DNA from: Girardia tigrina
Lineage: Eukaryota
Direction of reading: 5' to 3'
Assembly (NCBI GenBank): GCA_001938485.1
Contig: MQRK01230279.1
Coordinates: forward strand, 144,700-208,699
DNA: 64,000 nucleotides
How positions within the stretch are numbered: position 1 is the first letter of the stretch; each line of letters starts with the position of its first letter. Shown here piece by piece: positions 1-64,000 of this stretch. The notes below the pieces were generated by a model that did not search any database, was not told the DNA's origin, and saw only the letters and a list, made by a program, of their open reading frames with translations. The translations under genes were made by a program, and so were the position numbers.

Positions 1-3000
1 CGTGTTAATATATGTAAAATTTTAAATTGTAATAAATGTTATTTTTCTGTTGTATATTCATTTTTTGAACTTTATGTCATTTTGTTCTCAAATAGCTGCC
101 GCACCCTGTAATGTTTAAAGTATTCTTTTTCGAACGATTTCTTTACTCCCGTGTGGCACAAAATTTTGTGAAAGAAAGTAATGTACTCATTTCTTGAACT
201 TTTCGGGATCTAAATCTTATGCTCCAATGTCCTTGTGAAACCATCTCGTTCTTTAAAATTCATCTCTTGGTTCCCGTTTATTTTTGTCATTATTCCCCGC
301 ATCTCTTCATTATTTTGTTGCCAAGTGATAACGAATTTCTCCTCTTCGATTGCCAACATCCGTGTCTTTGATTTGATCGTTTTTGCTTGTTCGTGTGGTG
401 TCAAACATTGTGCGCATACCTACAATCAGTTCGTAATAACGCGTCTGCGTTTTTGTGTAATTCTCACTTTCGATATTGAAGCTTCATATCTAAACTACTT
501 AAATAATTCATCAAATTCTGAAATTGTGGCGTAATCGGTTTTTTTGTAGTCATCATAAATGTGATAGCTTTATGATTAGTTCGCAATTTAAATCGTGCTC
601 GTAAAGATAATGTTTAAAGTATTGCGTGAAATGAAAAATCACCAATAATTCATTCCTAGTTATGCAGTATCCAATTTCATGTTTTGTCATAGACTTTGAT
701 CCGTATGTAATTACTTGTTCCTCACCTTTTTCGTTTTCTTGTGCCAAAACTGCACCTATCGTATCGAACGATGCGTCCGTATCAAGTATAAACTCCTTGG
801 TATAGTGAGGGTAACATAGAACTGGTGCTTTTCTCTTTTTTAAAAGCCTCATCATGAGATTCGAACCAATACAGCTTATCTTTTGCATTTCCACACATCT
901 CTTCTAATGGCTTAGAAACTTCCGAGTAGTTCTTTATAAACTTCCAATAATAATTGCATATACCGAGAAAACTGCGCAATTCCTTCACACATTTTGGTTT
1001 TTCGTATTCTGCAATCGTTTCAATCTTTTCTGGGTCTGTCTTAATACCATTTTTGTTTACGATGTGTCCCAAAAATCGCAGTTCGTGTTGCAAAAAATTA
1101 CATTTTTCTGGATTTATTCATAGTCTTGCTCTCTGTATTCTTGAAAATACTTTCTCCAATCTTTCCATATGTTCCCTTTCCGTTTTTGAAAATATTAGAA
1201 TATCATCCAGATACACCAAAGCCTCTTTCCATAAAATTTCTTTCAGAACATCCGTCATCAGTTTCTGGAAGATTAATGCAGCTGCTGCAATACCGAACGG
1301 TAAAACAGAATTGTCCTATTTTGTGGAGAAAGCTGTTTTTAATCTTGAAGATTCCTCTAGTTCTACTTGATAGTATGCATTACCTAAATTAATGCTACTA
1401 AACAATTTCATTCATCTTAAAGAATCCAGCATCTCGTCAATGTTCGGTATGGGGAAAGCCTGTGACCTGGTTCAATAATCACAAATGCCCCATTTCCAGC
1501 CATAAACACATTTTAAAATTTTTCTATACATCTATACAGTTTTGTACCTTCTACCAGCTGGACTTTTTTTTGCATTCGAGAATCTCTCTGCCTATCCATA
1601 CTTACATTTATCTATATAAGGGTCTAATGGCATATTTTTGTACATTCGGAGTTCCCTATTTCCTCATTTTCCCACTGCATATTTATTCCTGGTCGTAATT
1701 CGAATCTTAAAGGTCTAGTTAATTTTATACCAAAGATAATAGGGGGAGACACTGTCTTAGCAATGTAAAATAAATTCTGTATCTTCTTATTTCTCTAAAT
1801 AACTGGTATATAACAAACGCCAAATATGTCCATCTCACTTCCATTTGCACAAATAACTGCTGATCTTTCATTCTTACTTACTGGAATGTGGAAACGGTGG
1901 ACAATCTCTGCATCCAATACGTTAATACGGGCCCCAGTATCTCATAAGCAATCTAATTCTGCATCCAATATTTTAGCTTTAAAACATAGTCTTCCACTAA
2001 ATATTCTATAATCGATTTTAGCCCTCGGATTTATAATAAATTCAACTATCACATTTACTTCTTCAATTTCATGCTCTACTATCTCTCTATTACCATTAAT
2101 ACTACATACATTACCCTTATTAAAACTATCATTACTATTAACTTTATTATATTTAAATTTATTAAAAATACTTTTATTTAAAATATTATCAATATAATTA
2201 ATATTACATATACAATTACTTATAACAGGATTCCAAACATTCTTACTTTATAATTTAAGGCTGCAATCATCTCTTGAATTCACGAGCCTTGGTGTTTATC
2301 GGTCGTTCAATATTTGAATCTTCCTCCATTCAAGCCCCCGACGATCTGTATCGGTTTTGGGACCAGTATCGTTGACTGAAACTCGATCCTTGAGATTCAC
2401 CTCGATAACATTGATATCCCAAGTGTCCATTCGCCTCACATACCGAACATTTTAGGTATGGACATTCTCTTCGAATGTGACCGCTACCTCTACGCCCGTA
2501 GCATTTTTTTATATTTTCGGGACTATCTTTTCGAATATGACCAGTTTTCCTGTAATTGTAACACACAATAAATTCACTATCATTTCTGCTGAATTGTTGT
2601 ATCGGTTTTTGTGTTGTTTCGTTTCTCATATTGCTTTGATTCACCCTCCTCTTTGACCGGAAATTGGATTGATTTGAGAATGATGAACGGTCCTTCAGAA
2701 CCGTTGCAAACGTCTTCTGTTTGTTGTTTGGTGCAATTTTTTATCTGTATTTCCATTTTTATGTTTTCCTTTTTTTCAATTACTGATTTGATCGTTTCCG
2801 GAACTTGCATATAAATTTGGGTTTTTATTGATACATCTTCTACTCAGTGAATTAAAAAATAAGACATTAACTCCTGTTTGTTCCATTTATGGTTTAAGAT
2901 TTTGTCGACCATTTTTTCGATTTTGTTGTAGAACGCAATTGCCGAATCCAGTCATATACGATAATTCATTAGATCGTTCAAATCTTGAATTAGTGACGTC

Positions 3001-3437
3001 GGTCTCTTGAAAGCTTTTCTCAATCTGTAGGCAAAACTGGTGATCTTCTCATCGATGGCTTCATATGTTGCCAGCAAATCCTTGTTGATGAATGCTTTCA
3101 CCATCATTGCTTGAATCGATTCATTAATTTGCGCGACTTGAAAATATCTTTCACAGTCTGCAATGAATTGATCCACGTCCTCGCGTCCATCGCATATTTT
3201 TGGTGCCAGATTGTTTATAATACTGGCCGTGGTCGTCATGTAAGGAGTTTCCACAATCAACGAGAACGAAATAATTCCAACAAGATTTATTTAATAATTC
3301 AAAATTTGCGCCTTTCGAATATTTAAACAAATCAGCTTTCAAGAGAATTTTTATTAGAATATTTGGCCTCCATTATTATACTATATATAAATAATAATAT
3401 TAGACATAAATATTAATATAGATTATTTATCCTTACA
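1..3437 (-). mobile_element. Decayed Ty3/Gypsy LTR retrotransposon (5' LTR, PBS, gag with zinc knuckles, protease, RT, RNase H; runs off left edge)
   Basis: ORF fragments: gag (2952-3260), CCHC-like knuckles (2330-2644), RT YLDDILIF (~1200), LRFLGHIV...LRSFLGICNYY, RNase H FILDTDAS...IGAVLAQ. Many stops and frameshifts. PBS TGGAGGCC at 3372-3365. Confidence 0.93.
3373..3437 (-). repeat. Putative very short 5' LTR (TGTAAGGA...) upstream of PBS
   Basis: Minus strand TGTAAGGATAAAT at 3437, AT-rich, then TGGAGGCC PBS. The start resembles the LTR starts at 34457 and 60679. The partner LTR is outside the window. Confidence 0.5.
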
Positions 3438-3699
3438 ATGTCGATGATGAATCTTATATTTATCAGTTCCTCAAATATGTGCATTTTATATAAAACATAA
3501 ATAAGTATTATTAATAACAAATAATTCTCATATATAATATATTTTTGCAAAACGGTAACTGAGAATGAAAATTGATTTTTTATATATTTCTGCAGTTTTC
3601 AATTTTGAAAGTTTTGAACAGTCAATAATGAATGCAACAATTGAGAATATCAGTTTCTTCGTTGCCATACTATCTAAGAATTCTTTCTATGCGATCGAA

Positions 3700-4620
3700 A
3701 TTCCTAGTCTGTTGCTGAATGCTTGTGGAAATGTGAAGAATTTGCGACGAATCCAGGACATTGCAAATGAGTACAAAGAAATGAACATGAAGGAGTAACA
3801 AGAAAGGAAAGCTCAGGTAGACCATCGACGGAAAGAACGGGCAAGAAAGTGGTTGCGGTGAAACAGCTGCTTGAAGATAAGAATTTGTCCATTAGAGTAA
3901 TCGCTACCCTAGCAGAAGTCACCATCAATGCAGCATACCAAATTGTGGAGAAGAAATTGAAAATGAAGTGCGTCTATGCCAGGTTGATTCCTCATCAATT
4001 AACAGAAAATCACAAGACACAGAAAGTTGTTGAGTCAGAAAAACACTGTGGTTTTTGACGAGATGTCAGTGTACAGTGATCATTTACCCTGTCGGCAAAA
4101 CAATGATTCTTGGGTGGCAGAAGACGGTAACCGGCCAACGATCACACGAAGAATAATATCAGACCAGAAGTCATACATAATTGTGGTGATAATTTTCGTG
4201 GTGATTTCAGTTTCAAGGTTTTCGAGAGAAATCAAACCATTACGCTCAACGTTATGTGGATTTCCTACAGATGATCCGGAAAACCGTTAGAACAGGACGC
4301 CTGCGCCTCGTGTATGATAATGCCTGTCCACATACGATTGTCATGACGCAAACTTTCTGGGAGCAAAATGGAGTTACTCTTGTCAAACAACCACCCTATT
4401 TGCCTGAGATAAATCTCTTAGATAGGTTCATGCTCCGAAATCTGGAATTTGACAAGCGCACAGTCCATTTTTCGAACAAGGATGCCCTGACGCTGTATCT
4501 CCAAAATTTCCTTGAGAATATGATGACCAAATTCAAGCTAGCCAGTGAGCTGTATCGTCTCAAACACCATTTACAAGAGGTAATTGACATTGATAATTCC
4601 GTGTTCGTTTAAAATTATTT
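3700..4620 (+). mobile_element. Degenerate mariner (DD34D-type) transposase remnant
   Basis: GRPST HTH linker, ARLIPHQLT (WVPHEL-like), DEMSVY, YDNACPHT, QPPYLPEINLLD across frames. TIRs not found. Confidence 0.8.
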
Positions 4621-5036
4621 TTCTTTCTTTCTATTGGAGAAACAAAGCTAATTCTATAAAGCTATTTAAAAATTTTATAAATTTAAAATTATTGGCTAAA
4701 TAATTAATTTTTAAACAGTTGTTTTTTTTAAATAAAACAAATATTAACAATTTTATAATTAACGCATAAATATTTATAATTAAAATTAAAATTTATGTAT
4801 GGATATTTATAATCAAATTTTGATATCTGGTTTTTGTGTAAAATAAGAAAATATTTTTCCTTGTAAATTTGTTTGGAAATAGTTAATAGTCATAGAAATA
4901 AATATTTGGAGTTATGAATTCTTGACCTCGAACCCAACAAGTGTAAGTAGTTTGTTCAATGAAATCTTACTATTTCTAAACGAAATCAAAAACTTTGTTT
5001 GGGTTCAATTTCAAAACTTTACTCTCTGTTAAATAG

Positions 5037-5071
<35 letters not shown>

Positions 5072-5132
5072 TTTGATCTCAGCGCACTTTATCGAGTCAT
5101 GATTTAATTTTGTAAGACATTCAAACTACATA

Positions 5133-6638
5133 TTAGGTTGAAGCAAAAGAAATGTCGTTTTTAATGTATTTAATATTCATTGTTTGAAATATTTTGAAAA
5201 TCATTAATAAATAGATTCATATTTAAATTTACTTTAACCCTTTCCTGGCTGAATAAAGAATTAAATTGGCATCCTTAAATCACTTTTACAACTTTGAAAT
5301 GATAAAAACAAAATGGCGTTTGACAAAACATGTGTAAGAATAATTTGTATATTCGTCTATTGATCAGAAATAAAAATATTATTTGTATTTTTCCATAGAT
5401 GCCTATAAAATATTAAAATGAAACATGATTCCATATGACATCAATAGTCAGGAAAAGGTTAAAGCTTAAACTTTACTCTATATTTTGATACCAAGAATGA
5501 CATTAGTGTTGTTCATTTAAGGTGTATTTATTTTATTTTAGAAATTTTAGAAAAGAAGGAAATGAGAAAAATTTTATTCTACGATTTCAAACTAGGTCGA
5601 AAAGCGATAGAAACGGCTCGGAATATTAACAATGTATTTGTATAGCATACCACTTATTTACGAACAGTACAATGTTGGTTTTCTAAGTTTCGTTGTGGCA
5701 ACGACAGTCTTGAAGATGAATAACACAGTAGTCGACCATCACAATTTGACGACGACCATTTGAAGAAGTTAATCAATGCTGACCCGCATAAAAATTCACG
5801 GCAAGTCACTTAAGAACTCCACGTTCACCAATCAACAGTTGTTCGCCATCTGAAGAAAATCGGGAAAGTGAAAAAGCTGGACAAGAGGATGCCGCACGAA
5901 TTAAACAAAAATCAAAAAAATCGTCGTTTTAACGTGTGTTCTTTTCTGCTTTTGCGTAATCAAAGCGACCCGTTTCTGCATCGAATTGTAACGTGCGATG
6001 AAAAATGGGTCCTAAACGATAACCGGCGACGTTCAGCTCAGTGGTTGGATTTCAATGAGGCTCCAAAACCTTTCCCGAAGCCAAAATTACACCAAAAATG
6101 TTTTAGTAACTGTTTGGTGGTCTGCACACGGTTTAATCCATTACAGCTTCCTAAAACAAGTCGAAACAATTACAGCGGAAAAGTATTGTCAGTAAATTGA
6201 CAAAATGCTCCAAGAACTACAAAAAAACGGCCGGCATTACTCAATAGAAAGGGGCCAATTCTTCTACATGACAACACTCGTCCACATGTTGCAAGAAAGA
6301 CCATGCTGAAGTTAAACGAACTGGGATATGAAACTTTGCCTCATCCACCGTACTTACCAGACCTTTCTCCTACAGACTATCACCTTTTCAAACATTTCAG
6401 CCAGTTCCTTTGCGAAAAATGCTTCAGAAACCAAGGAGATGCTGAAAGAGCCTCGGACGACTTCATCACCTCCAGAACTCCAGAATTTTATGAAACTGGA
6501 ATAAATAAACTTGTTACCCGTTGGTAACAGTGTGTTTAATGTAATGTTTTTTATTTTGACTAATAAAGTTAATTCTAAAGAAAGCTATGTTCATTTAAGT
6601 TGACGGTTAAAAACAACATTTCTTTTGCATCAACCTAA
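5133..6638 (+). mobile_element. Full-length decayed mariner element with TIRs and TA TSD
   Basis: TIR TTAGGTTGAAGCAAAAGAAATGTCGTTTT / AAAACAACATTTCTTTTGCATCAACCTAA, TA both sides. MPHEL, IVTCDEKW, HDNTRPH, HPPYLPDLSPTDY. Confidence 0.95.
5238..5458. mobile_element. piggyBac-type MITE nested in the mariner 5' UTR
   Basis: TTAA|CCCTTTCCTGGCT ... AGTCAGGAAAAGG|TTAA: TTAA TSD and 13-bp imperfect TIR starting CC. Confidence 0.75.
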
Positions 6639-8571
6639 TACAAATAGTTAAATTAAATAGTTGAATTTCATTTAGATAATTGAGATCTAAGTAATTTAAA
6701 ATTTAAAAATGGATTTTCGAAACATTAAATCTAGATAAAAAATTAAATATCTAAAATTTATTTTAAAGTAAATATATTTTTTAATATTTAAAAAAAATTA
6801 GGATTAAAGTAAGATTATAAATTATATTTAAGTTTTGGGAAATTCATGATTTAAGTAACATTAAATATTATTTTTCTTTTTCATGAAAATTTTAAATGGC
6901 AATAAAATAATTTTGACTGAAAATAAACATCAAAAGTCATAGATAAATAAATATTTTTTAAATATATTTCTTAAGGATGTATAAAAATTTATATGAATAA
7001 TAGAGATCATTGAATTTATTATTAAATTAGGAAAACAAATATAATTTGTTCGAAATCTGTTTGAAATAAATTTCTTTATCTGCTTGTATTATTATTAAAA
7101 TTATTTATTCGCGATGTAGCTGTGTCGTATATTCATGCAAATATTTTTACGAAACTTTATCTTTCTGTTCAAATTAAATTTCTTTTATATTTATTAAGAG
7201 AACTCACACATTTGCTACATCATTTATTACATGCACAATATGAATCATCTTTATGACAATCCGAAATAATGCCTTCACTCATTTTCATCAATCAATATTT
7301 AATACTTCTTATATAAAATCTGAACTAATTTGAACATATATATTCTATTTAAAATATTTACTACAAATGTTATTGGTTAAAATAAAATCACTATTACTAA
7401 TTTAAAAATATTAATTTGATTTAATAATTTACAAATTTCAAAAATAAAATCTTTTAAAATTTACAATCATAATAAATTAATAACATGAACATTATATATA
7501 AATTTCAATAAATTAGTTTCAGATAATATTAATCAACCATCTGAGTAGGAGAGACGCAATCCCAAATCAACACAAAATATTCAAAAACACACAAAACATC
7601 AACATTTCTCACAATATTATTGATTTTTTTTCAATATCTTTTTATTCCATTTCTTTTTTTCACATAAAGATACACTCTCATCATACATAGAAAAACACGA
7701 CAATAAATTTTTATATGTATGTTTTAAGAAACTTATATTTTCTCTAAATCATAATCTCATTATCATTTAGGGTATCAGGTTTACATATATCAAAACCAAT
7801 GTCATATTATTAACGCATTCAGCTCCATGACGTATATATCTTGGTCCGTATACATCAAGAATATTAAATACGGTTGACAGATCTTTTTAAATGACATTTT
7901 TAACAAACCATGACAATAATCGAATAAAAATATTATGCAAATTATAAAATACGTAATAATTTTCAATATTTTAATCATATATAATGCAACTTTACTAAAA
8001 AAAAACAGAGCTGCCTTTGTTACCAAATGTGACTAACTCTTAGTCACAATTTAATGAAACACTTGAACAAACACTCACTAATTAGTAATAATTTTAAGTT
8101 ACATAAAATTCGATTTCAACTAAGAATATTTTGTCTGTTTACAAATTGACATTGATTAACTTGGACAATGTTTTCGCGTTGTAACAATCATTGAGTGACC
8201 TAATTCGCCAACATCCCTATAAAGAAAAACCTTAATAGTAAAGCATCTCATTTAAGCTGTGATCATTATCATTAGAAAAAAGATTTTGTGCTCAACACTT
8301 CTTAAACTAAATTATTGAGATTAAACCTCAATGATATACAGAGAATCATTTGAGTTTCTAATCAAATGTATATTTTATTTTCCTTCAAAACAATTTAGTT
8401 GCACAATCAAAAATATTTTTATAATTAATTAAATGAAAATAAATAAAGATTGAAACTTTTATAAAATAACAAATAAAAACTTAAATGAATAAATAATAAA
8501 AAATTTAAAATAAAATAATTAATATTCACGAACTAGATATAAAGTTTTTATAATTCATTGGTATTTAGGTA

Positions 8572-8755
8572 TTTTTTACACACTTTATATAAGCTTCGCC
8601 TGTCTTTTGTTTGTGTGGCACAAATCTTGTAATTGATTTTTCAACCACTTCTTAATGCTAAATTAAGCTGAAATTTTTCATACTTGTTCATTTCCGATGA
8701 CAATAAATGAATCAATTAACATATATTTTAGTGTGCATATTAAAGTGTATTTTTT
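8572..8755. mobile_element. Possible non-autonomous Helentron-like (HINE/DINE-type) element
   Basis: T-run flanks, subterminal inverted repeat TACACACTTTA / TAAAGTGTA, short TGTYT microsatellite near the 5' end. Family assignment is an inference. Confidence 0.3.
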
Positions 8756-8760
8756 ATATA

Positions 8761-9862
8761 CAAGGGTGGCCATAAGTTGCTTTACCCAGTTTTAATAATA
8801 ATAAACACAAAATTCTAAATAATACAACTTTTATTTAATCAGCGTACAATAATAATTTGAAAACAAAAACTTGAAAAAAATTAAATCTTATCCTCAAAGT
8901 GTTGTCCTTCAGATTTAATACACAACTGGATTCTTCTCTGAACAGAGTGACAAATTCGTCGGCACAAGCCTTTATCGTTGTTCAAGGCTGCAAATTCTGT
9001 AGTAATTCTTTCCTTCTACTCGGATATGGTTATAATATTTTGTGAGTAAACGTGTTCCTTCAGGATACCCCACATTGAATAATCACAAGGTGCCATGTCC
9101 GGTGATCGTGGAGGCCATTCAATGGTTCCTCTCCTGCCTATCCACATGTCAAAAGTGTTATCCAAAAAGTCGCGTACATTTCTGCCATAATGAGGGGGAG
9201 CACCGTCTTGCATCCAAACGTCGTTATCTGTGTCAAGCTGAGGTGCGGCAAAATCACGCAGCATGTCGAGATATAGCTGAGAATTGACCATTCCATCAAA
9301 AAAGTATGGACCCAGAACACCAGTTGAACGTATTCCTCCCCACACACAAATTCTTGGAGAAAGATTGTTTGTCTCCCATACCAGATGAGGATTCTCAGTG
9401 GAGTAGTACACGGCATTTTGCAAATTAACGTGACCATTCAACTTATATGAAGCTTCGTCGGTCCAAATTATTCTGTCCATTATGTCAATGTCTCATGGAG
9501 TTGTTGCTGTAACCATTCGCAAAAATCTATGCGTCTGTCATAATCGTCATCATTCATTTGATGGAGCAAATGATGTCGCCAAACTTTCAACTCAATGTCC
9601 TTCAATATTCTACGTAAACTTGCACGAACTGCAGATGTTGATGGCGCATTGTGATAGAAAGTTCTAACATTTTCTTTATTTTCATCGGTATTCATATTGT
9701 TAGGGCGCCCAATTCTTTTCTTGTCGGTTACAGAGCCTGTCTCGTAAAACTTTTTAGCCAAAACATGCATTGATTGTCGTGATGGAGGAGCGTCATTAGG
9801 ATACTCTTTTGCAAATGCTGCAGCTACAGCTCTTGAATTTCTATCATGCTTTATCCCCTGTA
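8761..9862 (-). mobile_element. Tc1/mariner rosa-type (DD40D) transposon, decayed, one TIR seen
   Basis: KFYETGSV...GRP, IIWTDEA, WMQDGAPPHY...WPPRSPDMAPCDYSMWG (40 aa between D2 and D3). TA|CAAGGGTGGCCATAAG terminus at 8761. Confidence 0.9.
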
Positions 9863-10527
9863 TAATATTCTACTTTAATAATAATAAAAATTATTGTCCG
9901 ACAGATTTTTAATAATTTTTTTTAATCAGAAAATATTTACAAAACATTTAAATTTAGTTCGTTTAGTTCAAATCGCAAACGAATACAATTTAATGTTTTT
10001 ATGCCATAGCTTTTCTGGAATTTGTTTTCAAAATGTTCAATATTCGTTAGTTTAGTGCCTTTTTATTATATAATTATTTTCTCGTGGGATGATCATTTTT
10101 TAATACATCTTTGATCTCATATTTGACTTTTTTTCATTATTCAATATCAGACTGGTAAGACATTTCCCTGACCCCTCTAGCTAGCTTATTTATTTAGACT
10201 TTAAATTACATCTCATTCAGTTTTTTGTTACTCCACAGTTAATTGTTACAATACTTTGAAGTCTGCAAAAAAAGCTAATCCATAAACGATTATTTAAACA
10301 AAAATAAAATTTTGTCGTTTTAGACAACACGCATTTTAGGTGTCTAGTTTATTTTGGGTCCCTAGTTACGACATTTGGGCTCTCGTATACAACATTTTCA
10401 TGATACACTCGTTAAATAATATTTGTTGGCAAAGAACATTTGATTGTGCTTCTTTCAATCTTGTATTAGTTGTTAACTATTTCTACTTAATTTTATTAAT
10501 AAAATCAGAACATAATTTTCAAACTTT

Positions 10528-10579
10528 ATTTCAGAAATTAATTTTGGTGGATTAGAGTCCGCCTTCTTCAGACTAAATT
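10528..10579 (-). ncRNA. Degenerate Penelope-type minimal hammerhead ribozyme (GAAA mutated to AAAA)
   Basis: Minus: AATTTAGT CTGAAGA A GGCGGA CTCTAA TCCACC AAAA TTAA TT TCTGAAAT, closely similar to the HHR at 36633-36680. Confidence 0.6.
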
Positions 10580-10633
10580 ATTATTGGTTTCATAGGTAAA
10601 TTACACAATAGTGACTTTTAAATCAATAATAAT

Positions 10634-11865
10634 TAGGGACATAACATTTCCACGGTAAATTTTAGTGGAATCAGCGGCACATTTTCATGGAATCCGTGGT
10701 AAATTTTTGCATTTTCCGTGGTTATACTTTATATATTCCGTTTATTTCATTTTGGTGCATAAATACGCACTATGCATGGAATTATTTTATCTATATAGTT
10801 ATTTTCATCCATAATGTTAAGTATCTTAAATAATTTTTTATCTATCACTATAAACATTCACACATATTTCAATAAAGAAAATCTCATACGACCAATATAG
10901 TTATATATGCTTCACATAAGAAGGCATAATTTACAACTTCAAACTTTATTTAAATACAGTCGCAAAAGACCCGTGGTGTTTTCCGGAGTCAATCGATGTC
11001 TGAGAGAGGTAAACACTTGGTTGAAAGCACTAAATAACCGTTCTACATCACCGCTGTTGACATTGAACTGTAGAAGTAAAACAGCACGCCCGGCAAAATT
11101 GGGAACATGATTTTAACAGCTTTCCAAAACTGTAAGGGATTGGTAAAACTAGTGCTGATATCTCCAACTAATCGAAGGTAAACTAGCCACTCTTCATCAC
11201 AAGTGTCAGGAAGTCTCAAATCTGCAGTCAATACTGTGTAGCAGGAAACTTCCACCGCTGGTAACTGAAATAGATCAAGAATGCTCACAGCCTTTAAGAA
11301 ACGAATGCATGGCTGCTTTTTTCCTGCATATACTCTTTCAATTTCAGAGCTGCCGCAGTAGCGGCAGAAGCGCAATTTTCGCCAATGGCTGAAGAAGAAA
11401 GGAGGATAAGCCAAGAAGTCAAGTCTTGTATTAGGTTATAAACCTCGTGGACGTGAGGCTTTCGTGATTGGCACACATTCAGTACAGCGATCAAGTGGGG
11501 GCAGTTGGAAGCGAGGAAAGGGAAATGATCACTTAGATTGCTTGATGAAAGAAGAGACGATAGCTCCAACAAAGCTGCACTGTCTTCTTTTTCCTCACGC
11601 TCCTTGCTAATGAAGGTAGAATAATGGGGAATGAAGGATGCGTGGTAAAGGACTGCTTCAAAATTTTTAATTTTAATAAATGATCATGAAAAATGATTAT
11701 CACAATTTAAATTAAAATAGTTTGTTATTTTTATTTTTTAATTGTTATTTTTTCATTTTACAATTTTTAATTTTAATAAATAAATGATCATGCAATTTCA
11801 TTTTCCGTGGGATTCCGCGGATTTTTCTTTTTTCCGTTTTTTCCCGCGGAATTGTCGTGTTCTTG
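10634..11865 (-). mobile_element. Internally deleted hAT transposon with 8-bp TSD
   Basis: TSD ATAATAAT both sides. Imperfect TIR TAGGGACATAACATTTCCACGG vs CAAGAACACGACAATTCCGCGG. Subterminal TTCCRYGG repeats. hAT dimerisation motif NPLQFWK...FP...NSGDVERLFS...RHRLTPEN. Confidence 0.9.
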
Positions 11866-12889
11866 ATAATAATCAAGCTCTATTTTAAGCAAATTATGAG
11901 ATAAATTTAGTATGAAACTTGAATATTAATTTTTTTCGTTTCTTATCGAATGATTTTAAAACATTTTAATCCTCTATTTTAAAAATGTGATTATACATAC
12001 GGTGAATTTATAACTAATTTTTCAATCTTATATATTTGGTGATATTTTAGTAATAAATACCCAATACCTCTTGGTTTATGTTCTGATCTCATTTGTAAAT
12101 ATACTTGTAATCGATAACACCACATGTGTTTGACTTATTTTATATCATATCTGTATAAGTTTTCGCGTTGTGATCGCTTTTGACCCTTACTTGAGCCTAA
12201 TTTAAATTAAAATATTAAATAAATAAAATTAAGTACAATTAAATTAAATAAGTAAAAGAAATTAAAAAATTAAATACAATATTAAATTAAAAGTAAATAA
12301 AACAATTAAATTAAAATATTAATTAAATAAAATCATTAAATTAAAATAAAGAAATTAACAAGTAAAAATAAATAAATAAATCAAATAAAAAAATATATAT
12401 TTATATAAAAATTGTGATTAAACCATTACTTTCATTTGGTTTCGTGATGGTATTTTGTAGATTGTGGATTTATTTTCTAAATCAATCAATATTATTTGTA
12501 TTATCAATTTTCAAATTATTGTCAATGAATAGTAATCACCATGTTTGAATTAACCAATTAAGGTAATTAGGTATGTGTGTGTGTGTAATTACATGGTTGC
12601 GTATGAGTGTGTTTAAAAAAAATAAATGTGTTATTAACAATTACAAAAAATAAAACAATGAACAATTTTGAAAATTTGTTTAAATGTATCAATTTAATCA
12701 AGGTTGTGTAGGTGAATATTGTCACAAATTTCAAAAACTAAATAAAATTTGACGAGTTTTCTTTTAATTTGATTGCGTGTTATTTTGACAATGATAATCA
12801 AATGGAATTATAAATCAAATTTAAAAAGAATCAATTTAATGCAAATAAATTTGTGGGGAATTGAAATTTGGTGAATATATACTATTGAA

Positions 12890-13327
12890 ATGCCGAATGA
12901 TAAATTTACTTATCATGCCAATAAGCATATCAATTTCAAATTAAATCGTGAAAATGGAGATTTGGATAACAATGTTAACAATAAAACTTCTTTTACGAAC
13001 CAGTTTTATGGAAAAAATGAAAATATTTTCGGATATAAAAATTTGCGAATAAATTTATGGTTTTCTACGTATCGATTGAATCTATATTTCAATATATCGT
13101 TTGACAAGAAACTGGAAAATGATTATATAAAAGCTGATGATTTTGAAAAGTCTCTTCTCGCTAACATTCCCTATGTGTATCGTAATATTGATCTATACAG
13201 AGAAGCATTGGAAAACGAGAATTTCAAATATTTCGGAAACTTAATTGATGCTTATAAATTTGATGATAAATCGTTTGAAATTTATTACGTTTGTGGAACT
13301 GAAATGGAACGTATACATTGTCAATTA
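12890..13327 (+). CDS. HAT1: Histone acetyltransferase type B catalytic subunit (HAT1), first coding exon (Hat1 N-terminal domain); downstream exons not found
   Basis: INFKL, FTNQFYGKNENIFGYKNLRINLWF, KADDFE, ENFKYFGNLIDAY, FEIY...ERIHCQL align with HAT1 (YTHQLFGDDETAFGYKGLKI, EADDVE, DFKPFGTLLHTY, EYHERLQ). Similarity stops at a phase-0 GTTTGT donor at 13328. Confidence 0.85.
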
Positions 13328-15118
13328 GTTTGTGTGATATTGAGAACTATTCTTAATTTGATTCTTGAGCACAAACTAAATACTTCCATAACTTGCTAAA
13401 GATAATCTAAAATCAATATTGACATCTTCTCTAAATCAATTTTTTTCTCACGATTCTGTTGCTTATTTAATTTTAAAACCAATTTATGACAGAAAACAAG
13501 TGTTGTTTCATTTATTTAATCCTGATCATTTGTTGCACCTGTGGATGAATCAATAACTCACGGATCAGAAAAATTCAGAAAAAGAATTGTCAATAATAAA
13601 AACCAAAAAACCCTCCGCTGAGATGCAAAATTAAGGATCAAAGAGCACAGATCATTAGACAATTTGAGAAATATTGCTTAAATTAATTTAAATTTTAAAA
13701 CAAACAGAAGAAATAATTTTCCGTTTTCTTGCAATGAATTTTTAAATTATTAGGTTAGAGTGATGTTTAATCTCTTAACAATAAGATAAATTGATTTAAA
13801 AATGAAAACTCACATTGAACTTCTCTGCTAATGTTTATTTTGATAAGAACGAAATTTCACATAAGTACACAATTAGTGCTACAAACGTATAATCTCAATG
13901 GAATCACTGAATATGTAAAAATGTCATTATAGTAAGCCTCCCATTTCTTTCAATGGTATTGAGCCTAAGGCTCTTTAGAGGGTTCACCCAAACTAAAGTC
14001 CTTAAGGGTCCCCGATACACCTCCTACTGGGTCAGTGGCCTTCCGCCTCTGAGCAGTCGGTTTGCCAGTTATAAACGACCAGCCATGGAACTTGGTATCA
14101 TGGCCATACATACCTTTGGCTGTTACGGTAGATGCGTAACAGCCACGAAATGGGCACTTGAATCCTTTCCTATGCTGCCAGTGAAACCTGGGTACGCTGT
14201 CGAATGCCTTTTCAAGGTCGATAAAGATAACAAAAACATTTATATTCCGGTATCTGGCCTCTTCTTGTATCTTTCGTGTGATACCTATTGCTTGCGCTGT
14301 GCTTCCTTTTGGTCTGAAAACCAAAATTGCCAGTCGTCCAGTTTCCTTTCAAGATGTGGCATTAATCTATTTGCAATGATTCGGCTATGATCTTTCCTCC
14401 TACATCAAATAGGAATATTCTTCTATAATTATTTAGTTCCGTCTTGGACCCCTTCCTTTGTATAGGATCACGACCTTCGCCGTTTTCCAAGCCTCCGGGA
14501 ATTCTGCTCTTCCCTCCAATATGTCCACGAAACATTGAAGGATCTTTTCAGTTAACTGGAGACCGCCCCACTTATATAGCTCTGATACCGTTGTTTCCAG
14601 CAGCTGTACCGTTCTTTAGTTGCCCAATAGCGGTACTTACTTCTTCTATGTCCGGTGAGTAATCGATGTCTAGTGTTTGGCTCTGTTCGATATCTGCGAT
14701 ATAATCTCTTTCGCTCTTCTTGAATAGATGTGAGAAGTGCTCTGCATCACTTCGTCCTTCACACTGCTCTGCACAGTACATAGAGAGGATTCCTTTGTTT
14801 CACTATTGCAGATGACTCTGAGTTCCGTGTATAACTCTGAAGTCTTGCCCGTACATTCTCTATGAGAATACCTTCTATCTCATGTCCGATTGTTTCAATC
14901 CTCTCTCTTTTCCACTTCCTCAGATGCCGCAAGGTGTTCAATCTTGAAGCCTTCCATATTGAATATGTCCTTTCACATCTATTCTGAATGTATTCCTTCC
15001 TCTGTTTCCATTTCTCCTGCAGTTGTGGTTTCAGTTCTTCTAGGTGCCCGTGTATCCACCTTTGATTGAGCGGGATTTTCTTCTTTCGGTATCTTTTTGT
15101 GGTCTTTAAGATGACCTC

Positions 15119-15995
15119 TGTAGCGTATTATTTGCCTTCCTTACACTAGTCGAAAATATCAATTTTCTAAACGTCTAAATTATCATTTCATCATAATTAT
15201 TTATTATTTCACCATTAGTATTTTTATTTTATTTCTAATCCATTTCTTAAGAAATAATTTTTTTATTATTTTCAATATTTTCATTATTTGTCATTTTTAT
15301 TTTTATTTTATTTTATTTATCTAATTATTTATAACAATTATTATTTATAACAACCTAATTATTTATGACAATTATTCCATGGATAATTAAAAGTATCCTT
15401 GGAATAATATTAAAATTCAAATCAAAATTAAAAAATCAATTAATGAAATAATATTCATTATTATATTTTGACGACGGCCTTTAAGCGCTCGACAACCGAC
15501 GAAAATATATAAAACTTCTGGTTATCCGACAAGGAAAACAAATAACCGATACAACAAAAAATAAACCGTTATTTCTCATCAAACCAAAACATTGAAACCA
15601 AATAGACGAAGATCTTATCCAAAACAAGATTAAATATTATCTGGATTTAGTAGAAACTACTATCTAAAATCAGACGAAGATCTTATCCGAAACAAGATTA
15701 AATATCATCTGAATTTAGTCGAAACTACTATCTAAAATCAGACGAAATTTTTATCCGTGACTAGACGGAATTAAAGTAACCTTATTTATTATTATTGATA
15801 TCTATCTACTGACCTATTTCCCACTACTGTGATCCCAGATACTTCTTATTGTCTCCTTGATCTTTCCGTTGAAGTTTGTTATCTTCTAATATAATATTAT
15901 AATAAATCTAATTGTTATCATTATAAATTTAAACCAAGAGATTGTTATTAGGTTCGATTGAAGAGCACTTTGTTTTCCAATCGAGTTTCATAACA
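15119..15995. mobile_element. Solo LTR (877 bp) inserted in the RTE ORF
   Basis: ACCTC|TGTAGC ... ATAACA|ACCTC: TG..CA ends and 5-bp TSD. Removing it restores the RTE frame WDDLEEVILKTT. Confidence 0.88.
15604..15757. repeat. 68-bp tandem repeat (about 2.3 units) inside the solo LTR
   Basis: AGACGAAGATCTTATCC... recurs at 15604 and 15672, with a partial unit at 15740. Confidence 0.9.
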
Positions 15996-16990
15996 ACCTC
16001 TTCCAAGTCGTCCCAAATCTCGACATTCGGACAAGCCTGCCCTACGTCACTACTGATGACCACTTTGTTGTTCTGCAAGGAGAACCTGTCAATTTTCCCT
16101 TTACATTTCTTCTTTCTATCGTTTGCCAACTTGAGTATCTTATGTTGTTGGCGATCCATATCGTTAACACGACTAAATCGTGGTCTGAGCCACAGTCAAA
16201 GTTTGGATAACATTTGACGTTACTTAATCTGTTGCATCTGCTCCTTTGCGACAGGAATAAATCCAATAATAACCTTTTCTTCGTTTCTGGGTGTCTCTAG
16301 CTAGTTCGTTGCGCCAACTTGTGTTTGTAGAAGGTGTTCTCTACTCGTAAGTTGCACGCGTCGGTCAGATCTATAAATAAACCTCCGTTTTCTGATGTTA
16401 CTGTTGAACTAGTGTAACACTCAACTGTTTTACCATTTTCCCCCGTACGATTAAGTCGACAGTTGAAGTCGCCTCCAACTATCAATTCGAATTTTCTCTT
16501 CTCAGCTTCAGTCGTCGCCCTTTCGACATGTTCCTGCAATGATGCAAAGAACTCCTCCTTTTCCTCACTTGAATATCCGCTGTCAGTCGGAACGTATACC
16601 TCTACCAATGTGATCGACCTTTGGGGTATATTCATAGAATATTTTGATGTTACCATCATGTCTACGCCTCTTTCTCTTGTGCCACTCGTACTGCCACTAT
16701 GATGGATCCTCCACTCCCGAAAGAGCTAATATCGGCTCCAATCAAGTGTGTCTCTGTGAGTATGCACATATCGATTTTATGTTTTTCAAAGACATTGGTG
16801 ATGTTAAGTATCTTTTCGTCGGTCAAGCCTCTAACATTCCATATTCCAATCCTCAGTCCACTGCAAGTGGAATTCTTAACGAGGGATCCCCCTTTCGGGA
16901 TCTTAATGACTTCGGGTCCTGCCAGACCCCTAGTTTGAGTTTTGAAAGCTGTGTACTAGCGAAAGACAGAGTTGCTAGCCCCGTCGATCC

Positions 16991-17105
16991 GTCCACTCAT
17001 TTAGTCTCGATCAAGGGGACCCCCTCTTCTATTTCTAGAAAGGGGAAGAGACCCTCTTTCTAGTTCCAAGGATACACCACGGGGAGGCGAGCGACTTTAT
17101 ATCCA
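16991..17105 (-). ncRNA. HDV-like self-cleaving ribozyme at the 5' end of the RTE element
   Basis: Minus strand: P1 GGATAT/GTATCC; P2 GTCGCTC/GAGTGGAC; P3 GCC/GGT; L3 TCCCCGT; P1.1 CC/GG; P4 region with CTAGAAAG/CTTTCTAG hairpin; J4/2 CTAAAT. It starts about 10 nt inside the element's TSD. Confidence 0.75.
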
Positions 17106-17124
17106 GACTTTATATCATTATAGT

Positions 17125-18278
17125 GCACCTCAACTCCTGTCGAGTATTAAGCCTGAGGCTTTATAGGAGGCCTGGGACGCTGATGGTTCTCAACAAGCAC
17201 TAACCCAATGTTGGGGTCGAGCATGCTTTAGTTCCGNNNNNNNNNNNNNNNNNNNNNNNNNNNNNNNNNNNNNNNNNNNNNNNNNNNNNNNNNNNNNNNN
17301 NNNNNNNNNNNNNNNNNNNNNNNNNNNNNNNNNNNNNNNNNNNNNNNNNNNNNNNNNNNNNNNNNNNNNNNNNNNNNNNNNNNNNNNNNNNNNNNNNNNN
17401 NNNNNNNNNNNNNNNNNNNNNNNNNNNNNNNNNNNNNNNNNNNNNNNNNNNNNNNNNNNNNNNNNNNNNNNNNNNNNNNNNNNNNNNNNNNNNNNNNNNN
17501 NNNNNNNNNNNNNNNNNNNNNNNNNNNNNNNNNNNNNNNNNNNNNNNNNNNNNNNNNNNNNNNNNNNNNNNNNNNNNNNNNNNNNNNNNNNNNNNNNNNN
17601 NNNNNNNNNNNNNNNNNNNNNNNNNNNNNNNNNNNNNNNNNNNNNNNNNNNNNNNNNNNNNNNNNNNNNNNNNNNNNNNNNNNNNNNNNNNNNNNNNNNN
17701 NNNNNNNNNNNNNNNNNNNNNNNNNNNNNNNNNNNNNNNNNNNNNNNNNNNNNNNNNNNNNNNNNNNNNNNNNNNNNNNNNNNNNNNNNNNNNNNNNNNN
17801 NNNNNNNNNNNNNNNNNNNNNNNNNNNNNNNNNNNNNNNNNNNNNNNNNNNNNNNNNNNNNNNNNNNNNNNNNNNNNNNNNNNNNNNNNNNNNNNNNNNN
17901 NNNNNNNNNNNNNNNNNNNNNNNNNNNNNNNNNNNNNNNNNNNNNNNNNNNNNNNNNNNNNNNNNNNNNNNNNNNNNNNNNNNNNNNNNNNNNNNNNNNN
18001 NNNNNNNNNNNNNNNNNNNNNNNNNNNNNNNNNNNNNNNNNNNNNNNNNNNNNNNNNNNNNNNNNNNNNNNNNNNNNNNNNNNNNNNNNNNNNNNNNNNN
18101 NNNNNNNNNNNNNNNNNNNNNNNNNNNNNNNNNNNNNNNNNNNNNNNNNNNNNNNNNNNCATCTTCTGGGAGCTGAAGCGGGATGCTTACTGTGGATTCC
18201 CTGTGGTCCCGCTTGAGATGTCTATTTAGCTCCTTTTGTTCGGCAAACTCCTTAAAGCAATCTTTTATCGTACATTGA
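17125..18278 (-). mobile_element. Second, 5'-truncated RTE copy in tandem (zinc-finger region and 3' end; middle is an N-gap)
   Basis: 18160-18275 encodes CTIKDCFKEFAEQKELNRHLKRDH (homologous to CHLENCNKGFAEQKGLNRHIREDH at ~51140). 3' stem-loop AAGCC-TCA-GGCTT at 17162-17148. Third TCATTATAGT at 18279-18288. Continuity across the gap is inferred. Confidence 0.75.
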
Positions 18279-20399
18279 TCATTATAGTACCAGCTTTTAC
18301 ACTTCTTTGGAAAGTTTTTAGAAATTAGAAATATGATTGCAGCGTGCGGTGTTTCAGACTACAGAGACAGTCTCTTGAAGACAGCCCCCATCGATAATTA
18401 CGATTATGGTTGATCGGTAAACAAGACCTCTCGTTCTTATTAATGTTATGCACAAAAAAATCCATTTCCGATAATTTATGTGAATTTCTCAAAATGTGCT
18501 TAAAATCATCGAAAGCTTAATGAATTGAAGAGTTGATCCCGATTCTATTTAAATTTTTCTTTTAATTTCGATTTCCATGTTTTAAATAAAAAAAAACAAA
18601 GCCGAGACGAACTGGAACAAGCTTTATTATCAAAAAATTCAAAAGAAGGAAAAAACGTTCTTCTTTTTTTTTTATTGAAACAAATTATTTTTTAGTGTAA
18701 ATAATTTTTAATTTATTTTAATATATTAAATTGGCGTGTATAAATACTTATTTAAAAATTATTAAATGTTTTTATTATTTTTAATTTTATAAAAGGGAAC
18801 CCTACAAGGATAAAAGGCTTTATTACTCGTGTTTAGTTTCAAATTTTGTTAAAAACTGTTGTAAGTATTGAAAACAGAACTCATTGTTCAATCAGAAAAT
18901 GAACAAAGAAGAGAAAAACAATATACTTTTGAAAGATAATTCAGAAGGATGTTTTTCTTCACTGATCTAGAAAAAGATTTAAAAACAATACATGGTTATA
19001 ATACGACCAAATATTGCTTAAAAGTGTCTTATTTTGAATTGTTTAAAAATGCTAAGTCTAAAAAGGATATTAAGATATTAAAACTCAAAATATGTTTAGT
19101 AATAGATATTTTACACATTTAGTATTCCTTTAGTACACCTTTAACATTCCCTTCTGATAAAGTTTATATATATATATATAAATATAATGGATGCGAAAAT
19201 ACATGTACTGGTGACACTACCAGTAATCTCTGGAAAGGAATTCAAGATCATGGTTGAAAGAGGCTTAAATATATTACTGAATATAAGAAAAATGTATATT
19301 GATATTAGATTATACGTAAGAATTTTAAAGATTACAGGAAGATAATGCTGTGGAGAGCATTGTTAATTACTATAATTTATCCTAAAATAAATGTTCAAAC
19401 TACAGTCTAAACCAGCTTACTGGGAATTGTTTTGTTATTATCGTTCATGAAACCGATAAGACAATCGTTAATTTGTATATATAGTCAAAAATCGTTTATC
19501 AACCAAAAATACAGTAAAATTTTACTCCAAATATAAACAGATTTTACAACAATAAAATTAAAATTGAGATTTTTAAAATTTTTATGATTCTTATTCCGAT
19601 TTGTATTTTTGAACATTTTATTATGGTTTTATGTAAGTCTTTATGATGACCTCAATATTAATATTCAGAAACAACATATCTGAAGAAAAAATAGTGTAAT
19701 ACTTTTGAATTCTCTTCTTTCGAAGTCGATGGACAATAAGATAATGATAAAAGTAAAAATTTAGTAAAATTAAAATAGTGTGAAAAAATATTTTTGTTGA
19801 GAGTAAGAATAAAAAATATAAAAAGAAATTATTTATTGTCAGGTAAAATAAAAATTGTTTACCTTTTTACGAAAATAAATATAAAGTATACATAAATATT
19901 CAAAGTAAAATTTAACCAATGTATAAATAATTTAAATAGAACAAGAAGAAATTTATATTGAAAGAATAAACAAATATTTAAAATAATAAATAGAGTTAAA
20001 AATAGATATAAAGAAAGTTATATAAATGAAGAGAAACAGAAGAAAAGACATAAAAAAATATTTTAAAAAGAAGGGGGTTCAAAAAATTTATATTTAAAGT
20101 TTGACTTTATTTATTGACCTTAAAAGTCGAAGGTTATTTTATTGATCAAGAATCTAATGAATTTGATCAACATAATTAATTAGATCTCCTGTATAGATTA
20201 ATTAATTTAGATCGAGATTTATAAAAGATTGATCGTAGAAAGTCACTCACACATTGAATTAAACCGAATCTTAATCTGGGTCATTAAATTTGACGGAAAT
20301 AAGTGTTCAATTGATTAAATATATTGTGGAGTTTTTAGTGTGTTTGTAAAATTAGACAGAGAAAACAATTATTTTCTTTAAAATATATTTTAATATTTA

Positions 20400-21730
20400 C
20401 AACTTGACTACAAGGTAAAAGTGAATAATATTTTATTTGCCCCCTGGCCGATTTTACACTTAAAGACCGAGAGCCTTAGCGAAAACTCGGGTTTGTGTAT
20501 ATGTTTTAGAATTTGAGTTCACATTTTACAGCGTGATATATAAAAATATGTTATTTTTATTATTTAGCTATTACTTTTTATATTCTTGTGTTGGGGATCA
20601 GATTAATTATGTGTTATTTATTTGTGTTTTAATTGATTTATTTATTTTGTTTATTTTGATATTTATTTTATCAGCGTAAATATGTGCCTTAATTGACTTA
20701 CTTTATGTGTTACTTGATATTTATTAGTATAAATAAAGGCATTTTTATTTGTGACGTCTAAATAATACGATGATATTATTTAAATATACTATTGACCATT
20801 TATAAGAAAAATTAAATATTTATATTTATTATAAAATTAAGTTAAATTATTATATCTATTATAAGGTTAAGATAATTAAAGACATCTATTATATTATAAG
20901 GTTAAGATGAGTTAAGTTTTGCCAACGCGTGAGCTGAGTTTGCCGACGCATTTTACGGAGTGAACCACATATTTTAAAATTGATATATATTTCTTGAGAA
21001 AGTTAAAATCTAATTTCAGCCGTCAATTGTTAAGCCATTTTCTAATTTTCAACCACATATTTTTGTTGCAAAGAAGATAAATAACTTGTTATTACTTCGA
21101 GAAGAAGAAGCTATTTAAATTGTTGCCAAGAGGAGAAATAAATTGTTATTACTCCGAGAAGAATAATAAGAATAATTTTTGTTACAAGAAGAGTTAAGGA
21201 AAATTTTGGTCCAGTCGCCAATTGTTGTTCGACGTTACGTTATTTCGGTGAGTCGAAATTTAAACTAAATTTATCAAATTTTATATTTAAAATCTCATAT
21301 TTAAAATCAATAATCTATAATTATACTTCCTTTAAATAATATTCCGTATTTATATTATAAAATCACTTCACAGTAGTCGGCAGTCGAAGAACTGTGACTA
21401 CCTCTAAATCTTCACAAACACACACGTAGGATATTTTTTTATACAACTTGTAAATATAATATCTGTAAGTGTTGTATATAACAAAAAAACCTTATAAAAT
21501 AAAATCCTTGTGTTGTCATTTGTTATTAATATTTTAAAGTTCTATAATAATTAAAATCAACATAAATCAACAAGTTTAATTATAAAGTCACTATCTAGAT
21601 ATTCTACAGATAAATCGACTAAGGATAAATCAATAAATCAAATATAGCCGGAAGGTTCAATTTAGTTTAAATTGTATCTTCCATTTTGTTAGATTCTACA
21701 GAGGTGAAGCGTAATTATCGACAGACCCCC
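20400..21730 (-). mobile_element. Possible LTR remnant with internal ~58-bp imperfect tandem repeats
   Basis: Minus strand purine tract AGGGGG followed by TGTCGATAATT at 21723. Tandem units TTGTTGC.AAGA.GA.AAATAA..TGTTATTACT.CGAGAAGAA at 21061-21200. Other boundary not found. Confidence 0.3.
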
Positions 21731-23666
21731 TAGGACCTAACACTTGACAATTCTCTTTTTCTTTGTTTCTCGTTGAACTCTTTCGTTTCAAATTCAATTG
21801 TTTTTCTAATCAACTACGCTTCCGTAAATACCAATTTTTCTCGCTAATTGGAATTCAATAGTCAGATGTCTTCGAGACGAAATTTGATTTCTTTTTTCTC
21901 AAATTTTTAACAATTGTTTTGACCTTTTTATATTAACTCACTTCTTAATTAATTAACATTATTTTTTAATTTAATTTATTATTTATTATTTTTCTTTAAA
22001 TATTTACCCTTTTCTTCTTCTTTTATTCATTTAAATCTCTTTAATATCTTATTTATTTATAAAAAATATATAATTTTAAAATTAAAAACACAAACACTTT
22101 CGATTTATGGTTTATTTATTTTTTCAAACTTAAACAATTATTAAAATATAATTAAATACATTATTATATATTTTAGAATATTCCCTCAACAATATCAAAT
22201 TTTTAAATCGAATTATATATAAATTGATTGTAAGGATACTTGTTGTCCAACATCCTACCTAACTTCTTTCAACTTCAAGCCTAAGATTTTTTTTAACAAT
22301 TTGTAACAGTTGTAAATAAATAAATATATTTTGACAAAAAAATTTTCTAGGTTTTTATTCTTTTTATTTAATCATCTCCATACCCAAAATTTTTTTCTCC
22401 ATTTTTACTTTTATAAAAATGAAACATTAATAGACTTTTTCAAGTGACATGGTATACCTCAAAGAAAATATTATGTATACATTATGATAATTATAATAAT
22501 TTTCAATTTTATTTTTATTAACAAAAAGATAACAAAAATAATGATCAGATTGAATAAATATCAAAAAACAAAATATCGTTTAAAAACAGTTAACTAATCT
22601 TCCACGCAAAATTAACAAAAAACATGGGAAAATTATAGTAAATGATATATCTAACAAATTTTATATTATATTATCATACTTTCCTTCTTTTAAAATACCG
22701 ATACATAATTATTAAGGCATCCCGGGTCTTATTTTGCAAATTATGCGAATAATTTCCCAATAAATTTTAATGATTGTGTAAACAAAATAGTAATTTTCCA
22801 TAAACACAATAATTTTTTCTCGTCATTTTTGTATCCTAAAATGAAAACTTATTCATATCAATAATAATAATCAACAAAAACGGGTCCAAAAACTTTTCAT
22901 TAGGTAATTTTTTTTAATTTTCATCAATGATACTTTTAAGTCGTCGGTTTTTAATATTTTTCAAACTTATTTTTAAAATTTTCTTTTCATTAAAAAAATT
23001 TAAAAATAAAAAAGTTTAATTAATAAAAAATAATATAAATGTAAATTTATTAAATTCTAAATTTAACGAAAAAACACTTTTTTTTTAACATAAACTAAAA
23101 TTCAAATAATATGAATTCGTTTGTTTATCTGCATCAATTTCGTAACGAACAAAGCTTATGATAATTAGGAGCAATTTTGTATATGAACGGTGAGAATTTA
23201 TTTCGATAATTATTCTTAAAAGGTTGAAAAAATTATTCAAATTTATTTCAATTTTTATGTTTGTCAGAAAAATTAGGAAAAAATCATTTTTTATTTAAAA
23301 ATTAATTAAAAATAAAATCACTAAAAATAATCCATTGAATTAAAATTGAATTTGTTTGTTTTTAATTAAATCATTTATTTATTTATTTATTTTTTATATT
23401 TAAAAATAATTTATATTTAAATTTAATGAAAAAAATATACATAAAAATAAATCTAAATTTGTTAAAAATACATTTTAATTAAATTACAAAACTTAATTTT
23501 AATATTTTTTAAATTAATGAAAAATATGATCGAAATGTATTTAAAAACTTCAAAAATTATTTTATTTTTATTGATTTTTCATTTAATTTTTAGTTTTCTT
23601 TAAATTAAAGAAATTGCATATTTATGAAAAATGTATTACATATTTTTAAAAAATTATTTTATTTAA

Positions 23667-23707
<41 letters not shown>

Positions 23708-24853
23708 TTAATGAAAACAATTAAAAATTAATCCAATTTTATTATTATTTTATAAATAAATTTCTAATAAATTAATCTCGTGTTTATTTTTCATCCGTAA
23801 ACTATTTAGGAGTAAGATGTAAAGTTCATTATTTATTTTATTATAATTTATTAAAATCTATTTTTCTGAAAAACTGATTTAATTATTCAAACTTTATTTT
23901 TAAATATTTTTTTTCGATAAAATACTAAAAATCCGTGCTTATTTCTTATGGACGATTTTAATATGAGTCTTCATTATCTGAAGCTACTTATTCTATATGT
24001 ATAGAGTAATTGTCAATATTATTTTCTTCTCTACTCCTTTTTTATATTCACGCGACCTGGTGTTTTATCATCCCCTTCTGCCGCCTTATCGTCATCAAAT
24101 GTGAACTGTCTTGAAGCTGTATGCGTGGAATGAGAACAGTATTTTAATTACTTGAGCAGACTGAGATTATCCATTAACAAACAGACAACTACCAGCCTTC
24201 GTTTTAGCTACTAATATTGGTATAAATTTTCACAATTATTTCCCTCTCCCTAAATCGCTTAAACAAAAGTTCGCTAATAAAATGATACTCAAACCAATAT
24301 TCATTCATTTACGTTTATTCTCGTTAAATAAAAAAATGCTCATATATTTTTTTCTTTAATCAAGAATTATAAATATTGTTATTTAAAGAAATTTGTTTCA
24401 TTATATTGACTATTGATTTTTTATTCTAATTTTCTTAGTAATAATTTATTAATAAATAATAAATGTTGATAAATATATATTAATAATATTATATTGTTAA
24501 TAATATAAAAATATTAATATTAAAGAGTAATAATAAACACTTTTTTTCAATTTAAAAGGTGAATAAAAATAAGATTTAGTAAATTATAGATGAAAATTAA
24601 TTATGAAACCAATAAAAAATATTTCTTTTTATTTATACAATTAAAAATTATATTTCTAAACTATTGTCGGACTAAAAGTCAATGAATATTATTTAATTAT
24701 TAATGTATATTGATAAATATGGGCAAAAGTAATGGAAGTGATTTTGCATTAATTAATATCAATTATATATTAAAATACCATAAAAATATGGTATACATTT
24801 ATATACCAAAATGTATACTAAAATGTATACCATATTTCCGGACGGAGGGAGTA

Positions 24854-25481
24854 TTATAAAAGCCCAATATTTTATGTCTGTTTGTTTGTGCGTAACGCTT
24901 TTATGATCTACTTACAATTGCAAGTATGTATTAAATGTAAAATATTTAAATTATTTAATTTAATTTTAATAATGTATTGTTGAAAACCGAAAGTATTCGG
25001 CCTCTCAAAAAATAAAAAAAAACATGCATTGCAATACCTTACTTTGTTTGAGTAAATATCATCATTTCAATGTATTTATGGAGAAATAACAATAATTAAA
25101 GAATTACACTTAATTAATTAAACTATCAGATACAACTCTGCCATTTATGACATCAGTTACCAGTAATACTAGCATTTTGTATTACTATGAATAAGGCACA
25201 GGGAAAGCATGACAAAGTAGGAATAAACTTGGAGCAACCTGTTTTTGGTCATGGCCAGCTATATGTTGCATATTCCATATGTCTAAATTTCATATTTCTA
25301 ATCACAGAGAAAGTGTCTGAATACCAGAACAAGGCAAGGTAATGAATAATGACCGAGAATTCATGCGTAATGTCTGTTTATAATGAGATATTCAAAATGT
25401 AAAAATGAAATAAAAATATTTATGAAACTAAAAAATAAACGTGATTTTTAATTCAAGTGTAAATACGGAACGGGAAGCTAG
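24854..25481 (+). mobile_element. Helitron remnant (PIF1-type helicase C-terminus, CTAG end)
   Basis: 25153-25277 translates (one frameshift) QLPVILAFCITMNKAQG..DKVGINLEQPVFGHGQLYVAYS. 3' CGGGAAGCTAG. 5' TTATAAAAG...TGTCTGTTTGTTTG. Confidence 0.85.
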
Positions 25482-25624
25482 CCGCCAAAAACCTATTTCT
25501 ATATGTAATAATAATTTATTTTGAACATATATTTATGATGTAATAAATGACAATATTTTGTGTTAAATTCGACTAAAATTAAATATAATATTTTTTCTTG
25601 TTTTAATTTATTATTATGATTATA

Positions 25625-26913
25625 CAGGGTGATCATAAAGTAATTACCGGGGTTTAAACTGCAATAACTTTTGAATTATATTGTATTTCTTTTTAATTAT
25701 AAAGGCATCTTGAAGCTTATTCTTTAAAATTTAATTAAAAGTACATTTTGTTTAAATGTATTAATTGTTGTTATTGTTTTAAGCATAAGATTCAAAATGG
25801 ATGTAAATCAGCGTGTAAAAATTGTTATTTTATTTGCGAATTATGACTTTAGTAAGAAGAGAACTTCAACGACCTAAATGGAAAAATATTCCAACCGAAA
25901 AAAGTATTAGAAGCATCTTCAAAAAAGTTAGAAGAAACAGGAAACGTTCTAAATGCCCCAAAATCTGGAAGACCACCAATTGATGATAAAAAGAAAAATG
26001 AGATAGCAGAACATTTTAAGCCAGAACCTCAGGAAGTCGTCAACTCTGACTTGCTCTTATGGAATTGTTCAAAAAGTATTACGAAACGACTTAAAAATGT
26101 TCCCCTACATAATTCAAGTCACGCAACTTTTGTATTGAGAAGATACACACTCTTAGACGTGTTATATGTGAAACGTTAATTCAATGGATAGATGCAGATG
26201 AAAATTTTCTTAGTAAGCTGATATTATCTGACGAGTCACCTTTCCATCTTAACGGCATTGTAAACAGACATAACTGTCGCATTTGGGGCACTGAAACACC
26301 AGTAGAAACATATCAGAGGTCACAGGCTAGTAAAAAATTTAATGTTTGGATGGGATTGTCTTCAACTCGTGTTTATGGGCCCTTTTATATTGAAGGAAAC
26401 ATAAGGGCGGCGCTTTACCTGGATATGTTAAAAAGTTGCTTTATGCCATCGTTATCAAGAACATGCAAACGGAAAGCTATGTTCTAGCAAGATGGAACAC
26501 CTGCCCATTCACTGATTGTGCGACAATTTCTGGATGAAGCGTTTCCACAACGTTGGCTGGGACGATGTGGTCCATATATATGGCCGGCCAGGTCACCTGA
26601 TTTGACACCACTCGATTTTTTTGTGTGGGGGTATTTGAAGAATAAAGTGTATAAGAGAAAACCAGAAACAATTCAGAAACTTAAAGATTTTATTTGTCAA
26701 GAAGTGGCAAACATAGATGGTGAAATGTGCCGAAATGCCATTAAGTCTTTTCGTGGACGCCTTAAACATTGTATTGATGTCGATGGTTATTCTGTTGAAT
26801 ATTATTAAATTTTAATAAATGCTTTTTTGTTATTTAAAACCATTTTTTCATAATGTTTTGCCAAAAAAAGTTATTGCACTTTAAAACCCGGTTGTTACTT
26901 TATGATCACCCTG
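25625..26913 (+). mobile_element. Full-length decayed rosa-type (DD41D-like) Tc1/mariner element
   Basis: TIR CAGGGTGATCATAAAGTAA.. / TTACTTTATGATCACCCTG, TA TSD. LSDESPFHLNG.VNRHNCRIWG, QDGTPAH, WPARSPDLTPLDFFVWG. Confidence 0.95.
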
Positions 26914-27522
26914 TATAAGTATACAAGTTAATTAAAGTACTTTTTCAAATAAAACATTACTAACTATAAATTGTTTTTCCTGTGAAATTTTTATTTTCGA
27001 ATAGATATTATTTTATTAAATTAATGAAGAAGGACCCTATAATAATATTATTATCCCTTATTTAATTTGTAAAATTATAAATGTTAAAAATTAGAAAACA
27101 ATTTCAACGTCTTTGAAAACAGTATTTATGGAATTAAAAAACTATATTTATTTAACATGTTGCTTATTATATATAAAAATTCATTTTCAGTAATTACAAC
27201 TCTTAATTAAAAAATATTTTCTGGCTATTAAAAAATTAAGACAATATATAAAACCTTTTTAGATTTTTATAAAAAGCTTAAAAGTATTTTGATTACACGA
27301 ACTTTTAAAAGTTTTAATTTATAGCTGTGAGTTAATAAATATTTTAAAGTTAATTCAAACAATTATGTAAAGTGACAGAAATGGATATTAAATCTCTTTC
27401 AAACATTTATTTATTCATTTGGAACAGATATAAAACTTAATGTCCTTCAATATCTTACCATTATTTATCTTTAGTAATATAAAAAAGAGTCAATAACCCG
27501 ACTTTACCTAATCTTTTTAATA

Positions 27523-28903
27523 TTAGAGTGAACCAAAAGTCTTTTCATATTTTCTATGTCTTTTTGTTCAATTCTTTCTTATTACCAAATAAAGATATTT
27601 TATATACATGTGTTATATGTTTTTAAAGCTCTTGAACTACTCTATCACAATATATATTAAAACTTCTAATTAGTCGTTAATATAATTTTTATGGTCTTTT
27701 AAAAAAATCATGGAAAGTTTTGAAATTCGTGTTCTTTTACGCCATTATTGGAAACATGGCTTAAACGCAAATGCAGTAACAAAGAAGATATGCGAAGTTG
27801 AAGGCAATAATGTGGTCTCAAATCGTACTGCACAAAATTGGTTCAAAAGGTTCAACGAAGGCGACATTGACCTCGGAGACAATGTACGTTCAGGCCGACC
27901 TATCACCGTAGATTCCGGAGCAATTCGTGAAGCTGTCGAGACAAATCCGTCAATAAGTACTCACAGATTGTCGGTCAAACTCGATATTCCTCAAACATCC
28001 ATTGTACGACACCTTCACGCTCTTGGCAAGGTCAATAGACAATGTCGAGAAGTGCCTCATGAATTGAAACAAATTCAAGCCGAAAAGCGTTTCGAAACCT
28101 GTCAAAAATTGCTTGAAAATCCGCGCGATAACCGTTTCATCCGTCGAATTGTAACTTGCGATGAAAAGTGGGTTTACTTCAGTAATCCAGACCAACAAAA
28201 TCAATGGTTGGACCCCGGACAAATGGCNNNNNNNNNNNNNNNNNNNNNNNNNNNNNNNNNNNNNNNNNNNNNNNNNNTAATCCAGACCAACAAAATCAAT
28301 GGTTGGACCCCGGACAAATGGCGAAACCGGTAGCGAAACGAGATCGTTTCTCAAGGAAGGCACTTTTGTGTGTTTGGTGGAATTTCGAAGGTGTGAATCA
28401 CTTCGAGCTAATTCCAAATGGTCCTACCATCGACGCTGACCTTTCTGCGCCCAACTTGATCGAATGTATGCGGCACTTGGTGAGAAATACCCCGCTTTGA
28501 TCAATCGAAAGCGAGTTCTTCTACAACAGGACAATGCAAAACCGCACACCGCCAAACAAACAAAGGAAAAAATCAAAAATCTCGACGCCTTTGAACTTCT
28601 TCCATACCCAGCGTATAGTCCGGATCTTGCGCCATCCGACTATTACATTTGGTACACTTCGACATATTCGCTCTATGGTACACTTTCTTCGTGGTCGCAG
28701 CTTCAATAATCTGGCCGAGGTCGAAAACGGGTGTCACCAGTTCTTCGCTTCTAAGAACAAGGATTGGTACCGCAGCGGGATCGCACAACTTGCCCATAGA
28801 TTCAAATGGCCTTTATTTTGAAACTTAAATGTTTTTTATTTGTTGTAAAATTATGTTTAAATTTTTAATAAAAAATACGAAAAGACTTTTGGTTCACCCT
28901 AAT
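27523..28903 (+). mobile_element. Full-length mariner element with TIRs (small N-gap)
   Basis: TIR TTAGAGTGAACCAAAAGTCTTTTC / GAAAAGACTTTTGGTTCACCCTAA, TA TSD. EVPHEL, IVTCDEKW, QQDNAKPH, YSPDLAPSDY. Confidence 0.95.
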
Positions 28904-31441
28904 ATACAGTTATGAAATTATAAAAAAAATTAATAAAATTTTCAGGTCTTTTGTACTATTTTATCTGAAAATTATTTTGCATACAAATAATAAACTAATA
29001 TAATCCTCTTTTCTTATTACCAGGTGAAAATTAAACATCACATTACTCAAATCTTCAAAATCATTTGAATTAATTTCCTTAATTTAATATTCCTACTGTA
29101 AAGATTATTTCTCAATAGGATTCCTTTATTTTACATAGGTCTATAATATTCTTGCCGATTATAAAATTAGGAATAAGATTCCTCTGAATATTAAATAAGT
29201 ATTCCTTTTTGACAAACCTTTGAATATGTTAAACTTTGTCCGCTCAATTGAATAATAAATAACCATTTAGTTTCTATGTTTTAAATTGGCTCAATTATTA
29301 CTAAATGATTTAATAACAATCGATGAAGAACAGAAAAATAATCGAATACACAGTTATATTATGAAATATGGTATTTATACATATTTTGTAAGAACAAATA
29401 ATTGTAAAATAGCTGCTTAATCTTATACGATAGTATTATATTTTTATTATTTGCCTAATATAACATTATTAAACTTATTATTTATGTAGTTGAATAATTA
29501 AACTTGAATTGCAATTACGAGTATTTTGATTATTACATTATATACGAAAATTTGAGGAAGTTGTCGTAAGAAACTATTATTTTATAAGACATCCATGTAA
29601 GGAAAACATGAGAACCCCTGGTTTATTATATCAAATTAGACATTCTAGTGACAACCAAAGCTGAACATGTTGTTTTACTTTTGATTGAATCAATCATTTT
29701 TATTATCATTTATGTTACACAATGTTCGCAAAATAAAGTGAATATGAATTTTTTTCTGCATAGAAATGTTGAAGTTAAATGGACTATCAAATGCATCAAA
29801 GCCATTATCCCATCGAAATAGTCGCCGATAGCTGCTTTTATGTCTTTAGAAGAAATAATTTCTCCGATAAGAATAATTCCAAGCTTATAAAGTTTCTTTT
29901 TCATCTTCGGTCTGAAGTCTACTTTTGAGAATATGATATGAATTTTCGTAATTATTTTCTCAGTATATTTACATTGTAGTGTATCGTTTAAGTTTCGTTG
30001 TCTGATAATACAGTATCTGAGAAGTTAACACATTCGTTTTTTTTATAATTTGCATTAAGACTTCATTAACAAACTGACAATATCTCACAAAAAGTTTAGA
30101 GAAGTTTGATAAAGTAGTTCGTGTCCCATGTTAAAAATTAATCGCTTAAACTTACTCGGCAAATAAATGTCAGAATGGCCGAGCTTATTTTACACACTCA
30201 AATGGCAAATATCATTTATACTCAAACAAAAAATAGATATACAAAAAATAGGAAAATTGTAATTAACCGCATGAAATGTATTGAAAAAATGTGTCTCTTA
30301 TCCAAAAGAAGTTTTTGAACACTGAAAAAGTTTGATAAAATATTTATTATTTATTATGTTATCCAAATATAATATAATTTGTTATTAATGTATGAAAGGT
30401 AAAAATAAACTACATGATTTACAAAATTAGGTTTATAAATGGCATTAAAAGTGAATGAGAAAAATTACCGATTTTATTTCCACCAAAGAGTGAAGAAAAG
30501 AAAAGGAATTATTTAAGGACGAAACGTTAAAATTTGTTGATATATATTGCGATTTTTATATTGTAAGAATTAAATTGACTAGAAAAATGAATTTATTTTT
30601 TCCTTTTTATATGTTTTTATACTTCATTTAACTTTTATAAAAGAAACTTATTTTCCAAAAGAACAAGAAGAGAACAAAATGAGATTACACAATTAATTAT
30701 TTTTTTTGTTTCAAAACACATGATAAAAAATGACATCAATTATTATTATTTATTGTAATACTAAAAAAAGCTTATATCTTTCGATAAAAAATGTATATAT
30801 TCCAGGCAGTTTAAAATGAAAAAAACACTCAGTTAAATAAAACAATAAAATTATAAATATTTTTATCAAATAATTAACAAGCTTTCAGAGCTAAAATGCC
30901 AGTTATATTTATACAGAATGATAAAGTCTATGCTGATGACGATGAATATTTATTTGTGTTTTAATGGATTCTATTATTCTGTCTACATTTATCTATTCTT
31001 CCAATAATGAAGTTAAAAAATATTAAAAAAAGATGCCTGATGAAAATTCATTTATTTTTTTTATAAATACTGTTAAATAAAACCAAATATATTTTTGTAT
31101 TCTTATCTAATCTATTTAAATTTATTCATAAACATATAAGAGTGATGCATATATAGCTGTGTTGTTCAATAAAACAGTATTAAATATATGAATATTTATT
31201 AAATTATTTGAAGATATTTTTACAAATTTTATCTCTTTGAAGACAGTTTGGAATCATGTTATTAGCATCTTCTAACTAATTATGAATGACTTTTATGAGA
31301 CACTATGATCCATTTGTTACTATCAAAGATGGGAAAAGTAAAAAAGGTCACATTTTATATCCTTTAATTATTTATTAACATTATAAACTACAATATAGGA
31401 TTCTGGATTTGGGTATTAAAATTGGTAAGCATAATATTAAA

Positions 31442-31479
<38 letters not shown>

Positions 31480-31500
31480 TATTGAGCATTGTGAACGCAA

Positions 31501-31830
31501 GTTTAATATTTTGAAAATTTAATTTGATTAAGGCTTCTTTTATATAATTATTGGACGTTTCGATGTTTATGAAATTTAAAATTTTTAATGAAAATATTTT
31601 TTTGCCATTATTACCAAATAATACTTTAATAAATTATAATATTCATTTAAAAATTTTCCATTTAAAATTACTATACCTTTTAAAATTGTAATATTAAAAC
31701 AATTTAAATATTCAAATATTCAAATACTAAATTTCCAAATATTACTGATGATGATGTATGTAAACATCGAAACATGTCCAATAATTATATAAAAGAAGCT
31801 TAAATTAAATTATATTTTCAATATATTTTA
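31501..31830. repeat. ~70-bp inverted repeat pair (31501-31570 / 31761-31830) flanked by (TA)n tracts, containing a hammerhead
   Basis: GCTTCTTTTATATAATTATTGGAC--GTTTCGATGTTTA is the reverse complement of TAAACATCGAAACATGTCCAATAATTATATAAAAGAAGC. (TA)n at ~31446-31477 and ~31835-31875. Confidence 0.85.
31739..31785 (+). ncRNA. Minimal type I hammerhead ribozyme
   Basis: ATATTA CTGATGA T GATGT ATGTAA ACATC GAAA CATG TC CAATAAT: intact core, GUC cleavage triplet, stem I with one mismatch. Confidence 0.75.
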
Positions 31831-31831
31831 A

Positions 31832-31877
<46 letters not shown>

Positions 31878-32569
31878 CAAGTCTGCTCTTGTGTCTGTAT
31901 GTTATATGAAAGATAATTTATTTTAAAAAACGTGCTATATATGTGTTGTTTTATTCATTGATTGCTAGTTTGATATAACTATTTTTATTAAATTTTATAA
32001 ATACAAATTATAATTTTGTCTATCGATACAGATTATTGAAAGAAGTTATAAATAAGCATTAAGAAATGAATTAAAAAAACAAATGTAGTTGGAGTAAATA
32101 AGCATTTAACACTATTTCATGTATTTTTTTGAAGGAGACTTTTCCTAGAAATATTTTGTTTTACAATTTCACTACATTATGATTCCGTATCAGTAGAATT
32201 ATCATTTTTTATTCAAATAAAAATCTATCAGTTTAATTATTATATTCGTCGGACCTATAACAATTCATAAGATCAAAGATCATCTATCCATTTTCAATTA
32301 TTTTTTCTTTCAACTTATATTTTTCTATTTTTATTTACGTTATTTGTTGCAGATTTGACTTTACTGTGTTAAAATTGAGATTTAATAATTATATCTTCTT
32401 AATAAACTACTTTTTTATTTCGTGCATAATTATTTTCGTTTGAAAATTTTAATCTATTTTATTAAATTTATATCGACTACTCACGACTAATTTTATTTTT
32501 ATTTCGACTTAAACATTTTAGTGGATTCTTATTTTATTAAAGAAAAAAATTCTATGTTTAGTAATTAAG

Positions 32570-32723
32570 TGTTGTATATATTTAATAATGATAAAATCAA
32601 TAAAATTTGAACAATATTAATATTTATTATATAACATATTATTTAAACAAATTTAAATTGTTTTTACATATTTTCAGTTTTTTTAATTTTTTAAAATATA
32701 TTATCATAAATGATAATATAACA
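32570..32723 (-). repeat. 3' LTR (154 bp)
   Basis: Matches 39137-39289. Adjacent PPT at 32724-32732. Confidence 0.93.
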
Positions 32724-35700
32724 TCCCCCTCTGGGATCACCGATATTTTGGAATTGGATTTATTGTGCTTCTTACTGGATATCTGTTTTCCTTCACTATC
32801 GTTTTTGCGACGGAGCTGGATGATACACTTGATGTCCGATCACAAGGAATACTTAATCTTCCTTTATATCTTTAAACTTGATTGTAGTTTCATTTCAGGA
32901 GCTTATTATATACTTTGTCCAATAATTCATAAGTCCAATCATTATTTATCTTCTTTATAGTAAACGGTCCAACGTATTTTGTTTTCCCTAATCTTTTCTC
33001 CCCCTTTCTTTTATTAACACTTTGTCTCCAACTCTGAGCTTGGTATACCACCTGTTTCTGTTATAAAGATTATCTGAATTCTTTGAATTATTTTTTATAT
33101 TATCTGAGACTAATTTATTCAGCTTTTGTTGCGTGTTCTTCAACCACAATACATATTCGTTTTCTGTTCTTCTGTCCTCGTTTTTTCCATTAAAATTTAG
33201 TAATGGCGGTTTTCTACCATACACTATTTCAAAGGGGCTATATCTCGTGGATTTCTGCGTTGCACATCGCAAACCATATTCTTCAATCGTAAGAACTTCT
33301 GTCCAGTCTCGTGTGTTACGAGAATACATAGATGCATTTATCATTTCTTTAGCTGTGCAAAAAATTCGTTCAATTAATCCATTTGATTGCGGATAATACG
33401 GTGAGCATAGAGTTTGATTAATATTCATCGAAAAACAAATGGTTTTAAATTCAGCAGAAACAAAATAAGAACCGTTATCTGGATGTATACGCTCTGGTTT
33501 CCCGTACTTTGATATCCATTGATCCCATAATAATTTTATTATAGATTTTGAATCTATTGTTCTAAGAGGGATTAAAGATACATATTTAGAGAAGTAGTCG
33601 ATTTTTCGTAAAATATAGCGAGATCCTTCTTTAGAAGTTTCGAACGGTCCGCATATATCCATTCCAATCATTTTAAATGGTCTGTTTGCTTCTATATGGG
33701 TAATTGGTGCTCTATCACGATATTTTTTATATTTTAATCTAGCACACGCTTCACACTTCGTAACAAAATCTTTTCTATCGTGATCCATACTTGGCCAGTA
33801 TAATTCATTTTTTAATGCAACTGTGGTTCTCTCTATACCTATATGGCCAACACCTTCGTGCATTTTTTGAATAATAATATATCTATCAGACTTTGGAATG
33901 ACTAGTCTGTAAATGTCATTGTTTAGTAAATAAAGTAAGTCTCCTCGTAGTCTTAGATCTTGATAAACGTGCAAATAGTCGTTTAAAACATTTATCTTCT
34001 TTGATTTCCATAGGTACGTCGGTTATGGTTATACTTTTTGTAATCATTTTAATTATCCATACAATTACAACATCTTTAAATTGATTGTCATCATTTATAA
34101 ATAATTTGCATATAGCTTTTTCATTGCTTGAATCGCTTGAACAGTCTTCGAAAACTTTAACGTTTCGTCTTTTCAGTGGTTCTTTATGATTTAGAGTGCA
34201 TTGTTCAAAATAACCCAATCTTGATAGAGCGTCAGCATTTGCGTTCTGCCAGCAGTTCTTTTTCAGTAATGCAATATTTCTTTTGACATTTAGTTAGGGT
34301 TTTTGAAGCGTATGTCAGAACAAGTCCAGAACCATTTTGTATTTGCGATAATACTGCACCAATTGAATTTTGTGAAGCATCGGTGTCCAGTATGTAATGA
34401 CCGTCTGTAGTTGGAAGAACTAAAACGGGTACGGAGGATAAAGCATCTTTTAGTTTTGTTAGGAAGAATATTAGTATTATTAAATTATTATTCAAAATTA
34501 TAATCATTCAAATAAATATTAATTTATATAAAATTAATTAAATGTGGTCCCTATTATTTCATAATTGATTCTCGCATTCTTTATGTAATTGTTTTAATTA
34601 GTAAATATATTTTGGGAAACGAAGTTATTGTGCAATTCTTATTAAAAACTAACATGGTGACCACGTTTAATTATTGGAAGAATCTGGTTCCCGCCGATAC
34701 ATAAAATGGAGAAGATAATTTTGAAGAATTCATCGAAGAATGCAGAAGATTTTTTGAAGTTTCCGGCACCGACCCCAATCTCAAAGGAATTATGGTGAAG
34801 GCTTTTATTTCAAAGGATTTAATTCCAATTTATGAGAAAGTGGATTCTAATATCGTGGAGTTTGATGAAAGGCTCATGGCAGCATTTGCCAAACCTTCAT
34901 CCCTTATTCAAGATTTTATGAATTTATATTCATATGAAGAAGGATCAGATGGAGTAAATTTATATTTCGACAAAATCGGGAAAATGGTAAGAAAATTATT
35001 GTCACACAAATGGGATGAAAAAGAATTTATGGCCTATTTCTTGGTACATTGTACAAGAAATGCCACAATTAAACGAGAATTTACTCTACGGGTATCCAAG
35101 GACATGGATCAGATCAAAGATGTTATTCGAAAAATTGACAATGTCGAAAAGGAATAATCAATGCATATATCAGCAATGAATCGCAAAGAAACCTATGCTA
35201 AAGTCGTTCAAAAGCGTCAACAGTATTCGAATTCACGGATTGATAAATCATCAATGGAAAAAACAAAATGGAGCCATCAAAACAAACCACAGCCGAGAAA
35301 TTTAGTCGTATGTTGGAGCTGTCAGAAGCAAGGACATGTCAGCAGGAATTGTCCAAACAAAAGCATCCAGACCAAATGTCATGCATGTCAAGAACATGGG
35401 CATATTCGAAAATAGTACCCAAACATCAAATGCAGCCACTGTAAGAAAATGGTCACTTTAGTTTTCAGTACTGGCAAAAACGGGAAGAAAACTATATGAA
35501 ACAGAGATACTATCATTGGTGAAAGGTCGATTGAGAAAGAGCATTGCGGCATTGGATGAAAATCGTGATGATATCGAGGACTTTGATGACGAACACGAAG
35601 AAAGAGATCAGACTCAAACGCTCAGGTTCCATCAAGGCGAGAGATGATGGGAGCCATTTGATAAAATGTAAGAAATTTTTGAAACCATTTATTTGTAATT

Positions 35701-36253
35701 TAACTTATTGTAATTGTAATAATAGTAATATTTTATTTGATAATTTTAATAGTAATATTTATTTGAATGATAATTTTATTAATAATTTTTATTTGAATGA
35801 AAAAAAAGTAATAAGAATGATGATAATGTGAATAATCTTTTTCAAAAGAGAAACGAATTTAGTGAAAGTGAGCATAATAAAACATTTGTAAATGAGTTAT
35901 CTAGATTTTAAGATAAGGGTACTAAGAATAAAATTAAAAAAGAATTATGTCATTACGACCCAATAAAAACTAATTGCGAAAATGACCGATTATGTAATGT
36001 GTCGGGTAGTTGTAGTAGTTCAACAAATATAGGTGTGTTGTATAATAATAAAAAAAATAACTGCGGAATATCTAGATTGTGTAATTTTAAAATAAAATAT
36101 GACAAACTTCATGGACGATCCTGAATGATAATTAAGTTTAATGATCTGCATTTTTCTTGTTTACTAGATACGGGCGCGCGAATAAATGTTATAGGAATAG
36201 AGGAAATTAATAGGTTAGGAATAATTCCGGAAAAAATTAGTAATGAAAGTATT

Positions 36254-36746
36254 CATTAATCCACTCGGTTTGTGCTCCGATCTTGTTTATAAATATACAT
36301 GTAATGAGTGTAACGCCACATACATTGGAGAGACATCTGCAAACGGATCAAAGAGCATAGTCGGTTGGATAATGGGAGCAATATTGCCGAACATAATTTA
36401 AAATGTAAAAAGAAAATCGGAGAAAATGATTTTAAAATTCTGTGTAATCGATTTAANAATTACTGGGAGAGAGTAACGTGTGAGGCCTTATTAATAAGAT
36501 CCATGGATCCAAAAATTAATATCCAAGCTTCACACTCAACTTCTCTGTTAAACATTTTCAAACAGAGCCTTTATTACATGATTGATTGCATAATCACCTT
36601 TCTCATATATAAGCTGTACAAAGCCAGTGTTAATTTAGTCTGAAGATGGCGGGTAATCCGCCGAAATTAATTACGAAAATAAATTGTGAAAAATGGCGTT
36701 CACTTTTTAATAATGAATATTAATTGCCATTATTTTTTAAATTCCT
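36254..36746 (+). mobile_element. 5'-truncated Penelope-like element (GIY-YIG C-terminus plus pLTR) with 13-bp TSD, inserted in the Gypsy protease
   Basis: VYKYTCNECNATYIGETSA..RIKEH, EALLIRSMDPKINIQ. TSD TAATGAAAGTATT at 36241-36253 and 36747-36759. Confidence 0.92.
36633..36680 (+). ncRNA. Penelope pLTR minimal hammerhead ribozyme
   Basis: ATTTAGT CTGAAGA T GGCGG GTAAT CCGCC GAAA TTAA TT ACGAAAAT. Confidence 0.8.
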
Positions 36747-39136
36747 TAATGAAAGTATTATTTGTGCAAATGGAACTGCTTTAAGCATATTATGAATTGT
36801 CTTTCTAAAGATAGAAATAGGTGAAATTTATAAGATAATAAAATTTTATATTGCTGAAAAAGTATCACCATCTGTTATATGCGGTATTGAATTTGTAAAT
36901 GCTTTTAAAATTCACTTAAAATAGAGAATGATCAAGTAAATAATAAAGGATTTTATTTTGATTATAGCAACTGTAGTGAAATATGCAGTATCAGTGCTAA
37001 ATTTGGATTGCAGATACCTAATAATATTAGGGTGAAAAATTTTCTTGATTTATTGAAAATAAAATTAGACTCTCCTTTATATGAAATAGTGAAGAAACAT
37101 AAATGGGATGTGGGCTGTACAAAACTTTTGAAACATAAAATTATAACAAAAGGCGATCCGATTTTAATGAAAGCGAGAAGGCAACCAACCAATTTAGAAG
37201 ATAAAATTGAAGATCTGATAAAGAATCTGGAGGATAATAAGATTATCAAACGATGCAATTCACCCTGGAACACACCCATGGTTTGTGTGTAGAAAAAAGA
37301 CAAACAAGAAATACGACTATGCTTGGATTTTAGATTGTTAAATAAAGTAACAGAAAGACCACTATACACTATGCCTTACATTGAGGAAATATTGGATTCT
37401 CTTAACGGAACTCGTGTTTTTAGCACAATCGACCTGGGAAATTCCTATTACCAAGTGGAGTTAGATGAAGATTCAAAACTGAAAACGGCGTTTTCTACAA
37501 AAAACGTTCAGTTCTGTTTTAACCTCATGCCATACGGAATAGTTGCTACTCGAGCAACTTTTCAAAGATTAATGAATCTTGTTTTAGGTGATATGCTTTG
37601 GAAGGAAGCTTTGGTTTATTAAGATGACATTCTTGTTTTCTCAAAGACTCTGGACGAACATATTTTTAAATTAAATAAATTGTTTGATAAAATTAAATGT
37701 GCAGGTCTTAAAATAAACCCAGATAAATGTCATTTTTTAAAACAGAAAACCAAATTTTTAGGTCACATAATTAATGAAGAAGGAGTTAGAACCGATCCAG
37801 ACAAGTTAGAATCCATCAAAACATTTGAAAGACCGAAATATATTAAAAAATTAAGAAGTTTTCTGGGTCTTTGTAATTATTATCGGAAATTTATAAAGAA
37901 CTATTCAAGTCTTGCAAGGAATCTAGAAACTCTTTGTGGCAGCAACAAGGAAAAACTCTTTTGGAACGATGAATGTGAAAAATCATTTTGTCAATTGAAG
38001 GAAGCTCTAACGAAAACACCAGAGCTAGCATATCATGATTTCAATAAGGATTTCATTTTAGATACAGATGCAAGTCACAATACTATTGGTGCAGTTTTAT
38101 CTCAGTTAGATGACGAAGGGAATGAAAAAGTAATTGCCTATGGATCACATGCTATGAGTTAACATGAAATTGGATACTGCATAACAAGGAAGAAATTGTT
38201 AGCAATTTATTTTTTCACACAAGACTTTAAGCACTATCTATATGGCAGATAGTTTACCTTAAGAACGGATCAAAAAGCAATAACTTTCATGCTGGCAACG
38301 AAGAAACCTATAACATCCCAGTTTCAAAAGTGACTAAACTTTTTAAGTAGTTTAGATATGAAATTAGAGTATAGAAAGGGCTTGCATCATTCAAATACAG
38401 ATGGATTATCAAGGAGAGATTGCGATATGTGCTGTCAATGTCAAATGCAACACGAGGAGTCTAAAAAAGGAAAAATGAAGACCAAAGTTTTAGAATCACT
38501 TTCTGAATCAGATGTTTTCAAATGGCAACATGATAACAACGAGATTGAGGAGATTAAAAGACGGATAAATAATTATGAAATAGATTATACGTTAACCCAA
38601 GCAGTGGTAATGACACACGATTGAAAAATATGGATTCCGACTAATAATAGATGTCAATTTATTCAATATATTCATTCAATGTTTGCCATGCTGGTATAGA
38701 AAAAGTTTTCAATTACATAAAAGACACTTATGCAATGGAAAATCTTAAAGAAAAGGTAAAGGAAATAATAGAAACGTGTGAAGTATGTCAAAAAAGGAAA
38801 GTATTAACAACAAGGACAAAAGAAGTTATAATCAAACAGAAATGCGATTATCCATTCGAATCAATCTTTATATATTTCTGTGTGTGTGCTGCCGACTCGC
38901 ACTGGATCTCAGCAATTAAGCTGTTTTCAAAATAGGACATAAAAATATCCATTTTGCGGAATCTTCTAACACCGATTGATTGAAGAGACTGATAAACTCT
39001 TTCACATTATTTATGTGGTCGGTTATTGATCTCTCCTTGCAATGATGTCTCTCGAATATGAATAGCTTTTCTTCTTTCTTCTTAAACATCAGTTCTTCCA
39101 AGTACTTCTGACCTGTAACATTTATTCGTGAGGCCA

Positions 39137-39289
39137 TGTTATATGTATCTAATAATAATAAAATCAATAAAAGTTGAACAAGATTAATATTTATTATATA
39201 ACATATTATTTAAACAAATTTAATTTTTTTTACATATTTACAGTTTTTTTAATTTTTTAAAATATATTATCATAAATGATAGTATAACA
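39137..39289 (-). repeat. 5' LTR (153 bp)
   Basis: Matches 32570-32723, followed on the minus strand by PBS TGGCCTCACG. Confidence 0.93.
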
Positions 39290-39617
39290 TTAAGTTATGA
39301 AAACATTGTAATACTGGGCTAAATTAGTGATTAATTTTTAACTGATTTACCACTTAATCCGCTGAAGTTATGTTGACAATAAGAGTGTAAAATATAAAAA
39401 GATACGAGTAGCAAGTAGATGAAATGTTACCATGCTCAAACATAATAAGTAACGATAAACTCTCTTAGAATGAGAGTTCTTTCCTAGAATTAAACTTTTC
39501 CAGCTTTCTCAGGAAATGATAAAAGAATTCTTGATCGATTATATTTTCGAGAATGATGTCTTTATGAAAGAAATGGAATTCATAATATAATAATATTACT
39601 TGTATCTTTAATTCTCC

Positions 39618-40125
39618 TGTGAGAATATTTTAAATTTAGTATGTTGAAATTGGTTTGTTGACATTTCCACGCTGAGTTTAGTATTTGAAAATGTGGTTTC
39701 CCCACCCAGATAGAAAACTTGTATTTAAGATGTTTGTGATAATTCGAGCATAATTTGCATTTTAAATTACATTGTATAATATTTAACAACTATTAAAATA
39801 TTATATTTTTAAAAGTTTGAATATTAAAAATTTAGGGTAAAGTAAATAATTTAAAACTGAATTTTAAAATCGATTAAATAAATATTTTTTTACAAAAAAT
39901 TAATAAAGAAATTATAAAATTAAAATTTTAAAAATAAAATCGGAAAATAATTTAAATGTATAAAAGGAAAATATTTTAGAATAATTGTTTAAAAAGATTC
40001 ATTAACAAAAATTTTATCAATTTAGCTAGATGTCAAACTACTAAAGTTTTGCTGAGAATTGTCCCAAAGACAATTCAAACTGTGATAAAAATAAAAGCTA
40101 GAAAAATTATATTGGTGTTCTTAAT
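39618..40125. mobile_element. Solo LTR-like repeat, copy 1 of 3
   Basis: TGTGAGAATATTTT...CCCACCCAGAT...GGTGTTCTTAAT. Flanks TCTCC/GCTCC. Homologous to 48152-48680 and 57067-57562. Confidence 0.8.
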
Positions 40126-40599
40126 GCTCCCATTGCAGAGGATTGTCACTGGTTTTTATGATTTCTATTGTATTAATTCAGAAAGGAACGATCATTAATT
40201 AAACTAGTTAGAATCTCAGTTTTCCTAATTTATTTCGAAATATATAAATTTTCAAATAAAACTATATATTTTTTTCATATTTTGTATAAAATATCATTTT
40301 TTATAATATTTACTACACACACACATATATATATGTCCACTACTATTACTTTTCGATCAATATTTATTTAACTTATCAAGAATTTTATAAAACTCATTCG
40401 CGTTTGAAAATTGAAATAAATCAAATGCAAATTAAATTCAGAGAAGTTAAATTGAAACAAATAACGCGTCCTTAATTCTAATTTTGATTACTGATGAATA
40501 TTTAAACTTATTCTTTATATTAATAACATTACAAAAAAATAAAACATAATAGTATAATTAATATAATAGCTTATATAATCTTATATTTATTATCTAGAA

Positions 40600-41171
40600 C
40601 TGATAATGGCATTTTTAATAATAATGAAAAGAAAGGCCATTTTTGAATATTAAATTTATTCCCAATACAAACGCGTTTCACCATTTCGGCATCTTCAGTG
40701 CAATGAAATAAAGTGATTAATTGCTATTTATATAGTTGAAAAACTATTACATCATACGTCTCAAAAACATGCTTTTTTTTCTTTTCTTTAAAAAAAAAGA
40801 AAAGTACTTTTAATGATATTTTAAAAAACTTTAATATGATTAGACGAATCACCTTGCACGTTTAAGCATGGTTTATGATGCTTTATTAACAATGCTTCGG
40901 CAATAATCCTTTCATAATTTGTGTCAAAATTATTTAAANNNNNNNNNNNNNNNNNNNNNNNNNNNNNNNNNNNNNNNNNNNNNNNNNNNNNNNNNNNNNN
41001 NNNNNNNNNNNNNNNNNNNNNNNNNNNNNNNNNNNNNNNNNNNNNNNNNNNNNNGATGACGACTTGTCTCTCCAATGTACAAGGCTTCGCACTTGTGACA
41101 TTTGAATTGATAAACTAGATTTGCCTTAATACACAAAGGAGTTTTTGATTTGTTGGAGAAATAGTTCCGGC
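40600..41171 (-). mobile_element. Penelope-like fragment (GIY-YIG plus pLTR)
   Basis: VYQFKCHKCEALYIGETSRH, EALLIKHHKPCLNVQ, downstream hammerhead. Confidence 0.9.
40663..40705 (-). ncRNA. Penelope pLTR minimal hammerhead ribozyme
   Basis: CATTGCA CTGAAGA T GCC GAAAT GGT GAAA CGCG TT TGTATTG. Confidence 0.82.
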
Positions 41172-42929
41172 ATATATATATTTTTAATTTAATAACTTTA
41201 AAAATTAAAAAAATATTAATTCACTTTATTTTCTTAATCTATTATATTAGTTTTTCGTTGAGTTTAGGTTTTTACCATCCTGAAATTGAAATATATCAAA
41301 AAAATATATCCTTCTCAATTTTGTTATTTAAAGTAGTTTTACTGATTTAATATTGAGTTAAGTTTCTGTAATCTCCGTCATTAATAGTCTTTCTTATTAT
41401 AACACAAATTTACCAACAACATTGAGAGTAATTTATTGAAATTAATGAAAATTTACTTCTAGCTCTAGAGTCTGATTGTGAGAGATTCACGGGGGAATTC
41501 TTTTCAAGTAAAGATTATGAAATATATTTCGGCACAACTATAGAAAAGTCTTATGTGAAGTAAATTTTATATATCTTCAATAATCAATAAAAATCTGTAA
41601 TTGAAAAATGAAGAATTTGAACTTATCTTGAGATTTAAAAATGGTCGTATATATTTGTTTGTAGTGTTCATTTAGGAAATTAAATTATCGTTTAAATAAC
41701 CGATTTCATGTTTTATTTCGACCAGTTCCTCAACTCACTTAATCCTTCATTTCTTGTTTCAATTTGTAGATAAACTGCAAAAGTTAAAATTAAAATATAA
41801 ATTTATTTAAGGATCATAATTTATATATAATTAAGTACTGTTTAAAGATCTTATATAATTTTAAAGATTTTAACCAAAAAAATATTTGGTTACTACTAAT
41901 AAAATCTTTGAAAAATAATTTTTTAACTGAAAGCACTAGAAGAAGTTTAAAATATTCAAACAATACCGTTTATATTAATGAACAAGAAAATACCGATTCC
42001 TTCATTTTTTTTAAATAAAAAGGGGAAAATTAAGTTAAATCAATTACAATTTGGTGGTACAAAAATTATTTCACCAACAGGGTATTTTTTTAAAATACTG
42101 ACTAGAGGAGCGGTAAATTGCTCCCCAGTCGAAGTCAAAACTGAGAGTCTAGAGGGGAACCCAGTTTTTTCGATCTACTTTGTCAAAAGATCGGTTTTTA
42201 AGAATCTAGACTGTATTAAATAAATTATAACAATGTGTTGATTTATTTTTATTCTCACAGGTAAATTTTTATTGTTTTTATCCAAAATCTACCATTTTAA
42301 AGCATTTAAGAAGAGTATTTGCAAAACATAGTGTCAATGAAAGGTATAATGATAGATCTATGATAAACTCTTTGTAATTAATACTTGCTTGAATATTAAA
42401 ATTAAACAAATAAAAGAAAAGTAATATTAAAAAAAGATTAAAGAAAAAAAAGATTAAATAACGTTAAATAATTAACAAATAAATAAATTTGAAATTTGAT
42501 TTGAATGTACAAAGAACTTTTTTTTTAAAAATAATTAAATTCGTGACTCATTTTAGTTATGTACACATTTTTACCGAATAATCGATTGTTAAAGGGTTTA
42601 GTTCATTTCTATTTTTACCCCTTAAAAAGTTATTTTATTGCCATATTACTTGTTCATTCCTAGTGAATATTTATTAAAAAGGGTTTATTGACAACATTAA
42701 TTATACTAAGTTAAAGTAAATATATAAATTTATCAATTTTAGTATGTTAAAATAATTATTTCATTATCTTACTTTAAATAAGTAACGTAAAAAACCGAAA
42801 AGAGGCAAAAGTAACAAACAAGAATTTTCATGAGACGTTCGAGCACGAATGATCCAAATTCTAATTAGATAGTAAATCGAGAAGTGAATTACCATAACAA
42901 TTTTATATTCTATTTTTGACAGTATTATA

Positions 42930-43140
42930 CATCATAAAAAAAGACAGAAATACCTGATGAAGTTCGACTTTAACTGATGGTGGAAGAAAAACCAAAACAA
43001 CCCCAAGGATTAGTAGAAAGATTGTTGAAAGATTTCTTCAAGGTCATCGCTTATATTACGTCAAAGTGACCGAAGACAAAAGAATTACAGGACGTTACTT
43101 TTTCATCACAAACGATCCAAAATAAGTTTCATGAAAAAAA
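42930..43140 (+). mobile_element. Highly degenerate Tc1-like transposase N-terminal fragment
   Basis: GGRKTKTTPRISRKIV resembles the Tc1 GRPRKTT.R.DRKI linker. No catalytic domain seen. Confidence 0.35.
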
Positions 43141-44074
43141 CCTTATTTGAGCATGGTTAATATTAAAAAAAAGTTTGGCATTAGCTAAAATGTTTTTCCA
43201 ACTTTAATAAATTAATTAAAGTTGCTTGATATTTTCAGGGATTGAGGTACCTAGAACTTCTGCAACAAATGTGAATAACAATACTCTATAATTCTGACAC
43301 TTCGCTTAAATAGTCACACGAAGCGATTCATAATTGTGACATTATCTTTATTTGTTCTCTCTAAGTTTTCCTTCTCAAAAGGTCACTTGACGTTCATTAG
43401 AACAATGTGCTTCTTATCATGGAAATAAACTTGCAGATCAACTTTAAGGTTCGATAGAACAAAGTAGTTGAATACGTTAATATTACTGTACTCCTGGATT
43501 TCAGTCTTAAAAACGTCGACCACTGAATAAAGAGGGACATTAAGATAGGACTAAAGAGTTCCACAGAGGGAAACCACATCAACTAGATCAGGATCAGCTC
43601 TTACAAATGAAAATCACCTGGAATCTGCAGCATATCTGAATAATATATGAGCGGCTGTGAAGGACAAAGTCTCATTCAAACTTCGTCAACCGACTGCCAA
43701 AAATAACTGAAGTCGAAAAGCCAGTATTACGTTAATGAAAATCTACCAGTACTAGGTTCTTTCATCCAGATAGAGCGATAAGAAAAAGAGATGCACTTGT
43801 AAAAGAAAACTGCAATTTTATTCTTGTCTTTGAAGGAAATGATAGATGACACCCGATAAAAGTCATTAGAAAGACTGATAGGGATACAAACAAATGGAAA
43901 ATGAACTCCAAAAGAAACTGGGATTTCATGATTCTTTTTCAAAACATAAATAACATGTTGAAGTTTATTCCACCAAGAAAAGATACATTATCTATAACCA
44001 TTGTTAATCCAACTGAAAATCCCTTCCTTGACAAAATTGTCAGGGGACGTCATCAGGTAATACAAGGGGTAATA

Positions 44075-44838
44075 CAGGGTGATCATAAAGTAATTACCAG
44101 GTTTTAAACTGCAATAACTTTTGAATTATATTGTATTTCTTTTTAATTATAAAGGCATCTTGAAGCTTATTCTTTAAAATTTAATTAAAAGTACATTTTG
44201 TTTAAATGTATTAATTATTGTTATAGTTTTAAGCATAAGATTCAAAATGGATGTAAATCAGCGTGTAAAAATTGTTATTTTATTTGCGAAGCATGAGTCA
44301 ATGACTTTAGTAAGAAGAGAACTTCAACGACTTAAATGGAAAAATATTCCAACCGAAAAAAGTATTAGAAGCATCTTCAAAAAAGTTAGAAGAAACAGGA
44401 AACGTTCTAAATGCCCCAAAATCTGGAAGACTACCAATTGATGATGAAAAGAAAAATGAAATAGCAGAACATTTTAAGCAAGAACCCCAGTCTTCTATCA
44501 GGAAGTCGTTGTCAACTCTGACTTGCTCTTATGGAACTGTTCAAAAAGTATTACGAAACGACTTAAAAATGTTTTCCTACATAATTCAAGTCACGCAACT
44601 TTTGTATGGAGAAGATTGCGCTCTTAGATGTGTTATGTGTGAAACGTTAATTCAATGGATAGATGCAGATGAAAATTCTCTTAGTAAGCTGATATTCTCT
44701 GATGAGTCAACTTTCCATCCTAACGGCATTGTAAACAGACATAACTATCGCATTTGGGGCACTGAAACACAAATCGTAACATATCAGAGGTCACAGGCTA
44801 GTAAAAAAGTTAATGTTCGGATAGGGTGGTCTTCAACT
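44075..44838 (+). mobile_element. Second, 3'-truncated copy of the rosa-type element at 25625
   Basis: Near-identical to 25625-26366 from the TIR CAGGGTGATCATAAAG. Ends at the Penelope fragment. Confidence 0.93.
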
Positions 44839-44839
44839 A

Positions 44840-45590
44840 ATTTAATTATTTAAATTAGATTAATTTTTTAAATCTAATGAAATTAATTTAATGAGATTAA
44901 TTTTTAAATACTAATTAATTAAAACGAAATCCGGATGATAATTTTCTTTTAAAAACAACACTCATCCATTAAAAAATATATTTATAGACAATATATTTCG
45001 ATGGATCTACCGTCATCTTCAGGTCACTAATTAATAATCAATTCACCTGTATATAAATACAAAAATGATGATTGTGTAATCGATTGCATGAAATCATGCT
45101 AATCAAAAATTCTCAATAAGCTGGTTGAGACTGCCGATTGAACATTGATTTTAGGGCAACGTGACCTAATTAGCAATGCTTCACACAACACTCTCTCCCA
45201 ATAACTATCAAAATGCTTACACAGAATTTTGAAATTATCAAAATTAACATCACATTTACATTTTTCCTATGTTCTGCAATATTACTCTTACTCTCTTTTC
45301 GACCATGCTGTTGAATTCGTTTACAGAGATGACTGGCAGTCTCTCCAATGTATGTGGCATCGCACCCATTACATTTATATTCATAAACAATATCAGAACA
45401 AAGTGTTAAAGGTGTAATAGATTTATTACTGAACATATTTTGAATTTTATGAGNNNNTGATATAATTTTTAAATTTAATTCATTGTTAGTTGCTTTTAAC
45501 AATGCATTTTTAAAGTTTTTAAATCCTTCAGAATAAGGTACAATTAAACAATATTTAGGCATATTATTAATATCTAATAATCCTTTATCG
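44840..45590 (-). mobile_element. Penelope-like fragment (RT thumb/linker, GIY-YIG, pLTR)
   Basis: IVPYSEG...VYEYKCNGCDATYIGETASHLCKRIQQH, EALLIRSRCPKINVQ, downstream hammerhead. Confidence 0.9.
44987..45025 (-). ncRNA. Penelope pLTR minimal hammerhead ribozyme
   Basis: GAC CTGAAGA T GACGG TAGAT CCATC GAAA TATA TT GTC. Confidence 0.8.
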
Positions 45591-48151
45591 ATTCAAAATC
45601 CGAAAGCAGTTGAAAGATTAACTCATAAACAAAAAGAATATGCTGTTTTTAGAATCGTTTTTATTTATCTGCATCGAAAAAAAGAATTCAAGTAATCGTC
45701 GAAACATTAACAACAATTCCAAACAAAGAAATGTTTTCTCGTTAAACGATTGATGGAAAAGATTTTTTCAAATAACCGAATTGAAGATTGAAAATCAATG
45801 AATATTTCAAATTCTTTTTCTCGATAATTTTCAATCGATAAATGATATGTTCAGATTCGTTTTAAAACATCATTTCCGTTTTGTGTGTTTAATGAACTGT
45901 ATGTAAATAAAAATTAAATATTAAAAAAAGGCATGTTTTTAAAAATAAAATCTAAAATTGATAACCACATCGTAGTAGTTTTAATGAAAACAATTTTGTT
46001 ATTCGTGGCCTTTTCTGATTGGTCGATTAATTTCAACGAATTTGTAAAATCGATTTTTTAATTGATTATTTTTTTGATAAATGCTGGTGCAATTGTGCTT
46101 TTGCTTTGAGAGTCGTCATTGTTTTTGATAATCTAAAATTTGGAAAATAAAGATTTTTCGAATTCTTTTTTTTCACAGAATGAACTGTTTTTCTGACGAA
46201 AGATGTTTAAATAATTAAATTTAATTTAAATTTAGTTCGACGAGAATGTGTTTTCTATAAGACTCTCCATTGTGAGAACATGATAAAAAGTGCAAAAAAA
46301 AGGTCAGAACTGCTGATTCTCGGTAGATCTGGCAGTGAAGAGACAATGAATTGTCAACAGTTAACGAGTCATACTTAGTGCAACTGTTGAAAAATTCAAA
46401 AATTAAAGTCTTTGCTTCTCGCTTCTCATTTTTGTTGTGGTGGTTATATCGATAGTTTGAATGTCGCCAAATTCATCCTCAATATTCATCGGAGAATTTA
46501 AAATCGAAACCATTTGGACACGTTTACTCAGCAAAGCTTAATTTTTTCGGAATTTCCGAACTGTTTCAGTCTGATAATCTTTGCTCAATTCCCGATAAGG
46601 CTTTCAAGAACGGTGTTCCTTTGCCACCGTTGTCAATTTGTACACGGTTAGAGTGTATATATCCTTGTTGGCTCGTTTGACTAGAGTCTGCTCTCGAACT
46701 GCATGAGGTAGAGGCCGCCGAGCATTCTCAATCGTGACTTCTCCAGTGGAGCAGCGTCGTCACCATCAACAAATCGTCAGGCCAACAGCAGTGATGGGTG
46801 TCGACAGTGTTCTTCTCGCGACTTGACTGCCCGAGTGAGAGAGTGTCAGAGACGGAGTGAAGATCGATAAAAGGGGTACGATAAAATTGTAATTTTGTTC
46901 CCAACGACCCTCACTTCACCCCCGGCTCCGGGGTGTCGCGGCCGCGCTGCGCTCGCTCTTCTTACAGGTTTAGACTAAATTACAAATTATAAGAAAATTT
47001 TTACTCCATGTTGAATAATAATTTTATACTTAATTCTCTAATTCCAATAAAGGGATTATATATAATTGCTTTTATTAGTTTAATATTTTAATAGTTTCTA
47101 TAGCTTTATCATAATACCAAAAGTATCAAAAAGTTTTTTCCAAACATAGAAAGGTAAAAATTAACATACAACGAAGTAATTTGACTATAGAGTGAAAGAG
47201 CAAAGACGGCTTATCGCCTCCTTGGCGCCACATAGTCGAATAAATCTCCTTCGACCAGGGCTGTGTTAAGAAAGCGTGTATAATTTTCAGTAAATATTTT
47301 TTTCGAAATATCTAATTTTTAATTCATTTTAACAAATCATTTCTATAAAGGACAAATAACGGATTTATTTTCTAATTATTGAATTTAGGATACAAGAATT
47401 GTGCAGTAATTAAAATTAATGGAAATAAATTATATTTAACTTTTAAATAAAATCCATTAAAATATTTAATAGAGTTCCTACAAGGAAAATTTATTGATTT
47501 TAATTTATTTACTTTAATTGTTATTATAAATTCAATAAAGATATTCTCATTTTCTAATTTTAGAGATAAAAAAGTACAAAATCTATCCATTAAAACATAC
47601 CCGATTCCATTTAATTTCATGAAAGTTAATTAAATTTATTAATTTCAGTTTGAAATTGATAAATTACAAATAATATTTGTTTTAATGTTTCATGAATTAA
47701 AATTATTTCTGATTTTTATCTCAATTAAACTTTTATTTATTATTTTTTATAAATAAATTTTTGGTAATTTTTTATTATTGTAATAATAATTTAAGTTGTT
47801 CAGAGATAATATAATATTTTAAAAGGGTTTAGATATTTGATTCAAGGTTTTCGTCCTGGAAATCGGTATTTAATAAGTAAAATATTTCAATATAACTTTT
47901 AACATGTTAAAACATATGTATTTGATTCTAAAAAAAGAAATATATAAGTATAAGTATTTGAGAAAAAAACTGTTGTGATTTTTATAGTATTAAACACTTT
48001 TTTTAATTTTCTGTTAAAAATTGAAGGGGTCGTTGTAAATGAGAAGTGTAAATAATATATTTTTAGTTGGTATCGATCAATTAGGCAAAACTTGCTGGTC
48101 TTTCTGACCTTTCAGAGTAGACTCTAACCCTGGATTGGGGATTACTGGTGG

Positions 48152-48680
48152 TGTGAGGAATATTTTAAATTTGGTATGTTGAAATTGGTTTGTTGAATTT
48201 TGTATGTTGAGTTTAGTATTTGGAAATGTGTTTCTCCCACCCAGATGGAAAATTGATATTTTGGATGTTCACGATAGATAATTATTCAAATAATTTGCAT
48301 TTTAAAGTGCAGCATAAGATATTTAAAAACATTAAAAATATTAAATCTTTTAAAATTTTCATATTAAAATTTAAAAAAAATAAATAATTTTAACTAAGTT
48401 TTGAATTAAATAAATGTTCCTTCTTTCAATAAAATATTTTTTAAATAAAATTAATATGTAAATAAAATTGATACTAAAATTACCAAATTTGAACTGTAAA
48501 AATAAAATCTGAAAATAATAAAAAATTTGTTCGAATAATTGTTTATTAACAAACATTAACAAAAAAATTATCAATTTAGAAAGATGTCGAATGACGAGAG
48601 TTTTGCTGAGAATTGTCCAAAAGACAATTCTGACTGTATTGAAAATAAAAGTTTGAAAACCCATGTTGGTGTTCTTAATA
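48152..48680. mobile_element. Solo LTR-like repeat, copy 2 of 3
   Basis: TGTGAGGAATATTTT...GGTGTTCTTAATA. Flanks GGTGG/AGTGG. Confidence 0.82.
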
Positions 48681-48914
48681 AGTGGTATTAAATTAATGAT
48701 GAACTAATTGCAAGTTATTCTAATAAGAAATGAATAAGCTAATTCAAAGAACTGCTTTCTATATGACATTTGCATTACAGGAAGAGTCAGAAAGAGATCA
48801 GGAAATGAATTCTTACATTCTGCATAAGAGTGGAAACAAGACTAATTTTCGGGGCGTTGAGTGTAAATGGCCCCAATTCAAGTTAATTAAATATATATAA
48901 TGTTAAGTCAATCA

Positions 48915-48958
48915 AAGTTTATTAATTTCGACGGTTTAACTGTCATCGTCAGAGCAAA
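48915..48958 (-). ncRNA. Orphan minimal hammerhead ribozyme (Penelope pLTR remnant)
   Basis: TTGCT CTGACGA T GACAG TTAAA CCGTC GAAA TTAA TA AAC. Downstream GGGGC/GCCCC hairpin like the 3' hairpins of the other pLTRs. Stem I is weak. Confidence 0.65.
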
Positions 48959-50688
48959 TGATTTTTCAAATTAAATTTACTTATCTAGTGCAGTTAAAAT
49001 AAATACACTTTGATTGCCTTGAAAATTTTTTATTTGATAAATTGCCAATTCTATTTAAATTTATTCACAATTAATTAAAAATATTTTGTTTTTTAAATAC
49101 TGTTAAATCAAATGGAACTAGTATAGATAATGCAAATATATTAATCAGAGAAAAAAAATCATTTCACTTTTATCATAAATTTTGAATTATTTAGGGATTC
49201 AACTCGCTTGTCTTCTGATATATTGATAGTACAGAACAATATTAACGAAACAAAAATAACAGTCTTAAAATATACTCTTTTTTTAAAAAAAAGTAAAGTC
49301 GATTGTATATTACATTCCATTTGTGTAGGATTTTCTATGACCTGCTCAATCCAAAATGTAGTGTCGAATAAGTAAATATTAAGTCCTTCTAACACTGCTA
49401 TGGATGATACTAATGTACTAAGGAAATAAACACGATAGTCAGAATTGAAAAATATTTTACGCTTAATTACTATGAAGAACTAAGTTTTTTTTTCAAATTT
49501 TTTACAATCTTTAAAATATTTTTTGAAAATTTATTCCCAGAAATGTAAGAAGTAATTTAATGCAAAATATTTAATTTGTAAGAATTAAAAGGAAGTAATA
49601 GCCTTTATATATTCATTAGAATATATACAATATCAAATAATTGATATGAAAAATAAAGTACATAAATAATATCGTAGAAATCAAACTTAATAATTTAACA
49701 TTTTAATAAATTAAAAGTTAAAATTACTTTTTATAAAATATCATTATTGTTTATGAAAACAAATTTGTTTAATTTTAATCAACACCTCTTTATCTTAATT
49801 TCTTTATTTTTCTAGTCATATCATATTTTGAAAATACTTTTTTAAATATGTCTATAAAATTAATTTTAATAATGTTGTTCACAGAAGTCAATCATAAATA
49901 TTCTGATTTACAAATGCTATTTTAGATTAAAAAATTCCATTAGGAACATTTAAAATTCACATTTAAAAATATTTTTAACCGTTTTAATAGAAATATTTTA
50001 CAAATTATTTTATCTCTTTTGATTTATATAGCGAAACAAGAATAAAAATGTGATAAAAGGTAATTTAATGAAAAAACGAATAGTTTCGTTCATAACAGTA
50101 TATTTTTTGAAATATAATCAATGAATTTAAATTTATTTCATATGCTAAATTATCGATTAAATGATTTATTACATTTCAAAGTACATAATTGGGAATTAAT
50201 TTCTTTGATTTTTAATAGATAATTAAAATTAAAGTTATTTTTTTAAATATTTCAAAACCATTTCAAGTAAATTGATTGTATGATATACTGATGACAAAAA
50301 GTAAATTAATAATAATGAATAACTCAAAAAATAGTAGTCAACTAAATTTGCATCAATCAAATGGCTAACAATTTCAAATTTTTGAAAAATTGGTTAAGGG
50401 ACATGTTCAACCGAAACTGGATGTACAGTACCACTTCTGAGTGCACTAGAATTGGTTTAGAGCCTTATTTAATAAGAGGTCTTACAATTTATTACAGAAT
50501 TTTGGTTTAATTTAAAGTTATTTTAGACTTTTTCATCTTAGATAGCAAAATGTTTTTGTGAACTACATTTTTCAAAAATTAATCAGTAATACAATGTTAT
50601 TTTTGATATTAACCTTAAAGTTTGAAAATTAAGAAAAAGAGTCAAATTAAGCTATAATGAATTAGGTATGAAGTAAATTACATGACAA

Positions 50689-51765
50689 GCTCTGATAAAG
50701 AAATTAGAAGCATTACCCAATATGTGCACGAGAACAGTACTAGACATCGACAAAAGAGAGAAAATCAGGATGGAGACAATTAGTATTGGACTTAGTCACC
50801 CAATGGACATCGTTGCCAGAAGACGGCTCCTGTTCCATGTTCCTCTGGCATCCGAGAAGGTCAGGAATGCGTACAAAGAATACTCTCAGGTACAATAGAG
50901 AGCGACTCAAAGATTGGAGGACGGAAAAAGCAAAAACTATCGGAATGCCTGCGAGTCGATGTGAAATGGCTGTTCGGAGAAACCGCCAGTCTCGACAGTG
51001 TTATTACTCTGCTATAGATTAATGCTCAACTCCGAATGCGATACAGACTCGATTATTTAATTCGCAATGCGAACACAATAGGAAAGAATACCACAGACTT
51101 GCCAAAACTAATCAATCCAAGGATGAATACAGTTCGTTGCCATCTCGAGAACTGTAACAAAGGATTTGCAGAGCAAAAAGGACTGAATCGTCATATTCGT
51201 GAGGATCACCAGAAAATTATACCGGACGCTGAAAAGAAAGCATATCAGTGTCAATATTGCTCAAAAAGCTACTACACTCAGGGGTGGTTAATAATGCATT
51301 ATCGGAATGATCATTCATCAGCAAACATTCCAGAAGAAACAGTTACCAATACTCAAAAGAAACGTCGCAAACCGCAGAAAGAAAGCAACATCAGAGAAAA
51401 TGAAGACTTACCAACAAGTAACAGCACATTTCAGGTACCAACCGTCGGTGCGAGCAAATCAACTGTTCCCCAAGAAGCGATCTCCTCAGAAGTACTGAGT
51501 TTCCGTCTAACAGACCAAACAGCAAAAGAAAACTCCAGATATCCCTTCGCTGGCTGCTCCAAGTTCACGGGATCGGCCAAAGCAATGTTAACCCATGGAA
51601 CATCCTACCTTCGTTGTTCGTTTCTCACTGTGGGACCAAAGAGAACTCGTAAGCGGAAGGCTCACGACCCCATAGGAGGCCTATCGGGGGCTGCTAGATT
51701 CTTTTGTTGAGTGGACCCTCTAAAGAGCCTACGGCTCAATACCATTAGAAAGAGATAGGAGGCCC
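50689..51765 (+). mobile_element. 5'-truncated RTE copy with C-terminal C2H2 zinc fingers and 9-bp TSD
   Basis: CHLENCNKGF...HIREDH, CQYCSKSY...HYRNDH, decayed YPFAGC...H. 3' end homologous to 13934-14000. TSD ACATGACAA at 50680-50688 and 51766-51774. No poly(A). Confidence 0.9.
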
Positions 51766-52966
51766 ACATGACAATTGTTGTATTTCAGTCATGTTTCTGA
51801 TTAAATGAAATTAATTAATTATTTTGAAAGAGGCCATAGTCATTTTTCAATTATTATCAGTTGGTGGTGGTTACGTATGTAATTTCCAGTTATTTATCAA
51901 TAAAGCATACCAGGTTACTTATTTTTCGAGTAGATTCGATAATTATGCACACAATTTTTCAGAGTATGTATATTTTTATTGCATTGAAACACTTAAACAT
52001 AAATATCTCAATTTAAATATAAATTGACTTAGGTCACTCAATATAAGCGGTTCATTTATTAAGCTTTTAGAAGGGGCTCAATTGAGTTTCTCAAATTCAA
52101 AATGTAAGAAAAAATAATACATTCAAATTTCAAATTAACTGAAAATTTATTCTGAGACTTTAGATTTTATTATAAGTTGGTTATTTTAGTTTCATATTTT
52201 ATAATTTAAAATATTTTCAATAATCTTTAAGGAACAATGTATTTAACTTATTCTCAACTTTAGTTAATGCCAAAGTACGTTTTGTGATTGTAAAACATCC
52301 GTATTTTTATCTCAAATTAGAATTTTTAAATAAAATTTTAGTTTAACTGATCATTATTAAAAGTTTCAAATCTAATAAATTTTCAATCAATTCGTGTATT
52401 TATTTTAAAGATTTGAAGCAGAGAATATTTTATTTTATAGAGAATATAATATTTTTATTAAGACTATTTTATTTTGTCGAACAATTTTTCTAAAGTCCCG
52501 ATTTTTTTAAGATACAAATTTTATTAAATAATATTGTTAATAAACCACTTAGCCAGGAGTAAGTGGTCTTAACAAATAATAATAAGGAATAGTATAAATG
52601 AACAAATAAAAACCGTTATTAGGCAAATTTATATTAATCGACAAATTATTCAACTGAAGGTTGAAAAGAAGAATACAAATTATTCATAAAACAGGTGTGT
52701 GAATAGGAAAAGTATAAAGAAAGTAATTACTTTTAATTCGATTATTAAGTTTCGGATTAATCAGGATTTTTCTGAGTTTGTTTGGATTGATGAAAATTAT
52801 TTTAATTCTTTGGTGGGATTTAATATTTGGGATTATCATAGTAGGAAAATAAATTCGAAATCATCTTATATTGATTGATATAAAAATTCTTCCAACGAAC
52901 TTTCTTCGAACTTTTATTTATAAAAAATATTTCAATATTCAATTATTCAATTAAATATTTGCTATA

Positions 52967-54309
52967 CGAGGGGTGTCCCAAAAGTTCACGGACTGAGAGA
53001 ATATGGCGTGGTCATGTGTGTGCGTGACTGTAACGCGCGGTGTGTGTACGATGACATGATGGGGGAACCAACCAATTGTAATTGAGGTGAACTCTCATTG
53101 GCTGCCCTTCGGCATGTGTGTGACATACAATGTATTATTTTGTCATTTTTCTCTCTTGTAGTTAGTATGGAAAAGGCAGTGAAATCTCAACGAGCAATCA
53201 TCTATTTCCTCTGGAAGGAAGACACCCCCACTGCAGATATTGTGCACCGTTTACACCGCGTCTTTGGTGGGAAGAACGGCTGTCTTTAAGTGGGTGCAAC
53301 AATTCCGGGCAGGGCGTCAATCATTGGAGGATGATGAACGCAGTGGGCGACCAACAACTTCCGGATGTCAAGAAAATGTGAAAGTTATCGAGGAAGTCAT
53401 TATTTGCGACAGATGTCTCACTATCCGTGAGATAGCAGCTATTACAGGCGTTTCTAAAAGTCGGGTGCACCGCATCATGTCAGAGGAGCTGCATATCAGG
53501 AAACTGACAGCCAGGCGGGTGCCGCGCCTCCTCAACAACGACCAGAAGGCTAATCAAAAGTCTGCTTGTCAAGAACTGATGCAATTGGTTCATGATTTCG
53601 GTGAGGCGTTGTGGTCACGGATGGCGACAGTGGACAAAACGTGGCTCCTGTTTTATGTTCCTGAAACCAAGGAGCAGTCCCATCAATGGTGCCGCACAGA
53701 TGACAGACCCCTTTAAAGGAGAAGACCGTCCTTTCAGCCGGGAAGGTAATGGTTACAGTACTTTGAGACTGTGATGGGATAATTCACATTGATTACCTGC
53801 TAAAGGGGTCACCATAAACAGCGCATACTACACGAACCTGCTCGACAAAGATCTGCGCAAAGCTCTCAAGAACAAACAGCGGGGAAAGTGGTCATCCATC
53901 CCATTATTGCAACAGGACAACGCACGTCCCAATACAGCGAAGTTGACTGTCAGTACCGTGCAACGATTGGGCTAGACACTTTTGCCTCACCCCCCATATT
54001 CACCGGACCTCGCGCCGAATGATTATCACCTTTTCTCGGCATTGAAGAAACCCCTTCGAGGACATCATTTCGCGAATTTTGATGAAGTGAAAACAGCAGT
54101 CAGTGCGTGGATTGCGGAGACACCGCGTATTTTCTTCGATAATGGTATTAGGAAGTGGACACAGAGATGGAAAAAGTGTGTGAAACTGAATGGTGATTAT
54201 ATTGAAAAGTTCGATAGCGATTCTGATGAGGATTGATCAATTTTTTTAACTGGAATAAACTTTTTGAATTTGTTACTTATCAGTCCGCGAACTTTTGGGA
54301 CACCCCTCG
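52967..54309 (+). mobile_element. Full-length mariner, Hsmar2/irritans-like TIR
   Basis: TIR CGAGGGGTGTCCCAAAAGTTC(A/G)CGGACTGA both ends, TA TSD. RVPRLL, TVDKTW, QQDNARP, HPPYSPDLAPNDY. Confidence 0.95.
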
Positions 54310-54351
54310 TACTTAAACTACGATATATTTTAAAGATTTTAATTTAAAATA

Positions 54352-55635
54352 CGCCAAAACTTCCAATAATCCCCCTGAGAGATTATTCTATTTTTTAAAA
54401 AAAGGGAAAAACAAGGGTATTATTAGAAAATTTTAAAAATCAAAATGTTTATTGAAAAAATCAAATTTATTCATGAATTTCTGAATAGCTAAATTCCAAA
54501 TAGTCCTCACCATCAAGAACTTGACGATTTATATTTATTTATTTATATATTCTACCAGATTTGGTACACTCACAAGTATCAGATTGAAACCATTTAGCAA
54601 TTTGGCATACAGACAGTCTTTAAATGATTTAAACCAAAAGGCAAACGGCCTAGGATTATAAAAAACAAAATCTTTCTTTTTTGCAAATGATCTTTTGCCT
54701 CTTTGGAAATTTGGGATCGAGCATTATCAAATATAAGAATTTCTTTAGGTCGTAACCATGAGTAACATGTAATCAATCGACATTTTGAACAACTTCGTGC
54801 TGATCTAGGATTTCATAGCTGTAATTTGAAAAACTTCATTTTTTGTAGAGATTGGTTCATTTTTTTTCTTTCAAAATAATAGTCTGGGAAAGTTTTCTTC
54901 TTACTGCAGATGCACCATAAATATTAATGATCCTTAATCTAGACATACCAACTGCTACAACAGGGACCTTTTTAGCACCAATTTGTTTAATTGTTTTGAA
55001 ATGATCATCTTCGATAAAGATTGTCGTTTCATCAAATCATAAATATTTTTTAACAGAATCTTGTCTTCGTTGATGAGGCATTTGAAATGAATAATAAAGC
55101 TTAATCCTCTTTTAATTACTTCATCATCATCTAAGCTACATATTATGTTAGCTTTTCCGATTGTTAACTGGTTTTTCTCTTAAGAAATTTATCCAGCCAA
55201 TTAGTTGATACCTCAAATGTTGAATGATCCAATTTCGAAGCAATCTCTTTAGCCAATTGAACAATAATTTTTCTCGATAATCTTTTACTTTATAGTCGCT
55301 CATATTGAATTTTTTTCAACTACCAAACGATCTAATTCAACACACATCATTTTTCTTCCAGTGCCGTTCAAGCAATAGCGATCTGGATCTGTACCACAAA
55401 TAGCCTCTTCGACCGCAAGCCATTTTGTCAGTGTTTTACGATCTATTTTGATTTTTTTGCTCTTTGGAGCTTGTTTTCTCCAGCCTTATAATCATTAATT
55501 GCTTCTTTATTTAAAAAATTTTCAGCGCGGGGATTTATTAAAAGTGGAGGATTATTCTCTAGAAAACATTTGATCAGAATTAACAACTTTACTGGAAGAT
55601 TATTAGAAAATGGGGGATTATTATAAGTTTTAGAG
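54352..55635 (-). mobile_element. Decayed pogo-family transposon (CENP-B HTH plus partial DDE)
   Basis: TIR CGCCAAAACTTCCAATAATCCCCC vs CTCTAAAACTTATAATAATCCCCC, TA flanks. IDRKTLTKW, FEVSTNWLDKFLKR, DETTIF, LIFDNARSQ. Confidence 0.8.
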
Positions 55636-56947
55636 TATTTAAATTATATAATTGCATGTTTGAATAATCTAAATATTTGAAAGAGTCTAAATATCATCCA
55701 CCATCTTCTATAAAAAAACATACAAGCTTCAATTCGAAAATATTCCTCACACTCATTTAAAAAATATTAAATTTTCTTGGATATGACTAATTAAAAACTA
55801 AATTAAAAAACCTAGATGAGTACAATTTATGATAGAAAAATAAATCATGTTTTTTATTGTTATTTCAGTTTATGTTATCTTCAATATTAGAACTTATTAT
55901 GTATAATTTAAAACAAATTTTCATATCCCTTTCTTTACACACTTTCATCATTGGTATTTTCGATTTTCCTTTTTTAAAAATCGATATTCATTTATTTAGT
56001 TAAATCTTTTTATTCATTTTAAAATTTTATAAAATTATTATAATTGTATTACACAAAATTATTTTAAATTAATATTCTAAAATGTGTTTATATTTCTTTT
56101 ATGTGAAATTTCTTTAAACATTTATTCAAGTTTTAGGATTTTTGAATTATTCATTTTTAGTGTTTTTTAAATATCTTTTTTAATTTTTATTCTTTCATGT
56201 CACTGTTTTTATAAAATACACGTTAGTTTTTTTGTGATATTAAATTATTTTTCTAATGTTTATTTTTTGAAAAACTTTGAATTATAAATACTTTATTTAT
56301 TGTAATTTTAAATAGCCCTTTTTCTTACATATTTATACATGATCTTCGAATTTTCGAATTTTGTTTTTTGGATTTTTAAAATTACAATATTAAATCGAAT
56401 TTTCTAAATAAATTATTTGGAGAGATAAAGTTTTAACTAACTCATCATGTTTATAATTCAATACACTCAACACCTAAAATTAAAATGTCTAAATATTTTT
56501 TTTGGAATTATTTAGATAATACTATCTTGAGATCTTTAGACAAAGTAATAAAAGTAAAATTCTGAATGTGAACCAAATAAAATATTGACAAAAGTATAAA
56601 ATGTCAATTGAATCTCTTATCAGTTGGAGAATCTTGTCAAATCTAAAACAAATACCCATTAATAAAATTTGTCTGATTCTTTCGAATATTCAATTCTATT
56701 ATAGAATAGAATTTCTATAATGGTTTCATTTTCGACCATTTTGTTTAATTAATTAAATCTATTACATCTAGTTACGTGAGAAACATACCCTGGGGTCCAC
56801 AATAAAAAAAATTAAATAATTATGGCCTACCCTGTATAAATATCAATTACGTATATAATTGTACTTGAACATGTCGATACTAAGAATCTTATTTTATCTC
56901 TCCTTTGCAGTTATTAACAACATCAATTATTATTACAAATAGAATTA

Positions 56948-58120
56948 CAGTAGAATTCGGTTAATAGCACAACCCTCCGGACCTGAAAAAGTTTGCTATT
57001 AACCGAGAAAGATTGTTTGAATACCACTTCATTAATAAAAAACAGTAAGTGTAATAACATACATACTGTGAGGAATATTTTAAATTGTTTGAATGTGTAA
57101 ATGTAGTGATGCTGTAGGTTGATTTAAGTATGTTGAATTTAGAATGGTGATTCTCCCACCCAGATGGAAATTGGTATTTTTTTATTTAAATTTAAAGTGA
57201 TTGACTATTCGAACATAATTAAAATAATCATTTTATAAGTTAATATTTTTAATTTTCAATTAAAATTAAGTTTATTATTTTTTGGTAAAATTTAAATTAA
57301 ATGTATTTTTAATAATTTGATGACATTTTTATTATTTTGGGATTTATTGAGAACTGGTAAAATTTATTATTTTTAATTAATATTAATTAATATATTTTAA
57401 AAAAATAACTTAGAAAAATTGTTCGAATAATCATGATTGAAAGAGAAATAAGAAAACCAATTAGAACGATGGCAAACGATGAAAGACTTTCTGAGAGTCA
57501 TAATGACTCTAAATGTGATTGTAATAAAAATTCAAACGACACTTGTCTAAATGTTCTTAATACATACATAACAACATGTATAGTAAAGTACAATATGAAA
57601 TTACAATTTTACAAAATAATGGTTTGTTTCATTTTCCTCAAACAGATTTTTGTGACAAAATCGTCAAGACCATCAATTTGGTTTTCTTGTATTATATTTC
57701 TGCTCTCTTTGCTATGCAAAAATAAACGTATTTTAGCCAAATAGCCTTTTACTTCTATTGCAGTAGGAACTGAGGTAGGAACAATAAGATGCTCGTCTTC
57801 TTTAGATTCATTCTCGTTCACTTTACTTCGGATTTCATCGATAATGGCTTCCTCTGTAAATTCAGTTGTTGTTGTGATTTCTGAATCAATTTTCACGTAG
57901 TCATCAAAGGCCATTCTAGAAATGTGCAGTCGATCTTATTCGTTTTCTCCTTCATGTTCATATGTAGACGCGTTACCTAGATTGTGATGCTCAAGAGACG
58001 ACAGTGTGAAGCCAAGATGAGAAAAGCAATTGGAAATCGTGGATGATTTAACCTCATTCCAAGCTCGTCTCAACAAATTAATGGCATCTAAAAGATCAAA
58101 GCTGAACTCACAAAGTCATT
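56948..58120 (-). mobile_element. Tigger/pogo transposon 3' part (interrupted by solo LTR)
   Basis: TA|CAGTAGAATTCGGTTAATAGC terminus. DLLDAINLLRRAWNEVKSSTISNCF and FDDYVKIDSEI...KMKQTII, typical Tigger C-terminus. Confidence 0.85.
57067..57562. mobile_element. Solo LTR-like repeat, copy 3 of 3, exact 5-bp TSD
   Basis: CATAC|TGTGAGGAAT...GTTCTTAATA|CATAC. Confidence 0.85.
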
Positions 58121-58945
58121 TGTCATCTTTTCTTTCCACGTGATCTTCAGCATTCTCCTGCGGTACTTCATTTCAAACGCTTTAAGTCTATCCATGCTCT
58201 TCTGAATTATTGACCAACTCTCTCATCCATAGAGGAGTGTCGCCCAGATAATAGCCTTAGTGATCTTTAATCTGCTCTTAAGATGGATTTCTTTGAGGTT
58301 AAAAACTGTGTTAATTTAATCATTGCGCTTGTTGATATACCAATCCGGCTTCTGATTTTTTCTTCGCTTCATCCATTCTCTGTGATATTAGAGCCTAAGT
58401 ATTTGAAACTTTTAACTTGTTCCAGCTTCTCCCCTTCAATGAAAATCTCCAGTTTAACCTCGTTGTAATGGTTTCCTGAAACCATTATTTTGCTTTTTTG
58501 CCTGTTGATTTCTATTCCAATTTTTTTTGACGCTTTGTGTAATCTATTTGTAAGTTCCTGAATCTCTCTCTCATCTTTGCCGATTAGGTCTATGTCGTCA
58601 GCAAATCGTAGGCTGGTTATTCTTGTTTCTCCGCAGCTTATTCCAACATTGTCTAAATCGTCTATTGCTTGCATAACAATTCTCTCAAGAAAAATGTTGA
58701 ACAGTGTTGACAAAAGAATGCAACCTTGTCTTACTTCTACTGATGATTTAAACCAGTTGATAAATTGCTTACTTGTCAACACTTTTGTCTTTGCGTCTTC
58801 GTAAAGGCTCTTAATAATTTTCGTGATATGTTTTCCTATGTTGTGTTTATTCATAGTGTGCCATAGTGCTTCGTGCAACACCCTGTCAAAAGCTTTTTTG
58901 AAATCTATAAAGTTTTGACAAATTATTCTTTTGTGGTCTCTGTTT
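58120..58945 (-). mobile_element. RTE-like LINE reverse transcriptase fragment
   Basis: FIDFKKAFDRV, VRQGCILLSTLFNI, LRFADDIDL, FKYLGS, LLYG*ESW, AFEMKYRRRMLKITW. Confidence 0.9.
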
Positions 58946-59059
58946 TTAAGTTATAATTATTACTTCAAATTATATAATGATGATATCAATAAAATTAAGT
59001 TAATGAAGAATAAAATATGATCAATTAGTTACATTAAACTCCAATATTCTAAAAGGAAC

Positions 59060-59780
59060 ACAAAATCAGCGTTTGCTAGAAAAGAAAATACCCTAAATTT
59101 TAAGCATTTGTTAGGTAGTAATTAATAGAGGTCAATTCTTATGCAAGATAAGAAAATGATTAAAATTTATGTAGGAAATGTTAACCTTTAGTCTAGCAAA
59201 TGCTAGGGTGAATGCTAGATAGTTCTGCAGCTATCTAGATGAATCTTCTAACCAATATGATGAATGTCTTGAATGCTTTGATTTTAAATATTTTTCATAT
59301 TGAAGGAATGAGAAGTGCTTTAATTACAAATAATTTCCTAAAATCGAATTAGGGGCTTCAAGAAATTTTCATGACAAAGGATTACTTCAATTTAAAGATT
59401 ATCATGATAATATTTTATTCTGAAATTTATTATTTTAATAACATTTAAAATGCAAAGTTTAGTAAAATAAAAACCAGCCTTTTAATAAAATTTAAAGTTT
59501 AATTTATTTTTATGTAAAATTAATAAAATTCAAATTCTAAAAAACACTTTTATTAACAATATTGCCATTTAAGGATTACTAAATGAAAAAGGTTGCTAAA
59601 AAATTAAATAATTTTAAAGTACACTTGATTGGTCAAGAGCCATAGCAACGCTTAAGTAATTGCTAGATAGTTAATACTAGGACTAGTTTCTTTTCTTGCA
59701 TAAGAATCATAGCATTTGCTAGCATGAGTATTTGCTAGGTAGCATTTGCTCAAACTTAACTTCTTTTCTTGCATACCGTT
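59060..59780. mobile_element. MITE-like element with inverted repeats and dispersed TAGCATTTGCTAG motifs
   Basis: ATTCTTATGCAAGATAAGAAA (~59135) vs TTTCTTTTCTTGCATAAGAAT (~59687). Partial repeat at 59761. TAGCA(T/A)TTGCTAG variants at ~59102, 59193, 59711, 59740. Boundaries unclear. Confidence 0.5.
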
Positions 59781-60229
59781 GAATATTGAATAATTATCTT
59801 ATTGAACTCAGTTTTCGTACGTTTTGCCCAGTTACTAATTTAAAATCAACACATATTTTATATTTTTTAAATATTAAAATCTTAATGATCATAATTCATA
59901 AATAAAATATACCGCTTTATATAATAAATAAATGACTGATTTTATATTATCCTTTGGCTGCTAAATTATATTTAATTATCTATTCTCTAACAGCTAATTT
60001 TCTTATAGGTACAACATATCTTACATGAAATTGCACTTAGATAAATAAGAACAAGGTTTTTAACTTTACATTTGACAACAGATTTTATGATATAATCATG
60101 CTACATAATATTAATATAAAATACAAAACATTTTTTGAAAAACTAAAAATGTGAATATTTATGCTTACCACTTTATAATTGTAACAATTAATTTTTTTCT
60201 CAGTTTAAATCAAAATGTTTGACTAATTT

Positions 60230-60261
<32 letters not shown>

Positions 60262-60311
60262 NNNNNNNNNNNNNNNNNNNNNNNNNNNNNNNNNNNNNNN
60301 NNNNNNNNNNN

Positions 60312-60356
<45 letters not shown>

Positions 60357-60626
60357 TTTTTTGTTAAATATAGAGAACCACAAATTTACTCAAAATTTAT
60401 ATTCAAAAAACACGATTAACGAAACGAATATAGATCATTAATTTGTAAACACTTCATTTTTGAAGTCCGCGCTCCTGGCAGTCGTTTAAAACAAATTTCG
60501 AATTGCCGTTGATTGCCAATATTTATAAATAAATATCAATATACATAATAATCGTATAATAATTATTAGATAATATACAACATTTTTAAAGTTTACACTT
60601 AAAATATATATATATATATATATATA

Positions 60627-63040
60627 TGCAATATGATAATTTAATATAAATAGTAATATATTAGTTAATTTTCCTCACACCCCCCTTCTTTAAAATGTTT
60701 TAGCCACTATATTCCGAGATATCAATCTACTTGTTTTATTTTCTAATTCTACACTCCGGTTGTGTATATTCCGAATAATTCGATATGGCCCTTCATATCG
60801 ATCCGTTCCTTTTAATCTATTTTCAAATTTCAACAATACCAAATCCCCTTGTTTAAAACATCGTTTCTGTATATATGTTTGAGGTTTTTTGTTTTCAATT
60901 TGTTGTACTTCTTCGATAATTTTTTTATTGTCAAGATCATAACGGCGCCATCCATGCAATATTATCCGTTTTCCGAAAACAATTTTTGATGGGCTAAATT
61001 TTGTTGTACTCTACTTAGAAGTATTAATTCTGAATTCAATTTCCGGTAAAATATCAACCCCATTTTTTCTGCTGATATATTTCAATGTTGCATTTAGGGC
61101 ATCTCTAATAGTACGGAACTGCCGTTCATAAATTCCATTAGCGCTGTGGTGATATGGGCTCGAAAATTGCAATTTCATTAACATTGATTTGGTAAAATCT
61201 GTGAAAGATCTTGATTCAAAAAATTTTCCTCGATCTATATGAATACATGCCGGAGCTCCAAATTTTAATATCCACTGCCTCATAATCGTTTGGATTGTAG
61301 TTGTATCATTTTGAGTATTAACAGCTGTCAAGCTTATATATCGACTGAATCTGTCTATGATTTCCAAAATGTATTTCTTTCCATTTATTACTGGCATTTG
61401 ACCACAGAAGTCTACATATTTATCGTCAAAGGGTCGTTTTGATATTAGATTGATCGTTTCTTCTTTTGTTTATTTTGTGTATGTTTTTGATAATTGACAA
61501 CCTATACAACTTCATACTATTTGTTCAACTTGTTTTGTAAGATCCTCCATAGCGTATTTATTCATCAAGATGTTTTCTTGTCTCCCGCATGACACAAAAA
61601 TTTATGGAAAAATATAATGCAGTCATTTCTAGAGCTTTTCAGAATCCAAATGTTATCGTCAACTGTTCTAATACATCCGTCTTTAAATGCAAAATCTTGT
61701 ATTAATCCTTCTTTTATCCCGCTCATAATTCCACGAATTTCATCATTGTTCTGTTGCCACGGGATATGCAGTTCTTCATCTAATACCAGCATTGGAGTTC
61801 GTTGCTTACTTATTTTTGTTTCTTCATGTTTCATCATACATTGGGCACACACCATACATTCTTTCCTCGATAATGCATCCGCATTTTGATGCAATTCACC
61901 TTTTCTGTATTCAAAAATCATGTCTAAACTACTCAAGTAGTTCATCCAGTTCTGAAATTGTGGCGTTATTGGCTTTTTTGTCGTCATCATAAAAACAATC
62001 GCTTTGTGATCTGTCCTTAATTTAAAACGAGTCCCATACAGGAAATGTTTGAAATGTTGTGTGAAGTCGACGATTGCCAATAATTCTTTTCTGGTTATGT
62101 AATATACTATTTCATGTTTTGATATTGCTTTAGATCCATAAGAAATATCTCGTTCTTCTCTGTGGTCATTTACTTGGGATAAAACAGCTCTAATCGTATC
62201 GAAGGACGCATCTGTGTCCAAAACAAATGTATTCGTGAAATATGGATACATTAGTGCAAGTGCTCTCGTCAAAGACTCTTTCAACTTATTAAATGCTGCT
62301 GAGTGTAAAGCCGTCCAAAATTAAGTGTCTTTAGAAGTACTGCACATGGATTCCAAAGATCTTGCTAATTTAGAATAATTTGAAATGAATTATAATAGTT
62401 GCATAAACCCAGGAAACTGCGAAGCTTTTTGACGCATTTTGATTGTTGGAATTCCAAGAGGGTTTTTATTTTAAGTGTATCTGTTTTTATACCTTCTCTA
62501 TTCACCACATGACCAAGAAAGTGCAGTTCATTTTGAAACAATTTACATTTCTCTGGATTAATACGTAGACCTGCTTCTTGTACCTTTGAGAACAACTTTT
62601 CCAATCTATCTAAATGTTTTATTTCGGTTTTTGAGAATATCAGAATATCGTCCAAATATACTAACTCTTCTTTCCATAACATGTCTTTAAGAACATCATT
62701 CATCAACCGTTGGAAAGTTGCAGGTGCTGCAGCTATGCCAAATGGCATTCTTATAAAACAGTACTGTCCCGTCTTCGTTGAGAATGCCGTTTTTAATTTT
62801 GAAGACTTTTCTAATTCCACTTGATAGTAAGAGTTTCCTAAGTCTATCGAACTGAACCATTTCATGCCGTTCAATGAATTTTTTTTATCAATATTTTATC
62901 AATATTTGGCAGCGGAAATATTGGTCTCTCAGTAACTTGATTTAGCAGCCTATAATCCAAACACAAACGAATTTCATTTTTATCTTTCTTCCATACACAC
63001 ACCATTGGTGTATTCCATGGTGAGGAACATTTCTCTGTAA
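60627..63040 (-). mobile_element. Decayed Ty3/Gypsy 3' half (RT, RH, IN, PPT, start of 3' LTR)
   Basis: SSPWNTPMVCV, YLDDILIF, FVLDTDAS, IIDRFSRY, DRGKFFES, ANGIYER, RYEGPY. PPT AAGAAGGGGGG then TGTGAGGAA at 60679. Left LTR boundary uncertain. Confidence 0.93.
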
Positions 63041-64000
63041 TAGAGACAACCCTAACCACTTTTTTCAATTCATTTTTATGATTATAATTTGGAATATATT
63101 TACATTTATTTGTTCCATAAAAATTAAATTAGATAAAAAAAGTTTTTATATTTGATTTCGTTATATCAAGTGTTAATATAAATTTGTCTGTTTTTATTTA
63201 TCTATTTATATGATTATAATTCGCGGTTTTATCTTCCACTGTTTTGTCTTTCACAGTTTTTGATAGGTGGTTTTGACTTGTAATCACACAACAATTATAT
63301 AAAAACAAGGTAAAAATTTTAATAAATCTTATGTGAAAAAAATTCTTTTGTAAATTTAAATTTAATCTTTTTGTAGTGTACTTTCATTTTATATTGTCAT
63401 CAAGAAATTGTTCATTTGAAATGTCGAATAATATTATCTGATTTTTTGAAAAATCACTTATTTTACGATGTTAATATTTTATAAATAAACCTTTCAAATT
63501 ATCGTTTCAAATATTTAAAATAATTGTTTATTATTTGTTTGGAACATATTACTATTATTATGGTAAATTGCTTTTTGTTGCTTTTGCAGTACCGATTGTC
63601 GTTTTTGGTTCTTTCATCGAATCGATCGCACCGACAAATAATAATAATTCGACAAATGTGTTCGTCTATGTAACCTTTTATTCGCTGCTCTACAGAAGAG
63701 CGATCGACGTCCAACTGAACTACACGCGCATCTCATTCAACCGTAAACTCGATACCGAATCGATCTTTCGTCTCAATAAAACGACGATCGTTAAATTATG
63801 ATTTAATTTAACTGCGAATTCAATTTCGATTATCGTAATTCAATTCAGTTTTATTCAGCATAATTTCGGCTGGGCACTGAATGACTTGCATCTGTTTGTT
63901 ACATGTAACGAAACTCACTTTCCGAGCAACTGCAGCACTGTCAGTGCAACTCTTTCAGTCTACTTGGCGGTTGTCACTGCTCCATTTCAGAGTCATACTA

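Follow-up and report, generated by a model that had tools for sequence, protein, structure and literature searches.

Related retroelements probably stacked at a shared target site in Girardia tigrina and the split target signature of their LINE group

The window, a stretch of 64,000 nucleotides of Girardia tigrina DNA (contig MQRK01230279.1), contains several related retroelements that very probably inserted separately and are stacked at a single target site. Two elements are stacked at this site, likely three: a LINE copy A, a non-coding element B and, beyond an assembly gap, a truncated LINE of subfamily C. The features are listed along the element strand.

18289 to 18303, minus strand: upstream half of the target signature (GTG at −14 to −12, A-run at −10 to −7, T at −1); 15.0 bits, the best of 125,416 window positions
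18279 to 18288, minus strand: target site duplication (TSD) copy 1, ACTATAATGA on the element strand, original target; exact repeat
18160 to 18278, minus strand: 5′-truncated subfamily-C LINE piece, encoding the first C2H2 finger; matches to C copies and to a finger
17237 to 18159, no strand: assembly gap of 923 N, predicted to contain the rest of C, a fourth TSD and the rest of B
17125 to 17236, minus strand: 3′ tail of element B; 100% identical to 15 other full-length hits
17115 to 17124, minus strand: TSD copy 2, separating the tail of B from the head of A; exact repeat, junction also in run X1
17105 to 17114, minus strand: 10 extra nucleotides repeating the start of the head of A; head comparison
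16993 to 17104, minus strand: HDV-ribozyme-like head of A with P1, P2, P3 and J4/2; P1.1 broken in the window copy
15996 to 16900, minus strand: APE endonuclease region of A, frameshifted
15119 to 15995, no strand: 877-nt AT-rich insert in A, solo-LTR-like, with TG...CA ends and a 5-bp duplication
14187 to 15118, minus strand: linker and RT start of A
13934 to 14186, minus strand: what internal deletions have left of the 3′ part of A, with the third C2H2 finger, the end of the ORF and the tail; no poly(A), no repeats
13924 to 13933, minus strand: TSD copy 3, 3′ of A; exact repeat

The 10-mer TCATTATAGT is present in three exact copies at 13924, 17115 and 18279, as reported in the initial annotation. 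Shuffled windows have a mean of 0.24 copies, and none of 100 reaches three. One copy adjoins the 3′ end of A, a second separates the 5′ end of A from the tail that comes next, and the third borders the right-hand piece at its 5′ end. The minus strand carries all elements, in agreement with the common orientation described earlier. The repeats do mark element ends, but they do not bound the elements precisely, as had been claimed: the head of A begins at 17104, and the 10 extra nucleotides that follow are absent from the 39 other best head hits. The right-hand copy had been taken for a single RTE element. Instead, a B-tail flank lies left of the gap and a truncated subfamily-C LINE right of it.

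A is a broken copy. It has the 877-nt insert, has lost most of the RT and retains just the third of its three zinc fingers. A form without the insert is present in run X1. B represents a non-coding family of about 420 nt with an HDV-ribozyme-like head in other copies. Judged by its tail sequence, B is a young element. The age order of A before B fits the identities, 92–94% of A to its nearest copies versus 100% for the B tail. At the loci examined, gap-free B tails are preceded by B bodies and heads, and another group member follows 5 of 29 young B copies. Nine head variants of A and B fit an HDV-like fold (P1, P2, P3, L3, P1.1 and J4/2 with the catalytic C). The head types differ by compensatory pairing changes, and none of 300 shuffles matches the fold. 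The heads of A and B have the structural elements of an HDV-like ribozyme, and self-cleavage is predicted. Rfam RF00094 scored 32.9 bits on the A-type head of the L176 copy, under the gathering score of 50; in the window region, Rfam yielded chance hits only, without an RF00094 hit on the head of A.

The target logo suggested by the initial annotation revealed a shared split motif, RGTG-N11-T|AC, with about 11 bits. It is based on 36 sites, after dropping 21 loci with element DNA upstream. A at +1 is present in all 36 sites, T at −1 in 35, G at −14 in 33, T at −13 in 29 and G at −12 in 29. A GTG at −15 to −13 occurs in 30 of 36 sites versus 996 of 39,635 background AC sites (2.5%). The TSDs are 9–17 nt long. 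Their upstream copies start with AC (29), AT (4) or AA (3), and no fixed motif was present at the 3′ end of the TSD among the 36 sites. Element tails end in ...AC; those of A, B and C end sharply in ...CAC. The earlier view that RTEs are not sequence-specific is outdated: a split Tn-TA signature is described in two publications (PMC6007223, PMC13295347). The GTG motif was not found in the mainly open-access literature searched.

Window sites were scored with a matrix from 35 other loci. The upstream duplicate retains the whole motif, whereas the inner duplicates lose it and score −7.1 and 2.8 bits. Arrays should therefore grow at the 5′ side. The target preference is loose: in leave-out scoring, three of the 35 sites used for training reach about 3 bits or less. 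TSD length as a test of polarity gave a weak result that is confounded by the search design. Of 13 cases, 6 have a shorter TSD, 3 one of equal length and 4 a longer one; on visual inspection, three of these last four are artefacts. Among metagenome relatives, the seven loci examined of 80 have no clear TSD. In 22 of 28 relatives, the helix of the first C-terminal finger has E at position 3 and R at position 6. This conservation suggests that zinc fingers may guide the choice of target.

One base of a Penelope-like GIY-YIG gene carries 737 of 3,515 counted tails (21%). The motif alone predicts 3–12%, assuming 1,436–6,000 Penelope copies. The GIY-YIG domain of the host scored 22.5 bits versus a cut-off of 22.6, and a 96% relative (P0121) has RVT_1 in the same protein. 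By its predicted domains, the host has the make-up of a Penelope-like element, with an RT plus a GIY-YIG endonuclease at the C terminus. A 28S rDNA site reaches 19.5 bits, above every left-out training site, and its TSD ends in CAGGGAT, the first seven nucleotides of the B head. Neither the Penelope hot spot nor an RTE at this 28S site was found in the mainly open-access literature searched. The Penelope excess and the 28S match would suit a lineage specialised for the Penelope GIY-YIG codon, the 28S site or both, with other insertions as spill-over. We regard this specialisation as possible, though doubtful. In a contig-order sample, 27 of 41 tails are neither at the Penelope site nor in tandem; the observed share exceeds the expected one no more than 2- to 7-fold, a factor that varies with the assumed Penelope copy number and the 35-site matrix; and rDNA is collapsed in the assembly.

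The piece at 18160–18278 is 97% identical to most C copies and identical to locus L092 over 113 nt. The encoded finger matches P0025. Most C copies carry other letters than the piece at 3 of its 119 positions, so the youth of C rests on one sister copy. A C-type tail is present inside the locus in 23 of its 29 best relatives, and a B tail in none; 11 of the 16 gap-free ones have the C-type tail 542–544 nt on. Among 29 other B-tail loci, no C piece was located upstream of the B tail. The gap probably hides a third junction. Its predicted content comprises the remaining 543 nt of C, a fourth TSD and about 309 nt that would complete B. The sum of about 862 nt is some 60 nt short of the 923 nt. 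A second locus, L084, has a gap with a similar excess (630 expected versus 694), and 12 of 13 gaps inside B copies are within 20 nt of expectation. The initial annotation would have abandoned its reading if the gap flanks were not one element. They indeed appear to differ, with a B tail left and a C LINE right, but unlike flanks imply three insertions, and the re-insertion reading is strengthened.

With two inserts only, the right-hand piece would be one 5′-truncated young LINE, the autonomous partner of B, that combines a C-like finger region with a tail of the B type. The C variant of the window is indeed present in just two places, the window and one sister copy, both running into gaps, and L084 shares the layout and the excess of about 60 nt. 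We consider this unlikely: ORF sequence is joined gap-free to a B tail at no locus examined, and the LINE parts belong to different subfamilies, C in the window and A in L084. Gap-spanning sequence was obtained neither from the sister C copy, which is itself gapped, nor from short contigs of runs X1 and X2, nor from run X3, which stems from another organism and has 5 aligned reads.

Tandem pairs, which the initial annotation had wished to see counted, recur across the genome with the target duplicate within the junction. A search for tail-TSD-head arrangements gave 73 matches (reversed control 0), and a further search 17 (control 2). True heads are present in 20 of 30 checked tail-TSD-head matches and in 35 of 48 of all junctions checked, some being duplicates of one site. 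Eight matches have spacers of 0–5 nt; four of these have true heads and one is abutting (L393). Junctions with a 6–15-nt spacer far outnumber abutting ones. At locus L176, a 28S fragment contains four elements stacked at one site; they belong to three kinds, and ACCACAGGGAT precedes each of them. L084, where the layout of the window is repeated, has one more unit set off by a TSD. In the public run X1, one contig joins 17113 to 18278, an A-only joint with 21 letters on the short side, under the 31-letter bridging rule. Another matches the B-A junction. No flank-C or flank-B contig is listed for X1, and run X2 provided no joint either way.

Of the two explanations given earlier, a second element re-cutting the same target agrees with the shared motif. 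It is preferred over template jumping because tandems recur with the target in the junction and X1 holds both the A-only joint and the B-A junction. In template jumping, the RT would start from one nick and, having reached the 5′ end of a first RNA, switch to the 3′ end of a second. End-to-end template jumping is a property of the R2 RT, and the abutting junction L393 may have such an origin. The B-A junction lends no support, as it holds 10 nt of genomic target; a jump could account only for the gap-hidden C-B junction, then without a TSD. Overall, we judge it improbable. Mis-scaffolded collapsed repeats, or a Penelope hot spot consisting of one old insertion copied with its host, are very improbable: the assembly is fragmented (255,254 contigs) and some tandem loci duplicate one another, but the B-A junction also occurs in an independent contig set, and BLAST identifies group members in 10 of the first 30 Penelope-site loci, where types A, B and C are all represented and the 5′ ends differ.

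The L176 copy has 3,858 nt and one frame with one internal stop; Pfam domains are APE, RVT_1 and zf-C2H2. A 94% relative (P0001) is a single 1,169-aa protein. One long ORF with APE before RT and without ORF1 is an RTE feature, as are the short TSD and the split signature with T|A at the cut, here with GTG upstream instead of Tn. A 3′ tail of short tandem repeats is typical for the RTE clade (PMC3747384); the tails of A, B and C have neither repeats nor poly(A). C-terminal C2H2 fingers and an HDV-like 5′ ribozyme are shared with ingi/L1Tc. The RNase H and poly(A) tail of that group are lacking, with no RNase H family at E ≤ 0.05 in the domain search of the L176 copy. In a midpoint-rooted RT tree of the query and 119 of 120 hits, A falls within a clade of 33 members, most of them with several fingers, that has a support of 1.0; the tree had no clade-labelled reference or outgroup, and Atlas names give no clade. 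A PDB search matched only L1, R2 and group II RTs. By its sequence features, APE-RT-3xC2H2 and a tail free of poly(A) and repeats, the group may be called RTE-like, its assignment to the clade being tentative. R2-type site-specific elements have their fingers at the N terminus, a restriction-like endonuclease at the C terminus and a single exclusive target; such an element was ruled out by the N-terminal APE, the C-terminal fingers and the dispersal of most sites.

We infer the following course of events. A likely inserted first. B and the truncated C likely landed later at the upstream duplicate of A, each presumably recopying the same 10 bases, and the gap would contain the fourth TSD. Back-to-back stacking is likely because each landing leaves the target sequence intact for the next. 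The APE protein may bind GTG about one turn upstream and nick at T|AC. The terminal AC of the RNA would pair with the nicked strand and prime target-primed reverse transcription. B may borrow the protein of A or C via a similar 3′ hairpin. HDV-like heads would cut units out of read-through transcripts, leaving stacked copies separately mobile. High-copy sequences that fit the motif well, such as the Penelope-like GIY-YIG gene and 28S rDNA, would become hot spots.

Same-site stacking and weak RTE signatures are already known. Tx1L inserts into the transposon Tx1D. The Tx1 group comprises target-specific LINEs (PMC3747384), and R2 has 28S-derived ribozyme stems (PMC3774820). Like our group, these elements return to a particular base of a multicopy sequence, either a transposon or 28S rDNA. 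Specificity is loose here, as about four in five of the counted tails lie elsewhere than at the Penelope site, and an APE endonuclease takes the place of the C-terminal endonuclease of R2. For RTE LINEs and SINEs (Bov-B, Sauria SINE, plant RTE/Au), a Tn-TA insertion signature has been described (PMC6007223, PMC13295347). Shared are the single-ORF APE-RT LINE with short partners, the split signature, in which T|A marks the cut and a motif lies about one turn upstream, and the match of the first TSD base to the element 3′ end. Unlike in those systems as described there, the upstream motif is RGTG at −15 to −12, not a T stretch at about −10, and the signature has about 11 bits. The group also differs by its three C-terminal C2H2 fingers, its HDV-like heads, its single-base hot spots and a tail that is not a microsatellite. 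Tandem dimers by double insertion are documented for R1, jockey, DMRT1B and the P element (PMC5932611). They also have head-to-tail units, keep the target duplicate in the junction and are driven by site preference. In contrast, the stacks here mix subfamilies and a non-coding partner, comprise up to four units, and their motif predicts the side of growth. L1Tc/NARTc of Trypanosoma cruzi (ingi clade) combines APE-RT, C-terminal C2H2 fingers and an HDV-like 5′ ribozyme, and its fingers bound nucleic acids without sequence specificity (PMC5814959). A short non-autonomous partner and shared-TSD tandems are further likenesses to our group.

A more far-reaching scenario is tentative and rather unlikely in full: a deep RTE-like LINE branch that recognises its target through the first of its C-terminal zinc fingers and descends from a 28S-specific ancestor (peptidyl-transferase region, 28S-derived ribozyme stems kept). 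It would now be a hyperparasite of relaxed specificity, having broken the nuclease at the first catalytic motif in a third to a half of the copies of one Penelope family.

The finding describes an APE-type LINE group with a split motif stronger than and distinct from the published RTE signature. The target rule predicts landing sites and the growing side of arrays. How APE LINEs without ORF1 choose their target, by endonuclease, RT or C-terminal fingers, is a standing question that becomes testable. It bears on RTE-based gene-insertion tools, currently listed as random integrators (PMC13708176). The Penelope site is an example, on the scale of a genome, of a retrotransposon that disables a different one at a single base.

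The stacked feature is real, but was partly misdescribed in the initial annotation as two same-orientation RTE copies bounded by a triplicated 10-bp target site. In the genome assembly (1.43 Gb, 255,254 contigs; G+C of the window ~29%), the window contains exactly three exact copies of TCATTATAGT, at the element ends annotated initially. The triple repeat is borne out by shuffled windows, with a mean count of 0.24 and never three copies. All elements of the stack are carried by the minus strand, where the repeat reads ACTATAATGA. The common orientation stands; the right-hand piece, rather than being a single RTE, is the tail of one element and a piece of another. The elements A, B and C belong to one group (APE-RT-C2H2):

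18279-18288, minus strand: first copy of the target site duplicate (TSD)
18160-18278, minus strand: piece of C, a 5'-truncated LINE of another subfamily
17237-18159: assembly gap of 923 N
17125-17236, minus strand: tail of B, a short non-coding element
17115-17124, minus strand: second TSD copy
17104-13934, minus strand: A, a broken LINE copy; the match to the family head (5' end) begins at 17104
15119-15995, within A: 877-nt AT-rich insert bounded by TG...CA, with a 5-bp duplication and 68-bp repeats inside
13924-13933, minus strand: third TSD copy

A comprises a frameshifted APE region, the 877-nt insert, the RT start, internal deletions, the third zinc finger and the tail, and shares 92-94% identity with the copies nearest to it. 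The 10 nt at 17105-17114 duplicate the start of its own head and were present in 0/39 other best head matches. The insert appears solo-LTR-like; the public sequencing run X1 contains a version of A without it. A full-length relative at locus L176 has 3,858 nt and one ORF, with one stop, for APE, RT and three C2H2 fingers. The tails terminate in ...GGGAGGCCCAC and have neither poly(A) nor repeats. The group thus lacks the typical repeat tail of RTE; judged by architecture, it likely belongs to RTE and was filed as RTE-like.

An intron-free ORF at 12875-13399 on the plus strand matches the HAT1 N-terminal domain (Pfam E 7e-26). It lies in a stretch of very high summed contig depth in X1 and a second run, X2, and so may be part of a host gene that a repeat has carried along.

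For the sequence at 17125-17236, 15 other full-length matches with complete identity were found. Its resolved copies form the ~420-nt non-coding family B, which starts with CAGGGATC. The sequence at 18160-18278 codes for the first finger of subfamily C, distinct from A. A C-type tail is present in 23 of its 29 best relatives and a B tail in none; in 11 of 16 gap-free relatives the C-type tail follows 542-544 nt on. At 29 other B loci, the C piece was never present upstream. The simplest filling of the gap would be the rest of C (543 nt), a fourth TSD (10 nt) and the rest of B (~309 nt). The predicted ~862 nt is ~60 nt short of the 923 N. A comparable excess (630 vs 694) occurs at L084, which has the layout of the window. 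Gaps within 13 B copies had sizing errors of <=2 nt in seven, <=20 nt in five more and 113 nt in one. The stack probably holds three inserts, not two. Its closest parallel is L231, at the same place as L084, where a Penelope-like GIY-YIG gene (the Penelope site) holds a truncated LINE piece of A type, a gap and two B copies, one young and one of an older variant, with TSDs.

The target signature was derived from loci with both TSD copies findable; 21 loci with element DNA upstream were dropped, as were Penelope sites, 28S sites and the window itself. The 36 unique sites left, drawn mostly from the best matches to the window's copies and not a random sample, have G-14 in 33, T-13 in 29, G-12 in 29 and T-1 in 35, with an A-rich run at -9..-6. 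GTG begins at -15..-13 in 30/36 sites vs 996/39,635 background AC sites. TSD length is 9-17 nt; the upstream copy begins with AC (29), AT (4) or AA (3). The GTG and T-1 motif is common to A, B and C insertion sites. A matrix from 35 of the 36 sites (one Penelope-like site omitted; 10.9 bits) places the window's upstream TSD at the top of 125,416 positions, with 15.0 bits. The inner TSDs score -7.1 behind B's tail and 2.8 behind A's tail; after insertion, therefore, only the upstream duplicate remains a good target.

Other members were also seen. A further 5'-truncated one lies at 50689-51765 on the plus strand (80% to the L232 subfamily, 9-bp TSD, GTA at -14). L187, L204, L211, L213, L214, L221 and L226 hold more families with distinct GGGAT-starting heads, using the same sites; the diversity of the group goes beyond A, B and C. 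A distant relative from a metagenome, which has one finger and starts with GGGGATC (L279, 250-300 and 3900-3976), lies inside a (TG)n microsatellite, a single case that echoes the GTG preference.

Among 3,515 exact A/C tails in the genome, 737 run into ACATYRGAGA, which holds the codons for Y-I-G in a GIY-YIG domain (Pfam 22.5 bits, cut-off 22.6). A 96% relative of this gene has an RT too, so the host of the hot spot is a Penelope-like element. The exact upstream sequence plus the 10 nt is present at 1,436 Penelope sites, 743 of them uninterrupted. The first 30 comprised 14 uninterrupted sites, 10 with A, B or C (BLAST) with differing 5' ends, 2 at a contig edge and 4 unclear; the insertions are independent of each other. 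Scored with the matrix, the Penelope site reaches 15.4 bits; the 28S site is higher, at 19.5 bits. The motif alone predicts 3-12% of tails at Penelope sites (1,436-6,000 copies) vs 21% observed; the general motif therefore explains most of this clustering, but perhaps not its full extent. Of 41 tails sampled in contig order, the Penelope site accounted for 9-11 and family sequence followed 3, while 27 belonged to neither class. At L176 (1-5000), four units of three element kinds are stacked at a single 28S rRNA site: B, A, B and a fourth element with an HDV head lie inside a 28S fragment, each behind ACCACAGGGAT. More 28S-site junctions were seen at L184, L206, L218 and L232.

Tandem pairs are present genome-wide. 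A head-like word 5-14 nt past the tail was found 73 times for A/C (reversed control 0) and 17 times for B (reversed control 2). True heads were confirmed in 35 of 48 inspected junctions, including 20 of the 30 inspected loci of the 73-match A/C set; several junctions are duplicates of one site. Of the 13 junctions without a true head by motif, 3 look real by eye; the rest are chance or 28S sequence. Spacers of 0-5 nt gave 8 matches with 4 true heads, one abutting with only AC between. Another member follows 5 of 29 young B copies. At L065, L079 and L249, the 3' flank of the insertion is family-A interior, nested or in tandem with truncated copies.

A 160-nt X1 contig runs from the upstream flank through one TSD into A's head (17113 to 18278); the short side of this joint has 21 letters, including the 10 private nt, and is below the 31-letter rule for bridging. 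A second X1 contig, of 58 nt, matches the B-TSD-A junction exactly. Most simply, the later inserts are present in some alleles and absent from others. The X1 contigs listed include none that joins the flank to C or to B, and X2 has no joint either way. A test of order by TSD length, which is biased, leaned the same way, with later inserts upstream. The stack very likely arose by re-insertion at a preferred site. The initial proposal that a second element re-cut the same target gains support from the shared motif, the recurrent TSD-separated tandems and the A-only joint in X1. Double insertion with the target retained in the junction is described as a tandem route (PMC5932611).

The sites share a motif that survives only upstream, tail and target overlap by AC, and TSD-separated stacks recur. 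By TPRT, the protein would bind at GTG, the nick would fall at T|AC, the terminal AC of the RNA would aid priming and a second nick would follow ~10-13 nt further on. Newer copies would join 5' of older ones. The zinc fingers may read the target. In 22/28 clade members, finger 1 has E at helix position 3 and R at position 6, residues that by the zinc-finger code would recognise G followed by C or T. Three points count against this role: fingers are 11-100 residues apart, not in a canonical array; finger 2 is unlike between A and C, yet their targets agree; and L1Tc fingers are described as binding without sequence specificity (PMC5814959).

RTEs are called unspecific in older and review texts (PMC1291365; PMC13708176), although a split signature has been published for them, consisting of Tn about 10 nt upstream of the cut and T|A at the cut itself (PMC6007223; PMC13295347). 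The available text of PMC5035012 and PMC3846280 does not mention the present sites. The GTG motif, the Penelope hot spot and an RTE at this 28S site were not found in the literature searched.

Nine variants of the head, from A, B and related families, fit HDV-like P1, P2, P3, L3 and J4/2 with compensatory changes; 0/300 shuffles passed this test. The Rfam RF00094 match has 32.9 bits, under the gathering score. HDV-like heads are reported from R2 and L1Tc (PMC6765202). A small hairpin is common to the tails of A, B and C and fits B using the LINE protein, as it may do. B begins with the same 7 nt that end the 28S TSD, and R2 ribozymes are described as often cleaving within upstream 28S sequence (PMC3774820). 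An ancestor of the group may therefore have targeted 28S.

What the first reader, a model, noticed from the sequence alone, without database searches (positions are those of the whole stretch)
16991..17124. HDV-like ribozyme marks the 5' end of an RTE retrotransposon and overlaps its start codon
Seen: on the minus strand the element begins TSD(ACTATAATGA)-TATAAAGTCT-GGATATAAAGTCGCTC GCC TCCCCGT GGT GTATCCT T GG ... CTAAAT GAGTGGAC. This gives the nested double pseudoknot (P1, P2, P3, P1.1, a P4 hairpin and a catalytic-C-like CTAA). The ATG at 17000-16998, at the J4/2-P2 junction, is in frame with the APE endonuclease (one intervening TAG). The first 11 nt (GATATAAAGTC) are duplicated at the junction. 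Known: HDV-like ribozymes process 5' ends of R2, L1Tc and some RTE elements. Inferred: self-cleavage defines the transcript 5' end and may help cap-independent translation. Caveats: the G1 wobble position is T here, there is one extra nt before P1.1, and J4/2 is long.
Basis: partly seen in the sequence, partly recalled or inferred. Interest (0 to 1): 0.85.

Follow-up and report, generated by a model that had tools for sequence, protein, structure and literature searches.

The report
Ribozyme-headed retrotransposon lacking an AUG start
The 5' end of this decayed jumping-gene copy folds like a known self-cutting RNA that likely frees the element's transcript, but the AUG inside it is followed by a stop codon fixed across the family, so the protein likely starts from a non-AUG codon further on.

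Summary
The ribozyme is real at family level and of a known kind. The claim that it overlaps the start codon is not supported.

In 29 of 39 related copies the match begins at window 17104, one base inside the predicted cleavage site. Eight protein-coding subfamilies in this genome keep the HDV-type double pseudoknot while its sequence changes (87.9% of cells paired, 0 of 500 shuffles as high). The window copy is decayed: four core changes, an insertion and half of the RT deleted.

The AUG at 17000 opens only 14 codons. Codon 15 is TAG or TAA in 44 of 47 family copies, so the stop is fixed, not decay. Sister families read this AUG in other frames or lack it. Yet the endonuclease codons upstream of the first in-frame Met are under purifying selection, so six of eight subfamilies must start without an in-frame AUG. 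The best candidate is a CUG/UUG at 16856, behind two covarying hairpins.

HDV-like ribozymes on RTE elements and skipped stops at RTE 5' ends are both in print. New details are the hairpin leader, the candidate start and an insertion hotspot in a GIY-YIG repeat. No cleavage or translation was measured.

The parts
16991..17105 (-). HDV-like ribozyme, decayed copy. P1 17105-17099 with 17075-17069; P2 17095-17089 with 16998-16991 (one bulge); P3 17088-17086 with 17078-17076; L3 17085-17079; P1.1 partners 17068-17067; P4 17063-17006; C75 equivalent 17004. Copy changes: T at 17105 (family G), T at 17068 (G), G at 17008 (T), A at 17005 (G).
16956..17000 (-). 14-codon upstream ORF from the AUG at the J4/2-P2 junction to a stop that is TAG or TAA in 44 of 47 family-A copies with sequence there; in frame with the long ORF
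16965..16985 (-). Hairpin 1: 6-7 bp stem with a conserved 7-nt loop (CYWGCAA); also seen in 9 of 28 short non-coding relatives (7 of 5600 shuffles)
16914..16929 (-). Hairpin 2; its compensatory change in families B and J alters two codons, so structure outranks protein here
16944..16946 (-). Candidate start X: codon after a near-invariant GCT, 14 nt before hairpin 2; ATG in subfamily A4 (5 of 5), TTC/TTT/AGC/ACT/ACA/CTC elsewhere
16854..16856 (-). Candidate start Y (preferred): CTG five codons before the endonuclease W-N motif; the commonest codon is CTG or TTG with a purine at -3 in 8 of 8 subfamilies; Met at this place in 7 of 40 relatives
13934..17105 (-). RTE-like element, dead copy: endonuclease 16856-15935 (frameshifted), ~800-bp unrelated AT-rich insertion 15929-15126, start of RT to 14187, deletion of about residues 585-1081 of the intact relative P0001, last zinc finger and 3' end
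17106..17114 (-). Junction insert; with two bases of the target duplication it repeats the element's first 11 bases
17115..17124 (-). Target-site duplication, 5' copy
13924..13933 (-). Target-site duplication, 3' copy, directly after the family's 3' terminus
17125..17236 (-). 3' tail of a short non-autonomous relative (80-83% like the ribozyme-headed short elements in L167 and L177), head-to-tail with the element
18160..18288 (-). Third copy of the target 10-mer (18288-18279), followed directly by a 5'-truncated family-B element (94-96% to full-length B copies) running into an assembly gap

Best explanation
This is a decayed copy of an RTE-like retrotransposon family whose first ~115 bases carry HDV-type pairings and likely cut the element's RNA free at base 1, while its protein likely starts at a near-cognate CUG/UUG downstream rather than at the AUG inside the ribozyme. 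Shown: the conserved fold, the sharp 5' boundary, the fixed stop after the AUG, and purifying selection on endonuclease codons that lie upstream of any usable AUG. Inferred: the element is transcribed by read-through from neighbours (other elements in tandem, a GIY-YIG repeat, host genes). The ribozyme would cut just before G1, leaving an uncapped RNA. Reverse transcriptase would copy to that free end, often adding untemplated bases or re-priming, which would explain the T-rich and duplicated junctions. Ribosomes would enter on the structured leader and begin at the CUG/UUG five codons before the endonuclease W-N motif (window 16856). The confidence given is for the whole chain. Separately: ribozyme defines the family's 5' end about 0.9; the ribozyme AUG is not the ORF's own start about 0.85; site Y is the start about 0.45.
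For: 5' boundary: 29 of 39 non-self matches begin at 17104; over 108 junctions position 1 is G in 78% and position -1 is G in 13% and T in 65%. Fold: 87.9% of 224 cells paired against 82.4 +/- 1.2 shuffled (0 of 500) and 36-51% when slid; P2 has a different sequence in each family and stays complementary; P3-L3 pattern 501 matches against 21 control; descriptor gave 0 strict hits in 200 x 2365 nt and 10 x 62,856 nt of random sequence. Start codon: stop fixed; first in-frame ATG lies 24 codons inside the endonuclease in A1 and A2 and 63 in B; intact public relatives P0001, P0017 and P0025 are called from that internal Met; codons W to W+21 have pS 0.39-1.02 against pN 0.04-0.34, and amino-acid-level constraint is visible from W-5 between families, where site Y lies. 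CTG+TTG make up 31-43% of Leu codons in the ORFs. The related finger-bearing proteins P0003 and P0062 have Met at this place. Code is standard: P0001 has 43 Gln and no stop in 1145 residues.
Against: No cleavage, RACE or translation data; public runs were contigs only and showed no molecule starts. The frame is also open from site X to the endonuclease in 8 of 8 subfamilies while the other frames hold 1-3 stops, and the only indel there is 3 nt, which favours an earlier start. Leu at site Y may be needed for the fold (9 of 40 relatives have Leu there), and only three or four lineages are independent. Subfamilies A4 and D do have in-frame AUGs upstream. One of the covariation measures was not above shuffles (pairs changed on both sides: 203 of 500), rows are related, and D, K and J rows are imperfectly aligned. 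Low synonymous change in the leader could partly reflect recombination between families. Single-strand folding z-scores are not significant (-1.24, 0.68; pseudoknots not modelled).
Confidence: 0.45

Rival explanations
1. Termination-reinitiation: the AUG at the ribozyme's 3' edge starts a short upstream ORF, and ribosomes that stop there restart without an AUG at site X, held in place by hairpin 2, as L1 ORF2 restarts after ORF1. This is the surviving form of the first reader's idea.
For: In A the upstream ORF ends four codons before site X; in B two short ORFs end at or four codons before it. Site X is ATG in A4 and lies 14 nt before hairpin 2, the spacing reported to favour initiation (PMC5666671, passage). 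L1 ORF2 translation is independent of its AUG but needs an upstream ORF (PMC4091050, passage). Frame open from X onward in 8 of 8 subfamilies.
Against: K has no AUG-started ORF ending near X, D's junction ORF is two codons and J has no stop there. The codon at X is not near-cognate in most subfamilies. Between families pN is about equal to pS from X to W-6.
Confidence: 0.27
2. The ribozyme AUG is the true start and the stop at codon 15 is read through, giving one fused protein.
For: AUG present in 51 of 53 A copies and in frame. Skipped stop codons at RTE 5' ends are mentioned in PMC2887409 (passage).
Against: The stop switches between TAG and TAA with T or G after it, not a leaky context (recalled rule, not tested). 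The same junction AUG is out of frame in B and D. Spacer indels are non-triplet. Initiation there would need P2 unwound.
Confidence: 0.08
3. The fold now serves mainly as a stable 5' module or protein-binding site, with the ends made by an internal promoter or by other processing, and cleavage is dispensable.
For: For R2, fold stability protects templates apart from cleavage (PMC12203849, passage). J4/2 is 2-3 nt longer than in HDV (HDV layout recalled). No activity was measured.
Against: The catalytic C and the following purines are kept across all families while helices turn over. Homology stops exactly at the predicted scissile site.
Confidence: 0.1
4. Only the AUG-bearing subfamilies (A4, D) make protein and move the others in trans.
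For: A4 and D carry in-frame AUGs upstream of the endonuclease.
Against: AUG-less subfamilies show purifying selection, intact 1145-residue ORFs, and family B is young (the 25 best copies 97-100% identical to the query).
Confidence: 0.05

Closest known systems
HDV-like ribozymes of RTE and other non-LTR retrotransposons (Ruminski et al. 2011; full text not held, seen only through PMC5786205 and PMC6765202 passages)
   Same: Nested double pseudoknot at the exact 5' end of an APE-RT element; proposed release from co-transcripts and help in translation; short bipartite derivatives that keep the 5' and 3' ends.
   Different: J4/2 is 2-3 nt longer in A, B and K than the recalled HDV layout. The element has three C-terminal C2H2 fingers and a fixed 3' end without microsatellite. 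I could not check whether this family is among those already reported.
R2 ribozymes (PMC3774820, PMC12203849, PMC11331408; passages)
   Same: Cleavage at the 5' junction, variable junctions with non-templated bases, non-canonical translation, structured RNA running into the ORF.
   Different: R2 has a restriction-like endonuclease (recalled) and targets 28S rDNA. Here the endonuclease is APE and the preferred target is a GIY-YIG repeat.
RTE clade (PMC2887409, passages)
   Same: Single ORF with APE and RT, no RNase H domain found, short 5' UTR, target duplication; 'skipped stop codons or frameshifts' at the 5' end of some members.
   Different: No SSR tail; zinc fingers; longer ORF (at least 1145 residues).
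Conserved RTE 5'-UTR domain / Ceph-domain 3' half (PMC5786205, passages and supplement part 15)
   Same: A GCAAC stem-loop followed by AAAACTC, downstream of the 5' end and kept in non-coding derivatives.
   Different: Resemblance by eye only; none of five exact 9-10-mers from this family was found in the supplement and the Fig. S4 alignment was not readable.
L1 ORF2 and SART1 termination-reinitiation (PMC4091050, PMC5972666; passages)
   Same: A downstream APE-RT ORF reached after an upstream stop; AUG dispensable in L1.
   Different: There the upstream ORF is a full ORF1 protein. Here it is at most 19 codons and not conserved in frame.

Membership tests
HDV-like ribozyme | Nested double pseudoknot P1, P2, P3, P1.1 (P4) in HDV order | tested here: met
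   Family level. The window copy has one P1.1 pair and one P4 pair broken.
HDV-like ribozyme | Catalytic C in J4/2 followed by N-A-R, and U-C-C/U at the start of L3 | tested here: met
   C in 52 of 53 A copies and invariant in 14 of 14 aligned rows
HDV-like ribozyme | Purine at +1 (G-U wobble or pair) at the cleavage site | tested here: met
   G in 78% and A in 13% of 108 junctions; not met in the window copy (T)
HDV-like ribozyme | Rfam gathering score for RF00094 or RF02682 | tested here: not met
   21.4 of 50 bits and 13.1 of 44 bits; only the decayed window copy was scanned
HDV-like ribozyme | Mg2+- and C75-dependent self-cleavage | not testable with these tools
   no assay; public runs were contigs only
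RTE clade | Single ORF with APE and RT, no ORF1, no RNase H | tested here: met
   P0001: PF14529 and PF00078 only; elements 3.5-3.9 kb with the ORF starting within 250 nt of the 5' end
RTE clade | RT groups with named RTE references (RTE-1, BovB, JAM1) | tested here: inconclusive
   No named references were available. A quick unrooted tree puts it in a 23-row zinc-finger lineage (SH-aLRT 96) beside unnamed relatives, one with a sub-threshold DUF6451 hit. RT and thumb motifs look RTE-like from recall.
RTE clade | Very short 3' UTR ending in simple repeats | tested here: not met
   Fixed terminus without microsatellite or poly(A) in the 26 ends examined
RTE clade | Target-site duplication; bipartite non-autonomous derivatives | tested here: met

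The most novel reading that the evidence does not exclude
A zinc-finger lineage of RTE-like elements translates an uncapped, ribozyme-cut RNA through a defined hairpin leader that sets a non-AUG start, and gets transcribed by inserting at one site in the GIY-YIG coding sequence of a Penelope-like repeat, much as R2 uses rDNA. Eight natural subfamilies, with and without AUGs, would then be a ready panel for how such RNAs initiate.
Probability: 0.25. Interest if true: 0.62.

Novelty: new member of a known kind. Interest (0 to 1): 0.33.

Why it matters
How ribozyme-cut, uncapped retrotransposon RNAs begin translation is still loosely understood. This family narrows it to two testable codons and two covarying hairpins, with natural variants as controls. 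It also shows that gene callers truncate these ORFs at an internal Met. The ribozyme itself is expected for RTE elements, and the window copy is dead.

Tried and rejected

Stop as decay: rejected.

All comparisons therefore come from this one genome.

Public runs: 18 runs from 8 studies share under 0.3 of the words. Four were laid; contigs only, no starts or ends, and no change at the stop among the 40 of 61 difference rows shown. Not used as evidence.

A covariance model of the leader found only the window copy in the window and nothing significant in 25 short-element loci (best E 0.42). Hairpin 1 in those elements rests on a motif count.

One search used a structure placed on the wrong columns and was replaced. 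Tandem-repeat hits to the loose pattern (L158-L163) were dropped as false positives. That pattern demanded TG after J4/2, so it cannot show conservation of a start codon there.

A pseudoknot between the hairpin-1 loop and the bases at the stop fits only family A; set aside. No 2A-like motif was seen in the leader (by eye).

Host not identified: the HAT1 homolog search gave no hit. No earlier scan findings matched.

Literature: searches found no paper on this leader, a non-AUG RTE start or RTE targeting of Penelope-like repeats. Ruminski 2011, Webb 2009, Alisch 2006, Eickbush 2010 and a further review were not held, and their text or supplements may already cover these points.

Full report
OBSERVATION. 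The 10-bp duplication flanks the element at 17124-17115 and 13933-13924, the second directly after the family's 3' terminus. One chance match of this AT-rich 10-mer in 64 kb is unremarkable; the positions are what count. Rfam has no hit at gathering score, but both HDV models give weak hits at this spot (E 0.68 and 7.3).

THE FAMILY. A search of the own genome (1.43 Gb, 255,254 contigs) scored 40 of 1036 candidates. Of 39 non-self matches 29 begin at 17104, and the base before is usually G. Over 108 distinct 5' junctions of four families, position 1 is G in 78%, and position -1 is T in 65% and G in 13%. Homology therefore ends at the predicted scissile site. Copies were chosen for having a 5' region, but the sharp edge was not selected for. 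Five of 108 junctions, the window's included, repeat 8 or more of the first bases upstream (control 10 of 1262). I read this and the T excess as reverse transcriptase reaching a free RNA end and adding bases or re-priming; that is inference, by analogy with R2 junctions (PMC3774820, passages).

THE FOLD. Pattern searches gave 501 against 21 control matches for the P3-L3 core and 1436 against 55 for P4-J4/2 (some double-counted, some tandem repeats). They revealed eight protein-coding subfamilies (A1-A4, B, D, K, J) and short non-coding elements with the same head and an RTE-type tail. P2 differs completely between families and stays complementary; P3 has a double change in the short G elements. 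On 14 aligned rows 87.9% of 224 cells pair, against 82.4 +/- 1.2 in shuffles (0 of 500) and 36-51% in slid controls. The count of pairs changed on both sides was not above shuffles (203 of 500), rows are related and D, K, J are imperfectly aligned. My strict descriptor passed 11 of 30 A copies and 11 of 25 B copies and no random sequence; the relaxed form gave 1 random hit in 10 x 62,856 nt. The window copy passed neither form. It has T for G1, T for G38, a broken P4 pair and A for G74, where 39, 46, 43 and 48 of 53 A copies have the standard state. Its ORF is frameshifted, interrupted by about 800 bp and lacks about 500 residues including most of the RT. It is dead as an element.

THE AUG. 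The ATG at 17000 is present in 51 of 53 A copies, but codon 15 is TAG in 25, TAA in 19 and something else in 3 of the 47 with sequence. The stop is a family trait that changes between stop codons. In B the junction AUG runs in another frame for 19 codons, and a second AUG opens 12 in-frame codons ending in TAA. In D it opens two codons out of frame, K has CUG there, and J has none. The distance from the hairpin-1 loop to the conserved GCT is 22, 23, 23, 24 and 20 nt in A, B, D, K and J, so frame is not kept upstream; from GCT to the endonuclease Trp it is 108 or 105 nt. A changed genetic code does not explain the stop.

THE ORF STARTS WITHOUT AUG. The first in-frame ATG lies 24 codons past the endonuclease W-N motif in A1 and A2, 63 in B, 19 in K and 5 in J; in A3 none lies before the motif in the two copies long enough to tell. 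A4 (5 of 5 copies) and D (7 of 10, with TAG as the next codon in 4 of the 10 copies) have one upstream. Public intact relatives of 1145 residues are called from the internal Met. The 22 codons from W onward are clearly translated: pS 0.39-1.02 against pN 0.04-0.34 in eight family pairs. Twenty of 150 representative relatives are also called from internal starts, though some may be partial.

THE LEADER. RNAalifold finds two hairpins after the ribozyme: 94.4% of 144 cells paired, six pairs changed on both sides, 3 of 500 shuffles as high. Synonymous change is suppressed (pS 0-0.21) over the 18 codons from GCT, so this stretch is constrained as nucleotides. Hairpin 1 is also in 9 of 28 short non-coding elements, so it probably serves mobilisation or RNA handling rather than translation alone. 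It may correspond to the conserved RTE 5'-UTR domain of PMC5786205 (passages and supplement part 15); that is a resemblance only.

WHERE IT STARTS. Site Y (16856): the commonest codon is CTG or TTG with a purine at -3 in all eight subfamilies, while neighbouring synonymous sites are saturated between families; amino-acid constraint begins there; 7 of 40 relatives have Met there. With 31-43% of Leu codons being CTG or TTG and three or four independent lineages, chance is roughly 2-6% by my estimate. Site X (16946): ATG in A4, 14 nt before hairpin 2 (spacing cited in PMC5666671), open frame downstream in all eight, short ORFs ending beside it in A and B, as in L1 reinitiation (PMC4091050). I put Y at about 0.45, reinitiation at X at 0.27, readthrough at 0.08.

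WHY A RIBOZYME HERE. Of 117 5' junctions, 29 lie at one site of a high-copy repeat, in the same orientation, with different junction sequences in A, B, D and J. The empty site occurs exactly 666 times and sits in a GIY-YIG motif (PF01541, E 0.0016, below the curated cut-off); the Penelope-like label is from recall. Of 26 3' ends, 8 are followed by that target and 4 by another ribozyme head. In the window the target 10-mer occurs three times, around a truncated family-B copy, a short-element tail and this element. Such placements would give read-through transcripts that a 5' ribozyme can cut; transcription itself was not shown.

COMPARISON. [quoted passage not shown] Skipped stop codons at RTE 5' ends are noted in PMC2887409 (passages). 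Ruminski 2011 was not held, so what it says on start codons is unseen. Other papers seen as passages only: PMC4908430, PMC5972666, PMC12203849, PMC13725137, PMC11331408. The element works like an RTE; formal membership is open, since no named reference could be used and it has zinc fingers and no repeat tail. A quick tree of 63 rows (from 66 given; 3 dropped for short coverage) places it in a finger-bearing lineage.

VERDICT. A real, known kind of ribozyme on a dead copy; the start-codon overlap is not supported as stated. The residual interest is the AUG-less ORF with its hairpin leader and the target hotspot. New member of a known kind; interest 0.33.

Noticed in passing
window 13924-18288: The same 10-bp target was hit repeatedly: three copies of the duplication frame a truncated family-B element, a short-element tail and this element head-to-tail. 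The 923-base assembly gap roughly fits the missing B 3' part plus the head of the short element, which may hold a second ribozyme.
   Followed up: partly
L031, L048, L063, L106, L134, L183, L187 5' flanks; L205:314-598: Insertion hotspot at the Tyr codon of a Y-I-G motif in a high-copy GIY-YIG (Penelope-like) repeat, used by several families in the same orientation (29 of 117 junctions); none of 8 family-K junctions.
   Followed up: partly
L142-L157, L164-L177: Abundant short (about 400-500 nt) non-coding elements with an HDV-like head, in some with a hairpin inserted in J1/2, hairpin 1 and an RTE-type tail.
   Followed up: partly
L138, L175, L192 leaders: Part of family D has ATG followed at once by TAG where other copies have ATG-AAG, at the position of the A/B stop; family K has ATG-TGA out of frame in its leader.
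   Followed up: no
window 12875-13399 (+): HAT1 N-terminal domain exon (PF10394, E 6.9e-26), very divergent; the elements lie antisense about 0.5 kb downstream, possibly in an intron.
   Followed up: no
window 15126-15929: AT-rich insertion inside the element with short internal repeats; no match among the loci fetched.
   Followed up: no
P0001-P0004, P0056-P0106: A widespread unnamed lineage of RTE-like proteins with two to four C-terminal C2H2 fingers (23 rows, SH-aLRT 96 in a quick tree).
   Followed up: partly
L158-L163: GC-rich tandem repeat with a CCAAT-containing unit of about 60 nt that mimics the P4-J4/2 pattern.
   Followed up: no
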